Shown: in pieces, positions 1 through 64,000 of the stretch
Numbering within the stretch: the first letter of the stretch is position 1
How the letters are laid out: each line of letters begins with the position of its first letter
Source of the DNA: Patescibacteria group bacterium
GTDB lineage: Bacteria; Patescibacteriota; Patescibacteriia; UBA2591; UBA6264
Assembly: GCA_016784145.1 (NCBI GenBank)
Contig: JADHVF010000002.1
Span: 112,357 to 176,356, forward strand
Reading direction: 5' to 3'
DNA: 64,000 nt
The notes under the pieces: generated by a model
The model's database searches: none
The model's input: only the letters and a program-made list of their open reading frames with translations
What the model was told of the DNA's origin: nothing
Made by a program: the position numbers and the translations under genes

Positions 1-103
1 GAGAAAGGAAAGACAATTAAACAAGGCCAGACATTATTTAAGAATGATTTTAAAAAGATTAATAAAGGAAAAATTTTATTTCCAAAACTTTAATTAAATT
101 TAT

Positions 104-604
104 ATGGTATTTTTTGATTTAATCCTCCTTTTAATTTTATTTGGGTTTGTTTGGTTTGGTTTTTGGAATGGCTTTATTCAAACCATAGGAGGAATTATTA
201 GTTTAATAGTAGCTGTTTTTGTAGCCAGTAGATGGTATGATGTTATAGCGTTGCAAATTTTGCCGTGGCTGGGAGATAATTTTAATTTAGCGCGCTTATT
301 GGCTTTTATCGCTGTTTTTATTCTTGCTAGGTTTATTCTCTTTTTAATATTTAAGGCGATTAATAAATTTTTTGAATTACCTATTTTAAAGTTTTTCAAT
401 CGTTTAGCAGGAGCAGCCTTTGGTTTAATTGAAGGAGGATTAATTATTGGTCTTCTTTTATATTTTTCAACTAGTTTTCCAATTACAGGCTCTTGGAATG
501 AAATGATTGAAACTTCTATTTTAGCAGGATTTTTAATTCCTTTTGGAAAAGTTTTATTGCCATTATTACCAGCAGCATTAAAACAAGTTAAAGAAATATT
601 TTAA
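104..604 (+). CDS. cvpA: CvpA-family (colicin V production-like) integral membrane protein
   Basis: 166 aa with four hydrophobic helices. The N-terminal residues F/ILLLILFGFVWFGFWNGFI and the overall layout are typical of CvpA/DedE. Confidence 0.6.
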   Translation: MVFFDLILLLILFGFVWFGFWNGFIQTIGGIISLIVAVFVASRWYDVIALQILPWLGDNFNLARLLAFIAVFILARFILFLIFKAINKFFELPILKFFNRLAGAAFGLIEGGLIIGLLLYFSTSFPITGSWNEMIETSILAGFLIPFGKVLLPLLPAALKQVKEIF

Positions 605-607
605 TAA

Positions 608-1939
608 TTGTATTATATGAAAAATTTAAAACTTAAATCATCAGTTGTTGTTATTGTTTTAATAAGCTTGATTGTAGGCGGATTGGCTGGCACAATATCA
701 GGCTTTTATGCTTTTAATTACTTGATGAACAATGAAACTCCTTTGCTACATTCTTTTTTGTATCAAACTTTTTTAAATCCTCTAACAGAAACACCCAAAA
801 AAATAAAAGAACAAACACAATCACCAATGGCCAGACAAATTATAGTTAATTATGATGAAATAGATGCTATTTCGGCTGTCAGTAATATTAGTCCTTCGGT
901 TGTTAGTATTGTTGTTTCAGAATATGTTACTCATTATTATGGATCACAAAGATTTAATTCTCCATTTTTTGATGATTTTTTTAATGATTTATGGGGATTC
1001 AGGGGTAATGAAATTCCTTTTCCAGCTCCTATTCAAGAGAAAAAGAAACAACCACAACAAGTTGGCGGTGGAACAGGTTTTGTGGTTTCTTCAAAGGAAA
1101 GATTAATTTTAACAAACAAGCATGTTGTGACAGGGAATGAAGCAGAATATACTGTTATAAGCAATAGTGGAGAAAAATATGATGCTGAAGTTTTGGCTCG
1201 TGATCCATTTAATGATATTGCTATTTTAAAAATTAATGATTTAAAATTCAATTTACCAGAAGTTAAATTTGGAAATTCAGATAAAATTAAAATAGGACAA
1301 ACAGTAATTGCAATTGGTAATTCTTTGGGAGAATATAGGAACACAGTAACCAAAGGAGTTGTGAGCGGAATTTCTCGCAGAGTTATTGCTAGTGATTCGA
1401 TTGGTCAATCAGAAGTATTGGAAGATGTTATTCAGACTGATGCGGCTATTAATTTTGGTAATTCAGGAGGCCCTTTAGTGGATTTAAATGGAGAGGTAGT
1501 AGGGATAAATACAGCTGTTAATAAACAGGGGCAGTTGATTGGATTTGCTATTCCAGTCAATCAAGCAACCAATGTTGTGGCTAGTGTTAAAAAATATGGC
1601 AGGATTATTAGGCCATATATAGGAGTGAGATATGTCTTAAATAATAAAAAAATAGCTCAAGAAAATAATTTGGATTATGACCATGGAGCCTTAATTATAA
1701 GAGGTGAGCAGGATACAGAATTGGCTATTATCCCAGGTTCTCCTGCTAATAAGGCTGGCTTGGTTGAAAATGATATTATTTTAGAAATAAATAATACAAA
1801 AATAACAGCTACAAACTCTTTAGCTAGAGAGATTCAAAAACATATGCCGGGAGACAAGGTCCAATTAAAGATTTATCATCAAGGAGAAATCAAAGAAATA
1901 GAGGTAGCCTTAGAAGAATATAAACAAGGAATGTTTTAA
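608..1939 (+). CDS. htrA: HtrA/DegP-family trypsin-like serine protease with C-terminal PDZ domain; N-terminal TM anchor
   Basis: Catalytic-triad motifs GTGFVV...TNKHVV (His), DIAILK (Asp) and GNSGGPLVDLNGEVVGINTA (Ser). The C-terminal PDZ-like segment contains GALI...GSPA. The true start is probably the Met at 617. Confidence 0.85.
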   Translation: MYYMKNLKLKSSVVVIVLISLIVGGLAGTISGFYAFNYLMNNETPLLHSFLYQTFLNPLTETPKKIKEQTQSPMARQIIVNYDEIDAISAVSNISPSVVSIVVSEYVTHYYGSQRFNSPFFDDFFNDLWGFRGNEIPFPAPIQEKKKQPQQVGGGTGFVVSSKERLILTNKHVVTGNEAEYTVISNSGEKYDAEVLARDPFNDIAILKINDLKFNLPEVKFGNSDKIKIGQTVIAIGNSLGEYRNTVTKGVVSGISRRVIASDSIGQSEVLEDVIQTDAAINFGNSGGPLVDLNGEVVGINTAVNKQGQLIGFAIPVNQATNVVASVKKYGRIIRPYIGVRYVLNNKKIAQENNLDYDHGALIIRGEQDTELAIIPGSPANKAGLVENDIILEINNTKITATNSLAREIQKHMPGDKVQLKIYHQGEIKEIEVALEEYKQGMF

Positions 1940-1957
1940 AATTTTTTATAAAAAATT

Positions 1958-3044
1958 ATGCAAGAATTAATTTTAGAATTAAAAGAGTTTAAAAAGAGGC
2001 TTCAAGAAATTGGAGAATATCTTTGACCTTGCTAATAAAAAAATAATTATTAAAAAAATCGAAGTTGAAATGACCTTGCCGAGTTTTTGGGAAGATAGGG
2101 TTAGAGCTGAAACAGAATCAAAAAAATTAGAAAAATTAAAACAAAATTTAGCCAAATACCAAAAAATAAAAGTAGAAGTAAATGATTTATTAGAAATATC
2201 TAATATAGACAAAATAGATCAAACAGTTAATTTAAGAAAAGAAATAGAAATACAATTTTCTAAAGTAAAAAAACAACTCCTTGATTTTGAAGAGTTGTGT
2301 TTTTTAAATGGAAAATACGACCAAGAAAATGCATGGTTGTCTATATTTGCTGGAGCAGGAGGAGATGATGCTCAGGATTGGGTTGAAATGCTTTTAAGAA
2401 TGTATTCAAAGTATGCTAAGCAAAAAGAATGGGATTTTAGAATTGTTGAAGAATCAAAAGGAACAGAAGCAGGACTTAAAAGCGTGGTAATAGAAGTGAG
2501 AGGAGATTTTGCTTATGGATTTTTAAAAAATGAAGCAGGAGTTCATCGTTTAGTTAGAATTTCTCCATTTGATGCTGAAAAAACGAGACATACATCTTTT
2601 GCAATGGTGCAAGTTTTACCAGAAATAGATGATATAGGAGTTGTTATTAAACAAGATGATTTAAAAGTTGATACTTTTTTATCGTCTGGACCAGGAGGAC
2701 AGCATATGCAAAAAACAGAGTCAGCTGTTCGAATTACTCATTTGCCAACTAAAATTTCAGCTAGTTCGCAAGTTGCTAGGTCTCAGTCTAAAAACAAAGA
2801 CAGGGCTTTAAAAATTTTAAAATCAAAATTATATCATTATTTTCAGGCAGTTAAACAAGAAGAAAAGGATATGATAAAAGGGGAATTTAAGTCAGCTTCA
2901 TGGGGAAATCAAATTCGTTCATATGTTTTGCATCCATATAAAATGGTTAAGGATTTAAGAACAAAATTTGAGACAAATGATGTGAATTCAATCTTAGATG
3001 GCAACTTAAATGAAATAATTGAAAGCAAATTAAAATTTAAATAA
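1958..3044 (+). CDS. prfB: Peptide chain release factor 2, expressed through a programmed +1 ribosomal frameshift (frame 0 from 1958 to the in-frame TGA at 2024-2026, then the +1 frame from 2025 to 3044)
   Basis: The main body has SPF (RF2-specific), the GGQ motif (SGPGGQHMQKTESAVRITHLPT) and an RF2 domain layout. The body ORF has no ATG. Upstream in frame 0, an ATG at 1958 encodes MQELILELKEFKKRLQEIGEYL, followed by CTT TGA C, which is the canonical prfB frameshift heptamer. Confidence 0.9.
2012..2027 (+). promoter_or_regulatory. prfB autoregulatory +1 frameshift site (SD-like GGAG, then TAT CTT TGA C)
   Basis: The sequence ggagaatatCTTTGAc matches the E. coli site AGGGGGUAUCUUUGAC. The P-site CUU is followed by a UGA stop with C at +4, and an internal SD-like GGAG sits 5 nt upstream of CUU. 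Confidence 0.8.
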
Positions 3045-3054
3045 TTATTATTAT

Positions 3055-4935
3055 ATGTGTGGAATAGTTGCCTGTATTGGCAAAAAAAATACAACAGAAA
3101 TTTTATTAAGAGGGTTAAAGCGATTAGAATATCGTGGTTATGATAGCGCTGGTTGTGCGGTTTTAAACAAAGGGAGAATTAAAGTTATTAAAGAAAAGGG
3201 AAGAGTTTTGTGGTTAGCTAAAAAAATTAAAATAGAGTCATTGGATGGAAGTTTAGGGATTAGTCATACTCGTTGGGCCACTCATGGAGAGCCAAACAAA
3301 ATTAATGCCCACCCCCATTTTGATTGTAAAAAAGAAATTTTTTTAGTGCATAATGGAATTATTGAAAATTACAAAACATTAAAATCATGGCTAAATAAAC
3401 GAGGTCATAAATTTTATTCTAATACAGATACAGAAGTAGTAGCTCACTTGATTGAAGAAAATTATCCTACGAGCAGGGGGACTAATACAAAAGATTCAGA
3501 AGGCAAAAATAATAATTTATTAATTGCTGTTCAGAAAGCACTGGCATTGGTTGAGGGAACTTATGGTTTGGCAATTATTTCATCTTTGGCTCTTGATAAA
3601 TTAATTGTGGCCAAAAAAGGGAGCCCTCTTGTTATTGGTATTGTTAAAAAGGGAAAATATATTGTTGCTTCAGATCCAGCAGCAATTATTGAACACACTA
3701 GAAAAGTTATTTATTTAAGTGACGGGGAAATTGCTATTTTGTCAAGCAAAGGATGCCAAATAACAGATTTAGAAAATAGAAATATTACAAAACAAATTGA
3801 TAAAGTGTCATGGGATTTATCTAAAATAGCTAAACAAGGATTTGATCATTTTATGCTTAAAGAAATATTTGAACAATCAGAATCAATAAAAAATTGTATA
3901 AGAGGAAGATGCCTAACAAAAGAAGCAAGAATACAGTTAGGAGGTATAAATGATTGGATTGATTTTTTAAAAAATGTTAATGGGTTTGTATTTTTGGCTT
4001 GTGGAACATCTTGGCATTCAGGGCTTATCGGAGAGTATTTATTTGAACACTTAACAGGTATTTTTAGTAAAACAGAATATGCTTCAGAGTTTAGGTATAA
4101 AAATACGCCAATTGATAAGCAAAAAGCATATTTTGTTCTTTCTCAATCAGGAGAAACAGCGGATACATTAGAATCATTAAGAAAAATAAAAGAAAATAAT
4201 GCAAATGTTTTTGGCATTGTAAATGTGGTTGGTTCAACTATTGCCAGAGAAACTGATGCGGGCGTTTATATTCATGCTGGCCCAGAGATAGGGGTTGCTT
4301 CAACAAAAGCTTTTACATGTCAGGTAGTTGTTTTAGCACAAATTGCAGTATTGCTGGGAATAAAAAGAGGCAGGATAAAACCATTAGAAGCAGCCACAAG
4401 AATTAAATCAATTGATAGTATTCCAGCCAAAATAAAACAAATATTAAATCAAAATAAACAGATTAAAAAATTAGCAACTAAATATTACAAGTTTAATAAT
4501 TTTCTTTATTTAGGCAGGGAGTACAACTTTCCAACTGCTCTTGAAGGAGCCTTAAAATTGAAAGAAATTTCGTATATTCACGCAGAAGGCTATCCAGCCG
4601 CAGAAATGAAGCATGGACCAATTGCGCTGATAGATAAAAATATGCCAGTAATAGTTGTAGCAACTGATACGGTTGATAATGTTTATCAAAAAGTAATTAA
4701 TAATATTGAAGAAGTTAAAGCCAGAGGAGGAATTGTTATTGCTATTGCTACTAAAGGTAATCAGGCCATAAAAAAGATAGTTGATGAAGTTATTTATGTT
4801 CCAAAAATAGATGGATTTTTGACTCCAATATTAAATGTTGTGCCGTTGCAACTTTTAGCATATCATATGGCTGTTTTAAGAGGTTGCGATGTGGACAAAC
4901 CAAGAAATTTAGCAAAGAGTGTAACAGTTGAATAA
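3055..4935 (+). CDS. glmS: Glutamine--fructose-6-phosphate aminotransferase (isomerizing)
   Basis: The N-terminus MCGIV has the catalytic Cys2 of class II amidotransferases. Two SIS domains follow, and the protein ends with the GlmS-typical VTVE. Confidence 0.93.
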   Translation: MCGIVACIGKKNTTEILLRGLKRLEYRGYDSAGCAVLNKGRIKVIKEKGRVLWLAKKIKIESLDGSLGISHTRWATHGEPNKINAHPHFDCKKEIFLVHNGIIENYKTLKSWLNKRGHKFYSNTDTEVVAHLIEENYPTSRGTNTKDSEGKNNNLLIAVQKALALVEGTYGLAIISSLALDKLIVAKKGSPLVIGIVKKGKYIVASDPAAIIEHTRKVIYLSDGEIAILSSKGCQITDLENRNITKQIDKVSWDLSKIAKQGFDHFMLKEIFEQSESIKNCIRGRCLTKEARIQLGGINDWIDFLKNVNGFVFLACGTSWHSGLIGEYLFEHLTGIFSKTEYASEFRYKNTPIDKQKAYFVLSQSGETADTLESLRKIKENNANVFGIVNVVGSTIARETDAGVYIHAGPEIGVASTKAFTCQVVVLAQIAVLLGIKRGRIKPLEAATRIKSIDSIPAKIKQILNQNKQIKKLATKYYKFNNFLYLGREYNFPTALEGALKLKEISYIHAEGYPAAEMKHGPIALIDKNMPVIVVATDTVDNVYQKVINNIEEVKARGGIVIAIATKGNQAIKKIVDEVIYVPKIDGFLTPILNVVPLQLLAYHMAVLRGCDVDKPRNLAKSVTVE

Positions 4936-4937
4936 AA

Positions 4938-5477
4938 ATGAAAAAAAAATTAGGCAAAATTCATGTTTATACTGGAAACGGAAAGGGCAAAACAACTGCT
5001 TGTCTTGGCAGTGCAGTCAGGGCAGTTGGTTGGGGATTGAAAGTCGGAATTATTTTTTTTGCTAAAGGAGGATTTGATTATGGAGAAAGAAATAGTTTAC
5101 TAAAAATAGGGATTGATTTTTGGGTAAATGGAATTTCTCATTTTAATAAAAATAAGAGTAAATATGATTTTAAAATAAGTAAACAGGACAAAACAGAGGC
5201 AATCAAAGGCATGATTATTCTGGAGCAAATTTTTAAAGAGAATCAATATGATTTAATAATTCTTGATGAAATAAATTTTGTTTTAAAAGAAAAAATGATT
5301 GATAAAGATTATTTTGTAAATTTATTAAAACATAAACCAAATAACATGGAATTAATTTTGACGGGCAGGGGAGCATTACCAGCCATAATAAAAATAGCTC
5401 ACCTGGTAACAGAAATGAAATTAATAAAACATTATTATTATCAAGGAGTTAAGGCTAGACAAGGAATAGAATATTAA
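4938..5477 (+). CDS. Cob(I)yrinic acid a,c-diamide / corrinoid adenosyltransferase family protein (CobA/CobO/BtuR)
   Basis: The P-loop-like GNGKGKTTA and the conserved IILDEI motif, in a protein of about 180 aa, fit PF02572-type proteins. Confidence 0.65.
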   Translation: MKKKLGKIHVYTGNGKGKTTACLGSAVRAVGWGLKVGIIFFAKGGFDYGERNSLLKIGIDFWVNGISHFNKNKSKYDFKISKQDKTEAIKGMIILEQIFKENQYDLIILDEINFVLKEKMIDKDYFVNLLKHKPNNMELILTGRGALPAIIKIAHLVTEMKLIKHYYYQGVKARQGIEY

Positions 5478-5504
5478 AGATTTTATTAAGAAATAAATAA
5501 AAAA

Positions 5505-6956
5505 ATGAAAATATTTTTATCTTTTATTGTAGGGGTTGCAATTACCTCTTTTTTGTTTATCCCAGCAATTGTTTATATTCCTTTATTTTTATTGATTTTA
5601 ATTATATTTGTGTTTATTAAACCAAAACAAGTATTGCCTGTTTTGGTTATTTTTTTATTTTTTATACTTGGCGTAATTCGTTATGAAATAAGCCTTCCAA
5701 AAATAGATAAAAATCATGTTAGTTTTTATAACAACCAAACAATTGTTTTTCAGGGAAAAGTTATTAAAGAGCCAATTAAGAGGATTGATAAATTAAAATT
5801 AATTATTGGCAATGTTTCTTTTCAGAAACATAAATTAAAAGGCAGAATATTAGTTAACGCGCCTGTTTTGTCTGATTACAAATACGGAGATATTTTAGAA
5901 GTTGAGTGTAATCTTAATCAATCTCAATCATCTGATAGATTTAATTATTATGAATGGCTTGCTAAAGATGATATTTATTTTAGTTGTTATTGGCCTAAAA
6001 TAAAAATTATTACCAGAAAGACAGGCAATTTTTTTTATGAAAAAATATTATTATTTAAATCTAATGCTAATAGTTTAATTAATAAAAATTTTTCTCAACC
6101 TCAGGGATCAATTTTGACCGCAATGTTGCTTGGCATTCGCCATCAAATACCACCCTTAACAAGAGATAATTTTAGTCAGGCAGGCATATCGCATATTCTG
6201 GCTATTTCAGGGCTTCACATTAGTATTATTTGTTTACTATTAATTACTTTTTTTGTAAACACATTGCATATTAGCCAAGCCAAATCTTTTTATTTAATGT
6301 GTTTTGCTATTTCTCTTTTTGTTTTATTGGTGGGAGCGCCAGTTTCAGCGGTCCGGGCAGCTATTATGGGGATTATTTTATCTTATGCAACCAAAATAGG
6401 GCGTCCTAAAAATTTTATGCAAACACTTGCTTTTGTTTGCGTTTTAATGCTACTGCTAAACCCAAGAGTTTTAAAATCTGATATAGGATTTCAATTATCT
6501 TTTATGGCTGTTTTAGGCATAGGAATGTTTAGAGATTATTTTAATCATATTTTTAGTCAAGTTCCAAACAACAATAAATTTCCATTAAGGTATTATTTAT
6601 CTATTACTTTGTCAGCTCAAATTTTTGTTTTACCATTAGTTTTGTATTGGTTTGGAAGCTTGTCTTTAATATCTTTATTATCTAATATTTTAATTTTGCC
6701 TTTATTATCATTTTTAATGATATTTGGTTTTCTTTTTATTTTTTTAGGATTGATTTTTCCTTGGTTGGTAAATTTTTTGTTATGGCCTGTATGGATATTA
6801 TTGACTTATGTTGTTTTAATAGCTAAAATTGGAGCAAATATTCCATATTTATCGTTTTATATCAAAGATTTTTCGTTTTTGGGAGTAATTGGGTTGTATG
6901 TCTTGATATTAATTTGGTTTTTTAAAATTAAAGGAATAACAAATCATAAATTATGA
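5505..6956 (+). CDS. comEC: ComEC/Rec2 competence-channel protein, membrane (competence) domain only
   Basis: Polytopic membrane protein with the ComEC signature AGISHILAISGLHISII. An N-terminal OB-like soluble segment lies between TM helices. There is no MBL domain in this ORF. Confidence 0.8.
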   Translation: MKIFLSFIVGVAITSFLFIPAIVYIPLFLLILIIFVFIKPKQVLPVLVIFLFFILGVIRYEISLPKIDKNHVSFYNNQTIVFQGKVIKEPIKRIDKLKLIIGNVSFQKHKLKGRILVNAPVLSDYKYGDILEVECNLNQSQSSDRFNYYEWLAKDDIYFSCYWPKIKIITRKTGNFFYEKILLFKSNANSLINKNFSQPQGSILTAMLLGIRHQIPPLTRDNFSQAGISHILAISGLHISIICLLLITFFVNTLHISQAKSFYLMCFAISLFVLLVGAPVSAVRAAIMGIILSYATKIGRPKNFMQTLAFVCVLMLLLNPRVLKSDIGFQLSFMAVLGIGMFRDYFNHIFSQVPNNNKFPLRYYLSITLSAQIFVLPLVLYWFGSLSLISLLSNILILPLLSFLMIFGFLFIFLGLIFPWLVNFLLWPVWILLTYVVLIAKIGANIPYLSFYIKDFSFLGVIGLYVLILIWFFKIKGITNHKL

Positions 6957-6966
6957 GAAATTATCC

Positions 6967-7866
6967 ATGTTAAGTAAAGAAATTTTTTTTAAAAAAAGTA
7001 TTTTTATTATTGGAATATTATTTTTAATAAGCCTTATTTTTTTAGGATATATTTATTGGCTGGCTTGTTTAAATGATACTAATTTAAGAGTAATTTTTTT
7101 AGATATTGGACAGGGTGATGCTACTTTAATTCAAACGCCAGCTCATCAAAATATCTTAATTGATGGTGGTCCTGATATAAATATTATTAATAAATTAGAC
7201 AAGTATATCTCTTTTGACAACAGAATTATAGATATAATTATTTTAACTCATACAGGACTAGATCACTTAACAGGATTAGTGGAGGTTTTAGAGCGATATC
7301 CAGTTAAGCAAATAATTAGCAATGGGCTTGACGACTCAAAGCCACTTGTTTATAAGTGGCAAAATCTTATTAAGAAAAAAAATATTCCACACAGAATTAT
7401 TGATGCTCCTATAGATATTAAGGTAGAAGAAAATGTTTTAATGAAATTTTTTTGGCCTCAGCAATCATTGGTTAAGGATTTTAAAGCAGATGATAATTTT
7501 ACCTCTATTGTAATGAAATTAGTTTATAAAAATAATAGTTTTTTGTTTACAGGAGATGCTACTAAAGAAACAGAAGCAGAGTTGATTAACAATGATATTG
7601 ATTTGTCTAGCGATGTTTTTAAGGCAGGCCATCACGGCTCAAAATATTCTTCAACCATGGATTTTTTAAAAAAAATTAATCCAAGTTATGGAGTTATTTC
7701 ATCAGGAGAAAATCAGTTTGGTCATCCTAGTTTGCGGGTTTTAAAAAATTTAACTCAATTAATACCATATGATAAAATTTTTAGAACAGATAAAAATGGG
7801 GATATAATATTTAAAACTAATGGGAATAATTTAGTTTTTCAATTACAAGATTCTTGGTTTCAATAA
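6967..7866 (+). CDS. Membrane-anchored metallo-beta-lactamase-fold protein (the ComEC C-terminal MBL domain encoded as a separate ORF)
   Basis: One N-terminal TM helix. MBL motifs FLDIGQGDATLIQTP and ILTHTGLDHLTGL (HxHxDH-like), plus KAGHHGSKYS, are typical of the ComEC C-terminal domain. It begins 10 nt after the comEC stop, in a different frame. Confidence 0.75.
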   Translation: MLSKEIFFKKSIFIIGILFLISLIFLGYIYWLACLNDTNLRVIFLDIGQGDATLIQTPAHQNILIDGGPDINIINKLDKYISFDNRIIDIIILTHTGLDHLTGLVEVLERYPVKQIISNGLDDSKPLVYKWQNLIKKKNIPHRIIDAPIDIKVEENVLMKFFWPQQSLVKDFKADDNFTSIVMKLVYKNNSFLFTGDATKETEAELINNDIDLSSDVFKAGHHGSKYSSTMDFLKKINPSYGVISSGENQFGHPSLRVLKNLTQLIPYDKIFRTDKNGDIIFKTNGNNLVFQLQDSWFQ

Positions 7867-7929
7867 ATAGACATGGACAGATTTTAGAAAAAATGTTATA
7901 ATATTTTATAACATAATTAATAAATACAC

Positions 7930-7959
7930 TTGACATTGTATTTGTAATATTGTTATAAT
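7930..7959 (+). promoter_or_regulatory. Sigma-70-type promoter for tuf (TTGACA, 18-nt spacer, extended -10 TGtTATAAT)
   Basis: TTGACA at 7930-7935 and TG-n-TATAAT at 7951-7959. An SD sequence GAGGA lies 8-12 nt before the tuf ATG. Confidence 0.5.
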
Positions 7960-8034
7960 TATATTCACTAATAAACTAATAATTTGATTTGTAGATATTT
8001 TTTAACCTACAATCTAAAATGAGGAAAAATTAAT

Positions 8035-9240
8035 ATGGCAGCTAAAGAAAAATTCGAAAGAACAAAGCCGCATTTAAATGTTGGTACAATTGGTCATGTT
8101 GACCATGGCAAAACAGCTTTAACAGCGGCAATATTAAAAGTTTTAACAGCTTCTGGAGGAAAGGCTGAAACAAGAAGTGTTGATGAAATTGACAATGCTC
8201 CTGAAGAAAGAAGTAGAGGAATTACAATTTCGTTAGCTCATGTCGAGTATGAAACAGACAAAAGACATTATGCTCACATTGATTGTCCAGGACATGCTGA
8301 CTATGTTAAAAACATGGTTACTGGTGCAGCTCAAATGGATGGAGCTATTTTGGTTATTTCAGCCACTGATGGTCCAATGCCTCAAACAAGAGAGCATATC
8401 TTGCTGGCTAGACAAGTTGGAGTACCATCTATTGTCGTGTTTTTAAACAAGACAGACCAAGTTGAAGACAAAGAGTTGATTGAACTTGTTAAAGAAGAAG
8501 TTAAAGACATTCTTAAAAAGTATGAATTTCCAGGAGATGAGACCCCTATTATTGAAGGCTCGGCTACTAAAGCAATAGAATGTGGTTGTGGAAAAACAGA
8601 TTGCGAGCATTGTGGACCAATCTTAAAATTGCTTGATTCCCTTGATTCATATATTCCAGAACCAAAAAGAGATACAGAGAAACCATTTTTAATGCCAATT
8701 GAAGATATTTTTTCAATTGAAGGCAGGGGAACAGTTGTTACTGGAAAAATTGAAAAAGGAATTGTTAAATTAAATGATGAGATTGAAATTGTAGGATTAA
8801 GACCAACAACTAAAACAATTGTTACGGGCATAGAAATGTTTAGGAAGTCATTAGAAGAAGGGTTTGCTGGAGATAATGCAGGTATTCTTTTAAGAGGAAC
8901 TAAAAAAACAGACATTGAAAGAGGGCAAGTAATTGCTAAGCCAGGGACTGTTACTCCTCATACAGAATTTGATTGTCAGGTTTATATTTTATCCAAAGAA
9001 GAAGGGGGCAGACATACCCCATTTTTGGCTGGGTATAAGCCCCAGTTTTATATTAGAACAACTGATGTTACTGGCGAAGCGTTTTTACCAGAAGGAACTG
9101 AAATGGCTATGCCAGGGGATACATTAGACCTTAAGGTTAAACTCTATAAACCAATTGCACTTGAAGAAAAGCAAAGATTTGCAATTAGAGAAGGTGGGAG
9201 AACAGTTGGAGCAGGAGTTGTAACAAAGATAACCAAGTAA
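8035..9240 (+). CDS. tuf: Translation elongation factor Tu
   Basis: [16 protein letters not shown] and NKTD GTPase motifs with full three-domain conservation. It carries an unusual Cys4 insertion in domain I (see findings). Confidence 0.97.
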
Positions 9241-9298
9241 TGTTTTGATTTAACAGTTAGAATATTAGTTTAGAAATGAATTAGTTTTTTATAATGTA

Positions 9299-9664
9299 AT
9301 GAAAAATAAAAGTAAGCAAAAAGACAAAATTGTTGCTAAAAAATTAGACAAGAAAGAATATAAACCAAAGATTCGTATCAAGGTCAAATCATATGACCAT
9401 AGAATTATAGATGAAGCAATTAAAAACATTATTGAATCTTTGAAGCATTTAGATGCTAAGATTATTGGCCCAATTTTTCTTCCAACTGAAAAAAGAAAAT
9501 ATACTGTTTTAAGGTCTTCTTTTGTTCATAAAGATTCAAGAGATCAATATGAAAAAAGAACCCACAAAAGGCTAATTGATATTATTGATTTTAACCCAAA
9601 AGTAATAGAAAAGCTGACAGGGTTAGATTTGCCTGCTGGAGTAGATATTGAAATAAAAATGTAG
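9299..9664 (+). CDS. rpsJ: 30S ribosomal protein S10 (uS10), with a roughly 20-aa Lys-rich N-terminal extension
   Basis: The core IRIKVKSYDHRIIDEAIKNI...RSSFVHKDSRDQYE...LIDIIDFNPKVIEKL matches uS10. Confidence 0.93.
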   Translation: MKNKSKQKDKIVAKKLDKKEYKPKIRIKVKSYDHRIIDEAIKNIIESLKHLDAKIIGPIFLPTEKRKYTVLRSSFVHKDSRDQYEKRTHKRLIDIIDFNPKVIEKLTGLDLPAGVDIEIKM

Positions 9665-9801
9665 TGTTTTTATAAGATAAAAAGTTTTACAAATAAAATA
9701 GTTTTTAATTAAGATTAAAAAACCGTTTTAAAAAAACGAAGTGTTGATTTTAATTACATGACTCCATTGCCAAAGATTTAAAATTAAATTAATTTTATTG
9801 C

Positions 9802-9841
9802 CCGGATTTAGCCGGTAAATTATTTGGCTGTCCGGTTTTTT
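9802..9841 (+). terminator. Terminator/attenuator-like hairpin (nested CCGGA/TCCGG and AGCC/GGCT stems followed by T6) in the rpsJ-rplC spacer
   Basis: ccggatttAGCCggtaaattatttGGCTgtccggtttttt is the only GC-rich palindrome in a 190-bp AT-rich spacer and is followed by a U-run. Confidence 0.35.
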
Positions 9842-9853
9842 AATTAGCCAGAA

Positions 9854-10477
9854 TTGTTTATGAAATTTATTCTTGGAAAAAAATTAGCCATGACTCATAT
9901 CTTTAATAAAGATAATGAAATTATTCCAGTGACGAAGATTCAATCTGGGCCATGTTTGGTTGTTCAGGTTAAATCAAAAGACAATGATGGATATAATGCA
10001 ATTCAAGTTGGATTTGAAACAAGAAAAAAAATAAACAAAGCCAGTCAAGGGCATGTTCAGGGACTTTTAAAAAAAAATGAAAATACATTTAAGTATTTAA
10101 GGGAGTTTAGAATAAATGATAGTAAATTAAAAAAAGGAGATATAATAAATGTAGATATTTTTAAGGTTGGAGACATGGTTAAGATTTTAGGAAAGACAAA
10201 AGGCAGAGGATTTCAAGGGGTTGTTAAAAGACATGGATTTCATGGCTCTCCAGCTAGTCATGGACATAAAGATCAGTTAAGAATGCCTGGATCAATTGGA
10301 GCTACTGGTCCGGCTAGAGTTTTTAAAGGAAAAAAAATGCCTGGCAGAATGGGAAATAATTTTAAAACAGTTTATGATTTAAAGATCGTTAAAATTTTTC
10401 CAAAAGAAAATATTATTCTTGTTAAAGGGTCTATTCCTGGGGCTAGAAATTCATTATTAAAAATTGTTGAAGCTTAA
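9854..10477 (+). CDS. rplC: 50S ribosomal protein L3 (uL3)
   Basis: Conserved uL3 core (GKTKGRGFQGVVKRHGF, PGSIGATGPARVFKGKKMPGRMG). The likely start is the ATG at 9860. Confidence 0.95.
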   Translation: MFMKFILGKKLAMTHIFNKDNEIIPVTKIQSGPCLVVQVKSKDNDGYNAIQVGFETRKKINKASQGHVQGLLKKNENTFKYLREFRINDSKLKKGDIINVDIFKVGDMVKILGKTKGRGFQGVVKRHGFHGSPASHGHKDQLRMPGSIGATGPARVFKGKKMPGRMGNNFKTVYDLKIVKIFPKENIILVKGSIPGARNSLLKIVEA

Positions 10478-10488
10478 AAAATAGGTTT

Positions 10489-11127
10489 ATGATTAAAGTG
10501 GATGTATATAATCAGCAAGGAAAAATTGTTGATACCAAAAAATTAGATTCAGATATTTTTGAAAAAGAAATAAACAATGATTTAGTTCATCAGGTTGTTG
10601 TGTCTCTTTTATCAAATAAAAGACATCCATTTGCGCACACAAAAACAAGGTCAGATAAAAGAGGAGGGGGGAGAAAGCCATGGAGGCAAAAAGGGACTGG
10701 TAGAGCCAGAGCAGGTACAATTCGTTCTCCACTTTGGCGTGGAGGAGGAGTAACCTTTGGACCAACTAAAGAAAGAAATTATCAAAAAAAGATTAATAAA
10801 AAATTAAGAAAAAAAGTTTTTTTAATGTGTTTGACAGATAAAGCAAAAGAAAAAAATATATATGTATTAGATAAAATTGATTTACAAGAAATAAAAACAA
10901 AAGATTTTTTTAATATATTATCAAAATTAAAAATAGAGCAGAATAAAAAAATTCTTTTTTCCTTGGATGACAAAAATATAAAAACAATTAAGTCAGCTAG
11001 AAATATTAAAAATATAAAAACAATTAAGATTACAAGTTTAAATATATTAGATATCTTGAAATCAGATTATTTATTAACCACGGTAAAAGGAATTGATAAA
11101 ATAGTTAAACACTATAAACAAATTTAA
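10489..11127 (+). CDS. rplD: 50S ribosomal protein L4 (uL4)
   Basis: uL4 motifs (RKPWRQKGTGRARAG, SPLWRGGGV) and its position after rplC. Confidence 0.93.
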   Translation: MIKVDVYNQQGKIVDTKKLDSDIFEKEINNDLVHQVVVSLLSNKRHPFAHTKTRSDKRGGGRKPWRQKGTGRARAGTIRSPLWRGGGVTFGPTKERNYQKKINKKLRKKVFLMCLTDKAKEKNIYVLDKIDLQEIKTKDFFNILSKLKIEQNKKILFSLDDKNIKTIKSARNIKNIKTIKITSLNILDILKSDYLLTTVKGIDKIVKHYKQI

Positions 11128-11130
11128 TGT

Positions 11131-11625
11131 ATGTTATTCTTTTCTAAAAAGAAAATTAAAACAGATTCAAAAGTTGATAAAAAAACTCAACCAAAGAGGG
11201 GTGATTTAGCTGTTACAAGTAAAACAAAGAGACAGTCAACTAAAATTAAAAAAAAGACTCAAACAACCAATAGTGGTTCAGTTGTTTCAAAAAAAGTTCC
11301 CCAAAAATCAACTCAAAAAGATAAAATATTGAAGCATGCCACAGGGTTGGCATATTTATCATTAACCAGGCCTATTATTACTGAAAAGGCAATGGTTTTA
11401 CAAGAACAGGGAGTGTATACATTTGAGGTTCCAATTAATGCTAATAAAATAATGATAAAGAAAGCAATTAAGGAACTTTATGGATTTATGCCTGTTAGAG
11501 TTAACATAATAAAGTCAAAAGGAAAAAGAAAAAGATATGGCAAAAGCATGGGGATTACAAAGAAAAGAAAAAAAGCATTAGTTTATCTTAAAAAGGGAGA
11601 AAAAATAGAATTTTCTAAAAAATAA
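11131..11625 (+). CDS. rplW: 50S ribosomal protein L23 (uL23), with a roughly 70-aa K/T/Q-rich N-terminal extension
   Basis: The C-terminal 95 aa match uL23 (RPIITEKAM...YTFEVPINANKIMIKKAIKELYG...V). There is no alternative downstream start. Confidence 0.88.
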   Translation: MLFFSKKKIKTDSKVDKKTQPKRGDLAVTSKTKRQSTKIKKKTQTTNSGSVVSKKVPQKSTQKDKILKHATGLAYLSLTRPIITEKAMVLQEQGVYTFEVPINANKIMIKKAIKELYGFMPVRVNIIKSKGKRKRYGKSMGITKKRKKALVYLKKGEKIEFSKK

Positions 11626-11626
11626 T

Positions 11627-12466
11627 ATGTTAAAAGTTCATAAACCAACAACTCCTTCCAGGAGAAAAATGAGTCAGATAAAAAATCCAGAATTAAGCAA
11701 AGACAGACCTGAAAAAAAGTTGATAACAATTTTAAAATACAAGGCAGGTAGGTCAAAAGGCAAGGTTGTAACCAGGCATAAAGGCGGACAAGCAAAACGT
11801 TTTTACAGAAAAGTTGATTTTAGACGAGAAAAATTTGATATTATTGGCATTGTGAAAGCCCTAGAATATGACCCAAATCGTTCGGCTTGGATTGCTTTAA
11901 TTTTTTATGTTGATGGAGCCAAAAGTTATATTCTTGCTCCTAGTAAATTAAAAGCAGGAGATAAAATCCTAAGTTCAAAAAATAAAATAGAACCAGATAA
12001 TGGAAATCGTATGCCATTAAAGCATATTTTAGCAGGAGCATTTATATATAATATAGAATTAGCTAGAGATCAAGGAGGAAAAATTGTTCGTTCGGCTGGA
12101 AATTTTGCCACTTTAATGGGATTTAAGGATAAGTATGCTCAAATTAAATTGCCTTCTGGAGAAATAAGATTAGTTTCAAAAGAATGTTCAGCTAGTTTGG
12201 GGCAGGTAAGTAATAAAGAATGGCGTTTTGTTCGTTGGGGGAAAGCAGGCAGAATGCGTCATAGAGGAATTAGGCCAACTGTTAGAGGAAAAGCGATGGC
12301 TCCGGTTGCTCATCCTCATGGAGGAGGAGAAGGAGGTTCTCCAATAGGGTTAAAACATCCTAAAACGCCGTGGGGAAAGCCAGCATTAGGTGTTAAAACT
12401 CGTTCAAAAAAGAAATGGACAAATAAATATATAGTTAAGCATAGAAAACATAAAAAACGTAAATAA
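11627..12466 (+). CDS. rplB: 50S ribosomal protein L2 (uL2)
   Basis: Highly conserved uL2 (VRGKAMAPVAHPHGGGEG, KTPWGKPALG). Confidence 0.97.
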   Translation: MLKVHKPTTPSRRKMSQIKNPELSKDRPEKKLITILKYKAGRSKGKVVTRHKGGQAKRFYRKVDFRREKFDIIGIVKALEYDPNRSAWIALIFYVDGAKSYILAPSKLKAGDKILSSKNKIEPDNGNRMPLKHILAGAFIYNIELARDQGGKIVRSAGNFATLMGFKDKYAQIKLPSGEIRLVSKECSASLGQVSNKEWRFVRWGKAGRMRHRGIRPTVRGKAMAPVAHPHGGGEGGSPIGLKHPKTPWGKPALGVKTRSKKKWTNKYIVKHRKHKKRK

Positions 12467-12474
12467 AATAATTT

Positions 12475-12762
12475 ATGTCTAGAAGTCTTAAAAAAGGTCC
12501 TTGGATTGACCAAAGATTATTAAAAAAAATTTCAAAATTAAAACAAGGAGACAAAACAGTAATTAAAACATGGTCAAGGGCATGTGTTATTGTTCCTCAA
12601 ATGATAGGATTTACTATTGGTGTTCATAATGGAAAAATATACGTGCCAGTTTTTGTTGTTGAAAACATGGTTGGACATAAATTAGGAGAATTTTCCTTAA
12701 CTAAAAAGTTTGTTAAGCATGGAGGAAAAATGCAGAGAGAAGCTGAAAAAGTCAATAAATAA
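12475..12762 (+). CDS. rpsS: 30S ribosomal protein S19 (uS19)
   Basis: [12 protein letters not shown]...[13 protein letters not shown], 95 aa. Confidence 0.95.
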
Positions 12763-12767
12763 TAATA

Positions 12768-13361
12768 ATGAATATAATAGCAATTACAAAAAATATCAGA
12801 ATTTCACCAAAAAAAATGAGACAGGTTAGTATTGTTATAAAAGGAATGAATGTTCTTGATGCGATTGATTCTCTAAATTTTATTACCAGAAAGTCAGCTT
12901 CTTTTATTTTAAAAACGCTAAATTCAGCTATTGCTAATGCTGAAAATAATTTTTCTCTTAAAAAAGAAAATCTTTTTATAAAAGAAATTATGGTTGACGA
13001 TGGTGTTACTCTTAAAAGATGGCGTGCTCGAGCATTTGGCAGAGCTGCTCCAATAAGAAAAAGAAGTTCTCATTTAACTATTATTTTAAATCAAGTTAAA
13101 GAAGAAAAAATAAAAAAGAAAGTCCAAAAATTAGCAGAGCCAAGCATTAAAAAAATCGCTAAATCTGGCGAACCAGTTTCTGTTCCAAGAGAAAAGCAGA
13201 GTAAATTAACAGACATGGATAAAGATAAACAAGCTAAGCATGAAGAAATTTTTGATAGTCGTATGAAAGGGAAACATCGGTCTAAGCAACATGTTGATAA
13301 TGTGACTCAAAAACAATCAGGAGGAAGATTAAGTAGAATTTTTAGAAGAAAAAGTATATAA
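12768..13361 (+). CDS. rplV: 50S ribosomal protein L22 (uL22), with a roughly 85-aa charged C-terminal extension
   Basis: The N-terminal 110 aa match uL22 (RISPKKMRQV...RWRARAFGRA..P.RKR.SHLTIIL). The C-terminal tail is K/E/Q-rich low-complexity sequence. Confidence 0.88.
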   Translation: MNIIAITKNIRISPKKMRQVSIVIKGMNVLDAIDSLNFITRKSASFILKTLNSAIANAENNFSLKKENLFIKEIMVDDGVTLKRWRARAFGRAAPIRKRSSHLTIILNQVKEEKIKKKVQKLAEPSIKKIAKSGEPVSVPREKQSKLTDMDKDKQAKHEEIFDSRMKGKHRSKQHVDNVTQKQSGGRLSRIFRRKSI

Positions 13362-13373
13362 AAAATTATTATT

Positions 13374-14027
13374 ATGGCCAGAAAAGTTAATCCAAAAATT
13401 TTCCGTATCCCATTTACAAGAGATTGGGAATCAAAATGGTTTGCTAATAAGCATGAGTTTAAAGATTTTTTAAAGAATGACTTACAAATTAGAAAATTTT
13501 TATCATTAAAATTAAAAAATTGCGGAATTTCTTCTATTAAAATAGAAAGACTATTAAATTCTATAAAAATTATTATTCATACTTCAAAACCAGGTATAAT
13601 TATTGGTAGAGGAGGGACAGGGATCCAAAAAATTAGAAAGCAAATTAAGGACAAGTTTTTAAAAGAGAATCAATCCATTGAATTGAATATAGTAGAAGAA
13701 AAATCGCCAATGTTGTCAGCCAATATTATATTAGAGGAAGCAATTAGTGCCATAGAAAAAAGATTGCCTTATCGTAGAGTTATGAAAAAAATAATTAGAG
13801 ATGTAAGTACGGCTGGAGCAAAAGGTGTAAAAATTATTATTAAAGGGAGATTAAATGGAGCTCAGATTGCTAGGTCAGAAAAATTAATTTGGGGGCAACT
13901 TCCTCTTCAAAAAATGAGAGCAGATATGGATTATTCTAGAGGAGCGGCTCATACGGTTTTTGGGGTAATTGGAATAAAGGTTTGGATTTATAAAGGCCAA
14001 CAATTTAAAAAAGAAAAAGCAGATTAA
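13374..14027 (+). CDS. rpsC: 30S ribosomal protein S3 (uS3)
   Basis: KH domain and uS3 C-terminal domain (GIIIGRGG, RLNGAQIARSE). Confidence 0.95.
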   Translation: MARKVNPKIFRIPFTRDWESKWFANKHEFKDFLKNDLQIRKFLSLKLKNCGISSIKIERLLNSIKIIIHTSKPGIIIGRGGTGIQKIRKQIKDKFLKENQSIELNIVEEKSPMLSANIILEEAISAIEKRLPYRRVMKKIIRDVSTAGAKGVKIIIKGRLNGAQIARSEKLIWGQLPLQKMRADMDYSRGAAHTVFGVIGIKVWIYKGQQFKKEKAD

Positions 14028-14038
14028 ATATACATCAT

Positions 14039-14452
14039 ATGTTAATGCCAAAGAAAACAAAATATAGAAAAAGTCATAAAGGAAGAAGACGCACAAAGGG
14101 AGTTGCAAATAGAGGTCATGTTTTAAGCTTTGGTGATTATGGATTAAAATCATTGGAACAAAATTGGATTACTTCTCGCCAAATTGAATCTGCTCGTAAA
14201 ACCATATCAAGACATATTAAAAAACAGGGAAAATTATGGATTAGAATTTTTCCAAGCAAGCCAATAACAAAGAAAGGAGCAGAGGTTCCAATGGGAGGAG
14301 GGAAAGGAGCGGTTGAATATTATGTTGTCCCAATTAAGCCAGGAACAATCATATTTGAAATTACTGGATTAGACGAAGAACTGTCTAAAAAAGTATTAAA
14401 ATCAGCATCACATAAATTGCCAGTTAAAACAAGAATTGTGTCTAAAATTTAA
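14039..14452 (+). CDS. rplP: 50S ribosomal protein L16 (uL16)
   Basis: MLMPKKTKYRK.HKGR start and a conserved core. Confidence 0.95.
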   Translation: MLMPKKTKYRKSHKGRRRTKGVANRGHVLSFGDYGLKSLEQNWITSRQIESARKTISRHIKKQGKLWIRIFPSKPITKKGAEVPMGGGKGAVEYYVVPIKPGTIIFEITGLDEELSKKVLKSASHKLPVKTRIVSKI

Positions 14453-14457
14453 ATTTT

Positions 14458-14649
14458 ATGAAGATAAAAGAAATTAGGCAAAAAAGCAAACAAGAATTAA
14501 ATAAATTATTATTAGAATCTCATGAGAAATTGAGAGAATTAAGATTTAAAGTTCAGTTAAAACAGATAAGAAAAGTTAGAGATATGCGAAAAGCTAAAAA
14601 ATTAATTGCTAAAATTTTAACTATTTTAAAAGAAAAACAAAATGATTAA
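14458..14649 (+). CDS. rpmC: 50S ribosomal protein L29 (uL29)
   Basis: 63-aa helical protein (EIR.KS..EL...L......L.ELRFK) between rplP and rpsQ. Confidence 0.9.
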   Translation: MKIKEIRQKSKQELNKLLLESHEKLRELRFKVQLKQIRKVRDMRKAKKLIAKILTILKEKQND

Positions 14650-14878
14650 AGGAAAATTCAAAGGAATAGTTGTAAGTGATAAAATGGATAAGACAATTAT
14701 TGTTAATGTAACTAGAATTAAAAAGCATCCATTATATAAAAAAAGATATAAACATAATAAAAGATTCAAGGTTCATGATGCCAAGGGCATGGCTAAAGAA
14801 GGAGACAATGTTTTATTCCAAGAATGCAGGCCTTTATCAAAAGATAAAAGATGGCGATTAATAGAAATTATTAAATAA
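14642..14878 (+). CDS. rpsQ: 30S ribosomal protein S17 (uS17)
   Basis: GIVVSDKMDKTIIV...HPLYKK..K....F.VHD fits the uS17 OB fold. It overlaps rpmC by 8 nt. Confidence 0.93.
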   Translation: MIKGKFKGIVVSDKMDKTIIVNVTRIKKHPLYKKRYKHNKRFKVHDAKGMAKEGDNVLFQECRPLSKDKRWRLIEIIK

Positions 14879-14888
14879 TAAATAATAT

Positions 14889-15260
14889 ATGATTCAAGTA
14901 GAATCAAAACTTAAAGTTATTGACAACTCGGGTGCAAAAATTATTATGTGCATCAAGGTTTTGGGTGGATACAAAAGAAGATATGCCAGAGTTGGAGATA
15001 TGATTACAGCTAGTGTAAAAAAAGCAACTCCTCATACTTTGACAAAAAAAGGGGAAGTTGTTTATGCTGTTATTGTCAGAACAAAAGCCCCTGTTAAAAG
15101 AAAAGATGGCACTTATGTTAGATTTGATGACAATGCTGCTGTAATTATTGATAAAAAAACAAAATTACCAAAAGGCAATAGAATTTTTAGTGTAGTCTCT
15201 AGAGAGTTAAGAGCCAAAGGTTATCTTAAAATTATTTCATTATCTCCAGAAGTATTATGA
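14889..15260 (+). CDS. rplN: 50S ribosomal protein L14 (uL14)
   Basis: MIQ.ES.L.V.DNSGAK and full-length uL14 conservation. Confidence 0.96.
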
Positions 15261-15568
15261 AAATTAAAAAAAATGATATAGTTAAAATTTTATCAGGCAA
15301 AGACAAGGGCAAGCAAGGCAAGGTGCTAAGAGTTTTGCCTGCTCAAAATAAAATTGTTATTGAAGGATTAAACTTAAGTGTTAAGCATGTTCGTCCTAAA
15401 AAAGCAGAAGAAAAAGGGCAAAGAATAAAAATGGCCATGCCCTTAAGTCTTTCTAATGTTACTTTAATTTGCCCTAGATGTAAAAAAACAGTTAGAGTGG
15501 GATATAAAGTTTTAAAAAATGGCAATAAGAGAAGGTTTTGTAGAAAATGTAAAGATGTATTTAAATAA
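15257..15568 (+). CDS. rplX: 50S ribosomal protein L24 (uL24), variant with a C-terminal CxxC...CxxC zinc ribbon
   Basis: KOW motif ([20 protein letters not shown]). C-terminal [29 protein letters not shown]. Confidence 0.92.
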
Positions 15569-15577
15569 TTTTTTCAT

Positions 15578-16126
15578 ATGACTTTAAAAGAAAAATATCA
15601 AAAAAAGATAATTCCTGAGCTTGTAAAAATTTTTAATTTAAGTAATAAATTAATGGCCCCCAAAATTCTTAAAATTACTGTTAATGTTGGGATTAATTTG
15701 GATATTTCAAAGAAAAATTCTAAATACATAGAGATAGTAGAAGATACAATAAAGCAAATAACAGGCCAGATTCCAGTGAAAGTTTTTGCTAAAAAAGCTA
15801 TAGCAGGATTTAAAATAAGGCAAACAAATATTGTTGGAGTCAAGACTGTGTTGCGTTCTAATAAAATGTATGATTTTTTAGAAAAATTTATTAAAATTAC
15901 TTTGCCAAGAACAAGAGATTTTAGAGGAGTAAGAATAACAAGTATTGATAATGGAGGGAATTTATCTGTTGGCATTATAGACCAAGTAGTGTTTCCCGAG
16001 ATAATTCCTGAAAACATTCAAAGATCTCACGGGCTTCAAGTTGTTATTACAACTAGTGCGCCTAACAAAGAGCAGGCAATTGCATTATTTAAATTATTAG
16101 GGATTCCATTTAGAGAAAATAAATAA
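15578..16126 (+). CDS. rplE: 50S ribosomal protein L5 (uL5)
   Basis: Conserved uL5 (LKEKY...P.L...F...N.M..PK..KI.VN.G, RDFRG). Confidence 0.95.
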   Translation: MTLKEKYQKKIIPELVKIFNLSNKLMAPKILKITVNVGINLDISKKNSKYIEIVEDTIKQITGQIPVKVFAKKAIAGFKIRQTNIVGVKTVLRSNKMYDFLEKFIKITLPRTRDFRGVRITSIDNGGNLSVGIIDQVVFPEIIPENIQRSHGLQVVITTSAPNKEQAIALFKLLGIPFRENK

Positions 16127-16134
16127 TTATTTTT

Positions 16135-16320
16135 ATGGCTACTAAAGCGCAAATAATTAAATCAATCAAGAAACCAAAATATTCCAGCAGGCTTGTTCGT
16201 CGTTGTTGGAGATGCGGAAGGAGGCATGGATATATGAGGGAGTTCGCCCTTTGCCGTATTTGTTTTAGAGAATTAGTAAATAAAGGAGTAATTCCAGGAA
16301 TAAGAAAATCATCTTGGTAA
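16135..16320 (+). CDS. rpsN: 30S ribosomal protein S14, type Z (zinc-binding)
   Basis: 61 aa with CWRCGRRHGYMREFALCRICFRE (Cys4). Confidence 0.95.
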   Translation: MATKAQIIKSIKKPKYSSRLVRRCWRCGRRHGYMREFALCRICFRELVNKGVIPGIRKSSW

Positions 16321-16355
16321 TTTGTATGTTTTAATTAATTAAATCGATTAATTTT

Positions 16356-16790
16356 ATGACAGACCCAATAGCTGATATGTTAACCAGGATAAGGAATAGT
16401 CTAGCAGTGAAAAAAACAGAAGTATTAATTCCTTATTCAAACAAAAAACTTAAAATTGCTGAAATTTTAGCTAAACAAGGATTTGTTAAAAAAATAGAAA
16501 CTCTTTCTATTAAATCAACAAAAGAGGATGTTTTAGATTCTAGATTTAAGCAAATAAAAGTTACATTAAAATATGATAAAAATGGACATCCTTTTATAAA
16601 TAATTTAAAACGCATAAGCAAACCAGGGTGTAGAATATATGCAACTAAAGACAAAATACCAAAAGTCTTAGAAGGAGGCGGAATAATTATTATTTCTACA
16701 TCAAGCGGATTAACCACGGGCAGTGATGCTAGAATAAAAGGGGTGGGAGGGGAATTAATTTGTGAAATAAGAAAAAAAATAACTAATTAA
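16356..16790 (+). CDS. rpsH: 30S ribosomal protein S8 (uS8)
   Basis: MTDPIADMLTRIRN start and a conserved C-terminus GG.I...STS.G..T. Confidence 0.95.
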   Translation: MTDPIADMLTRIRNSLAVKKTEVLIPYSNKKLKIAEILAKQGFVKKIETLSIKSTKEDVLDSRFKQIKVTLKYDKNGHPFINNLKRISKPGCRIYATKDKIPKVLEGGGIIIISTSSGLTTGSDARIKGVGGELICEIRKKITN

Positions 16791-16794
16791 AATT

Positions 16795-17346
16795 ATGTCT
16801 AGAATAGGACGAATGACAATTGATATTCCAACTGGAATTAAAGTGGAATTTAAAGATAATATTATTCATGCTAAAGGAGATAAAGGAGAATTATTTCAAT
16901 CTTTTCCTGATTTTATTGATGTTAAAATTAAAGATAATAAGATTAATGTATTTGTTTTAAACCCAGAATTAAAAAAACAAAAATCAATGTGGGGGACGGC
17001 TTCAAAGTTAATTTTTAATATGATAGAAGGGCTGTCTAAGGGATTTACTAAACAATTGAAATTAGTTGGAGTTGGGTATAGAGCTGAAACAAGAGGAGAT
17101 GTTCTAATTCTTAAAGTGGGGTTTTCTCATTTAGTTGAATTTCCTATTCCAGTTGGAATAGACATAAAAGCAGAGAAAGACATGGTAACTGTTTCGGGTA
17201 TTGATAAGCAAGCAGTAGGAGATACTGCTGCTAAAATTAGAAGAATTAGAAAACCAGAGCCTTATAAAGGAAGAGGGATTCGTTATAAAGATGAAGTTGT
17301 TTTAAGAAAAGCAGGCAAAAAAGCTACGGCTGGTGATATTGCTTAA
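16795..17346 (+). CDS. rplF: 50S ribosomal protein L6 (uL6)
   Basis: MSRIG...I.IP.GI.V and the two uL6 repeats. Confidence 0.95.
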   Translation: MSRIGRMTIDIPTGIKVEFKDNIIHAKGDKGELFQSFPDFIDVKIKDNKINVFVLNPELKKQKSMWGTASKLIFNMIEGLSKGFTKQLKLVGVGYRAETRGDVLILKVGFSHLVEFPIPVGIDIKAEKDMVTVSGIDKQAVGDTAAKIRRIRKPEPYKGRGIRYKDEVVLRKAGKKATAGDIA

Positions 17347-17355
17347 TAAATATTT

Positions 17356-17703
17356 ATGAATAGAAAAAATAAACAAGACAAAAGAAAGGCAAGGCACAAC
17401 AAAATAAGAGCAAAAATAAATGGCACTAGTAAATGTCCACGACTATTTGTGTTTAGAAGCAATAAATATATATATGCACAAGTAATTGATGACAACAAAG
17501 CTCATATAATTTTATCTGCTAACAGTCAAAAGATAAATAACAAAACAAAAACACAGGCAGCTAGTGAAGTAGGTAAGTTGGTTGGCCAAGGATTGATTGG
17601 TAAAGAAATTAAAAAAATTGTTTTTGATAGAGGAGGATATAAATATCACGGCAGAGTAAAAGCACTAGCAGAGGCAGTTAGAAAACAAGGAATAATTTTT
17701 TAA
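17356..17703 (+). CDS. rplR: 50S ribosomal protein L18 (uL18)
   Basis: RL.VFRSNK.IYAQ.ID and C-terminal FDRGGYKYHGRVKALAE.R..G. Confidence 0.94.
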   Translation: MNRKNKQDKRKARHNKIRAKINGTSKCPRLFVFRSNKYIYAQVIDDNKAHIILSANSQKINNKTKTQAASEVGKLVGQGLIGKEIKKIVFDRGGYKYHGRVKALAEAVRKQGIIF

Positions 17704-17732
17704 ATTACATTTTTTAGAATAAAAAATAAATT

Positions 17733-18206
17733 ATGCCAATAAAAAAAATAACCAAAAGACAGCCAAGAGATAGGAATGTTAGAGAATATGAACAACAATT
17801 AGTTGATTTAGCCAGAGTAACAAGAGTTGTTAAAGGGGGAAAAAGGATGCGTTTCAGGGCTTGTCTTGTTATTGGAAACAAAAAAGGAAAAATTGGAGTA
17901 GGAGTAGCAAAAGGATTGGATGTAGCTATAGCTGTTCAAAAAGCAATGAAAAAAGCAACCAAAGAAATAAAGGAAATAAAGATTGTTAACCATACTATTC
18001 CTCATGCCATAAAAATAAAACATAAATCTGCTAGAATTTTATTAAGACCTGCTAAGCAAGGACATGGCATTGTTGCCGGGGGAGTAGTGAGAATAGTTTT
18101 AACTTTAGTCGGAATAGAAAACGTTACAGCTAAAATTTTAGGTTCAAAAAATAAAATAAATAATGTCCGTGCAACTATTAAAGCATTGGAATCTTTTAAT
18201 GATTAA
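17733..18206 (+). CDS. rpsE: 30S ribosomal protein S5 (uS5)
   Basis: dsRBD plus S5 C-terminal domain (RVTRVVKGGKRMRFRA.LVIGN..G.IG.G..K). The next gene is rplO, and no rpmD (L30) lies between them. Confidence 0.95.
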   Translation: MPIKKITKRQPRDRNVREYEQQLVDLARVTRVVKGGKRMRFRACLVIGNKKGKIGVGVAKGLDVAIAVQKAMKKATKEIKEIKIVNHTIPHAIKIKHKSARILLRPAKQGHGIVAGGVVRIVLTLVGIENVTAKILGSKNKINNVRATIKALESFND

Positions 18207-18214
18207 TATTTTTT

Positions 18215-18679
18215 ATGTCTATTAGTTTATCAAATTTAAAATCCACTATTAAAAGAAAAAAGAAAAAACGCGTAGGGAGAGGGGATTCTTCTAAAGGAGG
18301 AAATTATGCAGGCAGGGGACGAGGTGGACAACGCTCAAGAAGCGGAGGCAAAAAAGGGTTAAAAATAAGAGGGTTGAAACGAAATATTAGAAATTTACCA
18401 AAGCTTAAAGGGTTTAAGAGCTCAAGGCAGAGATTGGCTATTTTAAAGTTGGTTGATCTTGAAAAATTATTTAAAAATAAAGATATAATTGGTCCTAAGG
18501 AATTAAAAAAATTAAATTTAATAAAAACAAACAAGACAAAATACAAGGTTTTAATGTCAAGCACATCTATTTCATTAAAAAAAGAGCTTAATATAAAAGC
18601 ACATGCTTTTTCTAAGCAAGCAAGTCAAGCAATAGTTAAGGCCAAGGGCAAAGCAATAATTATTAATAGTATTAAGTAA
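18215..18679 (+). CDS. rplO: 50S ribosomal protein L15 (uL15)
   Basis: Gly/Arg-rich N-terminus (KRVGRG.SSKGG..AGRG.GGQ.SRSG) and its position before secY. Confidence 0.93.
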   Translation: MSISLSNLKSTIKRKKKKRVGRGDSSKGGNYAGRGRGGQRSRSGGKKGLKIRGLKRNIRNLPKLKGFKSSRQRLAILKLVDLEKLFKNKDIIGPKELKKLNLIKTNKTKYKVLMSSTSISLKKELNIKAHAFSKQASQAIVKAKGKAIIINSIK

Positions 18680-18680
18680 T

Positions 18681-19961
18681 ATGAAAGCATTAGATAAAAT
18701 AAGACAAGTATGGCAAATTAAAGACTTAAGAAAAAGTATTTTATTTGTTTTAGCAATGTTAACTATTTTTAGAATAGCAGCTCATATTCCAGTCCCAGGA
18801 GTTAATGTTGCCAATTTGAAAGAATTTTTCTCTCAAAATGAAATGTTAGGCATGTTAAATATTCTCTCTGGAGGAGCAATGTCTAATTTTTCTATTGTAG
18901 CAATGGGAATTGCTCCTTTTATTACGGCTTCTATTATTATGCAGTTATTGACAATGGTTATTCCAAAGTTAGAAGAAATTAGCAAACAAGGCGCTACTGG
19001 TAGGCAAAAGATAAATCAGTATTCAAGGCTTTTGACAATTCCATTGGCCTTGCTTCAATCTTATGGGATGATTATGCTTTTTAGACAATCTTCAAGTCAA
19101 ATAATCCCTGAATTAACAAAATTTCAAATGGCCAATGTAATAATTGTTATGATGGCTGGTACAATATTTTTAATGTGGCTAGGAGAATTAATTACAGAAA
19201 AGAAAATAGGCAATGGAATTTCTCTTATTATATTCGCAGGCATAGTAGAAGGAATCCCTATTTCAATCCAACAAACTATTGTTACATTTTCAAAAGAACA
19301 GATAATTAATTTGTCAACAATTACTGCTTTAGCTTTAATTACCATTTTAGGAGTTGTTTTTATTACAGAGGCTCAGAGGAATATTCCGATTTCTTATGCT
19401 AGAAGAATTAGAGGGAATAAAATGTATGGCGGTATGGACACGTATTTACCTTTAAGAGTAAATCAAGCAGGAATGATTCCAATAATTTTCGCGATTTCAA
19501 TAGTTTTGTTTCCAGGATTAATAGGTCAAATAATGTCTAGGGCTGATTCTTCTTTTATAGCTGGTATTGGTCAATCAATGATTAATTTATTTCAAAATCA
19601 AATTGTTTATGGGGTTGTTTATTTTATTTTAGTAGTGGCTTTTACATATTTTTATACTAGTATTATTTTTCATCCTAAACAAATTTCTGATAATTTACAA
19701 AAACAAGGGGGGTTTATCCCTGGCATTAGGCCGGGCCAACCAACTTCTAAATATTTATCTAATATTAGCAACAGAATAATGTTAGCAGGAGCAATGTCAT
19801 TAGGTATAATTGCTGTTTTGCCTATCATTACTCAAAACGTTTTTAAGGTGACTACATTTGTGGTTGGGGGAGCAGCGATTTTAATTGTAGTTAGTGTAGT
19901 CCTAGAAACAGTCAAGCAGATTCAAGCTCAAATTTCAATGCATGAATACGAAGGTGTTTAA
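18681..19961 (+). CDS. secY: Preprotein translocase subunit SecY
   Basis: Ten-TM protein with SecY signatures (LNILSGGA, GI.PFITASII.QLL, RGNKMYGG...YLPL..N.AG.IP.IFA). Confidence 0.96.
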   Translation: MKALDKIRQVWQIKDLRKSILFVLAMLTIFRIAAHIPVPGVNVANLKEFFSQNEMLGMLNILSGGAMSNFSIVAMGIAPFITASIIMQLLTMVIPKLEEISKQGATGRQKINQYSRLLTIPLALLQSYGMIMLFRQSSSQIIPELTKFQMANVIIVMMAGTIFLMWLGELITEKKIGNGISLIIFAGIVEGIPISIQQTIVTFSKEQIINLSTITALALITILGVVFITEAQRNIPISYARRIRGNKMYGGMDTYLPLRVNQAGMIPIIFAISIVLFPGLIGQIMSRADSSFIAGIGQSMINLFQNQIVYGVVYFILVVAFTYFYTSIIFHPKQISDNLQKQGGFIPGIRPGQPTSKYLSNISNRIMLAGAMSLGIIAVLPIITQNVFKVTTFVVGGAAILIVVSVVLETVKQIQAQISMHEYEGV

Positions 19962-19969
19962 AAATAAAT

Positions 19970-20728
19970 ATGAGCATATCAATAAAAAATCAATCCGAAA
20001 TTGAAGCAATGATTCAATCTGGTAAGCTTTTATCAGCCATATTAAAAAAGGTTGTTAAACAAACTGTTCCAGGGATAACCACAATAGAATTAGATAGATT
20101 AGCAGAAGAATTAATAGTAAAAGCGGGCGCTCAGCCGGCTTTTAAAAATTTTAAGCATGGCCATAATAAATTTCCTGCTTGCCTTTGTGTCTCAATAAAT
20201 GAAGAGATTGTTCATGGGATTCCATCTAATAGAATTATTAAAAATAATGACGTTATTGGGCTAGATTGTGGTTTAAAATATAAAGATTTTTTTTCAGACA
20301 TGGCTGTTACTTTAATCATGGGTAGAGGATCAAAACAAACAAGAAAATTAGTAAAAGTTGCTAAGCAATCTCTAGACAAGGCAATAGAAATAATCAAACC
20401 AGGGATTTATTTAGGAGATATTTCTAATACAATTCAATCATATGTTGTTAAAAATAATTTTGCTGTTGTTAGGGACCTTACTGGGCATGGAATTGGCAGA
20501 GAATTACATGAAGAACCAAGTATTTTTAATTATGGAGAGCCAGGAACTGGCCCTATTTTAAAACAAGGAATGACTTTGGCATTAGAGCCAATGATTACAG
20601 TCGGTGATTGGAAAGTACGAACATTAAATGATGGTTGGACGATTGTTACGGCTGATAATAGTTTGTCAGCTCATTTTGAGCATACAATTTTAGTGACTAA
20701 AAATAAAGCAAAAGTTTTAACAAAATAA
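19970..20728 (+). CDS. map: Methionine aminopeptidase type I
   Basis: Pita-bread fold with metal ligands (D in GLDCG, H in HGIGRELHE, EHT); 252 aa. Confidence 0.94.
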   Translation: MSISIKNQSEIEAMIQSGKLLSAILKKVVKQTVPGITTIELDRLAEELIVKAGAQPAFKNFKHGHNKFPACLCVSINEEIVHGIPSNRIIKNNDVIGLDCGLKYKDFFSDMAVTLIMGRGSKQTRKLVKVAKQSLDKAIEIIKPGIYLGDISNTIQSYVVKNNFAVVRDLTGHGIGRELHEEPSIFNYGEPGTGPILKQGMTLALEPMITVGDWKVRTLNDGWTIVTADNSLSAHFEHTILVTKNKAKVLTK

Positions 20729-20729
20729 T

Positions 20730-21131
20730 ATGTTTTTAGGAATAGATTTTGGAAAAAAATATATTGGCACATCATTGGCAGATGAGAATTTAAAAATTGC
20801 CAGTCCATACAAAGTTTTTATAGAATTAAAAGAACAAGATTTATTTAAAAAACTTAATAATATTATTTTAGAGAAAAATATAATAAAAATTATTGTTGGT
20901 TATCCAATTGGATTGTCTGGCAAAGAAACAGCCCAAACGAGAAAAACAAGTGTTTTTATAAAAAAATTAAAAAAAGAAACAAACATAAAAGTTGTTGAAT
21001 CTGACGAAAGGTTCACAAGTAAAATCGCAGATAATTCATTAAAAAATATGAAAAACAAGCAAGCAAAGATATTTAGTCATGCTGTAGCAGCTGCTATTAT
21101 CTTGCAGGATTATCTTGATTATAATAAATAG
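20730..21131 (+). CDS. ruvX: Putative pre-16S rRNA nuclease / Holliday-junction resolvase-like YqgF (RuvX)
   Basis: N-terminal LGIDFGKKYIGTSLAD (RNase H-like YqgF motif); about 135 aa. Confidence 0.8.
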   Translation: MFLGIDFGKKYIGTSLADENLKIASPYKVFIELKEQDLFKKLNNIILEKNIIKIIVGYPIGLSGKETAQTRKTSVFIKKLKKETNIKVVESDERFTSKIADNSLKNMKNKQAKIFSHAVAAAIILQDYLDYNK

Positions 21132-21142
21132 TTTAATGTTTT

Positions 21143-22231
21143 ATGGTTTTTTTATTTTTTATCATTAGTTTTTGTGTAGCTATTTTTTTATTTCCTATTG
21201 TCAAAAAAATTGCAATTAAAAATAAAATAATCGATCTACCATCACGATCTAAGCGGAAAATTCATAATCAACCAATGCCATTATTAGGTGGTTTTATCAT
21301 TTTTATTTCATTTTTTGCTGTCTTGTTATTAGCAATTAATTTTAATGTTTTACAACCAGAGTCATTTAAAATAAAGCATCTAATTGCTTTATTTTTAGCT
21401 GGGTTAATTTTGATGGTTGGCGGATTTTTAGATGACAAATATAATCTACGCCCAATTTATCAAATTATTTGGCCGATAATTGCTATTTTAGTTTTTATTA
21501 TTAGCGGTGTTGGTATTGAATATATTAATAATCCATTTGGTCCAGGATATTTGTATTTAGATAAATATAAAATAGAGGTTATTAATTTAAATGGAATCCC
21601 TTACTATTTTACTCCATTAGCAGATATAATAACTTTTGTTTGGTTAATATTATTAATGTATTCTACAAAATTACTTGATGGATTAGATGGGCTTGTTTCA
21701 GGAATAAGCTTGATTGGCTTGCTTGGGATTATTGGACTCTGTTTTTTTACTAAATTTTATCAACCAGACATTGGATTAATAGCAGTGATATTGTCGGGAG
21801 CATTTGCAGGGTTTTTAATTTTTAATTTTCACCCTGCTAAAATTTTTTTAGGAGAAGGGGGGAGTTTGTTTGCTGGTTTTATTTTAGGGGCTTTGGCAAT
21901 AATTTCAGGTAGTAAAATAGCTACAACGTTTTTAATTCTTGGATTAGCTGTTTTTGATTTATTGGGAGTATTTTTTCAAAGAATTTTTAAATATCACAAA
22001 TCGCCGTTTTCAGGAGATAAAATACATTTACATTTTCGATTATTAGACATAGGATTTTCACACAAACAAGCAGTATTTTTTTATTGGTTAATTGCTTTAT
22101 TTTTTACTTTACCAGTATTATTTTTTCAAACAAAAGGGAAAATTATAACATTGGTGATTTTTTCTTTTTTTTATATATTTTTAATTCTTTTTTTAAACAA
22201 AAAAATAATTAAATTGACAAACAAGCAATAA
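21143..22231 (+). CDS. Polyprenyl-phosphate N-acetylhexosamine-1-phosphate transferase (WecA/TagO-like, MraY/WecA GT4 superfamily)
   Basis: Polytopic membrane protein. MraY/WecA superfamily motifs DDxxN (LDDKYNLRP) and LLDGLDGL, and a C-terminal DKIHLHFRLL resembling WecA DRxHxHHxLL. Its loop 1 (IHNQPMPLLGG) lacks the MraY HxxKxxTPTMGG signature. Confidence 0.75.
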   Translation: MVFLFFIISFCVAIFLFPIVKKIAIKNKIIDLPSRSKRKIHNQPMPLLGGFIIFISFFAVLLLAINFNVLQPESFKIKHLIALFLAGLILMVGGFLDDKYNLRPIYQIIWPIIAILVFIISGVGIEYINNPFGPGYLYLDKYKIEVINLNGIPYYFTPLADIITFVWLILLMYSTKLLDGLDGLVSGISLIGLLGIIGLCFFTKFYQPDIGLIAVILSGAFAGFLIFNFHPAKIFLGEGGSLFAGFILGALAIISGSKIATTFLILGLAVFDLLGVFFQRIFKYHKSPFSGDKIHLHFRLLDIGFSHKQAVFFYWLIALFFTLPVLFFQTKGKIITLVIFSFFYIFLILFLNKKIIKLTNKQ

Positions 22232-22269
22232 ATATATATAAATATATATAAATAGATAAAAATAAATAT

Positions 22270-23715
22270 ATGACAGAAAAACAAGAACAAATAATTTTTT
22301 TTGGTAAGACAAATTATAGAGATATAAATAAAAAGTTTGGTATTAAAAAAATTGATAGAACACGTCATATGTATCTAATAGGCAAAACAGGAACAGGGAA
22401 ATCAACGGTGTTAGAAAATATGATTTATCAAGATATTCAAATGGGGAATGGAGTAGGTGTTGTTGACCCTCATGGAGATTTGGCTGAAAGAGTGCTTGAT
22501 TTTGTGCCGGGTTCAAGAATTAATGATGTTGTTTATTTTAATCCGTCTGATATTGAATATCCATTTGCTTTTAATGTTCTAGAGAGAGTAGGAGAGGAAC
22601 ATCGTCATTTGATTGCTTCGGGATTGGTTGGTGTTTTTAAAAAAATATGGGCTGATTCATGGGGGCCAAGGTTAGAATATGTTTTAAGAAATGCTGTTTT
22701 AGCGCTGTTAGAATATCCAGGCAGTACGCTACTGGGAATTATGAGAATATTGGTTGATAAGGATTTTAGAGAAAAAGTTGTATCCAGATTAACAGACCCG
22801 GTTGTTAAGTCATTTTGGACTAATGAATATCCAAGATATCCAGAAAAAATAAGAACAGAAGCAATTTTGCCTATTCAAAATAAAGTCGGGCAATTTTTAT
22901 CTACTTCATTAATAAGGAACATTGTTGGACAGGTGAAATCAAAGATAAATTTAAGAGAAATAATGGATGAAAAAAAAATATTAATAATGAATTTGTCAAA
23001 AGGGAGAATTGGGGAAGATGCCTCGGCTTTACTAGGAGCAATGATGATTACAAAGATTCAATTAGCAGCCATGAGTAGAGTTGATATTTTAGAAAAAGAA
23101 AGGAAAAATTTTTATCTTTATGTAGATGAATTTCAAAATTTTGTAACAGAAGCATTTGCTGACATTCTCTCAGAGGCAAGAAAATATCATTTAAATTTGA
23201 TTATCGCACATCAATATATTGGTCAATTGATTGCTGAACAAACAAGCAAGGTAAGAGATGCAGTTTTTGGAAATGTGGGCACAATTGTATCTTTTAGGAT
23301 AGGAGCAGAAGACGCAGTGTTTTTGTCTAGAGAGTTTTTGCCTAGATTTGAAGAAACTGACTTAGTTGATTTGGATAAATACAATACATATATAAAATTA
23401 ATGATTGACGGGATTACATCAGAGCCATTTTCAGCAATTACATTGCCTCCTTTAGCAGAGTCAAAAGGGAATAGTGACAAGGTTATTGCCCTTTCAAGAG
23501 AAAGATATGCTGAGCCGAGAAAAATTGTTGAAGACAAAATAGCTCGCTGGAGTGGAACAGATGAACAAGGACAAGCTCCTAGAGATGAAAGAGTAATTAA
23601 GTATGAGTCAAAGTGTAATAAGTGCAAGGTTGATGTTTTTGTTCCTTTTGTCCCAGATGGAGTTCGTCCAGTGTATTGTAAAAAATGTTTAAAAGAAACC
23701 AAAAAAACCAAATAA
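22270..23715 (+). CDS. Cytoplasmic TraD/TrwB/VirD4-family (type IV coupling-protein-like) P-loop ATPase with a C-terminal CxxC...CxxC zinc ribbon
   Basis: Walker A HMYLIGKTGTGKST, then VVDPHGDL and YFNP (TrwB/VirD4-like motifs), Walker B LYVDEFQNF, and the C-terminus CNKCKVDVFVPFVPDGVRPVYCKKC. No N-terminal TM segment. Confidence 0.6.
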   Translation: MTEKQEQIIFFGKTNYRDINKKFGIKKIDRTRHMYLIGKTGTGKSTVLENMIYQDIQMGNGVGVVDPHGDLAERVLDFVPGSRINDVVYFNPSDIEYPFAFNVLERVGEEHRHLIASGLVGVFKKIWADSWGPRLEYVLRNAVLALLEYPGSTLLGIMRILVDKDFREKVVSRLTDPVVKSFWTNEYPRYPEKIRTEAILPIQNKVGQFLSTSLIRNIVGQVKSKINLREIMDEKKILIMNLSKGRIGEDASALLGAMMITKIQLAAMSRVDILEKERKNFYLYVDEFQNFVTEAFADILSEARKYHLNLIIAHQYIGQLIAEQTSKVRDAVFGNVGTIVSFRIGAEDAVFLSREFLPRFEETDLVDLDKYNTYIKLMIDGITSEPFSAITLPPLAESKGNSDKVIALSRERYAEPRKIVEDKIARWSGTDEQGQAPRDERVIKYESKCNKCKVDVFVPFVPDGVRPVYCKKCLKETKKTK

Positions 23716-25496
23716 TGAAATCTCAAGAGATACGAAAACAATTTTTATTATTTTTTAAAAACAAAGAGCATAAAGTGGTTTCTTCTGCTTCGTTAGTTCC
23801 AGCAGACCCTACTGCTCTTTTTACTTCTGCAGGCATGCAGCAATTTATTCCTTATTTAAGTGGTCAGATTGCCTCTCCATACAAAAGAGCTTGCTCTATT
23901 CAAAAATGTTTTAGAACATCTGACATTGATGAAGTTGGTGATGATTTTCACCATACTTTTTTTGAGATGTTAGGAAATTGGTCTTTTAATGATTATTTTA
24001 AAGAGGAAATTATTAATTGGTCATTAGAATTTTTAACAGAGCATCTTAATTTAAGCAAAGATAGATTGTGGGTCTCAGTTTTCAAAGGAACACCAGAGGT
24101 TTTAAAAGATAAACAAGCAATTGATATTTGGGAGAAAGCTGGTATTGCTAAAAATAAAATTAAACAATTGGGAATGAAGGATAATTTTTGGGGACCAGTA
24201 ACTCAAACAGGGCCTTGTGGTCCTTGTTCAGAAATCTATTATGATAAAGGAGAAAATTTCAAGACTCAAACATGTGATACAAAAAAATGCGGATTAAATT
24301 GTAAATGTGGCAGATTTGTAGAAATATGGAATTTAGTTTTTATGCAATATAATAAAACAAGTGATAAAACTTTTCTTAAATTGCCAGGAAAAAATATTGA
24401 TACAGGGGCTGGGCTAGAAAGAATTGCATCAATTATTCAAAATAAAAAGACAAATTACGAGACAGATTTATTTATGCCAATAATTGACACTATTAATAAT
24501 TTAGGCAATTTTGAATTAAATAAAATTACTAATAAAGCTTCAAGAATAATTGCTGATCATTTAAGAGCAACTTGTTTTTTAATATCAGATGGGGTTTTGC
24601 CATCAAAAGAAGATAGGGGGTATGTGTTAAGAAAATTAATTAGAAGAACAATGAGACATTCAAGAAACCTTAATACAGACAATGATTTTTTAATTAATAT
24701 ATCAACCAAAATAATAGATGTTTACAAGGAATCGTATCCAGAATTATTGCAAAATAAAAATAATATTTTAACCATTATTCAAACAGAGCAAGAAAAATTT
24801 TCCAAAACATTAGCACAAGGCTTAAAAAAATTTAATCAACTGGCATTTAATATTAAAAAAATAAATCAAAAGGTTATTAATGGAAAAGATATTTTTCATC
24901 TATACGACACTTATGGATTTCCTTTTGAATTAACACAAGAAATGGCAGTAGAACAGGGGCTAAAAGTAAGTAAAAGTGATTTTAATAAAGAATTTGTTAA
25001 ACATAAGCAAATATCTCGAGTAGGGGCAATTAAGAAATTTGGAGGAGTCGGGCAATGGGGGAAGAAAGTTGCTGCTCTTCATACAGCCACTCATTTATTG
25101 CATCAGGCATTAAGGGATGTTTTAGGGGAACATGTTCAACAGGCAGGATCAGACTTAACTCTTGAAAGATTAAGATTTGACTTTACTCATGCTAGCAAAT
25201 TGACACCAGAAAAAATAGCTAAGATTGAAAATATTGTTAATGCTAAAATTAAAAAAGGAATAAGGATATGTATAGAAAATATGTCATATGATGATGCTAT
25301 TAAGTTGGGTGCCTTGGCTTTTTTTAAGGAAAAATATCCTAAGCAAGTAAGTGTTTATTCAGTTGGAAATTATTCAAAAGAAGTTTGTGCTGGGCCACAT
25401 GTTAAAAACACTAAAGAAATTGGGACATTTAAGATTATAAAAGAAACATCGTCAGGAGCAGGAATTAGAAGAATAAAAGCAATTATACAAAATTAA
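23715..25496 (+). CDS. alaS: Alanine--tRNA ligase, compact form (catalytic, tRNA-recognition and editing-core domains; no C-terminal C-Ala domain)
   Basis: MKSQEIRKQFL.FF...H..V.S.SLVP.DPTALFT.AGM.QF, class II aaRS motifs, and the editing HxxxH (HTATHLLHQALRDVLGEHV). The ATG overlaps the upstream stop (TAATG). Confidence 0.9.
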   Translation: MKSQEIRKQFLLFFKNKEHKVVSSASLVPADPTALFTSAGMQQFIPYLSGQIASPYKRACSIQKCFRTSDIDEVGDDFHHTFFEMLGNWSFNDYFKEEIINWSLEFLTEHLNLSKDRLWVSVFKGTPEVLKDKQAIDIWEKAGIAKNKIKQLGMKDNFWGPVTQTGPCGPCSEIYYDKGENFKTQTCDTKKCGLNCKCGRFVEIWNLVFMQYNKTSDKTFLKLPGKNIDTGAGLERIASIIQNKKTNYETDLFMPIIDTINNLGNFELNKITNKASRIIADHLRATCFLISDGVLPSKEDRGYVLRKLIRRTMRHSRNLNTDNDFLINISTKIIDVYKESYPELLQNKNNILTIIQTEQEKFSKTLAQGLKKFNQLAFNIKKINQKVINGKDIFHLYDTYGFPFELTQEMAVEQGLKVSKSDFNKEFVKHKQISRVGAIKKFGGVGQWGKKVAALHTATHLLHQALRDVLGEHVQQAGSDLTLERLRFDFTHASKLTPEKIAKIENIVNAKIKKGIRICIENMSYDDAIKLGALAFFKEKYPKQVSVYSVGNYSKEVCAGPHVKNTKEIGTFKIIKETSSGAGIRRIKAIIQN

Positions 25497-25498
25497 AT

Positions 25499-26194
25499 AT
25501 GTACAAAGTTAAGCTTGAACAATTTCAGGGGCCATTTCATCTATTGCTTAAGTTAATTGAAAAACAGGAAATGGATGTTAGTGAAATTTCTTTAGCAAAA
25601 GTATTAGATGAATTTTTATATTACATTGAATCATCAAATCAAATAGAATCTAAAGAATTGATTGATTTTTTAGAGATAGCTTCAAGAATAATTTTATTAA
25701 AATCAAGATTGTTGGTTTTGCCAGGAAATGAATATGATGATTTAGAGGGAGATGATAATCTTATAAATAGAATTAAAATTTATCAAAAATTTGCTTCTGC
25801 TTCTAAGCAAGTATTTGAATTATTGGCTAGCTCAAATCATTCTTTTTCTAGAAAAAGAATTCCTTTAAATATGTCTAAAGATTATTCTGTTGACTTAAAG
25901 ATAACTCCTAAAATTATTCATAAAACTTGGCAAAACATTGTTAAAGAAATTTTAAAATATAAACAAGCAACCAAAGTAATAAAAATAAAAACAATCTCTT
26001 TAAGAAAAAAAATAAATGAGCTTCTTTTGCTTGTAAAACAAAAAGAAAAAATTATTTTTAATAATATAATTAATAGAAAAAAAACAGAGGAAAAAATAGT
26101 AATATTTTTAGCAATGTTAGAGCTTGTAAAAAAAGAGCAAATAAAAATAAGCCAAGCAGAGCTATTTGGTGAAATTATTATAAGAAAAAAATGA
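25499..26194 (+). CDS. scpA: Segregation and condensation protein A
   Basis: MYKVKLEQFQGPFHLLLKLIEKQEMDVSEISLAKV is the ScpA N-terminal signature. Confidence 0.88.
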   Translation: MYKVKLEQFQGPFHLLLKLIEKQEMDVSEISLAKVLDEFLYYIESSNQIESKELIDFLEIASRIILLKSRLLVLPGNEYDDLEGDDNLINRIKIYQKFASASKQVFELLASSNHSFSRKRIPLNMSKDYSVDLKITPKIIHKTWQNIVKEILKYKQATKVIKIKTISLRKKINELLLLVKQKEKIIFNNIINRKKTEEKIVIFLAMLELVKKEQIKISQAELFGEIIIRKK

Positions 26195-26745
26195 AAGAAT
26201 TAAAATCAATTATTGAGTGTTTACTTTTTATTGCTAATCGTCCTTTGGACAAGAAAGATTTAATAAAAATTACAGGAAAAGAAAAAAAAGATGTGTCTCA
26301 AGCATTGAAAGAACTAACACAGGATTATCAAAATGAAGAAAAAGGGATTAGAATAATTCATAGCAATAAACAGTGGCAAATGACTACGGATCCAAAGCAT
26401 GGGTCTATTGTTCAAAGATTTTTAAAGACAGAAGTGAATGAAGAGCTTACGCCAGCATCTTTAGAAACATTATCAATAATTGCTTATAGGGGGCCAATCA
26501 AAAAACAAGACTTAGAGGAGATAAGAGGCGTAAATTGCACGATTATTTTAAGAAATCTTTTAATTAAAGGACTAATTATTGAAAAAAAACCGGATAATTA
26601 TAAAAATAATGATAATGAATTATCTTATAATGTAAGTTTAGAATTTGTTAAATATTTAGGAATTAAAGACATAGAAGATTTGCCAAACTTTAAAGAGCTT
26701 AATAGAGGTATTCCATTATCTTTATTAATTGATGATGATAAATAA
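26191..26745 (+). CDS. scpB: Segregation and condensation protein B
   Basis: IECLLFIA..PL and a tandem winged-helix layout. It overlaps scpA by 4 nt. Confidence 0.85.
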   Translation: MKELKSIIECLLFIANRPLDKKDLIKITGKEKKDVSQALKELTQDYQNEEKGIRIIHSNKQWQMTTDPKHGSIVQRFLKTEVNEELTPASLETLSIIAYRGPIKKQDLEEIRGVNCTIILRNLLIKGLIIEKKPDNYKNNDNELSYNVSLEFVKYLGIKDIEDLPNFKELNRGIPLSLLIDDDK

Positions 26746-28090
26746 TATAAGCATGCTTAAATCAAAATTAAAAAAAATTTTACCAAAACAATTTTTAATG
26801 TTTTATCACTGGGCATTAGCATATTTATCAGCTTTTATCTATAAATGGCCTAGTCAAAAAATGATTGTGATTGGAGTAACAGGCACAGCTGGAAAATCAA
26901 CTGTAGTTAATATTATTTCTAAAATATTAGAACAAGCAGAATTTAAAACAGGTTTTGCTACAACTTTTAATTTTAAAATTGGAAATAAAGAATGGAGAAA
27001 TAATCAAAAGATGACCATGCTGGGGCGCTTTGCTTTACAAAAGTTATTAAAAAAAATGGTAGATGACAATTGTGAATATGCAATTATTGAAACAACCTCT
27101 GAGGGAATTAAACAATATAGACATCTCGGGATTAATTATGATTTTGTTGTTTTTACAAATTTAGCAAAAGAACATATTGAATCTCATGGGAGTTTTGAAA
27201 AATATAGGCAAGCCAAGCAAAAACTTTTTAAACATATTACTAAAAATAAAATTAAAAAAATTAATAATAAAAAAATCGCTAAAACAATTATTGTTAATTT
27301 AGATGATAAGTATAGTGATTATTTTTTAAAATTTAATGTTAATAAAAAATATGGGTATAGTCTTAAAAGGGCTAAAGATAAAAACATATCCATATCTCAA
27401 TCGGATTTGATAGGACAATCTAACCAGCAAATTAAAATTTTAACAGCCAGCAATTTAATAGCCAGTAAAAATGGTACAGAATTTAGTATTAATAATATTA
27501 ATTTTAGAATCAATTTATTAGGAGAGTTTAATGTTTATAATGTATTAAGTGCTACTTGTGTGGGACTTGGTTGTGGTATTGATTTAAAAACTTGCCAGCA
27601 AGCAGTTGCCAAGATAAATAAAGTGGCTGGCAGAATGGAGATAGTTAATAAAAATCCGCTTATTATTGTTGATTATGCTCATACGCCTGATTCTTTAGAG
27701 AAAGTTTATAAATCAATTAAAAATAATTTTGATAATAAATTAATTTGTGTTTTTGGTTCAGCTGGCGGAGGAAGAGATAAATGGAAAAGGCCTGTTTTAG
27801 CTAACATTGCTGAAAAATATTGTGACCATTTAATAGTTACAAACGAGGATCCTTATGATGAAGACCCCGAGCAAATTATTGATGAAATAATTTCAGGGAT
27901 AAGTAAGCAAAAAGTAGTTAAAATTATTGATAGGGAAGAAGCTATTAACAAGGCAATTAATTTAGCTCAACCAGAAGACATTATAGTTATTACTGGCAAG
28001 GGATCAGAATCATTAATAATGGGAGCCAAAGGAGAGAAAGTACAATGGGATGATAGAGAAGTAGTTAGAAAATTGTTAGTCAAGAAGTAA
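26729..28090 (+). CDS. murE: Mur ligase family protein, MurE-like (UDP-MurNAc-L-Ala-D-Glu : diamino acid ligase)
   Basis: ATP-binding GVTGTAGKSTV and the MurE-typical DYAHTPDSLEKV. It lacks part of the N-terminal domain. The true start is probably an internal Met near 26753. Confidence 0.7.
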   Translation: MMMINNISMLKSKLKKILPKQFLMFYHWALAYLSAFIYKWPSQKMIVIGVTGTAGKSTVVNIISKILEQAEFKTGFATTFNFKIGNKEWRNNQKMTMLGRFALQKLLKKMVDDNCEYAIIETTSEGIKQYRHLGINYDFVVFTNLAKEHIESHGSFEKYRQAKQKLFKHITKNKIKKINNKKIAKTIIVNLDDKYSDYFLKFNVNKKYGYSLKRAKDKNISISQSDLIGQSNQQIKILTASNLIASKNGTEFSINNINFRINLLGEFNVYNVLSATCVGLGCGIDLKTCQQAVAKINKVAGRMEIVNKNPLIIVDYAHTPDSLEKVYKSIKNNFDNKLICVFGSAGGGRDKWKRPVLANIAEKYCDHLIVTNEDPYDEDPEQIIDEIISGISKQKVVKIIDREEAINKAINLAQPEDIIVITGKGSESLIMGAKGEKVQWDDREVVRKLLVKK

Positions 28091-28153
28091 AATTACTTGT
28101 GGAGTAAATGTGGATAACTTTTTTGTTTTGTGTAAAAAATCAAGTTTTTTTTA

Positions 28154-28184
28154 TTGACAAAATAAAATTTTTTTGTTATTATAA
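28154..28184 (+). promoter_or_regulatory. Sigma-70-type promoter upstream of rpoB (TTGACA, 17 nt, TGtTATTAT)
   Basis: TTGACA at 28154-28159; extended -10 at 28174-28182. Confidence 0.4.
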
Positions 28185-28238
28185 ATACACTTTGCACTTA
28201 TTTTATTATTTTTTTAGCAGTTTTAGCTATTTTTTTAA

Positions 28239-31200
28239 ATGAAAGAGACAAAGAAAACTTTTTTTTCAAATAAAAATTCAAATATTTTTTTGCCAGATTT
28301 AATAAGCATCCAAAAAGAGTCGTATTCACGATTTTTAAATCAAGGATTAAAAGAATTATTAAAAGAATTCTCTCCAGTAAAAGATTTAATAGGGGATGCT
28401 TTTGAATTATATTTTGTAAGCCTGTCTGTTGATGAGCCAAGGTTTGACGAAATAACTACTAAAAATAAAAATTTAACATACGAAGCTCCCTTAACAGTAA
28501 AGGTTCGTTTATTAAATAAAAAAACAGGTAAAAAAATAACACAAAAAGTCCATTTTGGAGATATGCCCTTGATGACAGATCAAGGGACTTTTATTATTAA
28601 TGGGATTGAAAGAGTTGTTGTGCAGCAGCTTGTTCGATCGCCTGGAGTATTTTTTTCAAGTAAATTAATCAAAGGGCGATTTTTTTATGGTGCAAAAATT
28701 ATTCCAGACAGAGGGGCTTGGCTTGAATTTGAGACAGATTTTCGCAATGTTCTCTGGGCAAGAATAGATAGACAAAGGAAAACATCAGTGACAGCTCTTT
28801 TAAGAGTGTTTGGAATAAAAACAGATAAGGAAATTATTGATATTTTTAAAAAATTAGCTAAAAGAGATAAATTAGAAGAGAGCTTGGTGCTTGATTATAT
28901 AAAAGCAGCCATGGAAAAAGACCCATCAACAACAGAAGAAGAAGGGCTAATAGAGGTTTACCGTAAAATTAGACCTGGAGACATGGCCACGGTTGATAAT
29001 GCTCGTTCTTTAATTTATGCCATGTTCTTTAATCATAATAGATATGACATGAGTAAGGTTGGTAGATTTAAAATGAATAGTCGATTAGAGATTGATACTA
29101 AAATAAAAGAAAGAACAATCAGACAAGAAGATCTGATTGAAATTATTTTTGAAATAATAAAATTTAATATAACACAAATGCCATCAGATGACATTGACCA
29201 TCTTTTTAATAGAAGAATAAGAGCAGTTGGAGAATTGGTTCAAAATAGAATGAGAGTAGGCATGCTTAGATTACAAAGAATTATCAAAGATAGAATGAGC
29301 AGTATTACAGAATCAAAAAAAATTATTCCAGGTCAACTTATAAACATAAGGCCAGTTTCGGGAATTATTAGAGAATTTTTTATGTCTTCACAATTATCTC
29401 AGTTCATGGACCAGGTAAATGTATTATCAGAATTAGAACATAAAAGAAGATTAACTGTTGTTGGTCCTGGTGGATTAAACAAAGATCGAGCTGGAGCAGA
29501 GGTTCGTGATGTGCATAAAACTTACTATGGAAAAATATGTCCAATTCAAACCCCAGAAGGCCCAAGCGTTGGTTTAGTTGGCCAATTGACTTGTTATGCT
29601 AGAGTTAATGAATATGGGTTTATAGAATCGCCATATAGAAAAGTAAAAAATGGGAAATTAACAGAAGAAATTGTTTATCTTAATGCTTATGAAGAAGAAA
29701 AATACATTTTGGCTCCGTTTTTTACTAAGATTGATAAAAATGGAAAAATACAGATAAAACAAGTTGAAGCCAGGGTTTATGGGAGGCCCACTTTTGCGAA
29801 TTATAAAGACGTTGAGTTTATTGACATTGCTCCTAATCAAATAATTAGTGTTGGCACATCTCTTATTCCTTTTTTAGAGCATGATGATGGTGTGCGAGCT
29901 TTGATGGGGACAAATATGCAAAGACAGGCAGTCCCTTTGTTTAAGCCAGAATCTCCTGTTATTGGAACTGGTATTGAGGGTAAAATTGCTAGTGACTCAG
30001 GCTATTTAATTGAATCTGAAGCAAAAGGCAAGGTAAAAAAAGTAAGCGGGGATTATATTGAAGTTGTTTATGCTGGCAATAAAACAAAAAAATATCATTT
30101 AAATAAATATAGACGGTCAAATTTTGATACTTGCTTTGACCAGCATCCAGTGGCATTTAAAAATCAAAAATTAGATAAAGGAGACATTTTAGCAGAAGGG
30201 TCTTCAATAGAAGATGGGAAACTAGCTCTTGGGAGTAATTTTTTGGTTGCTTTTATGTCATGGGAAGGAAGCAATTATGAAGATGCTATTTGCATCTCTT
30301 CTAGGTTGATGAAAAACGATAAATTGACTTCATTGCATATTGCTCAGCATGTAATTGATATTAGGGAAACAAAATTTGGTCCAGAGGTCACTACTAGAGA
30401 TATTCCAAATGTTAGTGAAGAAAAGTTAGCGAATCTCGATCAAGAAGGAATAATTAGACAAGGAGCAGAGGTCAAGCCAGGAGATATTTTAATCGGGAAA
30501 ATAACTCCAAGAGGAGAGACTGAATTAAGCGCAGAAGAAAAATTATTAAGGGCGATTTTTGGAGAAAAAGCTCAAGATGTTCGAGATTCTTCTCTTTATT
30601 TAAAACACGGAGAATCTGGGAAGGTTATTAATATAAAAATTTTTTCAAGAGAAAATGGTGATAAATTAGGTCCGGGGATTGTAAAATCAATTCAAATTTT
30701 AGTTCTTAGTTTAAGAAAAATTCAAGTAGGAGATAAATTAGCTGGCAGACACGGAAATAAAGGGGTTGTTTCAAGAATTGTCTCAGAAGAAGATATGCCG
30801 TATTTGTTAGAAAATGGTCAACCAGTTGACATTATTCTTAATCCTCTAGGAATTGTTTCAAGAATGAATTTAGGGCAAGTACTGGAAACACATTTAGGAT
30901 TGGCTGCTAATAAATTAGGAAAAAAAATAATCACGCCTGCATTGAATGGCCTGACAGAAGACGAGATAGGAAAAAAATTAAACGAAGCCGGTTATAGTAA
31001 AACAGGGAAAATGAAACTTTGTGATGGCCGAACAGGTAAATTATTCCAGAACCCAGTAACAGTTGGAATAGCTTATATGTTAAAATTAAATCATTTGGTT
31101 GAAAATAAAATACATCAACGTTCAATAGGACCATATTCTTTAATTACTCAACAACCATTAGGAGGAAAAGCTCAATTTGGCGGGCAAAGATTTGGAGAAA

Positions 31201-31454
31201 TGGAAGTTTGGGCGTTAGAAGGATATGGAGCATCTTATAATTTACAAGAAATGCTTACAGTTAAATCAGATGATGTAACTGGTAGGACAAAAGCATATGA
31301 ATCAATTATAAATGGTAAACCAGTGACAGAAATTAATATACCAGAATCATTTAGTGTTTTAGTTCGTGAGCTTAAGGGGCTTGGATTAAATGTAGAAATG
31401 TTTAGAAATAAAAGAAATATTAATTTTGGATATTCAAAAAAAATAAATAAATAA
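28239..31454 (+). CDS. rpoB: DNA-directed RNA polymerase subunit beta (compact, 1071 aa)
   Basis: Conserved beta-subunit blocks throughout (rifampicin cluster region QLSQFMDQ.N.LSE..HKRRL, GGQRFGEMEVWALEAYGA-like C-terminus). Confidence 0.97.
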   Translation: MKETKKTFFSNKNSNIFLPDLISIQKESYSRFLNQGLKELLKEFSPVKDLIGDAFELYFVSLSVDEPRFDEITTKNKNLTYEAPLTVKVRLLNKKTGKKITQKVHFGDMPLMTDQGTFIINGIERVVVQQLVRSPGVFFSSKLIKGRFFYGAKIIPDRGAWLEFETDFRNVLWARIDRQRKTSVTALLRVFGIKTDKEIIDIFKKLAKRDKLEESLVLDYIKAAMEKDPSTTEEEGLIEVYRKIRPGDMATVDNARSLIYAMFFNHNRYDMSKVGRFKMNSRLEIDTKIKERTIRQEDLIEIIFEIIKFNITQMPSDDIDHLFNRRIRAVGELVQNRMRVGMLRLQRIIKDRMSSITESKKIIPGQLINIRPVSGIIREFFMSSQLSQFMDQVNVLSELEHKRRLTVVGPGGLNKDRAGAEVRDVHKTYYGKICPIQTPEGPSVGLVGQLTCYARVNEYGFIESPYRKVKNGKLTEEIVYLNAYEEEKYILAPFFTKIDKNGKIQIKQVEARVYGRPTFANYKDVEFIDIAPNQIISVGTSLIPFLEHDDGVRALMGTNMQRQAVPLFKPESPVIGTGIEGKIASDSGYLIESEAKGKVKKVSGDYIEVVYAGNKTKKYHLNKYRRSNFDTCFDQHPVAFKNQKLDKGDILAEGSSIEDGKLALGSNFLVAFMSWEGSNYEDAICISSRLMKNDKLTSLHIAQHVIDIRETKFGPEVTTRDIPNVSEEKLANLDQEGIIRQGAEVKPGDILIGKITPRGETELSAEEKLLRAIFGEKAQDVRDSSLYLKHGESGKVINIKIFSRENGDKLGPGIVKSIQILVLSLRKIQVGDKLAGRHGNKGVVSRIVSEEDMPYLLENGQPVDIILNPLGIVSRMNLGQVLETHLGLAANKLGKKIITPALNGLTEDEIGKKLNEAGYSKTGKMKLCDGRTGKLFQNPVTVGIAYMLKLNHLVENKIHQRSIGPYSLITQQPLGGKAQFGGQRFGEMEVWALEGYGASYNLQEMLTVKSDDVTGRTKAYESIINGKPVTEINIPESFSVLVRELKGLGLNVEMFRNKRNINFGYSKKINK

Positions 31455-31457
31455 AAT

Positions 31458-34400
31458 ATGCCTACTCCCTCAACAATTGGTACCATAAGTTTACAATCAA
31501 CAAGCAAATTAAAATCTTTTGATTTTGATTCTATTGGATTAAGCATTGCTTCATCAGAAGAAGTGTTGTCTTGGTCTTATGGAGAAGTACTAAAACCAGA
31601 AACCATCAATTATAGAAGCAGAAAACCAGAAAGAGATGGTTTGTTTTGTCAAAAAATTTTTGGACCTGTTAAAGATTGGCAATGTGCTTGTGGAAAGTAT
31701 AAAAAATTAAGATACAAGGGTATTGTTTGTGATCGTTGCGGAGTTGAAATAACCAGACGTCTAGTTAGAAGAAAAAGATTTGGACACATAAGTTTAGTAG
31801 CTCCAGTAGCTCATATTTGGTTTTTAAGAGGCATGCCATCAAAAATAGGTTTAATTCTAGGAATGACCATTCAGTCACTTGAAAAGGTGGTTTATTTTGC
31901 TAATTTTATTATCACAGATGTTAAAGAAGAATTAAAAGAAATTTTTTTAAAAGATTTATTAAAAGAATATCAAGATAAAAAGAAAGAAATCAAACAAGAT
32001 TTTAAAATTAATTCTGATGAATATTTTAATAGACTAGAACAATTAACAAGTAATTATAAATCAGCTAAAAATGAAATTTTAAAAATTAAAAGAAAAAATT
32101 TATTAACAGAAGTAGAATACAGAGATTTTTCTTTAAAATATGGACACATTTTTGAAGCAGATATTGGAGCAGAATCAATTTTAAGTTTACTAGCTACTAC
32201 TGACTTGAATAAGTTATTTAGAAAATTAAAAAAAGAAGAAGATAAAACAAGAAATCCTTTGGCTAAGAAAAAAATTGCCAGAAGAGCCAGATATGTTCAA
32301 GATTTTATTAAGAATAAAATCAGTCCGGCAAATATGATTTTAAATGTAATCCCGGTTATTCCTCCGGAGCTAAGGCCATTAGTGCCTCTAGATGGAGGGA
32401 GGTTTGCTTCTTCTGACTTAAATGACTTGTATCGTAGAGTTATAAATCGCAACAATAGATTGAAACGACTTTATGAACTTCGTTCTCCCGAAGTAATTTT
32501 AAGAAACGAAAAAAGAATGCTTCAAGAAGCAGTTGATGCTTTGTTTGATAATAATATGAGGGCAGGCAAAACAACTATTGCTTCCACGGGGCAAAAAAGA
32601 CCATTAAAATCTTTAGCAGATATACTAAAAGGCAAACAAGGGAGATTTAGAAAGAATTTATTAGGGAAAAGAGTAGATTATTCAGGCAGGTCAGTAATTG
32701 TAGTCGGCCCAAAATTAAAACTCCATCAATGTGGGTTGCCAAAAATAATGGCTATTGAACTTTTTAAGCCATTTGTTGCTTCTAAACTAATTGAAAAAGA
32801 GGTGGTTCATAATGTAAAAAGTGCTAATAGATTAATAGAAGATGGTCAAGATATTGTTTGGGATATATTAGAAGAGGTAACTAAAAAATCATATGTTCTT
32901 TTAAATAGAGCTCCGACACTTCATCGTTTAGGGATTCAAGCATTTCAGCCAGTATTAATAGAAGGCAAGGCAATTCAAATTCATCCTTTGGTTTGTGCTG
33001 CTTTTAATGCGGATTTTGACGGAGATCAGATGGCTGTTTATTTGCCTATTACTGCCAAAGGACAAACAGAAGCAAAAGAAATAATGCTTTCAACAAAAAA
33101 TATCTTAAAACCAGCTGATGGCAAGCCAGTTGTTGCTCCAACCCAAGATATAGTTTGGGGAGCATATCATATGACTTTTATTAGAAAAACAAAAACAAAA
33201 GAAAAAATGTATTTTAGTAGTATGGATGAAGCAATTTTGGCTCATGAGGCAAACAAAATAGATATTCAAGACAGAATTAATATTAAGGTTGATAAAAAAA
33301 TAATTAAAACAAGTTTGGGCAGGTTAATTTTTAATTCTACTCTGCCAAAAGGATTTTATGATTTGAAAAACCCAATCAGAAAGAAGGATTTAAAAGAAAT
33401 CATTGTTAAAATTTATGAACAACACGGAGAAGATTTAACAGTAGAAACTTTAGATAAAATCAAAAAAACAGCTATTTTTTTTCTTACACTTTCAGGTCTT
33501 TCATGGGGAATGGATGACTTGCCAGTCATTCCTGAAAAAGAAAAAATAATAAAATTATCTGAAAAAGAAATAGTAAAAATACAGTCAGAATATGATGAGG
33601 GGTTGCTTTCAGAAGAGGAAAGATATTTAAAAAGTATTGATGTCTGGTTAAAAACAAAAGATGAAATAACAGATATTGTTGTGCAGACAAAAAAAGATTA
33701 TGGGCCAGCTTTTTCAATGGTTCAATCAGGAGCAAGAGGCTCGTGGGTTCAATTATCACAAATGTTTGGCATGAGAGGGATTGTCTCTTCTCCTTCTGGT
33801 CGCTTAATAGAATTGCCAATTAAATCTTCTTTTAAAGAAGGATTTAGTGTTTTAGAGTTTTTTATCTCTACTCATGGTTCAAGGAAAGGAACAGCAGATA
33901 CAGCTTTAAGAACAGCCGAAGCAGGATATTTAACTAGAAGAATGGTTGATGTTGCTCAAGATATTGTTGTATCAGAAGAGAAGTGTAGTGATAAGCAAGG
34001 ATATAGAATTAGCAGTGAAGATAATAAAGAGGTTGGAGAAACATGGGAAGAAAGATTAACTGGCAGAACAGCTGCCCGGGATATAATTAACCTTAAAACG
34101 AAAAAAGTTATTGTTAAAACAGGAGAAATAATAGGGACAGAACAAGCCCAGACAATAGCAAAAATAGATCCAGAAGAAGTTTTCATATATTCTCTTCTTA
34201 CTTGTAAATTAAATAAAGGAGTTTGTGCTAGGTGTTATGGAAATGATTTGGCTTACAATAAAAAAGTCAAACAAGGAACTCCGGTTGGGATTATAGCAGC
34301 TCAAAGCATTGGTGAGCCTGGCACTCAATTAACTTTGAGAACTTTTCATACTGGAGGAGTGGCTGGAGAGGATATTACTCAAGGATTGCCAAGAGTTGAA

Positions 34401-35246
34401 GAAATATTTGAAACAAGAGCTCCTAAAAAGAAAGCTATTATATCTAATTATAATGGGACTGTTAGAATTAAAGATGAAAATAATTCCTCTAAGAAGATAG
34501 TGATTCAATACAAGGAATCACAAAAAGATGAACATAAAATTGATGATAATTGGAAATTAAAAGTAACTAATAAAGATAAAGTCTCAAAAGGAGATATTTT
34601 GGCAACATTTAAAAATAAGCAGATTAAAGCGATTAATAAAGGGGAAATAGAGTTAAATGTCAAAGATAAAATCAATGTTATTTATAACTCAATAAAAGAA
34701 GAGGAATATGAAGTAGGCGGATACAGAGTATTAGTAAAAGACAAAGAAAAAATAAACAAAGGACAGCTTTTAACCGATGGCAATCTTGACTTAAAAGAAG
34801 TTTATAAATTAAAAGGAAAATTAGAAGTTGAAAAGTATATTTTTAGGGAAATTCAATACATTTATTCATCTCAAGGGCAAAAATTAAACGATAAACATAT
34901 AGAGATAATAATTAAACAGATGTTTTCAAGGGTCAGGATTATAGATGCTGGTGATACAGAATTTTTAATCGGAGAAATAGTCTCCAAGAGTAATTTAGCA
35001 GAGGTTAATGATCAAATGAAAGCCAAGAAAAAAGCCCCGGCCAAGGCAAAAGAATTATTAACAGGAATAACAAAAGTTTCTTTATCAACTGATAGTTGGC
35101 TTTCATCGGCTTCATTTCAGCAAACATCAAGAGTTTTGATAGATGCTGCCATTAGTCAAAAAGTAGACAATCTAAAAGGATTGAAAGAAAATGTTATTAT
35201 CGGGCGATTAATACCAGTTGGCACAGGATATAAAACAAAAAAATAA
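31458..35246 (+). CDS. rpoC: DNA-directed RNA polymerase subunit beta' (1262 aa)
   Basis: N-terminal zinc finger CxC...CxxC (CACGKYK...CDRCGVE), the active site NADFDGDQM, and a conserved trigger loop. Confidence 0.97.
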   Translation: MPTPSTIGTISLQSTSKLKSFDFDSIGLSIASSEEVLSWSYGEVLKPETINYRSRKPERDGLFCQKIFGPVKDWQCACGKYKKLRYKGIVCDRCGVEITRRLVRRKRFGHISLVAPVAHIWFLRGMPSKIGLILGMTIQSLEKVVYFANFIITDVKEELKEIFLKDLLKEYQDKKKEIKQDFKINSDEYFNRLEQLTSNYKSAKNEILKIKRKNLLTEVEYRDFSLKYGHIFEADIGAESILSLLATTDLNKLFRKLKKEEDKTRNPLAKKKIARRARYVQDFIKNKISPANMILNVIPVIPPELRPLVPLDGGRFASSDLNDLYRRVINRNNRLKRLYELRSPEVILRNEKRMLQEAVDALFDNNMRAGKTTIASTGQKRPLKSLADILKGKQGRFRKNLLGKRVDYSGRSVIVVGPKLKLHQCGLPKIMAIELFKPFVASKLIEKEVVHNVKSANRLIEDGQDIVWDILEEVTKKSYVLLNRAPTLHRLGIQAFQPVLIEGKAIQIHPLVCAAFNADFDGDQMAVYLPITAKGQTEAKEIMLSTKNILKPADGKPVVAPTQDIVWGAYHMTFIRKTKTKEKMYFSSMDEAILAHEANKIDIQDRINIKVDKKIIKTSLGRLIFNSTLPKGFYDLKNPIRKKDLKEIIVKIYEQHGEDLTVETLDKIKKTAIFFLTLSGLSWGMDDLPVIPEKEKIIKLSEKEIVKIQSEYDEGLLSEEERYLKSIDVWLKTKDEITDIVVQTKKDYGPAFSMVQSGARGSWVQLSQMFGMRGIVSSPSGRLIELPIKSSFKEGFSVLEFFISTHGSRKGTADTALRTAEAGYLTRRMVDVAQDIVVSEEKCSDKQGYRISSEDNKEVGETWEERLTGRTAARDIINLKTKKVIVKTGEIIGTEQAQTIAKIDPEEVFIYSLLTCKLNKGVCARCYGNDLAYNKKVKQGTPVGIIAAQSIGEPGTQLTLRTFHTGGVAGEDITQGLPRVEEIFETRAPKKKAIISNYNGTVRIKDENNSSKKIVIQYKESQKDEHKIDDNWKLKVTNKDKVSKGDILATFKNKQIKAINKGEIELNVKDKINVIYNSIKEEEYEVGGYRVLVKDKEKINKGQLLTDGNLDLKEVYKLKGKLEVEKYIFREIQYIYSSQGQKLNDKHIEIIIKQMFSRVRIIDAGDTEFLIGEIVSKSNLAEVNDQMKAKKKAPAKAKELLTGITKVSLSTDSWLSSASFQQTSRVLIDAAISQKVDNLKGLKENVIIGRLIPVGTGYKTKK

Positions 35247-35287
35247 TAAAAATAAAACCATTATAATCTTTAATTTTATATATAATA

Positions 35288-35318
35288 TTCCAGGAAATTA
35301 TTTCTTGGAATTTTTTAT
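35288..35318 (+). terminator. Rho-independent terminator after rpoC
   Basis: TTCCAGGAAA-tta-TTTCTTGGAA: a 10-bp stem with one G-U wobble, followed by TTTTTT. Confidence 0.55.
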
Positions 35319-35339
35319 GTTATCAAAATATAGTAAACA

Positions 35340-35367
35340 TTGAAAATATTTTTTTATATGTTATAAT
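35340..35367 (+). promoter_or_regulatory. Sigma-70-type promoter for ftsK (TTGAAA, 16 nt, TGtTATAAT), ending 7 nt before the annotated ATG
   Basis: -35 at 35340-35345 and extended -10 at 35359-35367. The spacing implies a leaderless or near-leaderless ftsK transcript. Confidence 0.4.
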
Positions 35368-35373
35368 TAATAT

Positions 35374-37494
35374 ATGCGAAAAATAAAAGCAAAAGTTAAT
35401 AAAAAGAAAAAAATTGTTCACCAAAATCATAAAGCAAGGCAACAAATAACAGGGGTTGTTTTAATTGTTGTAGCCGTGCTTTTGCTTTTGGGAATGTTTA
35501 ATTTAGCTGGTGTTGGTGGAGAATTTTTAAGTTTAATTTTTAAAATATTATTAGGCAGGGCTACTTGGGGAGTTCCTGTTTGCTTGCTTGTAATATCATT
35601 TTTTTATTTTGCTTACAATAAAGTTTCAGAAAAAAGTCATATATTTTCCTTTAAAGCTAGAATAGTAGCTTTATTTTTAATGGTTTTGATTTTGTCTGGG
35701 CTGGCTCATATTAATTTTATTAATGACAAAACATCATTTCAACTACATAATGGTGGGGGATATATTGGTTTTGGTTTGAGCTATATTATGCTTAATACTT
35801 TTGGCAATATTGCCACATGGGTTATTTTTATAGGATTTTTAATTGTTTTAGCAATTATTGTTTTAACGGGCTTAATTAAATTTGATTTTAAGAAAAGAAA
35901 AGATAGGTCAACAGAAAATCATCAGCAACAAAAATTAATTGATGATGTTTCTAACAAGAAACAACCAATAAGTTCAATTAAAAAAAAGTTAAAACCAAAG
36001 CTTTTTTCAATAAATAAAAAACAAGAATTTTCTGAAATTAATGTTGAGCAAAGTAAAAAAACTTTTTCTAATAAGAAAATAGATTTACCTCTTGATTTGT
36101 TAGATGGGTCTTTGTCTAGACCAAATGCAGGAGATACGGATGAAAATAAATTAATTATTGAAAATACATTGCAAAATTTTTCAATACCAGTTCAAATGGG
36201 GGAGACCAAAACAGGGCCTACTGTTACACAATATACTTTTAAACCAGCCGAGGGTATTAAATTATCAAAGATTACAACTTTACAAGATGATTTAGCCATG
36301 GCCCTCGCAGTTCATCCAATTCGAATTGAAGCCCCTATTCCGGGCAGGTCACTGGTTGGAGTGGAGGTTCCAAATAACAAAATAGCAGTTGTTAGATTGA
36401 AACAAATGCTAGATAGTAAAGAATTTAAGAATAGCCAATCAAACTTTACAATTTCTTTAGGCATGGATGTCTCAGGAGATGTTTGGCTGAGAGACTTTGA
36501 TAAAATGCCCCATTTATTAATTGCTGGTGCAACTGGCTCTGGTAAAACAATTTTTTTGAATGCAATAATAATTAGTTTGCTTTACCAAAATTCAATAGAA
36601 GATTTAAGATTTATTCTAATTGATCCTAAAAAAGTTGAATTAACTCTTTATAATACCTTGCCACATCTTTTAACTCCAGTGATTACTGACCCTGATAAAG
36701 CAGTTAGTTCATTAAGATGGGCAATCACAGAGATGGACAGACGTTTTGAAGTTTTGTCAAAAGCAAAAAAAAGAGATATTTCTTCTTACAATAAATATGC
36801 AGAAGAAAAATTACCAAATATAATTATAATAATAGATGAATTAGCAGATTTAATGGCTCTTGTCCCTCAAGAATTAGAATCATGTATTGTAAGATTGACT
36901 CAAATGGCTAGAGCAGTTGGAATTCATTTGATTTTAGCAACTCAAAGACCTTCTGTTAATGTGATTACAGGAATAATAAAAGCAAATATTACAAATAGAA
37001 TTGCTTTTTCAGTGGCTTCCTTGATTGATTCTAGAACAATTTTAGATTTCTCAGGGGCTGAAAAGCTACTAGGCAGAGGGGACGCGCTTTTTATTTCTTC
37101 GGAATTATCAAAGCCCAAAAGAATTCAAGCTGCTTATGTTTCAGACCAAGAGGTAAAAAAAGTAGTTTCTTATTTAACTGAAAAACTAGATCAATCTTAT
37201 GATGAAGAGGTTATTAAAGAACCAGCCCAAGAAACAACTGATGGTTTTAGTGATTTAAAACAAGATGAATTATTGCCAGAAGCAGAGGAAATAATTATTC
37301 AGGCTGGCAAAGCATCTGCATCTTATTTACAAAGAAGACTAAGAATTGGCTATGCTCGGGCAGCTCGAATACTTGATTTATTGGAAGAAAAAGGGATTAT
37401 TGGTCCGGCAGATGGAGCCAAGCCAAGAAAAGTTTATAAGTCATTTGAAGAAAATAGTGAGACAGAAGACACAGAAGAAGCTGATAATCAATAA
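35374..37494 (+). CDS. ftsK: DNA translocase FtsK/SpoIIIE
   Basis: N-terminal TM helices, a linker, the motor domain (LIAGATGSGKT, IIIDELADLM, ILATQRPS) and a C-terminal winged-helix gamma domain (ASASYLQRRLRIGYARAARILDLLEEKGI). Confidence 0.93.
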   Translation: MRKIKAKVNKKKKIVHQNHKARQQITGVVLIVVAVLLLLGMFNLAGVGGEFLSLIFKILLGRATWGVPVCLLVISFFYFAYNKVSEKSHIFSFKARIVALFLMVLILSGLAHINFINDKTSFQLHNGGGYIGFGLSYIMLNTFGNIATWVIFIGFLIVLAIIVLTGLIKFDFKKRKDRSTENHQQQKLIDDVSNKKQPISSIKKKLKPKLFSINKKQEFSEINVEQSKKTFSNKKIDLPLDLLDGSLSRPNAGDTDENKLIIENTLQNFSIPVQMGETKTGPTVTQYTFKPAEGIKLSKITTLQDDLAMALAVHPIRIEAPIPGRSLVGVEVPNNKIAVVRLKQMLDSKEFKNSQSNFTISLGMDVSGDVWLRDFDKMPHLLIAGATGSGKTIFLNAIIISLLYQNSIEDLRFILIDPKKVELTLYNTLPHLLTPVITDPDKAVSSLRWAITEMDRRFEVLSKAKKRDISSYNKYAEEKLPNIIIIIDELADLMALVPQELESCIVRLTQMARAVGIHLILATQRPSVNVITGIIKANITNRIAFSVASLIDSRTILDFSGAEKLLGRGDALFISSELSKPKRIQAAYVSDQEVKKVVSYLTEKLDQSYDEEVIKEPAQETTDGFSDLKQDELLPEAEEIIIQAGKASASYLQRRLRIGYARAARILDLLEEKGIIGPADGAKPRKVYKSFEENSETEDTEEADNQ

Positions 37495-37640
37495 TTAGTA
37501 ATCATTAATCACTAATCAATAATCACTAATAAATAATAAATAATCACTAATCAATAATCACTAATAAATAATAAATAATCAATAATCACTAATCAATAAT
37601 CAATAATCACTAATCGTTAATCAATAATAAATAATCAATA
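37483..37640. repeat. Heptanucleotide tandem repeat array: about 20 units of TCAMTAA/TAAATAA, with a 35-nt higher-order unit repeated twice
   Basis: Read directly from the sequence: tcattaa tcactaa tcaataa tcactaa taaataa taaataa tcactaa ... in strict 7-nt register. It runs from the last codons of ftsK to 2 nt before the GTG of the next gene. Confidence 0.85.
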
Positions 37641-37642
37641 AA

Positions 37643-38305
37643 GTGTCTTTTATTCGTCATAAAATTAAAAATAATACAATTGGAGATGTTCTTAAACAAG
37701 TTCGTAAATCTTTTAATTTATCTTTGAAACAAGTAGAATCAAAGACAAATATTTCCTTAAATTATTTGAAGTTTTTAGAAAATAATAATTTTTATAAATT
37801 TTCAAGTCCATCTTATGCCAGGGGAGCTCTTAAAAAATATTCAGAGTTCTTAAAAATTGATTCCAAAGACATGATAACCAATCTTAACAGAGATTTTAAG
37901 GTTGGTTTTAATAAAAATAGAGAGACATTATCTAAAACAAACAAATTAAAATTATCAAAACAATCTTTTGGTATTAAATCAGCTTTTGTGACTGTTTTTA
38001 TGCTTTTAGTTTTGCTTTATTTAGGCATTAATATAAAGCAAGGAGTGCTAACATCTCCAGAAATTAAAATTTTTAATCCAGTAGATAATTTAATAACACA
38101 AGAATCAACCCTTATTATCAAAGGAAGAGTATCTCCAATATCTTCAAATCTTTTTGTGAACAATGAATCAATAGTGCTTAATAGCAATGGATTTTTTAAA
38201 CAAGAAATAGAGCTTTCGCCTGGATTAAATAATATTGAAATTTCTGCAACCAAACAACATGCTAAAAAAACAGTTATTAATAGAAAAATAATTTTAAAAG
38301 AATAA
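37643..38305 (+). CDS. rodZ: RodZ-like cytoskeleton protein (N-terminal XRE-type HTH, single TM helix, C-terminal beta-rich domain)
   Basis: TIGDVLKQVRKSFNLSLKQVESKTNISLNYLKFLE...SYARGALKKYSEFLKID resembles the RodZ HTH. The TM helix is SAFVTVFMLLVLLYLGINI. The start is GTG and no SD is visible. Confidence 0.6.
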   Translation: MSFIRHKIKNNTIGDVLKQVRKSFNLSLKQVESKTNISLNYLKFLENNNFYKFSSPSYARGALKKYSEFLKIDSKDMITNLNRDFKVGFNKNRETLSKTNKLKLSKQSFGIKSAFVTVFMLLVLLYLGINIKQGVLTSPEIKIFNPVDNLITQESTLIIKGRVSPISSNLFVNNESIVLNSNGFFKQEIELSPGLNNIEISATKQHAKKTVINRKIILKE

Positions 38306-38314
38306 TTTTATTAT

Positions 38315-39340
38315 ATGACAAAAAAAAATACTAAAAAAAATGAGCAAAATAAAAGAGAAAAAGCAACTGAAAATGCCATTGAACAAATAAGGTCAAAATA
38401 TGGTGAAGGAACAATAATGAGATTAAGGGAGGCAAAGCATCAAGCAACCGAAGTTATTTCAACTGGTTGTCTTTCACTTGATTTAGCATTAGGAGTAGGT
38501 GGTATTCCCAGAGGAAGAGTGACAGAAATTTTTGGACAAGAGATGAGCGGCAAATCAACTTTAGCACTTCATATTATTTCGCAGGCACAGAAAAAAGGAG
38601 GAATAGCTGCTTTTATTGATGCAGAACATGCCTTAGATCCTCAATATGCAGAGAGAATAGGAGTTAAAATTAATGATATGTTTATTTCACAACCAGATAG
38701 TGGAGAGCAAGCTTTAGAAATAGTTGAAACGCTTGTTCGCTCAAACGGGGTAGATATTATTGTAGTTGATTCCGTGGCAGCTTTAACCCCTAGAAGAGAA
38801 ATAGAAGGAGAAATGGGAGACCATCATATTGGCTTACAAGCAAGATTAATGAGTCAGGGGTTAAGAAAATTAACTAGTATTATTGGTAGAACAAAAACGT
38901 GTGTAATTTTTATTAATCAAATTAGAATGAGAATAGGAGTATTTTTTGGTAATCCAGAAACAACCACCGGGGGTATGGCCTTAAAGTTTTATTCTTCAGT
39001 TAGAATACATGTTAAGAAATTAGCTCAAATTAAAAGAAAAGATGAAGTAATAGGAAATAGAGTTAGGGCTAAAATTGTTAAGAACAAAGTAGCCCCGCCG
39101 TTTAAAACTTGTGATTTTGAAATTATTTATAACGAAGGCATATCTTATGCAGGCGATTTAATTAATCTTGGAGCTACCCATGGGTTGGTTATTAAAACAG
39201 GGAATACATTAAGTTATGACAAAGCCAAACTTGGCGTTGGGTGGGAAAAAGCAAAGAATTTTTTAAGAGATAATCCTAAAACAGCTAATAAGCTTAAAAA
39301 AGAAATTTTAACAGAAATAAGCAAGCAAGCAACAGAGTAG
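38315..39340 (+). CDS. recA: Recombinase RecA
   Basis: [32 protein letters not shown], and fully conserved loops L1 and L2. Confidence 0.97.
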
Positions 39341-39499
39341 AGAAGCAAAAAAATAAAAACATAAAAGCATTAAAAAATAAAAACAAAGCGATTAAGATAC
39401 AAAATACAATAACCAAATAATAATCAAGACATAAGATGCTCTCTTGTGTTCTGTTTCGCAGAATTTCGGCGGGCATGGCAATAATCAAGCAATAATCAA

Positions 39500-39545
39500 A
39501 ATATAAAAACCAAACAAATATTTTTTTGTTTGGTTATTGGTTATT
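39500..39545. terminator. Bidirectional rho-independent terminator between the convergent recA and Wzz-like genes
   Basis: AACCAAACAAA-tatttt-TTTGTTTGGTT: an 11-bp perfect stem flanked by an A-tract 5' and a T-rich tract 3'. Confidence 0.5.
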
Positions 39546-39616
39546 GTTTGCTCTGCTTATCTTGTTTATAGAGTTTGCAAAGGAATTTGTTTGTATCTTA
39601 TTTCTTGGAATTTGAT

Positions 39617-40597
39617 TTATTCTTCTTCTTTTTTAAAATATTCAGATCCAAAGGCATAAAATATTCCTGCAAACAATCCTAGTATGCCTCCAATCATCAC
39701 ATTTTGCTGTTTTTTCGGGCTGATTGGTGTTTCGGGTAAACTTGCCTCTACTTCTACTTCAGTAGGCTTGACTTCATAATTCTTTTCATGTTGTTTTTGC
39801 TGAATATCTTGCTCCAAGCTGATAAGTTTTTGTTCTAGGGTTAATAATTGAGCTTCTTTGTTTTCTTTTTGGTTTTTAGCTCCGGCTAAAAGATTAATAT
39901 AGCTTTGAGCAATTCTACCTTGTCCATCAGAATAAGCATTATTTCTTTTGTTAATTTCTTCTTCATATTTTTTGATATCTTGATCTAATCTCTCTAAGTC
40001 GGCTGTTGTTTTAACTTTGTCTTTATCTATTTTAGCTTTATCTAACTCAATTACACGTAATTCAGTATCAAGTGTTTTAGCTGCTTGAGCAAACATGTTT
40101 TCATGATAGGTTAACAAAATATCAGTCACAACCTTAACAATACTAACAGCTTTAGTAGGCGTATTGCTTTTCCCAATTATTTGAATGAATTGTGATTCTT
40201 GTTTGCCTTGATTAGGGTTGGCTATTTCAATCATTGATTTAATGTCATTGGTTGTTGATTGTTCTGAAAAATCAGTTGATGCTTGTAATTTGGTTCTTAT
40301 TTGTTTCAAGACAGTGTCTGTATTAAAGACGGATTTAATGTCTTCAAACTCTTGCAAGGTGGCATAAGAAAATCCTTTTTCTTTAGAAAGATAATTTTTG
40401 TTTTTGCCAATTTTAACTAAATTGCTGGCTTGATAAATAGGCGAGAGCATAAAACTAATTACAATAGAGATAATAATAGCAATTAAAAATATGCTTATAA
40501 TCTCTTTTTTTCTTTTTATAATGACATTAACATAATCTCTTAAGTCAATTTCATCTTCATGATATTGATTGTCTTGATCTTGATTTTCCATATTCAT
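39617..40597 (-). CDS. Polysaccharide co-polymerase / chain-length determinant (Wzz-like, PCP family)
   Basis: N-terminal TM helix, a long coiled-coil periplasmic region, and a C-terminal Gly-rich TM (VMIGGILGLFAGIFYAFG). Confidence 0.55.
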   Translation of the reverse strand: MNMENQDQDNQYHEDEIDLRDYVNVIIKRKKEIISIFLIAIIISIVISFMLSPIYQASNLVKIGKNKNYLSKEKGFSYATLQEFEDIKSVFNTDTVLKQIRTKLQASTDFSEQSTTNDIKSMIEIANPNQGKQESQFIQIIGKSNTPTKAVSIVKVVTDILLTYHENMFAQAAKTLDTELRVIELDKAKIDKDKVKTTADLERLDQDIKKYEEEINKRNNAYSDGQGRIAQSYINLLAGAKNQKENKEAQLLTLEQKLISLEQDIQQKQHEKNYEVKPTEVEVEASLPETPISPKKQQNVMIGGILGLFAGIFYAFGSEYFKKEEE

Positions 40598-40645
40598 ATA
40601 TTCTTATTATATTTATTATTTCTCTGTTTGTCAATATGCTGTTTT

Positions 40646-42520
40646 TTATTTAATATCAAGCAATTCTTTCATTTTTTTAACATCCATGTCTGCTAATGAT
40701 TGCTTTAATTCTTGTATTAGTTCTTTTATTTTAGTTTCATTAACTTTTTCAAGATGAGAAATAAATATTTTTTCATGCTTGGTTGGCTTTTCTTTGTCAA
40801 TCAGGATTTCTTCAAAAAGTTTTTCCCCCTGTCTAATCCCGCTATAAATAACAGGGATATCAATATCCGGTTCATAGCCAGCTAATTTAATCATTTCTTT
40901 GGCCAAATCAACAATTTTAATGGCTTGTCCCATGTCTAGTACAAAAACTTCACCACCTTGTCCAATTGCGCCTGACTGCATTATTAATAGACAAGCTTCA
41001 GCAGTAACCATAAAATATCTTTTCATCTCAGGATGAGTTACTTCAACTGGCCCACCTGTTTTGATTTGATTTTCAAATATTTTAACAACATTCCCTTGAG
41101 AGTCAAGAACATTTCCAAAGCGAACAGCAGAAAATTTTGTTTGGTTTTTGCTATTTAAACAGACACATATCATTTCACATATTCTTTTACTAGCTCCCAT
41201 TACAGAGGTTGGATTAATTGCTTTGTCAGTAGAAACCATTACAAATTTTTCAATTTTATTTTTAATAGAAGCTTGACCAACAGTTAAAGTACCAAAAATA
41301 TTATTTTTAATAGCTTCGTCCGGGTTTGATTCCATCATTGGTACATGTTTGTAGGCAGCTGCATGAAATACTATCTCTGGTTGATGTTTTTTAAATACAT
41401 TGTTAATTTTATTTTTATCACAAATATCAGCAATAATAAATATTTTACTGGCATCAGGGAATAATCTGTTTAATTTTTTTTCTAAATAAAATATAGCTGT
41501 TTCTCTTTGGTCTAAAGCTATTATTTTTTTAGGAGCAAATTTAATAATTTCTTCACATAACTGAGAGCCAATCGAACCAGCTGCTCCTGTTATTAAAATA
41601 GTTTTGTTGTTGATATAAGATTGGATTGCTTGAGTATCAATTTTTACTGGTTGACGTCCTAACAGGTCTTCAATAGAGATTTCTCTCAAATCTTTTAAGC
41701 TAATCTTTTCATCTAAAATTTCAGCCGTGCTAGGCAAGATTTTAATTTTTTGAATGCCTGCTTCGCGGCTAAGATTAACAGTATTTTTAATTATTTTTTT
41801 AGAAGCAGATGGCAAAGCAATTATTATCTCTTTTATTTGATGTTTTTTAATAATAACAGGTATATTTTTAATTCTTCCCAAAACTTTTATGCCATGAATT
41901 AATATATTTTGTTTCATGTGGTTGTCGTCAACAAATCCAACTGGCAGATAGGGGGTATTACCAGAAACAGTAATATGACGGGCTAATTGTTCGCCAGCTT
42001 CTCCAGCTCCGACAATAAGAACACGCTTCCCATTTTTTTTATTATTTGTCACCCCATTTTTAAATAAATGAGCATAAACTCTTTTAGCAAACCTAAATCC
42101 GCCAGTAGTTAGCAGACATAAAAACCCAGACACAAAGATAATTGAACGGGGAAAGCCGGTAAAGATTGTTTTGTCTCTAAAAATAAATAAAATGGCTCCA
42201 ATTGTTAAAAAGCCAATCATTACTGCTCTGAATAATTTTAATAATTCTCTAATGCTTATAAATGACCATGAAATAGAATAAAGTTTTTCCAGCGAAAATA
42301 AAAAAAGAATTATAGGCAAGCTCATGGCCACAAACCCTTTAATCATGGTATAATATTCAATAGGAATTTTTCCATCAAATCGTAATAAAAATCCTAAATA
42401 ACAAGCTAAAGAAATTAGAATAATATCAGTTACAACAAAAAAAATAGTTCTTTTTAAAGTTGTTCTTTCCCAAATTTTATCTTTTATTGTCATAAAATTT
42501 TTGAATTGATTTAATAACAT
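40646..42520 (-). CDS. Membrane-bound UDP-sugar 4,6-dehydratase/epimerase (CapD/PglF/WbpM family)
   Basis: N-terminal TM helices, two Rossmann folds (VLIVGAGEAGEQL, ILITGAAGSIGSQLCEEI), and SDR catalytic residues. The probable start is the Met at 42493. Confidence 0.85.
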   Translation of the reverse strand: MLLNQFKNFMTIKDKIWERTTLKRTIFFVVTDIILISLACYLGFLLRFDGKIPIEYYTMIKGFVAMSLPIILFLFSLEKLYSISWSFISIRELLKLFRAVMIGFLTIGAILFIFRDKTIFTGFPRSIIFVSGFLCLLTTGGFRFAKRVYAHLFKNGVTNNKKNGKRVLIVGAGEAGEQLARHITVSGNTPYLPVGFVDDNHMKQNILIHGIKVLGRIKNIPVIIKKHQIKEIIIALPSASKKIIKNTVNLSREAGIQKIKILPSTAEILDEKISLKDLREISIEDLLGRQPVKIDTQAIQSYINNKTILITGAAGSIGSQLCEEIIKFAPKKIIALDQRETAIFYLEKKLNRLFPDASKIFIIADICDKNKINNVFKKHQPEIVFHAAAYKHVPMMESNPDEAIKNNIFGTLTVGQASIKNKIEKFVMVSTDKAINPTSVMGASKRICEMICVCLNSKNQTKFSAVRFGNVLDSQGNVVKIFENQIKTGGPVEVTHPEMKRYFMVTAEACLLIMQSGAIGQGGEVFVLDMGQAIKIVDLAKEMIKLAGYEPDIDIPVIYSGIRQGEKLFEEILIDKEKPTKHEKIFISHLEKVNETKIKELIQELKQSLADMDVKKMKELLDIK

Positions 42521-43601
42521 ATTTCACTTGAGAAATAGTTAATTCTGGATACATTGGCAAAGACAATACTTGTTTACATATTTCTTCTGTTTTTGATAAA
42601 TATATCTTGTTTGGCATTAAAATAGGCTCTTTGTAAGTAGGGGCTGGCCAGGAAATCAATGTTTCTATTTTGGCTTCTTTGTCCAGATATTTTTTTAATT
42701 TGTCTCTATTAGTTGATTGAATAACATAATTTTGCCAGACATCAAAAAATTTTGAATCTTCAAAATTAGGAGTATTTATTTCTGAAATATCTTTTAATCC
42801 ATCATTATATAGTTTGGCAATTTGTTGTCGTTTTTTTATCCATGTTGGCAGATATTTTAATTTAATATCCAGTAATCCTGCTTGAACATTGTCTAATAAG
42901 GCAGTATAGCCATGAAAGTAAAACTTTCTGTTTTGTCTATCTTCGCCATTATAGCGTAATAGACGTATTTTCCTAGCGATTTTATCGTCATTGGTTGTAA
43001 CCATACCAGCATCACCAAATGCCCCGAGCATTTTAAATGGATACATTGAAAAGCAGCCTGTTATTCCGAATGTGCCAGCTTTTTTCCATTTATTTTTAAT
43101 TTTCATTTTAGCTCCAATTGCTTGGGCAGCATCTTCGACAACTATTAAATTATATTGCTTAGCAATTTTCATTATTTTTTCCATATCACACATCCTTCCA
43201 TTTAAATGGACAGGCAGAATAGCTTTTGTTTGTTTTGTTATGTTCTTGACTATTAAATCAGTATTCATATTGAAATCTTCGCCAACATCAATAAGTTTTG
43301 CTTCAGCATTTTGATGATAAATACAAGAAATACTAGCCATAAAAGTATGTCCAACAGTAATTACTTTGTCTTGCTTTTTTAGTCCAACTGCTTCCAGGGA
43401 AAGGGTTAGTGCATCTGTTCCAGAATTAACACCAATAGCATGCTTAACACCAATATATTTAGCAAAGTTTTTTTCAAATTTGACTAAATCTTGTCTCATA
43501 ATTAAATCTCCTCTTGAGAAAATATCATCAATTTTCTTAAGAAATTTTTTGCGATGGTCTTTGTATTGTTTTTCAGGATTAACAAATCGTACTTTATACA
43601 T
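42477..43601 (-). CDS. DegT/DnrJ/EryC1/StrS-family PLP-dependent sugar aminotransferase
   Basis: Family-typical N-terminus ...GVKHAIGVNSGTDALTLSL and the Lys-containing motif; 374 aa. Confidence 0.88.
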   Translation of the reverse strand: MYKVRFVNPEKQYKDHRKKFLKKIDDIFSRGDLIMRQDLVKFEKNFAKYIGVKHAIGVNSGTDALTLSLEAVGLKKQDKVITVGHTFMASISCIYHQNAEAKLIDVGEDFNMNTDLIVKNITKQTKAILPVHLNGRMCDMEKIMKIAKQYNLIVVEDAAQAIGAKMKIKNKWKKAGTFGITGCFSMYPFKMLGAFGDAGMVTTNDDKIARKIRLLRYNGEDRQNRKFYFHGYTALLDNVQAGLLDIKLKYLPTWIKKRQQIAKLYNDGLKDISEINTPNFEDSKFFDVWQNYVIQSTNRDKLKKYLDKEAKIETLISWPAPTYKEPILMPNKIYLSKTEEICKQVLSLPMYPELTISQVKYVIKSIQKFYDNKR

Positions 43602-43603
43602 AA

Positions 43604-44602
43604 TTATTTTAATAATTGTTTTACTTTTTTAATAATATCTTTGTAGGTTGTGTAATATTTCTTTTCAAGAGGGGCACTGGTTGGGGCAGGAGAATCAGGC
43701 AAGCAGACTCTTTTGATTGGTTTTTTTAGATACTTGAATCCTTTATCAGCAACCAAAGCAGAAATCTCTCCAGCAACTCCGCCAGTAAGCCAGGCTGCCT
43801 CAGCAATAATTAATTTCCCTGTTTTTTTAATAGAATTAATAATAATTGGGAGGTCTATTGGTTTAACAGTTCTGATATCAATTATTTCAGCATCAATTTT
43901 ATATTTTTTTAATTCTTCGCCTGCTTTTATGGCTTCATTGGCCATATACGATATTCCAACAATTGTGATATCTTTGCCTTTTTTTCTTATTACCCCTTTT
44001 CCAATTGGAACAGAGTATATTTTTTTTGGAACATTTTCTTTCAGTCCATAAAGCCATCTATCATCAATATATACTACAGGATTATTTGATTTAATGGCTG
44101 ATATCATTAATCCTTTAGCATCATATGGAGTAGCTGGCATTACAACTTGTAGTCCAGGAATATGAGCAAATAAAGATTGGAGTGCTTGAGAATGTTGGGC
44201 TCCTTGTTCACCTCCACGATTAATAATAGGCCAAATTACAACTGATGCGGTTGATTGTCCACCAAAAATATAGTCCCAATTAGCCGCTTGGTTTATTATT
44301 GGGTCTAATCCATAAATCATAAAATCCATTCTTGGATGAACTACAATTGGTCTCATGCCAGCAATACTTGCTCCAATGCCAGCTCCAGTAATAGCATTTT
44401 CAGAAACAGGTGTATCAATTACTCGTTCTTCTCCGTATTTTTCTAATAACCCATTACAAGTATTTCCAACATACCAGGGGCTTTTAACTCCTTGTCCAAT
44501 TAAAAAGACAGATTTGTCTTGACCCATTGCCTGATGGATTGCTTCATTAATTGCCAAACTATAAGTTAATAATCTTTGGTTTTTTTTATTTTTCATATAC
44601 AT
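43604..44602 (-). CDS. Thiamine-diphosphate-dependent 2-oxoacid dehydrogenase E1 beta-like subunit (transketolase pyrimidine-binding plus C-terminal domains)
   Basis: Transket_pyr motifs (VFLIGQGV, GIGASIAGMRPIVV) and a C-terminal transketolase_C fold. It is adjacent to an E1 alpha-like gene. Confidence 0.8.
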   Translation of the reverse strand: MYMKNKKNQRLLTYSLAINEAIHQAMGQDKSVFLIGQGVKSPWYVGNTCNGLLEKYGEERVIDTPVSENAITGAGIGASIAGMRPIVVHPRMDFMIYGLDPIINQAANWDYIFGGQSTASVVIWPIINRGGEQGAQHSQALQSLFAHIPGLQVVMPATPYDAKGLMISAIKSNNPVVYIDDRWLYGLKENVPKKIYSVPIGKGVIRKKGKDITIVGISYMANEAIKAGEELKKYKIDAEIIDIRTVKPIDLPIIINSIKKTGKLIIAEAAWLTGGVAGEISALVADKGFKYLKKPIKRVCLPDSPAPTSAPLEKKYYTTYKDIIKKVKQLLK

Positions 44603-45563
44603 GTTTTAATAATTCTCCTTGTTTTGGAAAATCACTTTTAAGTGTTAATTTATATGCTTTAATAATTTTTGAATTTAATTTTTTATATATATTGTTAATT
44701 GTTTGTTTGTTTAAAATATTTTTTTTCATTAATATTTTCTCAAAATTTTTAATTGGATCTTTTTTAGCCCATTTAATAACTTCTTTATTTGGTCTAATAT
44801 CAGTGTGTTCTCCTTGGATATTGTCATCAGGGCCAACATGTCCTCTCATTCGATATGTTAAGCACTCAATAAAAGAAGGCCCTTGGTTATTTTTGGCATA
44901 CTTTACCATGGTTTTAGTTGTGTTATAAACTTTTAAGACATCATTCCCTTGTACTTGTTTGGAAGGCATGTTATATGACTTGGCAAATTCATAGATTTTA
45001 GTATTAGCCAGACAATCTTTTATTGGCATGTGAGTTGAATATAGGTTATTTTCACAAACAAAAATAATTGGCAATTTTTTTAAAGAAGCAAAGTTTAATG
45101 ATTCATGTAAGACTCCTTCATCAACTGCTCCGTCGCCAAAAAAACTAATTGTTACTTTTTTGTCTTTGTTTATTTTTGATGATAAAGCTGCACCCAAAGC
45201 AAGCGAAATTGTAGCAGCTACCAACGGAACTGTTCCTAATAATCCGTGCTGGTTGTCAATTATATGCATTGACCCTCCTCTTCCTTTTGCACAGCCATCT
45301 TTTTTTCCAAAAATTTCAAGCATTAATTTATCAATGCTTCCTCCTTTGGCCAGATAATGTCCATGAGACCGATGATTTCCAAGAATATAATCATTGTCTG
45401 TTAAAGCAGCACAAACGCCAACAGCAACTGCTTCTTGTCCTGTATATAAATGGCAGGGAGTTTTAATTTCGCCTCTTAGAATTGGATCAACTAGACTTTC
45501 TTCAAACAACCTTATTTCTACCATTTTTTTATATAATTTTAATAAAAATTTTTTGTTTTCCAT
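44586..45563 (-). CDS. Thiamine-diphosphate-dependent 2-oxoacid dehydrogenase E1 alpha-like subunit
   Basis: E1_dh motifs GQEAVAVG, NHRSHGH, FFGDGAVDEG...LPIIFVCENNLYS (ThDP-binding GDG...N). Confidence 0.82.
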   Translation of the reverse strand: MENKKFLLKLYKKMVEIRLFEESLVDPILRGEIKTPCHLYTGQEAVAVGVCAALTDNDYILGNHRSHGHYLAKGGSIDKLMLEIFGKKDGCAKGRGGSMHIIDNQHGLLGTVPLVAATISLALGAALSSKINKDKKVTISFFGDGAVDEGVLHESLNFASLKKLPIIFVCENNLYSTHMPIKDCLANTKIYEFAKSYNMPSKQVQGNDVLKVYNTTKTMVKYAKNNQGPSFIECLTYRMRGHVGPDDNIQGEHTDIRPNKEVIKWAKKDPIKNFEKILMKKNILNKQTINNIYKKLNSKIIKAYKLTLKSDFPKQGELLKHVYEK

Positions 45564-45564
45564 A

Positions 45565-46158
45565 TTAATTTTTGATAATTTTTTTAATTGTTTTGAAAAT
45601 TATTTTTAAATCATTTAAAAATGACATTTGTTTGACATATTTTATTTGTAGTTTAACTTTTTTTGGTCTTATTTCTTCTAAATAAGTTTTTTCAGGGTCA
45701 TGGCTATTTTTTAAGATTTCTCCTTCATTAGAATTCCATAATGATGCCAAGTCAGTTATTCCTGGTCTTATATTAAAGATAATTTGTTCGTCCTCTTTAT
45801 ATAGTTTAGCATATTCAGGCACTTCTGGTCTAGGGCCAACCAAGCTCATTTCTCCCTTAATTACATTAAATAACTGAGGAAGTTCATCAATTTTGTATTT
45901 TCTTAAAAATTTTCCTGTTTTAGTTAATCGTATGTCATTATTAGGAGTCGAAGGCCCTCCTATTTTATTAGCATTTAAAACCATTGTACGAAACTTATAA
46001 ACATTAAATGGTTTTTTATTTTTACCAATACGAATTCCTTTATAAATAACAGGGCCATTAGATGTTATTTTTATTAGCATTGTAATGATAATAAAAACAG
46101 GGGATAGAATAATTATCCCTATTAAGGAAAAACAAATATCAAAAATTCGTTTAATCAT
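45565..46158 (-). CDS. Small monotopic phosphoglycosyl transferase (Bac_transf family, PglC/WbaP C-domain-like); probably the initiating sugar-1-P transferase
   Basis: N-terminal re-entrant helix and the conserved MSLVGPRPE / ...RPG.T motifs. Confidence 0.85.
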   Translation of the reverse strand: MIKRIFDICFSLIGIIILSPVFIIITMLIKITSNGPVIYKGIRIGKNKKPFNVYKFRTMVLNANKIGGPSTPNNDIRLTKTGKFLRKYKIDELPQLFNVIKGEMSLVGPRPEVPEYAKLYKEDEQIIFNIRPGITDLASLWNSNEGEILKNSHDPEKTYLEEIRPKKVKLQIKYVKQMSFLNDLKIIFKTIKKIIKN

Positions 46159-46934
46159 TTTTTTGAAAAAATAAAGACAATCTTAAAAGCATATTTTTTA
46201 ATCCAGTTATTTTTTAATAATATATAATCTATTTTATCTAAAAATTTGAATATTTTTTTCCCTATTAAAAAATTTCTAAATGGGAACAAAAACATTGCTA
46301 ATAAATGAAAATAAGATATTTTTTCTATATTAAAATATTTTTTAGCAAATTTTAAATCTTTGTCTTTAATAATATGCTCCACTGCCCACTTGGTTCTAAT
46401 TCCTCTTTTTTTATTTAGCCATCGCTTTATATTTATTAAGGGGTTATGTCCAAAGGTTTCTATGCCAATTAATTTTCCATTTGATTTTAAGATTCTATTT
46501 AATTCAGGGAATGCTTTTTTTATATTAAGAGAAGAAAATGTCCCTCCATCCCATATAATATCAAAATAATTATCAGGAAATTCAGTCTTTTCGCAATCTC
46601 CTTTAATAAATTTTATTTTGTGGTTTATTTTTTCTTGTTCGGCTCTTTTTTTTGCGATTTGTAATGATTTGTTTGATAAATCAATACCATAAACTTTTGC
46701 TCCTAATTTTGCCAGCAAAATAGAATGCATGCCATGCCCACAACCATAATCTAAGATTTTCATATTAGAAGTGATATTTTGTTTCAACCAGTTTTTACAA
46801 AAATTATAACTTAAAAGCATGTTAATATTATAATTTTCAATATCTTTGTCCCAGTTATTTTTATTTTTTTTCTTGATCCATCTTTCAGATAATTTTTCAT
46901 AGTGAGAAATTTCCTCTTTTTTTCTTTGTTTCAT
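46155..46934 (-). CDS. Class I SAM-dependent methyltransferase (paralog A)
   Basis: SAM motif ILDYGCGHG...GAKVYGIDLS. The C-terminal half is paralogous to the ORF at 48220-49002 (shared EFPDNYFDII, RTKW..H...K). Confidence 0.8.
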   Translation of the reverse strand: MKQRKKEEISHYEKLSERWIKKKNKNNWDKDIENYNINMLLSYNFCKNWLKQNITSNMKILDYGCGHGMHSILLAKLGAKVYGIDLSNKSLQIAKKRAEQEKINHKIKFIKGDCEKTEFPDNYFDIIWDGGTFSSLNIKKAFPELNRILKSNGKLIGIETFGHNPLINIKRWLNKKRGIRTKWAVEHIIKDKDLKFAKKYFNIEKISYFHLLAMFLFPFRNFLIGKKIFKFLDKIDYILLKNNWIKKYAFKIVFIFSKK

Positions 46935-46938
46935 TTTT

Positions 46939-48210
46939 TTATAACTTATATGCTTCTTTTTTCCATTGAATAGCCCATTTTTTTAATCTTTGAAATCCTT
47001 TTTTTATATCTTTTGCTTCTCCGGCAAAAGAAAATCTTAAATGTCCTTCACCACTTGGCCCAAAGGCTGCTCCAGGGATAGTAATAATATGGGCTTGCTT
47101 TAAGATTTTTAAACTTAACTTAAATGAATCAACTTTAGGTATTTTTATCTTGACCAAAATATAGTAAGCCCCCATTGGTGGTTGGTATTCAAAAATATCC
47201 GAGAGATTGTCTAACTCAGAGCACATTAAATTTCTATTAAAAGACATTTTTTTGGTTAATTCTTTAATTGTTTTGGCTGATTGGTCCTTGTTTTTAAGGG
47301 CAGTTATTATTGCTTTTTGAGAAATAGCTGGCGCACAAATAGTCAGAGCATCATGTACTTTAAGCATGTGGTCAATAATCCCTTCATCAGCAAAAGTATA
47401 CCCAATTCTGTATCCAGTTACTCTGTATTTTTTAGAAAAACTACCGCAAAGAATAATTTGATTTCTTATATTAGGAATAGAAGCAGGTGATATATGTTTG
47501 ATATTGTCATAAATAAGGAAATCATAAGTTTCGTCAGTAATTAATATTAAGTTGTGTTTTTTAACAAATTTAGATAATTCTATTATTTCTTTTTTTGAAA
47601 AAACTTTTCCTGTAGGATTAGATGGATGACTGAGAATAATTGCTTTTGTTTTTTTGCTTATTTTTTTTTCACATTTTTTTATGTTTAATGCCCAATTTTT
47701 CTTTTCGTCTAAAAAAACAAATTTAGGGATGCCATTAAACTGTATTATTTGTTCAATATGAGATGCAAAAGCAGGGGAGATAACCAATACTTCATCGCCA
47801 GGATCTATAATTGTGGCTAATGCGCAAGCTAATCCTTCTTGTGCTCCAGTAGAAATCATTATCTCTTTTTTTGCCTTGATATTGGTTATTTTTTTTTCTT
47901 TTTTTAAAAAATTAGCCACCAGTTCCCTTAATTCAGTGATGCCTGGCTCAAGAGTATAAAAAGCAGTTGTTTTTTTATCTAAAGATTTTTTAATTCCTTG
48001 TTTTATATAATCAGGAGTATCTAAATGGGGGATACCTTGTCCAAAAGAGATAATTTTATTTTGCCCAATTTTTTCTTCTATTTGGTCTGCCAAAATAGAC
48101 ATTTCTTTAATAGGGGAAATAACTATTTTTTGTACTCTTTTTGAAATATTTTTAGTCCTAAATTTTTTTCCAGCTATTGCAATTGCTGAGCGAGATTGTT
48201 TCTTTTTCAT
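46939..48210 (-). CDS. Class I/II (fold-type I) PLP-dependent aminotransferase
   Basis: HPSNPTG, SFSKKY..TGYRIGY (PLP-binding Lys); 423 aa. Confidence 0.8.
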   Translation of the reverse strand: MKKKQSRSAIAIAGKKFRTKNISKRVQKIVISPIKEMSILADQIEEKIGQNKIISFGQGIPHLDTPDYIKQGIKKSLDKKTTAFYTLEPGITELRELVANFLKKEKKITNIKAKKEIMISTGAQEGLACALATIIDPGDEVLVISPAFASHIEQIIQFNGIPKFVFLDEKKNWALNIKKCEKKISKKTKAIILSHPSNPTGKVFSKKEIIELSKFVKKHNLILITDETYDFLIYDNIKHISPASIPNIRNQIILCGSFSKKYRVTGYRIGYTFADEGIIDHMLKVHDALTICAPAISQKAIITALKNKDQSAKTIKELTKKMSFNRNLMCSELDNLSDIFEYQPPMGAYYILVKIKIPKVDSFKLSLKILKQAHIITIPGAAFGPSGEGHLRFSFAGEAKDIKKGFQRLKKWAIQWKKEAYKL

Positions 48211-48219
48211 ATTATTTTT

Positions 48220-49002
48220 TTATTTTTTTGGATTAGAAAGGATAAAAACAGTTTGCCAGGCCAGCCATTTTATAATTGGAATTCTAAGTATTATTGAATC
48301 AATTTTTTCAAAAAATGTTAAAACAAAATTAAATATTTTTAAATTTCGAAAAGGTACAGCTAATACAGTAAAAAGGTGAAAGAATTTAATATCATCAATT
48401 TTGTTGAAATATTTTTTTGCATCCATTATAGCTTTTTTGTTCAAAATATGGTTCATTTCCCATTTTGTTCTTAAATGGGGTGTTAATTTTCTATATAAAT
48501 GAAAAATTGGATTATATACAAGCGGTTCATTACATATGATTTTCCCATTTGGTTTAATAACCCTTTTTAATTCTATATATGCTTTGTTTATGTCAAGATG
48601 ATGTAACATTCCAATGCATGTAATAATATCAAAATAATTATCTGGGAATTCAAGCTTTTCAGCATCCATAATTAAAAAAATTGGCTTCTTTTTGATATTA
48701 TTATTGGCTGCTGATTTTTTACAATTTTGAATAGAGACATCAGAGATATCTATGCCAAATGAATAAGCATTATTTTTTGCTAAAAAAATAGCCATATCCC
48801 CATCTCCACAACAATAATCTAGTGTTTTTTTATTAGAACAGTTTTTAATTAACCAATTATTAACAAAATTTCTACTTTTTCTAGTGATTGAATATATTTT
48901 TTTATTTGAAGTTAAGTGTTTATGTTGAGATGCATTCTTTTCTAATTTTTTATCTCTGACTTTGTTATGAAATGTTTTTTCTTCATGTTTTCTTTTTTCC
49001 AT
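48220..49002 (-). CDS. Class I SAM-dependent methyltransferase (paralog B)
   Basis: SAM motif LDYCCGDGDMAIFLAKNNAYSFGIDIS; paralogous to the ORF at 46155-46934. Confidence 0.8.
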   Translation of the reverse strand: MEKRKHEEKTFHNKVRDKKLEKNASQHKHLTSNKKIYSITRKSRNFVNNWLIKNCSNKKTLDYCCGDGDMAIFLAKNNAYSFGIDISDVSIQNCKKSAANNNIKKKPIFLIMDAEKLEFPDNYFDIITCIGMLHHLDINKAYIELKRVIKPNGKIICNEPLVYNPIFHLYRKLTPHLRTKWEMNHILNKKAIMDAKKYFNKIDDIKFFHLFTVLAVPFRNLKIFNFVLTFFEKIDSIILRIPIIKWLAWQTVFILSNPKK

Positions 49003-49006
49003 ATTT

Positions 49007-50011
49007 TTATTTTAAAGATAATTTAATTAATCCAATTAATGCCCCCATGGCATAACCAAAATGACGACAAGCAAAAGTAATAGGCATTAAAATCAAATAT
49101 TTTATATTTTTTTCTTTATAGGCAATATTAATAGAAAAAAATAGATTTAATAATAAATACAATATAATTATAAACGAGAATAAAAACCAGCTAAAAGAAT
49201 AAAAAATTCCTAATAATCCAGTAAATGTTAAATACAAAACAAAAATTAAAGGGATATAATGTCTTGCTTTAAAAGGTAATTTAACGAATTTTAATGGATA
49301 AATAGACCAAATGCCATCTTGAATATTATGAATAAAAAATTCTTTTAAAGTTGATTTTGGATAGTAGCATGATATTATATCTGGATTTAGAATAATTTTT
49401 CCACCAGCTTTTTTTAATCTTATATTTAATTCCATATCCTGACTTCTCACAAGATTTTCGTTAAATAGTCCAATTTTTTTAAATACATCCTTTTGATAAC
49501 ATCCACCAAATACAGTGTCAACTTCTTTAATTTTACTTAATCCTTTTCTAAAATGTGAACCACCTACGCCAAAAAAACCAGAAAGACAAGTAACAATGGC
49601 TTTAGCTGAAATAGTATTTTCTCGTGGGATTGTTTTTAATATTCCACCGATATTGTCAGCATTATATTCAATTAAAGTTTCAACGCATTTAGAAACATAA
49701 TTTTTTTTATATCCAGCATGAGCATCCATTATCATTGTAATTTCTCCTTTTGCTTTTTCTATGCCAATATTTAGCGCAAATGGTTTGGTTATTTTTTTGT
49801 TAATTAATAATTGAATAGAATGATATTTTTTAGAATATTCTTTTATGATCGACCTTGTTTTGTCATTACTCATTCCATCAATCACTAAAACTTCTATTTT
49901 ATTTTTAAGATAGTTTTGCCAAAGAATAGAATCTAGGCATTTTTTAATAAATTTTTCTTCATTTCTGCAAGGAATTATTATTGAAACAAATGGTAATTTA
50001 TCTTTATTCAT
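49007..50011 (-). CDS. Family-2 glycosyltransferase with a C-terminal membrane anchor
   Basis: VSIIIPCRNEE, DGMSNDKT (DxD), and C-terminal TM helices. Confidence 0.8.
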   Translation of the reverse strand: MNKDKLPFVSIIIPCRNEEKFIKKCLDSILWQNYLKNKIEVLVIDGMSNDKTRSIIKEYSKKYHSIQLLINKKITKPFALNIGIEKAKGEITMIMDAHAGYKKNYVSKCVETLIEYNADNIGGILKTIPRENTISAKAIVTCLSGFFGVGGSHFRKGLSKIKEVDTVFGGCYQKDVFKKIGLFNENLVRSQDMELNIRLKKAGGKIILNPDIISCYYPKSTLKEFFIHNIQDGIWSIYPLKFVKLPFKARHYIPLIFVLYLTFTGLLGIFYSFSWFLFSFIIILYLLLNLFFSINIAYKEKNIKYLILMPITFACRHFGYAMGALIGLIKLSLK

Positions 50012-50013
50012 AT

Positions 50014-51246
50014 TTATTTTTCAAAAATGATATTTATATTTTTTATTTCAAGCCAGTTTTTTTTGTTTTTAGGTTGATAGTTAATTCCAATACTAATATT
50101 AGAAATGCCAGGCCTAAATTTTTTCTTAATAGAATATTTCTTCCATTCAAGAGAATTTATTATGGTTGAATTTCTTTCCCATTCGTCTGTTTTGTCTTGA
50201 ATAAAAATTGAAGCAGAGGTTTTGTCTGATGATATTCTGGCAAAAACATTGAATGTCGCAATAATATTCTCTGGGCTTTGAATGTTTCCGCCATTAATTC
50301 CAAATTGAATAACAGATTGTTCAGAAGTATGTGGTTTTATTAATTGTATTTTTACAATATTATCATTTTTTTCTTTTGTTCTTTGAAAGGAAAAATTTCC
50401 TCTATTTCCTGACAAAATTAATGGAGGAGATGTTTTGGTTAATTCTTCCATTGTTATTTTATCAGGTCCACTCCATATAGAAAAATCATTTTTATATTCA
50501 TCAATTTTTATTAGATTTTTTTTATTTTGTGATATATCTAGTATGAATAATGTTTTTCCATTGTGTTTTATACTTTTTATTTTTTGAGCAGAAGGAAAAT
50601 ATCTATAGATAATTTTTTCATTGTCTGTTAAAACTTGATTTCCATTAATTTTGTCTAAAAGATTAGTTTCTTTTTTTATAAATGATATATTTTTTTTAAT
50701 TAAGTTTTCATTTAGATATTGTGACTTGTATTTAGCGTCAAATATTCTTTTATATTTTTCATCAAAAAATATTCTATATATCCATAAAATGCGATCTGAA
50801 TTATTATGTTTGTTCCATTCTTCAATATAGATGCTAAATTTTTTATCTGGAACCATATTTAAAATAGGAGCATTTTGATAAAAGAAATTGGATTCTTCTC
50901 TATCAAAATCAGCTTTTTTAAAGGCAAGGCCTCCATTAAAAAATGAAAGTAGAAAAGAAGAAATAAAAATAAATAAAATTAATGATTTGGTTGTTTTTGA
51001 TATTAAAAGATAAATTAAAGCGCCAAATAAAATTATTGGACCAAATGAATATAATTTATTAATTATTGTTGGATAATTTAATAAGGTTGACCCATAAATA
51101 TCAAGCGGTTGCAAGTAATTGTAACTATAATTAAATGTTTTTACAGGACTATATTTAATCCCAATTTTAATCCCAAGCACTATTAAAATTAATGTTAAGA
51201 TTAAAACAATAGTTAGTAAATGCTTGCTGATATTTTTTTTATTCAT
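50014..51246 (-). CDS. Hypothetical membrane protein (three N-terminal TM helices plus a roughly 300-aa extracytoplasmic domain); possibly the periplasmic partner or domain of the adjacent GT-C glycosyltransferase
   Basis: Hydrophobic helices at about residues 10-27, 67-83 and 88-105. It overlaps the upstream gene by 8 nt. No recognisable catalytic motifs. Confidence 0.4.
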   Translation of the reverse strand: MNKKNISKHLLTIVLILTLILIVLGIKIGIKYSPVKTFNYSYNYLQPLDIYGSTLLNYPTIINKLYSFGPIILFGALIYLLISKTTKSLILFIFISSFLLSFFNGGLAFKKADFDREESNFFYQNAPILNMVPDKKFSIYIEEWNKHNNSDRILWIYRIFFDEKYKRIFDAKYKSQYLNENLIKKNISFIKKETNLLDKINGNQVLTDNEKIIYRYFPSAQKIKSIKHNGKTLFILDISQNKKNLIKIDEYKNDFSIWSGPDKITMEELTKTSPPLILSGNRGNFSFQRTKEKNDNIVKIQLIKPHTSEQSVIQFGINGGNIQSPENIIATFNVFARISSDKTSASIFIQDKTDEWERNSTIINSLEWKKYSIKKKFRPGISNISIGINYQPKNKKNWLEIKNINIIFEK

Positions 51247-52261
51247 TTTTGGTTGTATTTTTAATTAAATCAGATAAATATATCGCTAATCCTAGACAAG
51301 TAAATACGTAGGCTGTATAAATATAGCTAGGAATAGCTGGTCCATTTGCCTTTAATATGCTTATAATGATTATATTTCCCCAAGCAAAAAGAAATAAATT
51401 TCTAGTTTTTTCTTTTTTATATGCTTTAACAACAATAAACAATGCAATTAGAGGGAAATATTTGATTGACAATAGAGTTTTATAAAAATATCCAGCATTA
51501 GTACCATAATGAGGGTTATTTATTGCATTAATATTAGAAATAAGACCATTGTTCCCAAAAAAGAATTGATTATATACATTTACAAAAGATTGCCAATTAT
51601 ATAATGAAATAAATAGTAAAACGATAATAATGGTTCCTAAGATCATGCCAGTTATAAATTGTTTTAATTTTTTCCAATCTTTTTTATAAATAATATGTCC
51701 AAGAAAAAATAGGGGAGCCATTATTCCAGTTGCTTTTGTTAGTGTTGCCAATGAAGCAAATATTCCTGAAATTAAGATTGAGTTAAAATATTTTTTTTCT
51801 TTTATGTTTGAAAAATAAAAGAAAAATGAGATTAAGCAATAAAGAGCGACTGTTTGGTCTGGATATAAATATGTTCCCCAGCCAAGCATTAAATAAGAAG
51901 AATTTATAAATAAGCCAATTAATAATGATGCCCATATCCCTGATTTTTTAAAAGCCCAAAGCATTGATATGGATAAAATTAGAGAATTAATGAATCCTAT
52001 ATATACCATCCCTGCAATATATATTTTTGAAAAGAAAATCGTGAATAATTTAAGATTTACTGCCAGGCTTATTCTGTCTAGCCAAGGCCAATATCCATAT
52101 GTTGTCCCCCAGGCAGCAGATCCTAGATATTGCAATGGGTCTGATGGAGTTGGTAGGGTCCAAAAATATTTTATTAAGTGAGTAATGTATAATATAACAA
52201 ACAAAAGTAATACCATGTATATTTGTTTATTATTATTTGTAATTTTGCTTATAATTTTCAT
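51239..52261 (-). CDS. GT-C-fold polytopic membrane glycosyltransferase (ArnT/PMT_2-like)
   Basis: About ten TM helices. The first extracytoplasmic loop carries an acidic PSDP motif, and the length and layout fit the TM core of PMT_2 / GT39 / GT83 proteins. Confidence 0.5.
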   Translation of the reverse strand: MKIISKITNNNKQIYMVLLLFVILYITHLIKYFWTLPTPSDPLQYLGSAAWGTTYGYWPWLDRISLAVNLKLFTIFFSKIYIAGMVYIGFINSLILSISMLWAFKKSGIWASLLIGLFINSSYLMLGWGTYLYPDQTVALYCLISFFFYFSNIKEKKYFNSILISGIFASLATLTKATGIMAPLFFLGHIIYKKDWKKLKQFITGMILGTIIIVLLFISLYNWQSFVNVYNQFFFGNNGLISNINAINNPHYGTNAGYFYKTLLSIKYFPLIALFIVVKAYKKEKTRNLFLFAWGNIIIISILKANGPAIPSYIYTAYVFTCLGLAIYLSDLIKNTTKNE

Positions 52262-52262
52262 T

Positions 52263-54263
52263 TTATTTGTTATAAAGTTTTGGAATTGAATTTATTATTT
52301 TTAATGTTTTTTCAAAATCAATTTTTATAGTATTACAATACCATTTAATTGATTCATATCTTGGCCTATTTTCGTCTTCAGCCAACATTAATGCTTTTTC
52401 CCTAGTAATTACTCCTTCTCTAATTTGATTACTTCTAAATGTATTATTTTCAGTAAACCCAGCTACTATATAATAAATATAATTATAAAATGCTACTGTG
52501 CCATCACCAATTCGCCAGGTATTTTTTGTATGTGGATCTGTTTCCCAGTCATATTCTTCAATAAGTGTTTTATTTATTTTTCTCTCTTCCCACTTTATAA
52601 AATTATAAATATTAATATTTTGATGTTTAATTAGATAGTAGGACTTAAAGGCGTCTATGGTATCGAATAGCGAAGAATTAAGATATGCCGGATTTAATAT
52701 GTATTCTTTCCCATAAAAATAAAGCATTTTTAATTTATTTTTAGAGGTAAGAGCGTATGTATTTTTTTTGTCAAAATTTGGCTTAATTTTACATAAACCA
52801 GATTTAAAATTAGTTGTTTCTAATAAGTTTTCTCCAAGAATAGAAATTTTTAAATTATTTTGTTTCATAAGAAGATTGGCATAGTAGAAATATTTTTTAT
52901 CCCCAGCCATAAATAAAGGGATTGTTCCAAGGTTTGGCCTTTTTATCCAAGCTAATATATTTTTTTTAATATTTTCCCTTTTTTTTCTAATATCAGCAGA
53001 AATTAAAATATGCTCTATTCCCAGTTTTCCACAAATTCTTGATTGATTCCTTCTGCCCAAATCAGTTATCATTCCCCAGTCATAAGAATAAGCTAATGGG
53101 TTCATTTTTAATTCTTTTTTTAGAAAATGAAGCATATAGCTACTATCTCTCCCTCCACTAAAGGGAACTAGACAATCATGTCGGCTGTTTGGTTTTTGAT
53201 ATTTTTTAAGAATATTTTTTAAATTCTGTTTTCCTTGATAGTTTATTTTAAAATATTTATTGCAATAATTACAAACGCCATTTTTATCAAAATAAATATA
53301 AGGAAAGGTTTCAGGGAGTATACATTGTTTGCAATATTTTATTTTAGAAATTTCTTTTTTTCTTTGTTGGTATGTTTTATAAAATTGATTTGAAATATTT
53401 TGAGCATTATACTCAAAACTGGTGTTAATGTATTTGTCTTTCTTTTTTGAAATTACAGCAATATCTTTTATTTTTCTAGGGACAGATAATGTCTTAATAT
53501 TTGTAAAATTTTGACAGGCTTTAATGTTTGTTTTTTCGTGTTTTATTTTTTTTAAATCTAGCAAAAGATATTCTCCTGCTTTTAATTGAGTGATATTTTT
53601 TTCAGAAAAGTAATTATTTAATTTATTTTTTTTAATGAATTTTTTTAATATATAAAATTCTGACGCAAAAGCAAATATATTGTTTGATTCATCTAAAAGA
53701 TAATATAAAGAACCGTTATTTGTAGCCAGGAGTAAATTATTTAAATTATTAAATAAAATTGCGACAGAAGTCATCCCATAAATTTTATTGAATAATATCT
53801 TTATTGTTTCTGATAAATTTTTATTATTATTTAGTTCAGAAGAAATAATTACAGGAATTATTTCAGTGTCTAATTGGCTTTGTTTTATTTCTTTTGAGTA
53901 GTCTCTCCAGAGGTCTTTAGTATTTACAATTATGCCATTATGGATAACAGCTAGTTTGTTTTTAATTACGGGCTGATTATTTTTATTTTCATGTTCGTAC
54001 CCATCGGTTACTAGTCGCGAGTGTCCAATACATCCAATAAAATTTTTGTTTATTTTAGCAAAACATTTATTAAATGATTTGCTTTTTATAAAATAACGTG
54101 CCCTGTTAGGAGTTTTGCATACATTTATTTTTTTATCATCAATCAAAGCAATTCCAGATGCTTCCTTCCCTCTTGATTCAGATAAAATAAAAAGACTTTT
54201 TATTAGTTTTTTTTGTTTAAAATTAGTTTTTTCTTTTGTTATAACACCAAATATTCCACACAT
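52263..54263 (-). CDS. Asparagine synthetase B-like glutamine-dependent amidotransferase (WbpS/AsnB family)
   Basis: The N-terminus MCGIFG has the catalytic Cys2 of class II amidotransferases. PP-loop LVPFSGGRDSS; 666 aa. Confidence 0.85.
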   Translation of the reverse strand: MCGIFGVITKEKTNFKQKKLIKSLFILSESRGKEASGIALIDDKKINVCKTPNRARYFIKSKSFNKCFAKINKNFIGCIGHSRLVTDGYEHENKNNQPVIKNKLAVIHNGIIVNTKDLWRDYSKEIKQSQLDTEIIPVIISSELNNNKNLSETIKILFNKIYGMTSVAILFNNLNNLLLATNNGSLYYLLDESNNIFAFASEFYILKKFIKKNKLNNYFSEKNITQLKAGEYLLLDLKKIKHEKTNIKACQNFTNIKTLSVPRKIKDIAVISKKKDKYINTSFEYNAQNISNQFYKTYQQRKKEISKIKYCKQCILPETFPYIYFDKNGVCNYCNKYFKINYQGKQNLKNILKKYQKPNSRHDCLVPFSGGRDSSYMLHFLKKELKMNPLAYSYDWGMITDLGRRNQSRICGKLGIEHILISADIRKKRENIKKNILAWIKRPNLGTIPLFMAGDKKYFYYANLLMKQNNLKISILGENLLETTNFKSGLCKIKPNFDKKNTYALTSKNKLKMLYFYGKEYILNPAYLNSSLFDTIDAFKSYYLIKHQNINIYNFIKWEERKINKTLIEEYDWETDPHTKNTWRIGDGTVAFYNYIYYIVAGFTENNTFRSNQIREGVITREKALMLAEDENRPRYESIKWYCNTIKIDFEKTLKIINSIPKLYNK

Positions 54264-54267
54264 AATT

Positions 54268-55554
54268 TTAAATTTTTATTTTTAATTTTTTCCAAGTAAA
54301 AATTTTTAAATAAAGAATGCCTAAGATAAATGACGTTCCAGTAGCTATTGCGGCTCCATACATTCCAAAAACAGGGATAAGTATTAAATTTAAGATAATA
54401 TTACTTATAAAAAATAAAGATACAAAAAATGTTTGATACCCAGGAAATCCTGTTTGTGTAAGAAGCATTCTGAAAGGGGCATAGCCAACACAGATAATTT
54501 GAAACAAAATTAAAATAGAGAATATTGGCCATGCTTTTGAAAATTCGGTTTTTATTTTTAATAAGGAAAGCATTAGAGGAAAGAGAAAAATAGATAACAC
54601 CCCTATAGGAAACATAATTTTATATGTAAGATTTCTTCCACTAGATATTAAAGATTTTAATGCTTGTTTTGTTTTTTTAAATTTGTATCTAGCTAAAAGA
54701 GGATTAATATTTATTTTAAAAGCAGCTGTTAGCTGGTCAAATCCTTCAGCCAATATTGCAGCTAAGCTATAGATGCCAACAGTACTGTCTGATACAAAAA
54801 AGCCCAACATAATAATATCAGTTCTTGTGTTTAAGTCTAGTAAAGCATGTCCTAGCAATCCTTTGACGCCAAATTTAATGTGTTTAATAATCCATTGTAT
54901 TATTTTTTTAGAAAAAGAATATTTTATAAATTTAATACTATAAATAAAAAGTATAACAAAAGTAATTCCTTCAGCTAAAGAAAATATAACAGGCAATTTA
55001 TTTACATCAATTTTTAAATAGATGAAAAGAATAAGAGATAGTAATAATAAACAAAATCTTATTATATTTATGCTTGCATAAAATTTCATTTTGCGACAAG
55101 CATTATAAAATGATAAATATATTTTGTTTATTGCTAGGAAGAATAGCCCAGGTAATCCATAATAAATACCAATACTAACAGATGGGCTATTTAGCAGAAT
55201 GCCAATAAAGTCTTTTAGCCAAAAGACAGATATTGAAATTAAAAAAGAAATAATAATAGTTAAATACAAGGAAGACGAAAATATAATATTTTTTTTATTG
55301 TAATCAGTATGGAATTGAGAAACATTTTTCAAGACAGATAGATGGATTCCTGCTACAGAAAGTTGAGAGAAAAAAATAAAAAAAGCATATACTTGATTAA
55401 AAACTCCAAGGACCGAAGTATTGTAGAATTTAGCAATAATAATGTTTAATAAAATTCCAATTATTCCCATTATTACGAAGCTTAAAATATTCCAACTAAC
55501 ATCAATATTAAATTTTTGAGAAGTTGGTATTTTATTTAAAATTTTTTTTAACAT
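54268..55554 (-). CDS. wzx: Oligosaccharide flippase (Wzx, MOP superfamily)
   Basis: About 12 TM helices in 428 aa, with the polysaccharide-biosynthesis-protein N-terminal pattern; it sits inside the glycan cluster. Confidence 0.7.
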   Translation of the reverse strand: MLKKILNKIPTSQKFNIDVSWNILSFVIMGIIGILLNIIIAKFYNTSVLGVFNQVYAFFIFFSQLSVAGIHLSVLKNVSQFHTDYNKKNIIFSSSLYLTIIISFLISISVFWLKDFIGILLNSPSVSIGIYYGLPGLFFLAINKIYLSFYNACRKMKFYASINIIRFCLLLLSLILFIYLKIDVNKLPVIFSLAEGITFVILFIYSIKFIKYSFSKKIIQWIIKHIKFGVKGLLGHALLDLNTRTDIIMLGFFVSDSTVGIYSLAAILAEGFDQLTAAFKININPLLARYKFKKTKQALKSLISSGRNLTYKIMFPIGVLSIFLFPLMLSLLKIKTEFSKAWPIFSILILFQIICVGYAPFRMLLTQTGFPGYQTFFVSLFFISNIILNLILIPVFGMYGAAIATGTSFILGILYLKIFTWKKLKIKI

Positions 55555-55564
55555 AAAATACTTT

Positions 55565-56122
55565 TTATTCTCTTTTTTTAATTACCTTGCATGGTACACC
55601 AACAGCGATTGAATATGGAGGAATATTCTTAGTAACAACAGCCCCTGCTCCAATTATTGATCCTTTTCCAATTTTTACTCCTTTGTTTATAATGACATGT
55701 CCTCCAATCCAAACATCGTCTTCAATAATTACTTTTCCTATAATAAATCCTTGTTCAGCGATTAATTTATCAGAATCTGTTTTATGGTCAGCAGTATTAA
55801 TCATTGTTCTAGCTGCGATTCTTACTCCTTTGCCAATCTTTACTTCCCCTGTTCCATCAATGATTACCCCTTCATTTAAAGAACACTTTTCTCCAATTTT
55901 TACATTCCAGGGGAAATAAATATTAACCATTTCTCCGATATAAGATGTTTTTAAATTTCTTCCCATGAATAATTTTAAAACAAGATAACGAAGATAATTA
56001 CATAAAGGGAATGGAATATATTTAACCATTCCATACAAAGCAAAATAAATTGCATGAATGAAATAATTTTTAAAATTATGCATTTTATTTCTTGGAAGAT
56101 ATTTTGTTTTTTTTGAATTCAT
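55565..56122 (-). CDS. Hexapeptide-repeat (left-handed beta-helix) acyl/acetyltransferase
   Basis: C-terminal hexad repeats ([42 protein letters not shown]) and a terminal ...GVPCKVIKK. The probable start is the Met at 56122, not 56215. Confidence 0.8.
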
Positions 56123-56127
56123 TTTTA

Positions 56128-57081
56128 TTATTTTTTTGTTAATTTTTTGTTGTCTTCCATGTCTAGCCACATTCCAAAAAAGAAGGAAAAAAAACCCATC
56201 ATTATGGAAAAACAAAGAATAATTAATGTAGTTTTTGGAGCTTCGTTTAATTTGAAAAATAAGTAAAAAAACCTGATCATTAATGGCATGGAAATAAGGA
56301 AGATGTTAATAAAGCTAAACAGGTAAAAAAATATTAATGGATGAAATTCTCTTACAAGATATTTATGAGTCATTCTTCTTAAATATAGTATTAGAAGAAG
56401 ATAACTAACCTTGGGAATATAAGTTATTAATTTTATTTTGCTTTTTTCTTCTCCGTAAATTGGCTTAACTTCAACATCTTGCACTTTAATGTTTGCAAGA
56501 TTTAACATATTTAGAATGTCTGCATTATATCCATATCCTTTTGTCATTTTTTTAATATTTATTGATTCGAGGGCTTGAAGCGAAATAGCAGTATATCCAC
56601 ATTGTGGGTCGATTAAACTCCAGTATCCGGTTGCGAATTTAGTAAGCAATGTTAAAAAAGAATTGCCAATTAATCGATGCATTGGCATGATTTTACTAAT
56701 ATTATGAGTTAATAGACGATTTCCTTTAACATAGCCGATATTTTTTTTAATAATTGGTTCAATGATTTTATGTAAATCATCTGGGTCCATTTGAGCATCG
56801 CCTGCCATAATAGCGATAATATCTATTTTTAATTCAATGCTTTTTAAGTAGCCATCTATCAAAGACTGTCCAAGTCCTTGATTTTTTTTATGATTAATTA
56901 AGATAATTCTTTTATCTTGATTCTTATATCCTTCAATAATATTTTTTGTTTTGTCTTTGCTAAAATCATTGACGACAATAATTTTGTCTACAAAGTTAGG
57001 GATAGTTGCTAGAGTTTTTTCAATTAATTTTTCCTCGTTGTATGCTGGTACAACTACTCCAATAGATTTATTTTTCAACAT
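56128..57081 (-). CDS. Polyprenyl-phosphate glycosyltransferase (GT2, ArnC/GtrB/DPM1-like) with C-terminal TM helices
   Basis: [11 protein letters not shown], DxD (GDAQMDPDD), and two C-terminal TM helices typical of GtrB/ArnC. Confidence 0.8.
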
Positions 57082-57087
57082 ATCTTT

Positions 57088-58050
57088 TTATTTGTTTAAA
57101 TATTTTTTAAGCCAATTAATAGTTGTTTTTAATCCTTTCTCAAAGTTAGTATTAAAATTGAATCCTAATTTTTTTAATTTAGAGTTATCAATGTCAAATA
57201 TTTTTATGTCTCCGGGAGTCCATTCAGTATATTTAATTTTTAGATCAGATTTATTTAGTTGGTTTAATATTTTATCAGCTAATTCTTTAATTGTTACTTT
57301 GATGCCAGAGGCACAGTTATAAACTTCTCCTTTGGTTTCTTTTTTCTGAGCAACTAAAAGGTTAATAGCAGCGATATCTTTAACATAGGTAAATGATCTT
57401 TGCTGTGTTCCATCTCCAAAAATAATAGGGGGTTGATTGTTTAGTGCTTTTCGTCCGAAAATAGATACAACTCCACCAACATCACTAGATTCTTGTCTAG
57501 GCCCATAAACATGGAAATAACGAAGAATCGTAATATCCATATTATAAAGATGCTCAAATGCTTTGGCATATCTTTCTCCTGCTAATTTGCTCACCCCATA
57601 ATATGAGGTTGGATTTAATGGGTGCTTTTCATCTTGAGGAAAATATTGCGCTTCTCCATAAACTGAACCAGTTGAGGCATGTACAACTTTTTTTACTCCA
57701 AAATCTCTGGACAATTCTAATATATTAAAAGTCCCTTTTCCATTAACTTCAAGATCTCTTCTAGGGTCTTTTAGACAAATCGTTTTTTTAGAAGCCGCTT
57801 CATGAAAGACGATGTCAATATTTTTAAAATATTTTTTTAAATTATTATAATCAGTTACATCACATTTTACAGCTTTAAATAATTTATTGTCTTTAAATTT
57901 ATTCAAGTTTTCTTTTTTACCAGCGCTGTAATCATCAATACTAATAACTTGTACTCCTAGATTTAGAAGTTCTTCAATTATATGACTACCAATAAATCCT
58001 GCTCCGCCAGTCACAATTGCTTTTTTATAAAGAAATTTTATTTTTTTCAT
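57088..58050 (-). CDS. NAD-dependent nucleotide-sugar epimerase/dehydratase (SDR, GalE/UXS-like)
   Basis: AIVTGGAGFIGSH, the YxxxK catalytic motif (YGVSKLAGE), about 320 aa. Confidence 0.85.
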   Translation of the reverse strand: MKKIKFLYKKAIVTGGAGFIGSHIIEELLNLGVQVISIDDYSAGKKENLNKFKDNKLFKAVKCDVTDYNNLKKYFKNIDIVFHEAASKKTICLKDPRRDLEVNGKGTFNILELSRDFGVKKVVHASTGSVYGEAQYFPQDEKHPLNPTSYYGVSKLAGERYAKAFEHLYNMDITILRYFHVYGPRQESSDVGGVVSIFGRKALNNQPPIIFGDGTQQRSFTYVKDIAAINLLVAQKKETKGEVYNCASGIKVTIKELADKILNQLNKSDLKIKYTEWTPGDIKIFDIDNSKLKKLGFNFNTNFEKGLKTTINWLKKYLNK

Positions 58051-58053
58051 AGT

Positions 58054-59172
58054 TTATTTTAATAATTTTTTATATACTTTTAATAATTTTTTGCTTTCTT
58101 TCTCCCAATTATATCTTTTTAAAATAGCTTTTTGTCCATTTTCTCTCATTTGTTTTGCTTGTTCTGGATGTTTTATGAAATGTTCAATTGTCTCAGCAAT
58201 TTTTTTAGGTTTTTTTGGATCAACACAAAACCCACAATCATTTTTTTCTATAATTTCTTTCCATAAGGGAAAATCAGATGCAATTATTGGCAATTTATTT
58301 ATCATATATTCAAAAATTTTATTTGGGATTGCATTAATGTGATTTGGTTCAGGGAGAAAACAGATAAGACCTATATTAGCATTATTCATGTGTTGATATG
58401 CTTTTTTTTGAGGTAAGAACCCTAAGAAGTTGATACTATTCCATTCTGCCATACTCTTAATCTCTTCTTCAAACTTTTTTTCAGAAAATTTACCAATTAA
58501 TGTTAATTTTACATTATATTTAGAATTAATATACTTTAAAGATTTAATAATTTTTTTAATTCCTCTTTCTTTTGACAAACCACCAACATAAATCAATTCA
58601 ATATATTTTTTTGAGTTTGCTTCTTTTTTCTTTTCTTCTTTTGGAAATAAAGAAAGAATAGGATAATTTTTAATATCAATTACATTATTTTGTTTAAAAT
58701 TACTTTTAATATTTGGTGTAGCAGTGATAATATAATCTAATTTTTTAGATACCCATTTTTCAAATAAATTAAATAAATTAGAAATTATTTTTCTAAATAT
58801 TTTAGGAATCCAATGTTTAGATAAAATTTGTTTAGTAACATCTTCATGAACATCGTAAATTATTTTTGCTTCTGTTTTCTTTTTTAGTTTTAGCATCCAT
58901 GGCAATAATTCTGGATCATGAAAATGATATATATCTGCTTTTTGTTTTAAGGCTTTTCTATAGGTTAAATAATCTAGTTTTAAAAATCTTTTAATTCTGT
59001 TTCTAGATTTTGGAATAGCAATTATTTTTATTTTATCTATTGTTTCATTTTTATTATGCTGGGCGATTAAAGTAACATTGTAACCTGAATTAACTAATGT
59101 TTTAGTTTGTTTATAAAAAATTCTTGTATCAAGCAAAGGATGAACAGACGTAAGAATGCAAATTTTATTCAT
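58054..59172 (-). CDS. GT-B fold glycosyltransferase, family 4
   Basis: C-terminal EX7E-type motif region (E..NHINAIPNKIFEYM...LPIIASD). Confidence 0.8.
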   Translation of the reverse strand: MNKICILTSVHPLLDTRIFYKQTKTLVNSGYNVTLIAQHNKNETIDKIKIIAIPKSRNRIKRFLKLDYLTYRKALKQKADIYHFHDPELLPWMLKLKKKTEAKIIYDVHEDVTKQILSKHWIPKIFRKIISNLFNLFEKWVSKKLDYIITATPNIKSNFKQNNVIDIKNYPILSLFPKEEKKKEANSKKYIELIYVGGLSKERGIKKIIKSLKYINSKYNVKLTLIGKFSEKKFEEEIKSMAEWNSINFLGFLPQKKAYQHMNNANIGLICFLPEPNHINAIPNKIFEYMINKLPIIASDFPLWKEIIEKNDCGFCVDPKKPKKIAETIEHFIKHPEQAKQMRENGQKAILKRYNWEKESKKLLKVYKKLLK

Positions 59173-60445
59173 ATTTTCTATTTAAGTTTTCTTTTGGTAA
59201 TAAATATAATAATAATAAAGCGAGTAAAAGGCCGTGCGTGATAAAGGCAGTAAGCAAAGCTGTTCCTCGGATGGATAATATAAATGTTGCCAGAACTGCC
59301 ATTACTACTTTAATATTTTTTTTATAAGAAATATTGTCTATTAATTTTAGGATAAATGATAATATTATAGCCCATAACAGCATGCCTAAAAATCCAAAAT
59401 TTATGTATCCATCGCTAATAATTCCATTATTGGGATTACCTGCTGGGTTGCTTAAGTAGTTTTTTGCTATAAGTTTCGAGGGAGATAATTCATATGGATA
59501 ATTTATGAAATTTTGAAAAAAGTGATGCTGAGAAAGATATGTATATGGATTTTCTGAAAAAAAATCATAGTAAAAAAATGATAATTGTGCTGGCACTAGT
59601 AAACTTCGTCGTATAGCAAAAGAAGGGGGTAAGAGGTCATTTGTTGTGTAATAAATTAGTACACTTAACAATATTAATCCGATCAAGCTAATTGTTATTC
59701 TTGAATAAAAGTTTTTTTTATTTAAAGCCCAAATTAATACTAATATAAATGGTAATATGAATAAATATAATTTATTTCCTGTTCCAGAAAATAACAATAT
59801 TTGAAGCAATGTGGTTAATATAAGTAATCCCCATTTTTTTTTAATTAAAAATATTGTAAAAAATAAAGGTCCTATAATTTTTGCAAACCAATTTAATGTA
59901 TAATTAGCAAGTAAGACATGTAGATTAGCATAGCTAGAGCGTATTTCATATACATTTCTGATATTAAAATTTATTTGGAATCCTAAGTATTTATAAATAA
60001 AAATAAAAGATAAAGTTGAAATAATGATAAATATTGTCCATATAATAGCTTTAGATTGTTTTATTTTTTTAATATTTAATTTAAGAGGGATAGCTTGTAT
60101 TATCAAAGAAATTATTATCCAGAAAAAAGTGGAGGCATACATAAAGATTCTTGATTCATCCATTAGGCAGAAAAGAGTAAGCATTGGAATATAAGATATT
60201 AAAAATAGCATCCATAAAATTATATGAGATGGTTTTTTTGTTTTTTTAGGAATGAGAACAAAAACAATGAAAAGTAATAAATATGATTCAATTAATTTAA
60301 AAGAATTAGGTTGAAATACAAACTTAGAGTAAGCCCAAAAAGGAGAAATAATCAAATAATAGGATAGATCTAAAATAACTCTATAAATAATTATAAGAGT
60401 AAATATTTTTATTTTGTTTTTTTTAATTACTAATGCTTTTAGCAT
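59165..60445 (-). CDS. O-antigen polymerase/ligase-like polytopic membrane protein (Wzy-like)
   Basis: More than ten TM helices, a large loop near the C-terminal third, and a neighbouring wzx and GTs. No enzymatic motifs can be assigned. Confidence 0.5.
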   Translation of the reverse strand: MLKALVIKKNKIKIFTLIIIYRVILDLSYYLIISPFWAYSKFVFQPNSFKLIESYLLLFIVFVLIPKKTKKPSHIILWMLFLISYIPMLTLFCLMDESRIFMYASTFFWIIISLIIQAIPLKLNIKKIKQSKAIIWTIFIIISTLSFIFIYKYLGFQINFNIRNVYEIRSSYANLHVLLANYTLNWFAKIIGPLFFTIFLIKKKWGLLILTTLLQILLFSGTGNKLYLFILPFILVLIWALNKKNFYSRITISLIGLILLSVLIYYTTNDLLPPSFAIRRSLLVPAQLSFFYYDFFSENPYTYLSQHHFFQNFINYPYELSPSKLIAKNYLSNPAGNPNNGIISDGYINFGFLGMLLWAIILSFILKLIDNISYKKNIKVVMAVLATFILSIRGTALLTAFITHGLLLALLLLYLLPKENLNRKYE

Positions 60446-61811
60446 CTTTATTTATTTTATTTATTGGAATAACCAAATATTTTTCTTTTGAGATTAATTT
60501 ATAAAAATTTTCAAAGAGTCTTTTCCATTTAGGCGTGAATAATTCAGTCATATAACAATTATGCCAAAGAAAAACAAAAATACCGTTATAATTTTTAGTC
60601 TGATTCAATAATTTAATTATTTCTTTAAAAGCCTCAGAATAAGATAATTTTTTATTGTCTAGAGTTCCATCCATAACAATTAATGGAATTTCCCAAATAT
60701 TTATAACTTTTTTTTTCAAAATATTGAAAGGCTTAAATGGATAACATACTCCACATCTGAATCCATTAAAATTTGCATAACATAATGTTGTGTCATATTT
60801 TAAGTCTGCATTTTCCCATGTTTCCCAACTTTTTGGTCCAGCCCATTTTAGATAATGTTGTCTGCCGCTAGTAATTTTTTTGTTGATAATTTTTTCAAAT
60901 TCTATTTTTTCTTTCTTTATAATTTTTGGATTATTATAGGCCCTGAATCCTGTCTGAATTCCTATTTCAAATTTTTCTTTTTTTAATTTTGCAATTATTT
61001 TTTTTAAAATAGGATTTGATAATAAATATCTTTTATTATCAGTCATAAAATAAAAAGATGATTTAAATTTGTATTTTTTTTCTAAATTGATTATATAATT
61101 TAGAAAAATATCATGGTATGGATCGTTTTTTAGTTTTATTTTTACTTTAATATAATCAAACAAAATTTTTATTAATTTTTTAAAAGCCAATTTTTTAATT
61201 GTTTTTTTAATGGCAATTAGTGGTGGATACCATTTATATCTATCAATTTCATCAACATCATGAGTTAGACAAATAGTAAATTTTCTTTTCTTTCTTGTTT
61301 GTTTTATTTTTAAAAATTTTAACATATTCCAGAGCATTTCTGTATATTCATTTGTTATTGGTCTATGCAAAAATTTTTGTTTATAGGCTAGTGATTCTGT
61401 TGGTATAAATCTGTTATATTTATCTCGTTTTTTTATAACATATTCTTCCCATCTAGTAAGCATAAAAAAACAAGAAGCAAATATATCTATTTTGCAAATA
61501 ATTTTATTGTCAGATATTTCTAATGCATTGTCTCCATATATAATTGGTAAATTTTTTTTTGAGGCAAATTTATTATTGGATTTTTGAAGAGGTAATTGAG
61601 CTATATTTTGAGTAGATAAGTAATTTTGATTTTTAAAATTAGAAAAAAACGAATCCTTAATGATTAATTCTTTTTTGTTTCCTAAAATAATTTTATAATC
61701 GTTTTGATTGTAAGTTTCAATTTGATATTTTAATCCTAAAAATTCATTAAATAAGGTTGATATAATATATTTTCTTTCTGCCAAAAAATTGTTTGGGATT
61801 TTAATTATCAT
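60423..61811 (-). CDS. Hypothetical protein; the C-terminal half is possibly a divergent polysaccharide deacetylase/carbohydrate-esterase-like domain
   Basis: Weak NodB-like signatures (LTHDVDEID, GRQHYLKW, VFLWHN). Low confidence. Confidence 0.3.
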   Translation of the reverse strand: MIIKIPNNFLAERKYIISTLFNEFLGLKYQIETYNQNDYKIILGNKKELIIKDSFFSNFKNQNYLSTQNIAQLPLQKSNNKFASKKNLPIIYGDNALEISDNKIICKIDIFASCFFMLTRWEEYVIKKRDKYNRFIPTESLAYKQKFLHRPITNEYTEMLWNMLKFLKIKQTRKKRKFTICLTHDVDEIDRYKWYPPLIAIKKTIKKLAFKKLIKILFDYIKVKIKLKNDPYHDIFLNYIINLEKKYKFKSSFYFMTDNKRYLLSNPILKKIIAKLKKEKFEIGIQTGFRAYNNPKIIKKEKIEFEKIINKKITSGRQHYLKWAGPKSWETWENADLKYDTTLCYANFNGFRCGVCYPFKPFNILKKKVINIWEIPLIVMDGTLDNKKLSYSEAFKEIIKLLNQTKNYNGIFVFLWHNCYMTELFTPKWKRLFENFYKLISKEKYLVIPINKINKDAKSISN

Positions 61812-61822
61812 TATAGTATTAT

Positions 61823-62734
61823 TTATTTTTTAATTTTATATATGATCATGGATATTATTTGTTTTAAGGAATTATTTTTTATTTTATTCATTATATTATA
61901 AAAATTTACCATAATATAGTTTCCTTTAGAAAATGTCCATTTTAATCTACAGCTTTTGCATCCAGGGTTATAGCAAAGAATAAACTCAGGAGTTTTTAAA
62001 AGTTTGGTTATTTCTATCTTTAAAGTTTTTTTCATACTAGTTGTTTTTGCATAAGCATCTCCTAATTTTCCTTCAGATAAAATTGCATTAAAATTTTTAT
62101 ATAATGGCAAAAACTTTCTAAAACCAGAAACACATGCTTCTGGCCAATTAATTTTAAAAAGTTTAATATCACCATTTTTATTAATATAATTTATTCCTAA
62201 ATTGCGTTGTTTTTTTTGTTTTAACCCGGCTAATTTTATTGCTACATGAGTTGTCCCAACCCCGACTATCTTGTTATCTTTTCCTATATTTAAATTTTTT
62301 GCATTTTTATTTGACATTATCCGTAATGGATTATAAGCAAAATTATTTGCTGTATGATTTTGCATCAAGTTCTTGGCATCATGCCCTATTGCTACAAATT
62401 TTTGAATTGGGTGATGACTACGAAACATTTTTGGATGATTTACCATTGTATTAACAAATATTCCAGCATATGAATGTGTTTTATTGTTGCTAATTTTCTT
62501 CCAATTTTTCTTTGAAAGAGGGAGTTTATAGCAAGAAACAAAAGCTTCAGAGACAATGGTGCCCGTTTCTCCAATTATATCAAGAAGCGCTTCAATCAAC
62601 GTATTGGCCCCTCCTTTAATTGGTCCAATTGATTTCATTGAAACTTTCAGGTTAACTAGATCTCCCTTTTTGAGTCCTAAATTATATAGATCTTTTATTA
62701 TTGTTTCCTTGTTATGTTTATGTTTTTGTTTCAT
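61823..62734 (-). CDS. AAC(3)-family (aminoglycoside 3-N-acetyltransferase-like) acyl-CoA N-acyltransferase
   Basis: The N-terminus LYNLGLKKGDLVNLKVSMKSIGPIKGGANTLIEALLDIIGETGT matches the Antibiotic_NAT (PF02522) signature. Confidence 0.7.
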   Translation of the reverse strand: MKQKHKHNKETIIKDLYNLGLKKGDLVNLKVSMKSIGPIKGGANTLIEALLDIIGETGTIVSEAFVSCYKLPLSKKNWKKISNNKTHSYAGIFVNTMVNHPKMFRSHHPIQKFVAIGHDAKNLMQNHTANNFAYNPLRIMSNKNAKNLNIGKDNKIVGVGTTHVAIKLAGLKQKKQRNLGINYINKNGDIKLFKINWPEACVSGFRKFLPLYKNFNAILSEGKLGDAYAKTTSMKKTLKIEITKLLKTPEFILCYNPGCKSCRLKWTFSKGNYIMVNFYNIMNKIKNNSLKQIISMIIYKIKK

Positions 62735-63644
62735 TATTTTTTCTATAATTTTGAAAAGAAATTATTGCTTTGTGCTTGTTAATTGTTTTCTTTGCTTTTT
62801 CAATTGTTGGTGGAGAAATAAAAATATTATTATATACTGCTATGCCTCTATTTGTTTTTATTGCTCTGTTGTGTAATTTAATAATTTCTTGAGCTTCTGT
62901 TATTTCTTTTTTTGAAGGAGTATATAGTTTTTCTACTATTGGAATTTCGCGAGGAGACATGACTAACATGCCTTCGAATCCTACTTGTTTTGCTTGTTTA
63001 ATATGTTCTTTTAGGCCTTCAAAATTACCTATATCAACATAAGGTGTATCAATTGCTGATATTTTTGCTGCTTTGGCAGCCATAGAAATCATGTGTCTTG
63101 GGACTAATATTGATGTTCCGATAGAATTATGTTCACCTTCTGTTTCTTGCAAAAAATCTTCACTCCCAAAAAGGAGTCCTTTTATTCTGGGTGACGAAAA
63201 AGCTATGTTATAAACATCAAGGACAGCTTCAGGAGTCTCAATAAGCGCTATAATATTAAAGTATCCTATAGGCAGTTTTAACTCTTTTTCTTTGGTGGCC
63301 AATTTTTCACTGAATAATTTAATGCATTTTGTATTATAGATTTTTGGGAATACAAATCCAGTAAGATTTTTAGATGCTATAGCATTTATGTCTTTTGACA
63401 AAAAGCCACTTTCTATTGAATTGACCCTAACATAAATTGGCCGATTATCTACAATATTAGATTCTAGGACTTTTTTGATCATTTTCCTTGCTTTGCTTTT
63501 ACTGTTTTTAGGAGTTGCATCTTCAAGGTCCAGAACCACTACATCTGCATTAGTAGAAAATGCTTTTTTAATGTATTTTTCATTATGCCCAGCACTGAAT
63601 AAAAGGGTTCTTATTATTAATTTTTTTGAATATTTTTTTTTCAT
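62718..63644 (-). CDS. HpcH/HpaI aldolase / citrate lyase beta subunit (CitE)-like (acyl-CoA lyase family)
   Basis: IRTLLFSAGHNEKYIKKAFSTNADVVVLDLEDA matches the CitE N-terminal motif (R..L.VPG........KA....AD.V..DLEDA); about 300 aa TIM barrel. Confidence 0.7.
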   Translation of the reverse strand: MKKKYSKKLIIRTLLFSAGHNEKYIKKAFSTNADVVVLDLEDATPKNSKSKARKMIKKVLESNIVDNRPIYVRVNSIESGFLSKDINAIASKNLTGFVFPKIYNTKCIKLFSEKLATKEKELKLPIGYFNIIALIETPEAVLDVYNIAFSSPRIKGLLFGSEDFLQETEGEHNSIGTSILVPRHMISMAAKAAKISAIDTPYVDIGNFEGLKEHIKQAKQVGFEGMLVMSPREIPIVEKLYTPSKKEITEAQEIIKLHNRAIKTNRGIAVYNNIFISPPTIEKAKKTINKHKAIISFQNYRKNNETKT

Positions 63645-63650
63645 AATTTT

Positions 63651-63995
63651 TTATTTATTTTTTTTAGAAATCAATATTGTTCTTTCAAATGTTAGTACTT
63701 CTTTATTTTTTTGATTATATGCTGATGTTTTAATATGTATAATCCCTCTGTCATTCTTGCTTTTTGACTTTCTTTTTTTTAGCACAGTTGACTTTGCTTT
63801 TATTGTGTCATTAATAAATACAGGATGTTTATGTATTATTTTGTCATAGCTTAAATTAGCAATAGCTTTACCACTTATATCCCTTACAGACAATCCAACA
63901 GTTAAGGAGAAAATCAGTGTTCCGATAACAAGAATTTGTTTATGTTGTGATAATTTTGCGTATTCAATATCAAGATGTATTGGATGATGATTCAT
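63651..63995 (-). CDS. MaoC-like (R)-specific enoyl-CoA hydratase / hotdog-fold dehydratase (possibly N-terminally truncated by the window edge)
   Basis: NHHPIHLDIEYAKLSQHKQILVIG.L matches the MaoC-dehydratase motif (N..HLD..YA..S.FG..IAHG). Confidence 0.6.
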   Translation of the reverse strand: MNHHPIHLDIEYAKLSQHKQILVIGTLIFSLTVGLSVRDISGKAIANLSYDKIIHKHPVFINDTIKAKSTVLKKRKSKSKNDRGIIHIKTSAYNQKNKEVLTFERTILISKKNK

Positions 63996-64000
63996 TGTTA

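What the first reader, a model, noticed from the sequence alone, without database searches (positions are those of the whole stretch)
1958..2030. The prfB programmed +1 frameshift is intact and has the textbook geometry
The RF2 body ORF (2010-3044) has no ATG. The real start is the ATG at 1958 in frame 0, which runs into CTT TGA C at 2021-2027, the autoregulatory UGA decoded by RF2 itself. A GGAG lies 5 nt upstream of CUU and would act as the stimulatory internal Shine-Dalgarno. The joined protein reads ...EIGEYL-D-LANKK, parallel to E. coli ...RGYL-D-YDA. An automated caller would truncate or mis-start this gene.
Basis: partly seen in the sequence, partly recalled or inferred. Interest (0 to 1): 0.55.

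Follow-up and report, generated by a model that had tools for sequence, protein, structure and literature searches.

The report
Ordinary prfB +1 frameshift site
This is the well-known self-regulating +1 reading-frame shift in the release factor 2 gene (prfB), here in an uncultured Patescibacteria genome: it is real and intact but ordinary, and only its weak upstream Shine-Dalgarno-like helper element departs from the textbook.

Summary
ATG 1958 opens a 22-codon frame-0 ORF that ends CTT TGA C (2021-2027). The +1 frame then runs 339 codons to TAA 3042-3044. The joined 361-aa product is a full-length RF2: TIGR00020 scores 431 bits against a cutoff of 370, it aligns without gaps across the junction to B. 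subtilis and E. coli RF2, and the SPF and GGQ motifs are present. The same cassette sits at the same place in 66 of 80 related loci, and in an independent assembly of a 99%-identical strain. Codon periodicity switches frame exactly at the site. Automated callers do mis-start the gene, for example at TTG 2010 (344 aa).

One part is not textbook. The SD-like element is only GGAG (4 bp), and it lies 5 nt before CUU rather than 3. In addition, the genes of this 64-kb window essentially lack Shine-Dalgarno (SD) sequences at their starts. Whether GGAG stimulates shifting is therefore unproven.

prfB frameshifting occurs in 64-80% of bacteria, and SD loss at the site is already documented. Verdict: a real feature, already known, of low interest.

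The parts
1958..2026 (+). prfB ORF1 (frame 0). ATG start, 22 sense codons (MQELILELKEFKKRLQEIGEYL) and the in-frame TGA.
   Evidence: Searches give the sequence. The peptide is homologous to the N-termini of in-frame RF2 relatives. An ATG lies 21-25 codons upstream of the site in most relatives. Third-position variability follows frame 0 upstream of the site.
2012..2015 (+). GGAG, an SD-like tetramer 5 nt upstream of CUU. It is a possible, unproven frameshift stimulator.
   Evidence: 4 bp with the anti-SD core, -3.7 kcal/mol by stacking alone.: -6.4 by duplexfold against -10.7 for E. coli. The register is one nt further from CUU than in E. coli. GGAG is shared by L001-L003 and L081, but L082 has CGAG.
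2018..2020 (+). UAU, the codion in the E site when CUU is in the P site. It is the same codon as in E. coli prfB.
   Evidence: The 10-mer TATCTTTGAC occurs once on the + strand, at 2018. The E. coli comparison rests on AGG GGG UAU CUU UGA C, quoted from memory and consistent with PMC12421855.
2021..2024 (+). Slippery sequence CUU U. Peptidyl-tRNA-Leu re-pairs from CUU to UUU.
   Evidence: This sequence is invariant across 26 ungapped related loci, with entropy 0. The mechanism is inferred from the E. coli system (PMC10798248, introduction).
2024..2027 (+). UGA C. An RF2-specific stop codon in a weak termination context, which acts as the autoregulatory sensor.
   Evidence: TGA followed by C is conserved in 65 of 66 sites in relatives; L013 has T instead. 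TGA is a genuine but rare stop in this window, ending 4 of 62 genes.
2025..3044 (+). prfB ORF2 (+1 frame). 339 codons plus TAA, encoding RF2 residues 23-361 with the PCRF and RF-1 domains.
2562..2570 (+). SPF tripeptide (S202-P203-F204), the RF2 stop-codon recognition motif.
   Evidence: These residues are invariant in the alignment.
2694..2702 (+). GGQ (G246-G247-Q248), the peptidyl-tRNA hydrolysis motif.
   Evidence: These residues are invariant in the alignment.
2010..2012 (+). TTG in the +1 frame. This is the false start taken by automated gene callers and gives a 344-aa product.
   Evidence: P0001 begins MENIFD. The truncated product loses profile positions 2-11 and about 10 bits against TIGR00020.

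Best explanation
Region 1958-3044 is prfB, the gene for release factor 2, in a low-GC (29%) Patescibacteria genome. It is expressed by the classical programmed +1 ribosomal frameshift.

The proposed sequence of events is as follows. Ribosomes start at ATG 1958 and translate 22 codons. They then pause with CUU (Leu) in the P site and the poorly terminating UGA-C in the A site. When RF2 is abundant, it terminates translation there and only a 22-aa peptide is made. When RF2 is scarce, peptidyl-tRNA-Leu slips from CUU to UUU. GAC (Asp) is then read, and translation continues in the +1 frame to give the 361-aa RF2 (...EIGEYL-D-LANKK...). This forms a negative feedback loop on RF2 level.

What is shown here: the sequence anatomy, the RF2 identity of the joined product, homology of the frame-0 peptide, conservation of the cassette, and the frame switch in substitution pattern.

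What is inferred from the E. coli and F. johnsoniae systems: that shifting and autoregulation actually occur.

The contribution of the upstream GGAG is uncertain. It is weak, it lies one to two nt further from CUU than the canonical SD, and it sits in a genome whose start sites lack SDs. Shifting may therefore be largely SD-independent and of modest efficiency. That would be tolerable, because UGA ends only about 6% of genes here.
For: - **Anatomy:**
- **RF2 identity:** TIGR00020 scores 431.1 bits against a cutoff of 370 and covers profile positions 2-352 of 353. PCRF and RF-1 domains are present.
- **Alignment to solved structures:** E = 1e-90 to B. subtilis RF2, aligned 2-360 to 4-363 with no gap at the junction. 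E. coli 'rgyldydakk' aligns to 'geyldlankk'.
- **N-terminal contribution:** the joined product scores higher than the alternatives. It gets 431.1 bits, against 421.5 for the TTG-2010 product and 412.3 for the ATG-2070 product. Only the joined product covers profile positions 2-11.
- **Frame-0 peptide homology:** it aligns residue 1-to-1 with an in-frame relative, P0004 (E = 7e-13 over 46 aa, no gaps). The DNA of that relative confirms it has no frameshift.
- **Conservation:** 66 of 80 related genomic loci have [C/A]TT TGA [C/T] at the same place, with an ATG 21-25 codons upstream.
- **Independent assembly:** a 99%-identical strain from a separate ENA assembly has the identical cassette.
- **Frame switch:** positional entropy shows the codon phase shifting by +1 at the site. 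Upstream, by codon position in frame 0, it is 1.54/1.20/1.76. Downstream, in the +1 frame, it is 1.20/0.97/1.61.
- **TGA is a stop here:** 4 of 62 genes end in TGA, and coding density is 96% under table 11.
- **Literature:** the mechanism and its prevalence (64-80% of bacteria) are described in PMC10798248 and PMC12421855.
Against: - There is no expression data of any kind for this organism.
- The stimulatory SD is sub-canonical: 4 bp, with 5 nt between it and CUU instead of 3.
- Start regions in the window are depleted of SDs. The fraction with dG <= -4 is 0.05 at start regions, against 0.15 in mock regions and 0.25 inside genes. The ribosome may therefore not use its anti-SD.
- The 16S rRNA 3' end is not in the window, so the anti-SD sequence is assumed.
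- The N-terminal peptide adds only about 10 bits to the family score.
Confidence: 0.95

Rival explanations
1. The frameshift occurs, but the GGAG is not a functional stimulator. On this reading it is merely the Gly-Glu codon pair GGA GAA of the N-terminal helix, and shifting relies only on CUU-U slipperiness and the slow UGA-C stop. That is the situation shown for Flavobacterium johnsoniae and for SD-less sites in many clades. This rival concerns only one step of the best explanation.
For: - GGAG forms only 4 bp, and its register is one nt longer than in E. coli.
- The window's start regions are SD-depleted and A-rich.
- The relative L082 has CGAGAC at this position, with the CUU UGA C site intact.
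- Several relatives have no SD-like run at all, for example L018, L060 and L066.
- PMC10798248 reports SD loss in many clades, no relation to genome-wide SD use, and SD-independent shifting in F. johnsoniae.
Against: - GGAG at exactly this spacing has a chance probability of about 0.3%. At a spacing of 3-6 nt it is about 1.1% in this genome.
- It is retained in the four nearest genomes, L001-L003 and L081.
- It is absent from the clade that lost the frameshift, where the sequence is CGG GAT TTT TTT GAT.
- In F. johnsoniae, ablating the SD still had a subtle fitness cost (PMC10798248).
Confidence: 0.45
2. There is no frameshift. RF2 is made from the +1 frame alone, starting at TTG 2010 (344 aa) or ATG 2070 (324 aa), as gene callers annotate it. 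The upstream 22-codon ORF would then be fortuitous.
For: - TTG 2010 is an allowed start, and AAGAGG lies 10 nt upstream of it.
- The truncated products still pass the TIGR00020 cutoff, at 421.5 and 412.3 bits.
- Public callers produced such models.
Against: - The frame-0 peptide is homologous to the N-terminus of in-frame RF2s, residue for residue.
- The 22-codon ORF, its ATG and CTT TGA C are conserved across phyla.
- The substitution pattern upstream of the site follows frame 0.
- 61 of 62 window genes start with ATG, and essentially none use an SD, so an SD-led TTG start would be out of character.
- The truncated forms lack part of RF2 domain 1.
Confidence: 0.03
3. The stop codon is an assembly or sequencing indel, or a pseudogene lesion in a decaying gene.
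For: MAG-derived sequence can carry homopolymer indels. The site lies next to a T run.
Against: - The identical cassette occurs in an independent assembly of a near-identical strain and in 66 of 80 relatives.
- The interruption is exactly the canonical CUU UGA C.
- The rest of the ORF is intact, with all catalytic motifs.
Confidence: 0.02

Closest known systems
E. coli prfB programmed +1 frameshift (RF2 autoregulation; Craigen and Caskey 1986, as reviewed in PMC10798248 and PMC12421855)
   Same: - It is the orthologous gene.
- A short ORF1 (22 codons here, 25 in E. coli) ends in the identical 10-nt core UAU CUU UGA C.
- ORF2 lies in the +1 frame.
- The junction is ...YL-D... at the same position in the protein alignment.
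- A purine-rich element lies upstream of the site.
   Different: The SD-like element is GGAG (4 bp) rather than AGGGGG (6 bp), and it is 5 nt rather than 3 nt before CUU. The host genome appears not to use SDs for initiation, unlike E. coli.
Flavobacterium johnsoniae / Bacteroidia prfB frameshift in SD-blind ribosomes (Naeem et al. 2024, PMC10798248)
   Same: - The genome has SD-depleted, A-rich start regions.
- UGA is a rare stop: about 6% here, against 7% reported for F. johnsoniae (PMC12421855).
- The prfB frameshift site is retained all the same.
   Different: F. johnsoniae keeps a 'perfect' SD at the site, whereas this one has only GGAG. Sequestration of the anti-SD by bS21/bS18/bS6 is demonstrated there and untested here. 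The phylum also differs (Patescibacteria).
prfB sites with degenerate or absent SD (for example Winogradskyella psychrotolerans, Planctomycetota, Cyanobacteria, Francisella, Buchnera; PMC10798248)
   Same: The CUU UGA C core is intact, with a weak or missing SD. The window's value of -3.7 kcal/mol sits at that paper's -4 kcal/mol boundary, although my energy method differs from theirs.
   Different: A recognisable GGAG remains here and is shared by the nearest genomes.
Unframeshifted prfB of sister Patescibacteria (P0004 / L083)
   Same: The protein is 62-63% identical. The synteny is the same: HtrA-like protease, then prfB, then glmS. The N-terminus is homologous.
   Different: The sequence CGG GAT TTT TTT GAT is read in one frame, with no stop, no CUU and no GGAG.

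Membership tests
prfB programmed +1 frameshift cassette | The joined product is a full-length RF2. | tested here: met
   TIGR00020 scores 431.1 bits, above the cutoff of 370, and covers profile positions 2-352 of 353. RF1 models score 243 bits, below their cutoffs. The product aligns end to end with solved RF2 structures.
prfB programmed +1 frameshift cassette | A short frame-0 ORF1 of about 21-25 codons starts at an initiation codon and encodes the RF2 N-terminus. | tested here: met
   ATG 1958 opens 22 codons. The peptide is homologous to in-frame relatives. The ORF1 length is conserved in relatives.
prfB programmed +1 frameshift cassette | ORF1 ends in the RF2-specific stop UGA, followed by C. 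| tested here: met
   TGA lies at 2024-2026 and C at 2027.
prfB programmed +1 frameshift cassette | The slippery sequence CUU U lies immediately before or overlapping the stop. | tested here: met
   CTTT lies at 2021-2024. It is invariant in 26 aligned loci.
prfB programmed +1 frameshift cassette | ORF2 lies in the +1 frame (not -1) and is open from the site to the natural stop. | tested here: met
   Region 2025-3044 holds 339 codons. Codon periodicity shifts by +1 at the site.
prfB programmed +1 frameshift cassette | An internal Shine-Dalgarno sequence (consensus AGGGGG/AGGAGG) lies 3 nt upstream of CUU. | tested here: inconclusive
   Only GGAG is present, 5 nt upstream. Its pairing energy is -3.7 kcal/mol by stacking and -6.4 by duplexfold, against -9.4 and -10.7 for E. 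coli. The register falls inside the 2-5 range seen among relatives but is not the canonical 3. The anti-SD of this organism is unknown. The element is dispensable in many clades (PMC10798248), so failing this row does not exclude membership.
prfB programmed +1 frameshift cassette | Frameshifting actually occurs, and its efficiency falls as RF2 rises (autoregulation). | not testable with these tools
   This needs reporter assays, ribosome profiling or proteomics.
Class I release factor RF2 | PCRF and RF-1 domains, the SPF anticodon-like tripeptide, and the GGQ catalytic motif. | tested here: met
   PF03462 scores 166.6 bits and PF00472 scores 116.5 bits. S202-P203-F204 and G246-G247-Q248 are invariant in the alignment.
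SD-independent (Bacteroidia-like) translation initiation | Start regions carry fewer SD matches than control regions (negative FSD). | tested here: met
   In the 61-62 genes of this window only:
- 2 of 62 have an SD-like 4-mer, against a 7% background.
- The fraction with dG <= -4 is 0.05 at start regions, against 0.15 in mock regions.
- Positions -10 to -2 are 56-66% A and 2-8% G.

My simple start-calling gave a poor positive control on GC-rich loci. The result therefore rests on the tight gene packing of this AT-rich window.
SD-independent (Bacteroidia-like) translation initiation | The anti-SD is present in 16S rRNA but sequestered by bS21/bS18/bS6. | not testable with these tools
   There is no rRNA in the window. 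This would need a ribosome structure.

The most novel reading that the evidence does not exclude
This Patescibacteria lineage may be a further group that initiates translation without Shine-Dalgarno pairing. Its leaders are A-rich and G-poor, with fewer SD matches than control regions, as in Bacteroidia and Verrucomicrobiales. On this reading its prfB keeps only a vestigial GGAG at a non-canonical distance, so RF2 frameshifting would be SD-independent and of low efficiency. The very low use of UGA stops would make that tolerable.
Probability: 0.4. Interest if true: 0.3.

Novelty: already known. Interest (0 to 1): 0.1.

Why it matters
The main value is for annotation. The correct RF2 here is 361 aa, made from join(1958..2023, 2025..3044). 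It is not the 344-aa TTG-2010 model that sits in public protein sets.

It also confirms that this organism reads UGA as a stop and keeps the RF2 feedback loop. That is a useful marker in a radiation where some lineages have reassigned UGA and lost RF2.

The only mildly interesting angle is the pairing of a weak, mis-spaced SD-like element with a genome sample whose start sites lack SDs. This adds a data point to the published picture that SD use at the prfB site varies and is uncoupled from SD use in initiation.

Tried and rejected
- **Heptamer frequency.** I tested whether CTTTGAC alone is over-represented. It is not: 6 found against 6.5 expected. The motif count carries no weight on its own.
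- **Structured RNA.** A search for a structured RNA or downstream stimulator found nothing. There were no Rfam hits in the window, and the fold of 1990-2090 is no better than shuffles (z = -0.42).
- **tRNA-Leu or 16S in the window.** I looked for these to check the anticodon and the anti-SD. Neither is present.
- **Family search with the peptide alone.** The 22-aa peptide gave no hit because it is too short. Homology was shown through the joined product and pairwise alignment instead.
- **SD usage across groups of loci.** My crude start-calling performed poorly on the GC-rich control set (24% against a 15% background). Cross-group comparisons were dropped, and only the window result is used.
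- **First SD-register script.** It picked wrong sites and crashed. It was redone.
- **TTG-2010 or ATG-2070 start, and the assembly-error reading.** These were considered and rejected for the reasons given under the rival explanations.

Full report
**What is in the sequence**

- ATG 1958-1960 opens a frame-0 ORF of 22 sense codons, MQELILELKEFKKRLQEIGEYL.
- That ORF ends CTT (2021-2023) TGA (2024-2026), followed by C (2027).
- Reading from 2025 in the +1 frame gives 339 codons, DLANKK...KLKFK, ending at TAA 3042-3044.
- GGAG lies at 2012-2015 and is separated from CTT by AATAT (5 nt).

- The body ORF, as listed mechanically, begins at TTG 2010. It also contains an in-frame ATG at 2070. So 'has no ATG' is true only in the sense that no in-frame start can give a full-length protein. 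The +1 frame is closed upstream by TAA 1980-1982.
- The heptamer CTTTGAC is not rare here. It occurs six times in the window against 6.5 expected. The site's significance rests on its context, not on the motif count.

**Identity of the product**

The conceptually joined 361-aa protein is a full-length RF2.

- It scores 431.1 bits on NCBIfam TIGR00020 (prfB; cutoff 370) and covers profile positions 2-352 of 353. RF1 models reach only 243 bits, below their cutoffs.
- Pfam finds the PCRF and RF-1 domains.
- Against solved structures, it aligns from residue 2 to 360 with B. subtilis RF2 (E = 1e-90), with no gap at the junction. The E. coli segment 'rgyldydakk' aligns with 'geyldlankk'.
- The SPF (202-204) and GGQ (246-248) motifs are present and lie in invariant alignment columns.

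**Is the frame-0 peptide really part of RF2?**

Several independent tests agree that it is.

- The truncated products score lower on TIGR00020 than the joined product. The TTG-2010 product scores 421.5 bits and the ATG-2070 product 412.3 bits. Both lose the first 10 to 31 profile positions.
- Some sister Patescibacteria have an unframeshifted prfB. One is P0004, whose DNA (L083) reads CGG GAT TTT TTT GAT in a single frame. The joined N-terminus of the window aligns with that protein residue 1 to residue 1, without gaps (E = 7e-13 over 46 aa).
- I took 26 related loci that have an ATG exactly 22 codons before the stop and aligned them without gaps.
  - Upstream of the site, positional entropy by codon position in frame 0 is 1.54/1.20/1.76.
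  - Downstream, in the +1 frame, it is 1.20/0.97/1.61.
  - So the 'third position most variable, second least' signature jumps by one base exactly at the site, while CTTTGA itself has zero entropy.

**Conservation and provenance**

The nearest genomes are Patescibacteria (AH-259-L05 and AH-259-L07, 64-67% identity). The window has 28.8% GC and 96% coding density.

- Of 80 related genomic loci, 66 carry [C/A]TT TGA [C/T] at the homologous position. Nearly all of these have an ATG 21-25 codons upstream.
- An independent ENA assembly of a 99%-identical strain (L081) has the identical cassette and the same neighbours: CvpA, an HtrA-like protease, prfB, glmS and a corrinoid adenosyltransferase. An assembly error or pseudogene is therefore excluded for practical purposes.
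- TGA is a real but rare stop in this organism. The 62 genes end in TAA 55 times, TGA 4 times and TAG 3 times.

**Mis-annotation**

- The public model of the near-identical gene (P0001) is 344 aa and begins MENIFD, which is TTG 2010 read in the +1 frame.
- P0002 and P0003 also start in the +1 frame.
- Dozens of hits are 323-331 aa, starting at the internal Met.
- One NCBI record (P0012 / L082) does carry a slippage join: the gene span is 1090 nt. However, its protein reads GKV-ETVF-D where the DNA dictates GKVRDCL-D, so the join is placed four codons too early.

**The SD-like element: the one non-textbook part**

In the literature the stimulator is AGGGGG, lying three nucleotides before CUUU. 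It is thought to act like a compressed spring through pairing with the anti-SD (PMC10798248 introduction; PMC12421855).

The window differs in strength and spacing.

- Only GGAG can pair. That is 4 bp, with -3.7 kcal/mol by stacking, against -9.4 for the E. coli sequence (quoted from memory).
- With duplexfold the values are -6.4 against -10.7.
- When aligned on the CCUCC core, the GGAG register is one nucleotide further from CUU than in E. coli.
- Among the 66 relatives, registers 2-5 are all common, and several sites have no SD-like run at all. The window therefore falls within natural variation but is not canonical.

The evidence on whether GGAG is functional points both ways.

- In favour of function:
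  - GGAG at a spacing of 3-6 nt has only about a 1% chance expectation in this genome.
  - It is kept in the four nearest genomes.
  - It is absent from the clade that lost the frameshift.
- Against function:
  - It also simply encodes Gly-Glu or Gly-Asp.
  - The relative L082 has CGAG with the shift site intact.

The genes of this window also essentially lack SDs at initiation.

- Only 2 of 62 have an SD-like tetramer at -18 to -4, against a 7% background.
- The fraction of start regions pairing at <= -4 kcal/mol is 0.05, against 0.15 for mock regions and 0.25 inside genes.
- Positions -10 to -2 are 56-66% A and 2-8% G.

This resembles Bacteroidia, where ribosomes are blind to SDs and prfB shifts at about 7% efficiency without SD pairing. 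The large survey in that paper found no relation between SD strength at prfB and genome-wide SD use, and it found SD loss in many clades (PMC10798248). I therefore treat 'GGAG stimulates the shift' as roughly even odds.

One caveat applies. My SD-usage method gave a weak positive control on GC-rich loci. In addition, the 16S rRNA is not in the window.

**Other checks**

There is no significant RNA structure around the site (z = -0.42). The window holds no Rfam family and no tRNA.

**Comparison with what is known, and verdict**

This is the orthologous instance of the textbook prfB +1 frameshift. The phenomenon is reported in 64% of 12,753 genomes (PMC12421855), or about 80% of bacteria (PMC10798248). 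NCBI handles it with a dedicated 'exception' model.

All defining sequence features are met except the canonical SD, which is known to be dispensable. Actual shifting and autoregulation cannot be tested here.

The finding is real, correctly interpreted in its essentials, useful for annotation, and not novel. The most novel reading left open is that this Patescibacteria lineage is another SD-independent group with a vestigial SD at prfB. That would be only modestly interesting, given the published survey.

Noticed in passing
window 1-64000 (start regions of 62 predicted genes): Start regions are depleted of Shine-Dalgarno matches. Only 2 of 62 genes have one, against a 7% background. The fraction with dG <= -4 is 0.05, against 0.15 in mock regions. 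The leaders are A-rich and G-poor, which resembles Bacteroidia and Verrucomicrobiales. Papers in the library that mention both Patescibacteria and Shine-Dalgarno did not appear to address this, judging by titles and abstracts only.
   Followed up: partly
L004 3012-3018 and L033 2314-2320: Two Patescibacteria relatives (55-57% identical RF2) have ATT TGA C instead of CTT TGA C at the homologous site. Both have an ATG 22 codons upstream and a weak AGGG upstream of the site. An AUU-to-UUU slip would create a first-position mismatch, so this would be an unusual slippery codon.
   Followed up: no
L083 2055-2070 (P0004 clade): A sister clade at 61-63% identity (P0004, and by protein P0006, P0007, P0010, P0011, P0013, P0014) has lost the frameshift. 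The sequence CGG GAT TTT TTT GAT is read in one frame, within the same protease-prfB-glmS synteny.
   Followed up: partly
L082 2001-3090 (NCBI GCA_041649955.1, P0012): The deposited RF2 protein carries a slippage join placed about four codons too early. The protein reads GKV-ETVF-D, whereas the DNA CGA GAC TGT CTT TGA C implies GKVRDCL-D. This relative also has CGAG instead of GGAG.
   Followed up: yes
window 15257-15260, 26191-26194, 46155-46158: Three of the four TGA stops in the window lie in ATGA start/stop overlaps with the next gene. UGA use therefore seems largely confined to coupled gene junctions.
   Followed up: no
window 8035-9240 and 43604-44602 (-): Only two genes have an SD-like run upstream: tuf (EF-Tu; GAGGA at about -14) and a transketolase-family / pyruvate dehydrogenase beta-like gene (AAGGAG at about -17). 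This may be chance.
   Followed up: partly
window 2685-2720 (RF2 residues 243-254): The sequence around GGQ is SSGPGGQHMQKTES. It is shared only with the two nearest genomes (P0002, P0003). Other Patescibacteria have ASGHGGQNVQKNET, and B. subtilis has ASGAGGQHVNTTDS.
   Followed up: no
window 1-64000: There is no tRNA, rRNA or any Rfam family in 64 kb. Coding density is about 96%, and 55 of 62 genes end in TAA.
   Followed up: no

What the first reader, a model, noticed from the sequence alone, without database searches (positions are those of the whole stretch)
8560..8640. Cys4 (CxC-x4-CxxC) insertion in domain I of EF-Tu
Where E. coli EF-Tu has [28 protein letters not shown], this protein has [33 protein letters not shown]. 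That is a 5-residue-longer segment with four closely spaced cysteines and a histidine, which looks like a small metal-binding knuckle. It is not a general property of EF-Tu.
Basis: seen in the sequence. Interest (0 to 1): 0.5.

Follow-up and report, generated by a model that had tools for sequence, protein, structure and literature searches.

The report
Four-cysteine loop in EF-Tu
The translation factor EF-Tu encoded here has a short, strictly conserved four-cysteine loop that probably holds a zinc ion; the loop is real but is shared by EF-Tu of at least 15 bacterial phyla, and no solved structure or paper that I could find describes it.

Summary
The tuf gene (8035-9240, +) encodes a full-length EF-Tu whose loop after the G5 guanine-binding motif reads E-C183-G-C185-G-K-T-D-C190-E-H-C193-G. 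This loop is 5 residues longer than in E. coli.

The loop is not an artefact. Four cysteines are present in 115 of the 120 closest relatives (114 with the exact spacing). They are also present in 119 of 120 relatives of a Clostridia-type EF-Tu.

It is not lineage-specific. All 120 matches lie at the same EF-Tu site, in at least 15 phyla and including cultured species.

- Loss is mostly all-or-none, and cysteine-free forms nest inside cysteine-bearing Patescibacteria.
- The histidine is not conserved.
- The loop sits where Thermus EF-Tu has its 10-residue insert.
- None of the PDB EF-Tu sequences examined (all 60 to 62 listed rows of three searches) has the motif.
- Ten literature searches found no description.

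Best reading: a structural Zn(Cys)4 staple, a "C+" form of EF-Tu analogous to the C+/C- ribosomal proteins. AlphaFold confidence did not distinguish the C+ form from a C- relative.

The parts
8035..9240 (+). tuf gene, EF-Tu, 401 aa, full length, followed by rpsJ (S10) at 9299
   Evidence: ORF. TIGR00485 686.5 bits and PRK12735 704.6 bits. 66-70% identity to PDB EF-Tus. The AF2 model has TM 0.92 to the Thermus EF-Tu GTP form 1exm.
8092..8115 (+). G1/P-loop, G20-H-V-D-H-G-K-T27
   Evidence: Read from the translation. These columns are invariant in alignment A1.
8281..8295 (+). G3, D83-C-P-G-H87. It includes C84, the conserved Cys equivalent to E. coli C81 and Synechocystis C82.
   Evidence: Translation. 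D83, P85, G86 and H87 are invariant and C84 is at least 90% conserved.
8446..8457 (+). G4, N138-K-T-D141
   Evidence: Translation. K139 and D141 are invariant.
8560..8568 (+). G5 guanine-recognition motif, S176-A-T178 (usually S-A-L)
   Evidence: Translation. S176 is invariant. The motif lies 7 residues upstream of the first Cys.
8581..8616 (+). Four-cysteine loop C183-G-C185-G-K187-T-D189-C190-E-H-C193-G194, the predicted Zn(Cys)4 knuckle
   Evidence: Sequence. The consensus is E-C-G-C-G-K-x-[DE]-C-x-x-C-G. The AF2 model places it as a coil (184-192) between helices 177-183 and 193-206. It aligns to the site of the Thermus 10-aa insert.
8611..8652 (+). Last helix of the G domain (residues 193-206). 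It starts at C193 and leads to the linker into domain II.
   Evidence: DSSP on the AF2 model.
16135..16320 (+). rpsN, short zinc-type (C+) ribosomal protein S14 with CxxC...CxxC. Context only: this genome also keeps another cysteine-bearing translation protein.
   Evidence: Translation MATKAQ...CWRCGRRHGYMREFALCRIC.... The assignment to S14 rests on its position in the spc operon and on the known short S14 type (my knowledge).

Best explanation
This is an ordinary, functional EF-Tu of a Patescibacteria (CPR) bacterium. It belongs to a widespread and old 'C+' variant of the factor.

In this variant, the surface loop that follows the G5 guanine-binding motif and precedes the last helix of the G domain is a 12-residue mini-knuckle, C-G-C-G-K-x-[D/E]-C-x-x-C-G. 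I infer the following steps:
- The four thiolates (C183, C185, C190, C193) bind one metal ion tetrahedrally, most likely Zn2+.
- The metal staples the end of the short helix 177-183 to the start of helix 193-206.
- This bracing replaces the packing that other EF-Tus achieve with a shorter loop (E. coli) or a longer cysteine-free loop (Thermus).
- The role is structural: stability of the G5 and C-terminal-helix region of the G domain. It is not catalytic.
- The site has been lost repeatedly in evolution, as zinc ribbons have been lost in ribosomal proteins.

Shown: the sequence, its position, conservation, phylogenetic spread and pattern of loss. Inferred: metal binding, which metal, the stabilising role, and ancient origin.
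For: 1. The gene is intact and orthologous EF-Tu with all G motifs.
2. The four Cys are conserved in 114 of 120 Patescibacteria relatives at 75-100% identity. One further relative (P0096) keeps four Cys with the first pair shifted to C-x2-C.
3. They are also conserved in 119 of 120 relatives of a Carboxydocellales EF-Tu, including Heliomicrobium modesticaldum, Desulforamulus ruminis, Desulfotomaculum nigrificans, Carboxydocella and Thermincola.
All 120 matches lie in EF-Tu at the same site. By my calculation about 0.3 chance matches are expected: 42 bits of pattern against 1.2e12 positions.
5. Cys occupancy is bimodal. Among the 120 closest relatives there are 115 with four Cys, one with three, and four with 0 to 2.
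6. In an NJ tree the cysteine-poor forms P0094/P0101 and P0113/P0115 nest inside C+ Patescibacteria.
7. Gly follows C1, C2 and C4, giving the C-x-x-C-G knuckle signature. K187 and [D/E]189 are near-invariant, and Cys codons vary synonymously.
8. C+ EF-Tus cluster by phylum. They are 63-72% identical to the window protein, no closer than cysteine-free PDB EF-Tus at 63-70%. This argues against a recently spread allele.
9. The motif occurs in aerobes or facultative organisms (Sulfobacillus, Leptospiraceae, Gemmatimonadota, Thermoleophilia). That favours an oxygen-stable metal such as zinc.
10. From my own knowledge, C-x-C plus C-x-x-C ligand sets bind zinc in E. coli L31 and in the RNA polymerase beta' N-terminal zinc site.
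Against: - No metal has been measured and no coordinates were available, so convergence of the four sulfurs is unverified.
- AF2 confidence in the loop (pLDDT 96-98) is equally high in the cysteine-free relative P0113 (95-98). It therefore says nothing about a metal site.
- The spacer between C185 and C190 is only 4 residues. I found no solved structure with this exact spacing.
- Several lineages do well without the cysteines, so any contribution to function is dispensable or replaceable.
- The tree is an unbootstrapped NJ tree. It lacks cysteine-free EF-Tus from the other phyla, so 'ancient and vertically inherited' is only the most parsimonious reading.
Confidence: 0.6

Rival explanations
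1. Redox or zinc-release switch. The Cys4 centre binds zinc in the reduced cell. Oxidants release the zinc and form disulfides, which loosens the G5 and last-helix region and throttles EF-Tu. This would act as an oxidative-stress brake on translation, in the manner of the Hsp33 zinc centre.
For: - Many carriers are anaerobes or microaerophiles: Dehalococcoidia, Peptococcaceae, heliobacteria, sulfate reducers, Scalindua and CPR.
- EF-Tu is already known to be ROS-sensitive through a single conserved Cys in cyanobacteria and chloroplasts (title and abstract of PMC10212517, listed).
- The knuckle lies only 7 residues after G5.
Against: - The motif also occurs in aerobic or facultative lineages such as Sulfobacillus, Leptospiraceae, Gemmatimonadota and Thermoleophilia.
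- No partner reductase or regulator is linked to tuf in the window.
- Nothing here distinguishes a regulatory site from a purely structural one.
Confidence: 0.15
2. An iron site. The four cysteines bind Fe (rubredoxin-like Fe(Cys)4) or help ligate an Fe-S cluster. This would link translation to iron or redox status.
For: The C-x-x-C-G knuckle with a following Gly is also the rubredoxin signature (my knowledge). The motif is enriched in anaerobes.
Against: - All four ligands lie within 11 residues on an exposed surface loop.
- The motif is present in aerobes.
- There is no resemblance to the C-x2-C-x2-C-x3-C ferredoxin spacing.
- EF-Tu is very abundant (my knowledge), so an iron site would be costly and reactive with oxygen.
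Confidence: 0.08
3. No metal. The cysteine-rich loop is conserved for another reason, such as a docking surface for a partner (EF-Ts, the L7/L12 stalk, a toxin or a kinase) or a pair of disulfides.
For: - K187 and [D/E]189 are as conserved as the cysteines, so the loop carries information beyond the four ligands.
- The site is a hypervariable surface loop across EF-Tus. The regex-defined segment ranges from 31 to 44 residues among 137 cluster representatives.
Against: - Four cysteines that are kept or lost together, with one variant that moves the first pair but still keeps four (P0096), is the classic behaviour of a metal site.
- Cytoplasmic disulfides are unlikely in these organisms.
- From my knowledge of the complexes, the known EF-Ts, tRNA and ribosome contact surfaces of EF-Tu do not include this loop. 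This was not tested here.
Confidence: 0.07
4. Assembly or sequencing artefact, or a chance cluster of cysteines peculiar to this contig.
For: None found.
Against: An identical protein occurs on 4 contigs from NCBI and ENA. The motif is present in hundreds of independent genomes.
Confidence: 0.01

Closest known systems
Thermus / Thermotoga-type EF-Tu with the 10-residue insertion in domain I (e.g. PDB 1exm, 1eft, 1ttt)
   Same: Same protein and same insertion point. Thermus residues 190-207 (RGENEWVDKIWELLDAID) align with KRECEWCGKIWELMDAVD of C+ EF-Tus, so C3 and C4 correspond to Thermus N and V. The window model superposes on 1exm with TM 0.92.
   Different: The Thermus loop is 5 residues longer than the C+ loop and has no cysteines, so it has no metal. 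The C+ loop has not been seen in any solved structure.
C+ / C- forms of bacterial ribosomal proteins (S14, S18, L28, L31, L32, L33, L36; Makarova, Ponomarev and Koonin 2001, recalled from memory)
   Same: Orthologous translation proteins exist with or without a Cys4 zinc site. The cysteines are lost together. Cysteine-free forms arise repeatedly inside cysteine-bearing clades. E. coli L31 uses the same C-x-C-G plus C-x-x-C ligand pattern (my knowledge). The window's own S14 is the C+ type.
   Different: EF-Tu is a GTPase, not a ribosomal protein. I saw no C+/C- paralogue pair in one genome: the Desulfotomaculum nigrificans entries and the Chloroflexia MAG each have two copies, both C+, and all three Carboxydocella thermautotrophica entries are C+. 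No Zur link was tested. Zinc binding is unproven for EF-Tu.
Zinc knuckle of the G domain of archaeal/eukaryotic initiation factor 2 gamma (e.g. PDB 2aho, 1kk0)
   Same: It is a Cys4 motif inserted in the G domain of a close structural relative of EF-Tu.
   Different: The location differs. In S. solfataricus aIF2-gamma the motif C-E-S-C-x12-C-K-S-C lies between switch 1 and G3. Here it lies after G5. The spacing also differs (two C-x2-C pairs 12 residues apart, versus C-x-C-x4-C-x2-C). The two are therefore analogous, not homologous.
Structural zinc in the LID of adenylate kinase of Gram-positive bacteria (C-x2-C-x16-C-x2-C), replaced by a hydrogen-bond network in E. coli (recalled from memory)
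   Same: A nucleotide-binding housekeeping enzyme in which a Cys4 zinc staple is present in some lineages and is replaced by non-metal packing in others without loss of function.
   Different: It is a different fold element and has much longer spacing. In adenylate kinase the metal has been demonstrated experimentally.

Membership tests
Elongation factor Tu (TIGR00485 / PRK12735) | Whole-protein score above the curated cut-off | tested here: met
   TIGR00485 scores 686.5 bits against a cut-off of 522.4. PRK12735 scores 704.6 against 479.
Elongation factor Tu (TIGR00485 / PRK12735) | G1-G5 motifs and the three-domain architecture | tested here: met
   [17 protein letters not shown] and SAT are present. 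The closest relatives carry Pfam GTP_EFTU, D2 and D3. The AF2 model matches the closed GTP form with TM 0.92.
Structural Zn(Cys)4 knuckle | Four Cys ligands arranged in two closely spaced pairs | tested here: met
   C183-x-C185 and C190-x2-C193.
Structural Zn(Cys)4 knuckle | All four ligands conserved across homologues that carry the loop, and lost together | tested here: met
   The motif is present in 114/120, 119/120 and 120/120 sequences of the three sets. Cys counts are bimodal, 4 versus 0-2, with a single 3-Cys sequence.
Structural Zn(Cys)4 knuckle | Knuckle signature: small residue (Gly) after the second Cys of a pair | tested here: met
   C-G-C-G and C-x-x-C-G. Gly follows C2 in 114/114 and follows C4 in 112/114 Patescibacteria sequences.
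Structural Zn(Cys)4 knuckle | Four S-gamma atoms converge to tetrahedral geometry (S-S about 3.5-4 A) | not testable with these tools
   Structure prediction returns no coordinates, and none are stored in /data. Loop pLDDT of 96-98 is matched by the cysteine-free control P0113, so it is uninformative.
Structural Zn(Cys)4 knuckle | Stoichiometric metal in the protein | not testable with these tools
   This needs ICP-MS or PAR/PMPS assays on purified protein.
C+/C- dichotomy of translation proteins | Cysteine-free orthologues nested within cysteine-bearing clades (secondary loss) | tested here: met
   P0094/P0101 and P0113/P0115 sit inside C+ Patescibacteria in the NJ tree. Their loops have the same length as the C+ loop, or one residue more. 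The tree has no bootstrap support values.
C+/C- dichotomy of translation proteins | C- paralogue alongside a C+ copy in one genome, induced under zinc limitation (Zur) | tested here: inconclusive
   The few multi-copy cases seen are all C+. These are L003 and L015 from one MAG, and two D. nigrificans entries (P0384, P0389), each listed with a longest contig of 3,052,787 bases. No whole-genome survey or Zur-box search was possible.
e/aIF2-gamma G-domain zinc knuckle | Insertion between switch 1 and G3 (beta2-beta3 hairpin) | tested here: not met
   The aIF2-gamma Cys4 lies at residues about 59-77, before DAPGH. The EF-Tu Cys4 lies after G5 at residues 183-193.
Thermus-type domain I insertion | Extra residues between ALE and xEWxxKI at the start of the last G-domain helix | tested here: met
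   The alignment places both at the same site. The length and sequence of the insert differ: +5 with four Cys here, +10 without Cys in Thermus.

The most novel reading that the evidence does not exclude
The Cys4 knuckle is an ancestral feature of bacterial EF-Tu. It is found on both sides of the Terrabacteria/Gracilicutes split and was lost many times. It is also a working zinc-thiolate centre. That would make EF-Tu, the most abundant cytoplasmic protein, the largest single zinc pool in the organisms that keep it. It would also give them a built-in redox or zinc-sensitive throttle on translation elongation, comparable to but larger than the ribosomal C+ protein zinc reserve.
Probability: 0.15. 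Interest if true: 0.7.

Novelty: new variant of a known kind. Interest (0 to 1): 0.45.

Why it matters
EF-Tu is one of the most studied and most abundant bacterial proteins, yet none of the PDB EF-Tu sequences examined (about 60) carries this motif. The ten literature searches I could run found no description of it.

If the loop binds zinc, a large part of bacterial diversity would run translation with a metallo-EF-Tu. That part includes CPR, Dehalococcoidia, heliobacteria, sulfate-reducing Firmicutes, Thermodesulfobacteria and anammox Planctomycetes. This would bear on three things:
- cellular zinc budgets;
- the oxidative sensitivity of translation in anaerobes;
- ancestral reconstructions of EF-Tu. 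The resurrected ancestral EF-Tus in the PDB (6gfu, 6htw, 6i8r) and the node-168 reconstruction entry 5w75 all lack the cysteines.

The question is easy to test, because cultured carriers exist: Heliomicrobium modesticaldum, Desulforamulus ruminis, Desulfotomaculum nigrificans, Carboxydocella thermautotrophica, Sulfobacillus harzensis and Thermosulfurimonas dismutans.

For this particular window the feature is ordinary for its clade.

Tried and rejected
- A 50-aa query centred on the motif found nothing in the word-indexed protein search, because too few shared words were available.
- Foldseek against afdb50 was unavailable.
- AF2 loop confidence was considered as evidence for a metal site and rejected. 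The cysteine-free control P0113 scored the same: 95-98 against 96-98.
- The search of 50%-identity representatives returned mostly EF-Tu fragments. It gave only a rough picture: 5 of 137 parsable representatives have four or more Cys in the regex segment (4 with four, 1 with five), and loop length is highly variable. It is not a prevalence estimate.
- A PDB search with a 29-aa C+ consensus found no structural precedent with this spacing, only weak chance matches.
- Ten literature searches were run: 'ECGCGK', and EF-Tu combined with zinc, CXXC, zinc knuckle, four cysteine, Cys4, Zur or Thermus insertion. None gave a description of the motif, and none gave a citable statement on the Thermus insert or on zinc in aIF2-gamma. 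Those two points rest on my memory plus the sequence checks.
- Rejected: CPR-specific innovation. Histidine as a ligand. Homology to the aIF2-gamma knuckle. Recent horizontal spread of one C+ allele. Artefact.
- The antisense ORF at 8382..8915 inside tuf is a by-product of the coding frame.

Full report
**Observation**

The window carries a 401-aa ORF at 8035..9240 on the + strand. It scores 686.5 bits against the EF-Tu equivalog TIGR00485 (cut-off 522.4) and is 63-70% identical to EF-Tus in the PDB. Residues 176-208 read [33 protein letters not shown]. The four Cys codons are at 8581-8583, 8587-8589, 8602-8604 and 8611-8613.

HMMER alignments to PDB EF-Tus open a 5-residue gap exactly here.

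**Not an artefact, not chance**

The identical protein is on record from four contigs in NCBI and ENA, named 'elongation factor Tu [Patescibacteria group bacterium]'. Among the 120 closest relatives (75-100% identity):
- 114 keep C-x-C-x4-C-x2-C;
- one (P0096) keeps four cysteines with the first pair moved to C-x2-C;
- one has three cysteines;
- four have 0 to 2.

The consensus is S-A-L-K-A-L-E-C-G-C-G-K-x-[D/E]-C-x-x-C-G-[P/K]-I. Gly after C1, C2 and C4, together with K187 and D/E189, is almost as constant as the cysteines. The residue between C3 and C4 that is His in this window is H/W/N/K in Patescibacteria and mostly Trp elsewhere, so the histidine is incidental. TGT and TGC are mixed at each of the four positions across genomes.

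**Not lineage-specific**

I back-translated E-C-G-C-G-K-x2-C-x2-C-G and scanned one genome for each of 185,579 species. By my own calculation about 0.3 chance matches are expected (42 bits against 1.2e12 positions).

All 120 matches lie in EF-Tu at the same position, flanked by ...PGD..P...SALKAL and ...D.YIP.P.R..DKPFLM. The record titles include:
- 46 Dehalococcoidia, plus other Chloroflexota;
- 20 Bacillota, among them Sulfobacillus, Caloramator, Syntrophomonadaceae, Negativicutes and Carboxydocellales;
- 'Deltaproteobacteria' and Desulfobacteraceae;
- Thermodesulfobacteria, including Thermosulfurimonas dismutans;
- Nitrospirae, Planctomycetota including Scalindua, Leptospirales, Gemmatimonadota, Armatimonadota, Thermoleophilia, Omnitrophota, WOR-3 and Coatesbacteria;
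- Saccharibacteria, Parcubacteria and Paceibacterota.

A second homologue search started from a Carboxydocellales EF-Tu. It found the motif in 119 of 120 nearest relatives. These include Heliomicrobium modesticaldum Ice1, several Heliobacterium species, Desulforamulus ruminis, Desulfotomaculum nigrificans, Carboxydocella thermautotrophica and Thermincola ferriacetica.

**Evolutionary pattern**

In an NJ tree of 91 full-length sequences the C+ EF-Tus group by phylum. Chloroflexota, Bacillota, Patescibacteria and Leptospirales each form their own cluster. The window protein is 63-72% identical to C+ EF-Tus of other phyla. That is the same range as to cysteine-free EF-Tus of E. coli, Thermus and others (63-70%).

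The motif therefore sits in deeply diverged, phylum-typical backbones, not in one recently transferred allele. Within Patescibacteria the cysteine-poor forms (P0094/P0101 and P0113/P0115) nest among C+ sequences. Their loops are the same length as the C+ loop, or one residue longer. This is what secondary loss by substitution looks like.

The tree has no bootstrap values, and cysteine-free sequences from the other phyla were not available. An ancient origin is therefore the parsimonious reading, not a demonstrated one.

**Position in the structure**

An AF2 model built on 66 aligned relatives has mean pLDDT 85 and superposes on the GTP form of Thermus EF-Tu with TM 0.92. DSSP on the model gives the G5 strand at 172-174, a helix at 177-183 ending at C183, a coil at 184-192 containing C185 and C190, and a helix at 193-206 starting at C193.

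The knuckle thus bridges the two helices that follow the guanine-recognition motif S176-A-T178. It sits at the start of the helix that leads into domain II.

Thermus EF-Tu residues 190-207 (RGENEWVDKIWELLDAID) align with KRECEWCGKIWELMDAVD of C+ proteins. The C+ loop therefore occupies the site of the well-known Thermus 10-residue insert, and C3 and C4 correspond to Thermus Asn and Val. This site is a hypervariable loop among EF-Tus in general.

**What could not be shown**

Model coordinates are not exposed, so the test 'do the four sulfurs converge' could not be run.

The loop is predicted with pLDDT 96-98. I ran a control on the cysteine-free relative P0113, and its loop scores 95-98. AlphaFold confidence therefore does not argue for or against a metal site. 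The only difference is a longer coil in the C+ form: 9 residues against 5.

None of the PDB EF-Tu sequences examined carries the motif. I checked the 60 to 62 rows listed in each of the two EF-Tu searches, the residue-level alignments they printed, and a separate search with a C+ consensus peptide.

Ten literature searches, including the literal string ECGCGK, found no description. The searchable library omits most subscription-journal papers, so a prior mention cannot be excluded.

**Mechanism**

The best-supported explanation (confidence about 0.6) is a structural Zn(Cys)4 staple. It rests on five points:
- four invariant cysteines in two pairs;
- the C-x-x-C-G knuckle signature;
- a largely all-or-none pattern of loss;
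- one lineage that repositions the first pair but keeps four ligands;
- presence in aerobic as well as anaerobic lineages, which favours zinc over iron.

C-x-C plus C-x-x-C ligand sets are known zinc binders in L31 and in RNA polymerase beta' (my knowledge). The staple would brace the G5 and last-helix region. Other EF-Tus solve the same problem with a shorter loop or with a longer cysteine-free loop.

The rivals are a redox or zinc-release switch (0.15), an iron site (0.08), a metal-free docking loop or disulfides (0.07) and an artefact (about 0.01).

**Comparison with known systems**

- Functionally it resembles the C+/C- dichotomy of ribosomal proteins and the zinc LID of Gram-positive adenylate kinase. 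The window's own S14 is the short C+ type.
- It is not homologous to the aIF2-gamma zinc knuckle. In the PDB sequences that motif lies between switch 1 and G3.
- It shares its insertion point, but not its sequence, with the Thermus insert.
- I saw no C+/C- tuf paralogue pair. The multi-copy cases are all C+.

**Verdict**

The finding is real and correctly described. For this window it is ordinary for the clade, and it is not a CPR innovation.

At the level of EF-Tu biology it is a widespread, conserved and apparently uncharacterised cysteine-bearing variant. I class it as a new variant of a known kind, with interest about 0.45. The decisive experiments, metal analysis and Cys-to-Ser mutants of EF-Tu from a cultured carrier, are straightforward.

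Noticed in passing
window 16135-16320 (+): Ribosomal protein S14 is the short 61-aa zinc-type (C+) form, with CWRC...CRIC. The genome therefore keeps cysteine-bearing forms of at least two translation proteins.
   Followed up: partly
window 5505-6956 and 6967-7866 (+): ComEC appears split into two adjacent ORFs directly upstream of tuf. The first carries DUF4131 and the Competence domain; the second is a separate metallo-beta-lactamase domain protein. tuf is not preceded by rpsL-rpsG-fusA here and runs straight into rpsJ and the S10 operon.
   Followed up: partly
window 22270-23715 (+): A TrwB/VirD4-like coupling-protein ATPase (TrwB_AAD_bind, TraG-D_C) carries a C-terminal treble-clef zinc finger (zf_Tbcl_2, CNKC...CKKC). 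It lies between an ORF I read by eye as an MraY-like glycosyltransferase (not scanned) and alaS.
   Followed up: no
window 1-64000: There are no tRNA genes and no Rfam family at gathering score anywhere in 64 kb. Not even ribosomal-protein leader RNAs were found, although the window holds the S10/spc operons and rpoB.
   Followed up: no
L111 (CAZQVF010000004.1, labelled uncultured Gammaproteobacteria): Its EF-Tu is 85% identical to the window protein and groups inside Patescibacteria in the tree. The taxonomic label of this MAG or contig is probably wrong.
   Followed up: partly
P0096 (Patescibacteria relative, 398 aa): This variant loop, KCLQ---CEKADCPDCQ, moves the first cysteine pair to C-x2-C and is 3 residues shorter, yet four cysteines are kept. 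It is sister to the cysteine-poor P0094/P0101 and may be an intermediate on the way to loss.
   Followed up: partly
L003 and L015 (one Chloroflexia MAG); P0384 and P0389 (Desulfotomaculum nigrificans); P0279, P0281 and P0285 (Carboxydocella thermautotrophica): All the multiple tuf entries seen for one organism are C+. The Chloroflexia MAG has two copies on different contigs, D. nigrificans has two entries each listed with a longest contig of 3,052,787 bases, and Carboxydocella thermautotrophica has three entries listed with longest contigs of two different lengths. No cysteine-free backup paralogue was seen in these cases.
   Followed up: partly
window 8382-8915 (-): A 177-aa antisense ORF lies entirely inside tuf. 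It is most likely a by-product of the coding frame and not a gene.
   Followed up: no
window 23685-25496 (+): An ORF that looks by eye like alanyl-tRNA synthetase is only 603 aa, shorter than the roughly 870 aa I recall for bacterial AlaRS, so it may lack the C-terminal domain. I did not run a family search on it.
   Followed up: no

What the first reader, a model, noticed from the sequence alone, without database searches (positions are those of the whole stretch)
9665..9853. Unusual 190-bp spacer with a terminator-like hairpin between rpsJ and rplC
In most bacteria rpsJ and rplC are separated by a few nucleotides. Here there is a 190-bp AT-rich gap. Its only GC-rich element is a nested palindrome (CCGGA...AGCC...GGCT...TCCGG) followed by T6, which is the architecture of an intrinsic terminator or attenuator. 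In E. coli the S10 operon is controlled by L4-mediated attenuation in the leader. This element is in a different place and could be an analogous regulatory RNA, or it could decouple S10 (NusE) expression from the rest of the operon.
Basis: partly seen in the sequence, partly recalled or inferred. Interest (0 to 1): 0.5.

Follow-up and report, generated by a model that had tools for sequence, protein, structure and literature searches.

The report
Conserved leader RNA before rplC
The long gap between the S10 and L3 ribosomal-protein genes holds a conserved, folded RNA leader ending in a terminator hairpin, found throughout this group of ultra-small bacteria (Patescibacteria) and absent from RNA databases; it probably acts as a feedback switch for ribosomal-protein synthesis.

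Summary
rpsJ ends at 9664 and rplC starts at ATG 9860, leaving a 195-nt spacer of 24% GC. A two-tier hairpin at 9802-9835 (-16.2 kcal/mol) is followed by U6 and lies 18 nt before the start codon.

It is not a one-off. All 69 metagenomic relatives that carry both genes have an rpsJ-rplC gap of at least 155 nt. A hairpin plus T-run sits in the last 120 nt of 46 of 73 distinct spacers, against about 12% of shuffles.

The window's hairpin type recurs in nine relatives: outer CCGG/CCGG, inner GCCGG/YUGGC with conserved G·U pairs. A profile built without the window finds it as the top hit in 64 kb.

It is a hairpin with an invariant internal loop, AAC opposite AAGUG, and strongly covarying stems. 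A covariance model finds it 24 times, always in this spacer on the sense strand.

Rfam 15 has no match. Best reading, about 0.55: a new class of ribosomal-protein leader that acts as a transcription attenuator for rplC-rplD and the genes after them, analogous to but not homologous with the E. coli L4 leader. The ligand is unknown. Function, promoter and antiterminator remain inferred.

The parts
9299..9664 (+). rpsJ (S10/NusE), the upstream gene; it follows tuf (8035-9240)
   Evidence: ORF and translation. Pfam Ribosomal_S10 on the identical gene in L081.
9665..9859 (+). rpsJ-rplC spacer, 195 nt and 24% GC. The leader as a whole (9705-9841) folds at -29.7 kcal/mol, z = -3.2.
9706..9756 (+). 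Module M1. Outer stem 9706-9718 pairs with 9744-9756. The internal loop is AAAAC (9719-9723, invariant AAC 9721-9723) opposite AAGUG (9739-9743). Inner stem CGUUUU 9724-9729 pairs with AAAACG 9733-9738, with an AAA loop.
   Evidence: -11.8 kcal/mol, z = -3.9, 0 of 200 shuffles. In the 15-sequence alignment 89% of cells are paired against 60% in shuffles, with 44 cells changed on both sides against 13.7. Covariance model R1 gives 22 hits, all in this spacer on the + strand, and only one hit in the 64-kb window. All 10 pairs show compensatory change. Two closer relatives were also hit.
9769..9780 (+). GCCAAAGAUUUA. This segment is complementary to 9816-9828 (UAAAU..UUUGGC), the loop and 3' inner strand of the hairpin. 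It is a candidate antiterminator or pseudoknot strand.
   Evidence: Read directly from the sequence. Equivalent GCCAGAUU / AAUCUGGC pairs occur in relatives. The statistic is weak: mean z = -0.66 over 60 loci and -0.9 for the window.
9770..9797 (+). Middle segment AAAGAUUUAAAAUUAAAU with a weak all-A/U hairpin (9779-9797). It resembles AAAGGUUUAAAAUUCAAA in L097 and the GAGGUUUAAAAUU / AAGGAGAUUAA motif of other relatives.
   Evidence: hairpin only -1.7 kcal/mol, z = -1.5. Similarity judged by eye, not tested.
9802..9835 (+). Two-tier terminator-like hairpin. Outer stem CCGGA/UCCGG, inner stem AGCCGG/UUGGCU with two G·U pairs, an 8-nt loop, a UUU internal loop and a bulged G9830.
   Evidence: -16.2 kcal/mol. 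The same architecture is fully paired in nine relatives, 129 of 131 stem positions. An nhmmer profile of six relatives, window left out, hits 9801-9842 as the top hit with E = 0.011; the next hit has E = 3.3.
9836..9841 (+). U6 tract immediately 3' of the hairpin; the expected termination point
   Evidence: Read directly. T-runs follow the hairpins in relatives.
9842..9862 (+). An 18-nt link to the rplC AUG (9860), too short for a promoter. It holds a second GCCAGA copy (9847-9852) and no Shine-Dalgarno sequence.
7930..7959 (+). Consensus promoter (TTGACA-18-TATAAT with an extended TG) upstream of tuf. It is the likeliest source of transcripts that reach the leader in this genome.
   Evidence: 12 of 12 matches. 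Inference only.

Best explanation
The spacer encodes a conserved cis-acting leader RNA for the rplC-rplD-rplW-rplB... gene string. It has a 5' sensor hairpin (M1) with an invariant internal loop, AAC opposite AAGUG. It ends in a two-tier GC hairpin plus U6, 18 nt before the rplC start.

The most likely mechanism is transcription attenuation. RNA polymerase arrives from the tuf promoter, or from a spacer promoter as in many relatives. It either reads through into rplC or stops at the U-tract.

The choice is probably set by a ribosomal protein made from the downstream genes that binds the leader when it exceeds free rRNA. L4 is the candidate by precedent. L3, L22, L23, L29 and L24 are also possible.

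What is shown: the anatomy, its conservation, covariation in M1 and its exclusive location. What is inferred: termination, regulation, and the identity and existence of a protein ligand.
For: 1. The long spacer is lineage-wide. All 69 metagenome relatives chosen only by L3 similarity have a gap of at least 155 nt. The same holds for Patescibacteria MAGs and for four closer relatives.
2. A hairpin (dG <= -8) plus T-run lies in the last 120 nt of 46 of 73 distinct spacers. The reverse strand gives 14 of 73 and dinucleotide shuffles give 27 of 219. The hairpin sits next to rplC, not next to the rpsJ stop.
3. In the window only 18 nt separate the U-tract from the AUG. rplC must therefore be transcribed through the hairpin.
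4. M1 shows strong covariation. The covariance model hit only this spacer and strand in 347 kb.
5. Permuted variants keep the AAC and AAG loop strands. M1b occurs in 17 of 83 spacers against 17 of 830 shuffles.
6. The window's hairpin type is conserved in sequence, including its G·U pairs, across relatives with only 52-65% L3 identity. A plain terminator would not need that.
7. Near-consensus promoters occur in the spacers of relatives: 17 of 73 against 57 of 730 shuffles. Nearly all lie upstream of the hairpin. Some relatives have a separate terminator right after rpsJ.
8. There is precedent. L4 causes termination in the E. coli S10 leader (PMC3616713). L20 attenuates infC in B. subtilis (PMC1865079). 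A candidate L4 leader precedes rplC in Archaeoglobi (PMC7247131).
Against: - There is no transcript data, so termination and read-through are unmeasured.
- No convincing promoter lies inside the window's spacer. TTGAAA-17-TATAAG lacks the final T, and TTTACA-18-TAAGAT would cut M1.
- Antiterminator complementarity is only weakly enriched, and for the window alone it is not significant.
- No rRNA mimicry could be demonstrated. R1 finds nothing in E. coli 23S or 16S.
- The hairpin stems vary little, so their covariation support is thin.
- Some relatives have more than 100 nt after the hairpin, and one (L147) has a promoter there. That arrangement fits an independent small RNA as well.
Confidence: 0.55

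Rival explanations
1. It is a constitutive, leaky intrinsic terminator that ends most tuf-rpsJ transcripts. This sets a fixed lower expression level for rplC and the downstream genes, decoupling EF-Tu and S10/NusE from the rest. M1 would then be an unrelated stability or processing element.
For: The hairpin plus U6 is canonical. A strong tuf promoter lies upstream and no other terminator occurs through the S10-spc cluster. The antiterminator signal is weak. From general knowledge, Archaea keep rpsJ with tuf and start a separate operon at rplC.
Against: The hairpin sits at the far end of the spacer, 137 nt from the rpsJ stop. Many relatives have a promoter upstream of the hairpin, which would make a constitutive terminator wasteful. 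The sequence-conserved G·U pairs and the invariant M1 loop point to specific recognition.
Confidence: 0.2
2. The spacer encodes an independent small RNA with its own promoter and terminator. It would act in trans or as a protein sponge, and rplC would be read from the leak-through or from another promoter.
For: Relatives show promoter, then structured RNA of about 130-200 nt, then terminator. In several, the hairpin lies 90-160 nt before rplC. L147 has an 11 of 12 promoter after the hairpin.
Against: In the window and most relatives only 4-60 nt separate the U-run from the AUG. The element is never found anywhere but directly upstream of rplC on the sense strand. No clear promoter exists in the window's spacer.
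Confidence: 0.1
3. It is a riboswitch-type attenuator that senses a small molecule or ion, for example a growth-rate signal, rather than a protein.
For: It has a conserved structured 5' domain followed by a terminator.
Against: M1 is a simple two-helix internal loop of about 50 nt with no evident pocket. The 5' module exists in several permuted forms, which is typical of protein-binding rRNA mimics. No known riboswitch class matched. The gene context is purely ribosomal.
Confidence: 0.08
4. It is a chance palindrome in an AT-rich spacer with no function.
For: The simple consensus scan finds as many terminator-like sites as in shuffles.
Against: Conservation of position, architecture and sequence across relatives, and covariation in M1.
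Confidence: 0.02

Closest known systems
E. coli S10-operon leader (L4-interacting RNA; L4/NusA-dependent attenuation plus translational repression)
   Same: A structured leader of about 150-190 nt. Its last hairpin plus U-run lies a few tens of nt before the first regulated cistron of the S10 gene string. An upstream hairpin is needed in addition to the terminator hairpin (PMC3616713).
   Different: The E. coli leader precedes rpsJ, whereas this one lies after rpsJ and precedes rplC, so S10/NusE escapes control. It has five hairpins (HA-HE) of unrelated sequence, and that family is confined to Gammaproteobacteria (PMC3616713). No similarity was detected. L4 dependence is untested here.
L4-Archaeoglobi candidate ribosomal leader (Eckert & Weinberg 2020)
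   Same: It lies directly upstream of rplC-rplD-rplW-rplB, and its ligand was assigned by precedent only (PMC7247131).
   Different: It is archaeal and has a different structure. No family in the Rfam scan of 9250-9950 matched above noise at E <= 10. No terminator role is known to me for that motif.
B. subtilis L20 leader of infC-rpmI-rplT (r-protein-dependent transcription attenuation)
   Same: The mechanism class is the same: a leader of about 200 nt in which r-protein binding favours an intrinsic terminator (PMC1865079).
   Different: A different operon, protein and fold, and its rRNA mimicry is demonstrated there. There is no sequence relation (Rfam L20_leader not hit).
Canonical intrinsic (Rho-independent) terminator
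   Same: A GC-rich stem-loop followed immediately by U6.
   Different: The two-tier stem has an internal loop, a bulge and sequence-conserved G·U pairs. It is placed 18 nt before a start codon inside an operon rather than at an operon end.

Membership tests
Intrinsic terminator | Stable GC-containing stem-loop | tested here: met
   -16.2 kcal/mol, 11 bp in two tiers, z = -2.7
Intrinsic terminator | U-tract of at least 5 nt directly 3' of the stem on the transcribed strand | tested here: met
   U6 at 9836-9841. On the minus strand no T-run follows the stem.
Intrinsic terminator | RNA 3' ends generated at the U-tract | not testable with these tools
   No transcriptome or in-vitro transcription data are available.
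Autoregulatory ribosomal-protein leader (r-leader) | Located immediately upstream of r-protein gene(s) on the sense strand, consistently across species | tested here: met
   All 24 M1 hits are in the rpsJ-rplC spacer on the + strand. The spacer is at least 155 nt in 69 of 69 relatives.
Autoregulatory ribosomal-protein leader (r-leader) | Conserved secondary structure supported by covariation | tested here: met
   For M1, 90% of cells are paired against 61% in shuffles, all 10 pairs show compensatory change, and slid controls give 35-49%. The hairpin is structurally conserved but shows little covariation.
Autoregulatory ribosomal-protein leader (r-leader) | Binds a ribosomal protein encoded in the regulated operon | not testable with these tools
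   Needs binding assays.
Autoregulatory ribosomal-protein leader (r-leader) | Mimics that protein's rRNA binding site (common, not obligatory) | tested here: inconclusive
   AAC-stem-AAGUG resembles 23S nt 482-500, AAC-CCC..GGGG-AGUG, the H24 hairpin. Model R1 nevertheless finds nothing in E. coli 23S or 16S at E <= 10. No Patescibacteria rRNA was available.
E. coli-type L4 (S10) leader family | Precedes rpsJ as the 5' UTR of the S10 operon | tested here: not met
   The element lies downstream of rpsJ. The tuf-rpsJ gap is only 58 nt.
E. coli-type L4 (S10) leader family | Homologous HD/HE hairpins (sequence/structure similarity) | tested here: not met
   No Rfam family matched above noise at E <= 10 in 9250-9950, and none matched at E <= 0.5 in nine related loci. 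The family is reported only in Gammaproteobacteria (PMC3616713).
L4-Archaeoglobi r-leader (Rfam) | Match to the family covariance model | tested here: not met
   Absent from the hits at E <= 10.
Terminator/antiterminator riboregulator | Conserved alternative pairing that excludes the terminator | tested here: inconclusive
   GCCAAA..AUUUA (9769-9780) can pair with 9816-9828. Across 60 loci the mean z is -0.66 (p = 5e-4), but the window alone gives -0.9, and in some loci the pairing could coexist as a pseudoknot.

The most novel reading that the evidence does not exclude
This would be the first ribosomal-protein feedback element described for the Candidate Phyla Radiation. It is an old, lineage-wide rplC leader. 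Its protein-binding core is the internal loop AAC/AAG(UG), which survives in at least three topologies (M1, circularly permuted M1b, and M1') and may imitate the 23S H24 hairpin at the tunnel exit.

Coupled to a terminator, it would control everything from L3 onward while leaving S10/NusE with EF-Tu, as in Archaea. Chloroflexota carry a different conserved motif at the same place. The rpsJ|rplC junction may therefore be a general regulatory node that went unnoticed because model bacteria lack it.
Probability: 0.3. Interest if true: 0.7.

Novelty: new member of a known kind. Interest (0 to 1): 0.55.

Why it matters
Feedback control of the S10 gene string is understood only in E. coli and its close relatives. 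That L4 leader is confined to Gammaproteobacteria (PMC3616713), and how other phyla balance these eleven or more ribosomal proteins is largely unknown.

Patescibacteria have tiny genomes with few recognisable regulators and cannot be grown alone. A conserved, clearly delimited RNA element gives a rare, directly testable handle on their gene regulation.

The permuted versions of one internal loop, with a terminator as read-out, make a compact system for studying how RNA-protein recognition is rewired. If the ligand is an early-assembly protein, the leader also reports which rRNA site it imitates.

In practice, the element explains why gene callers often over-extend L3 upstream in these genomes. 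It could be added to RNA family databases.

Tried and rejected
- **Rfam.** The whole window at gathering thresholds gave 0 hits. Region 9250-9950 at E <= 10 gave only noise such as eukaryotic snoRNA and lncRNA models. Twenty related loci at gathering and nine at E <= 0.5 gave nothing.
- **tRNA/tmRNA.** None.
- **Small ORF or leader peptide.** No ORF of 20 aa or more. The SD-like AAGGAG of relatives is not followed by a conserved start codon, judged by eye.
- **Within-species variation.** Four assemblies are 100% identical, so they carry no information.
- **rRNA mimicry.** E. coli 23S nt 482-500 resembles the M1 core, but model R1 does not hit E. coli 23S or 16S. In the Rfam LSU consensus the flanks of that hairpin are junction strands, not a helix. 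I kept this only as a lead.
- **BoxA/NusB-S10 site.** The 'AACAAUUU' before the hairpin in some relatives recalls the 3' half of boxA. The GCUCUUU half is absent and the window lacks the motif, so I rejected it (boxA sequence from memory).
- **Antiterminator.** The RNAduplex statistic is only weakly positive and is not significant for the window.
- **Promoter in the window's spacer.** None is convincing.
- **Repeat or mobile element.** M1 and the hairpin each occur once in the 64 kb.
- **MAFFT alignment of the hairpins.** The alignments were inconsistent in register. I therefore aligned the stems by hand and counted pairs by script.
- **Literature.** Searches found no report of a CPR r-leader or an rplC attenuator.

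Full report
**What is there**

The window carries tuf (8035-9240), rpsJ (9299-9664) and rplC (ATG 9860), then rplD, rplW, rplB and the rest of the S10-spc cluster. All are on the + strand, and the other gaps are only a few nucleotides.

The rpsJ-rplC spacer is 195 nt and 24% GC. It contains no ORF of 20 aa or more on either strand.

- CCGGA (9802-9806) pairs with UCCGG (9831-9835).
- AGCCGG (9810-9815) pairs with UUGGCU (9824-9829).
- The loop is 8 nt and U6 follows at 9836-9841, 18 nt before the AUG.
- The fold is -16.2 kcal/mol with z = -2.7.

A simple consensus scan finds as many terminator-like sites as in shuffles. A stricter scan of all 64 kb shows this to be the only compact GC-rich hairpin plus T-run in non-coding DNA, apart from one at a convergent gene junction.

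The same spacer is 100% identical in four independent assemblies. The L3 protein is identical to one that NCBI files under 'Patescibacteria group bacterium'. The next-closest L3 is only 66% identical.

**The spacer is a lineage trait**

I fetched loci by L3 similarity only. In 78 genome loci, ordinary phyla have rpsJ-rplC gaps of -1 to about 100 nt. Patescibacteria gaps are 84-512 nt and the long Chloroflexota gaps are 167-269 nt.

In the metagenome scan, all 69 loci carrying both genes (L3 52-62% identical) have gaps of 155-872 nt. Four closer relatives (L3 63-65% identical) have gaps of 178-227 nt.

**The hairpin recurs**

A hairpin (dG <= -8) followed by a T-run occurs in the last 120 nt of 46 of 73 distinct spacers. 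The reverse complement gives 14 of 73 and dinucleotide shuffles give 27 of 219. It usually ends 4-60 nt before the rplC AUG.

The hairpins fall into sequence-related types. The window's type has an outer stem around CCGG/CCGG, an internal loop, and an inner stem GCCGG/YUGGC that is often capped by GAAA. This type is present in L097, L106, L156, L087, L089, L001, L167, L168 and, more loosely, L169. In these, 129 of 131 stem positions are paired.

The inner helix is conserved in sequence, including two G·U pairs. The innermost outer pair switches among A-U, U-A and G-C.

An nhmmer profile built from six relatives, with the window left out, finds 9801-9842 as the best hit in the whole window on both strands. 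Its E-value is 0.011 and the next hit has E = 3.3. The hairpin is therefore a conserved element, not a generic terminator.

**A second, better-supported element: M1**

- A 13-bp outer stem.
- A symmetric internal loop, AAAAC opposite AAGUG.
- A 6-bp inner stem with an AAA loop.
- The fold is -11.8 kcal/mol, z = -3.9, with 0 of 200 shuffles as stable.

The same design, [outer stem]-YAAC-[hairpin]-AAGUG-[outer stem], is present in many relatives, with AAC and AAGU invariant and both stems varying.

On the 15-sequence alignment, 89% of cells pair against 60% in shuffles. Forty-four cells changed on both sides against 13.7 expected, and slid controls give 31-47%. I had selected the sequences partly by inner-stem pairing, so that helix is biased. 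The outer stem was not used in the selection, and it is 92% paired with 4 of 5 pairs compensatory.

A covariance model (R1) searched over 347 kb on both strands returned 22 hits. Every hit was in the rpsJ-rplC spacer on the sense strand. They included sequences outside the seed and a single hit in the 64-kb window. In that alignment all 10 pairs show double-sided change. Two of the closer relatives are also hit.

**Variants**

Other subclades carry what reads as a circular permutation of the same internal loop. In this form (M1b) the design is [outer]-(A/U)AAG-[hairpin]-(A/U)AAC-[outer]. It occurs in 17 of 83 spacers against 17 of 830 shuffles, again with covarying stems.

A third form (M1') is AAGUGAAC-[hairpin]-GUUAUCG. 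That these are one motif is my inference. Between the 5' module and the hairpin, many leaders share an A/U-rich or SD-like segment. In the window it is AAAGAUUUAAAAUU.

**Transcription context**

In relatives, near-consensus sigma-70 promoters, mostly a perfect TTGACA with 17-nt spacing, are enriched in the spacers and nearly all lie upstream of the hairpin. They occur in 17 of 73 spacers against 57 of 730 shuffles. Several relatives have an extra terminator right after rpsJ.

That gives the order rpsJ | (terminator) | promoter | structured leader ending in a terminator | rplC. This is the layout of an attenuator.

In the window itself no convincing spacer promoter exists. A perfect promoter lies upstream of tuf, so the leader is probably read as an internal segment of a tuf-rpsJ-rplC transcript. 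With only 18 nt between the U6 and the AUG, rplC can be expressed only by read-through.

**Alternative pairing**

GCCAAA..AUUUA (9769-9780) is complementary to the loop and 3' inner strand of the hairpin (9816-9828). Relatives show GCCAGAUU/AAUCUGGC or AACCAGAUU/AAUCUGGUU at equivalent places.

Across 60 loci the upstream-hairpin duplex energy is only modestly better than for shuffles: mean z = -0.66 and p = 5e-4. The window scores -0.9. I treat an antiterminator as possible but not shown.

**Comparison with known systems**

Rfam 15 has no match at gathering thresholds in the window or in 20 related loci. There was nothing meaningful at E <= 10 in the region or at E <= 0.5 in nine related loci. 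Literature searches found no description of a CPR ribosomal leader or an rplC attenuator.

The closest functional analogue is the E. coli L4 leader. It has five hairpins, L4- and NusA-dependent termination at a U-run just before the first cistron, and translational repression. It is restricted to Gammaproteobacteria (PMC3616713). The present element differs in position (after rpsJ), sequence and fold, so it is not a member of that family.

A candidate 'L4' leader precedes rplC in Archaeoglobi (PMC7247131). L20-dependent attenuation in B. subtilis shows that the mechanism class exists outside E. coli (PMC1865079).

**Ligand**

The ligand is unknown. The M1 core resembles the H24 hairpin of 23S rRNA: E. 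coli nt 482-500 AACCCCGGCGAGGGGAGUG, and the bacterial consensus GaACCcc..ggGGAGUGAAA. H24 lies at the tunnel exit near uL22, uL23, uL24 and uL29 (PMC9307626, PMC11723945, PMC12274283).

The primary uL4/uL24 site is H18-H20 (PMC6426284). Model R1 does not hit E. coli 23S or 16S, and I could not obtain a Patescibacteria rRNA. This remains a lead only.

**Verdict**

The 'regulatory attenuator' reading is supported by comparative evidence and extended by the M1 module. The link to L4 is by analogy only.

I rate it as a new member of a known kind: a ribosomal-protein leader or transcription attenuator. Confidence is about 0.9 that it is a conserved structured cis-RNA. Confidence is about 0.55 that it works as a regulated attenuator with a ribosomal-protein ligand.

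Noticed in passing
L005:2429-2474, L027:550-594, L038:565-610, L039:1566-1611, L047:2431-2476, L048:655-699, L063:1664-1708, L064:1659-1704, L068:694-739: Chloroflexota also have long rpsJ-rplC spacers (167-269 nt) but no terminator. Instead they carry their own conserved motif, GGGAU-GAUG-[stem/AGCCC loop/stem]-GACA-GUCCC. Its end lies 17-27 nt before the rplC start codon. The inner stem covaries and there is no Rfam match. A second conserved 'GUAAGAGCC' hairpin lies upstream. This is probably another undescribed rplC leader.
   Followed up: partly
spacers of L085, L109, L119-L121, L130, L131, L136, L137, L139, L141, L144, L153, L155, L162 (M1b); L001, L089, L091, L115, L167, L168 (M1'): The 5' module exists in permuted forms that keep the AAC and AAG(UG) strands. 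M1b is [outer]-(A/U)AAG-[hairpin]-(A/U)AAC-[outer], found in 17 of 83 spacers against 17 of 830 shuffles. M1' is AAGUGAAC-[hairpin]-GUUAUCG.
   Followed up: partly
spacers of L009, L088, L097, L108, L116, L126, L130, L146, L153: Arrays of short, partly palindromic repeats (TACGAAT..., CACAAAT..., ACGCAGATT...) are inserted before or after the leader. They account for much of the spacer length variation. They look like small repeat or mobile elements, or possibly operator arrays.
   Followed up: no
protein hits P0011-P0118: Many L3 homologues of this lineage are recorded as 240-300 aa instead of about 205. The start codons were most likely called too far upstream, inside the long spacer.
   Followed up: no
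window 7930-7959: A perfect sigma-70 consensus promoter (TTGACA-18-TATAAT with an extended TG) lies in the 168-nt gap upstream of tuf.
   Followed up: no
window 9299-9370: S10 carries a lysine-rich N-terminal extension of about 20 aa (MKNKSKQKDKIVAKKLDKKEYKPK). Relatives' S10 proteins are 119-132 aa.
   Followed up: no
window 9847-9852: A second GCCAGA copy sits between the U-tract and the rplC AUG. Like GCCAAA at 9769-9774, it can pair with UUUGGC (9823-9828). L110 has the same UUAGCCAGAA before its AUG. It may be a translational component.
   Followed up: no
window 39493-39543: An AT-rich hairpin plus T-run lies in the 276-nt gap between convergent genes. It is the only other intergenic terminator-like site in the window.
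   Followed up: no
window 1-64000: There is no tRNA, tmRNA or any Rfam family in the whole 64 kb.
   Followed up: no
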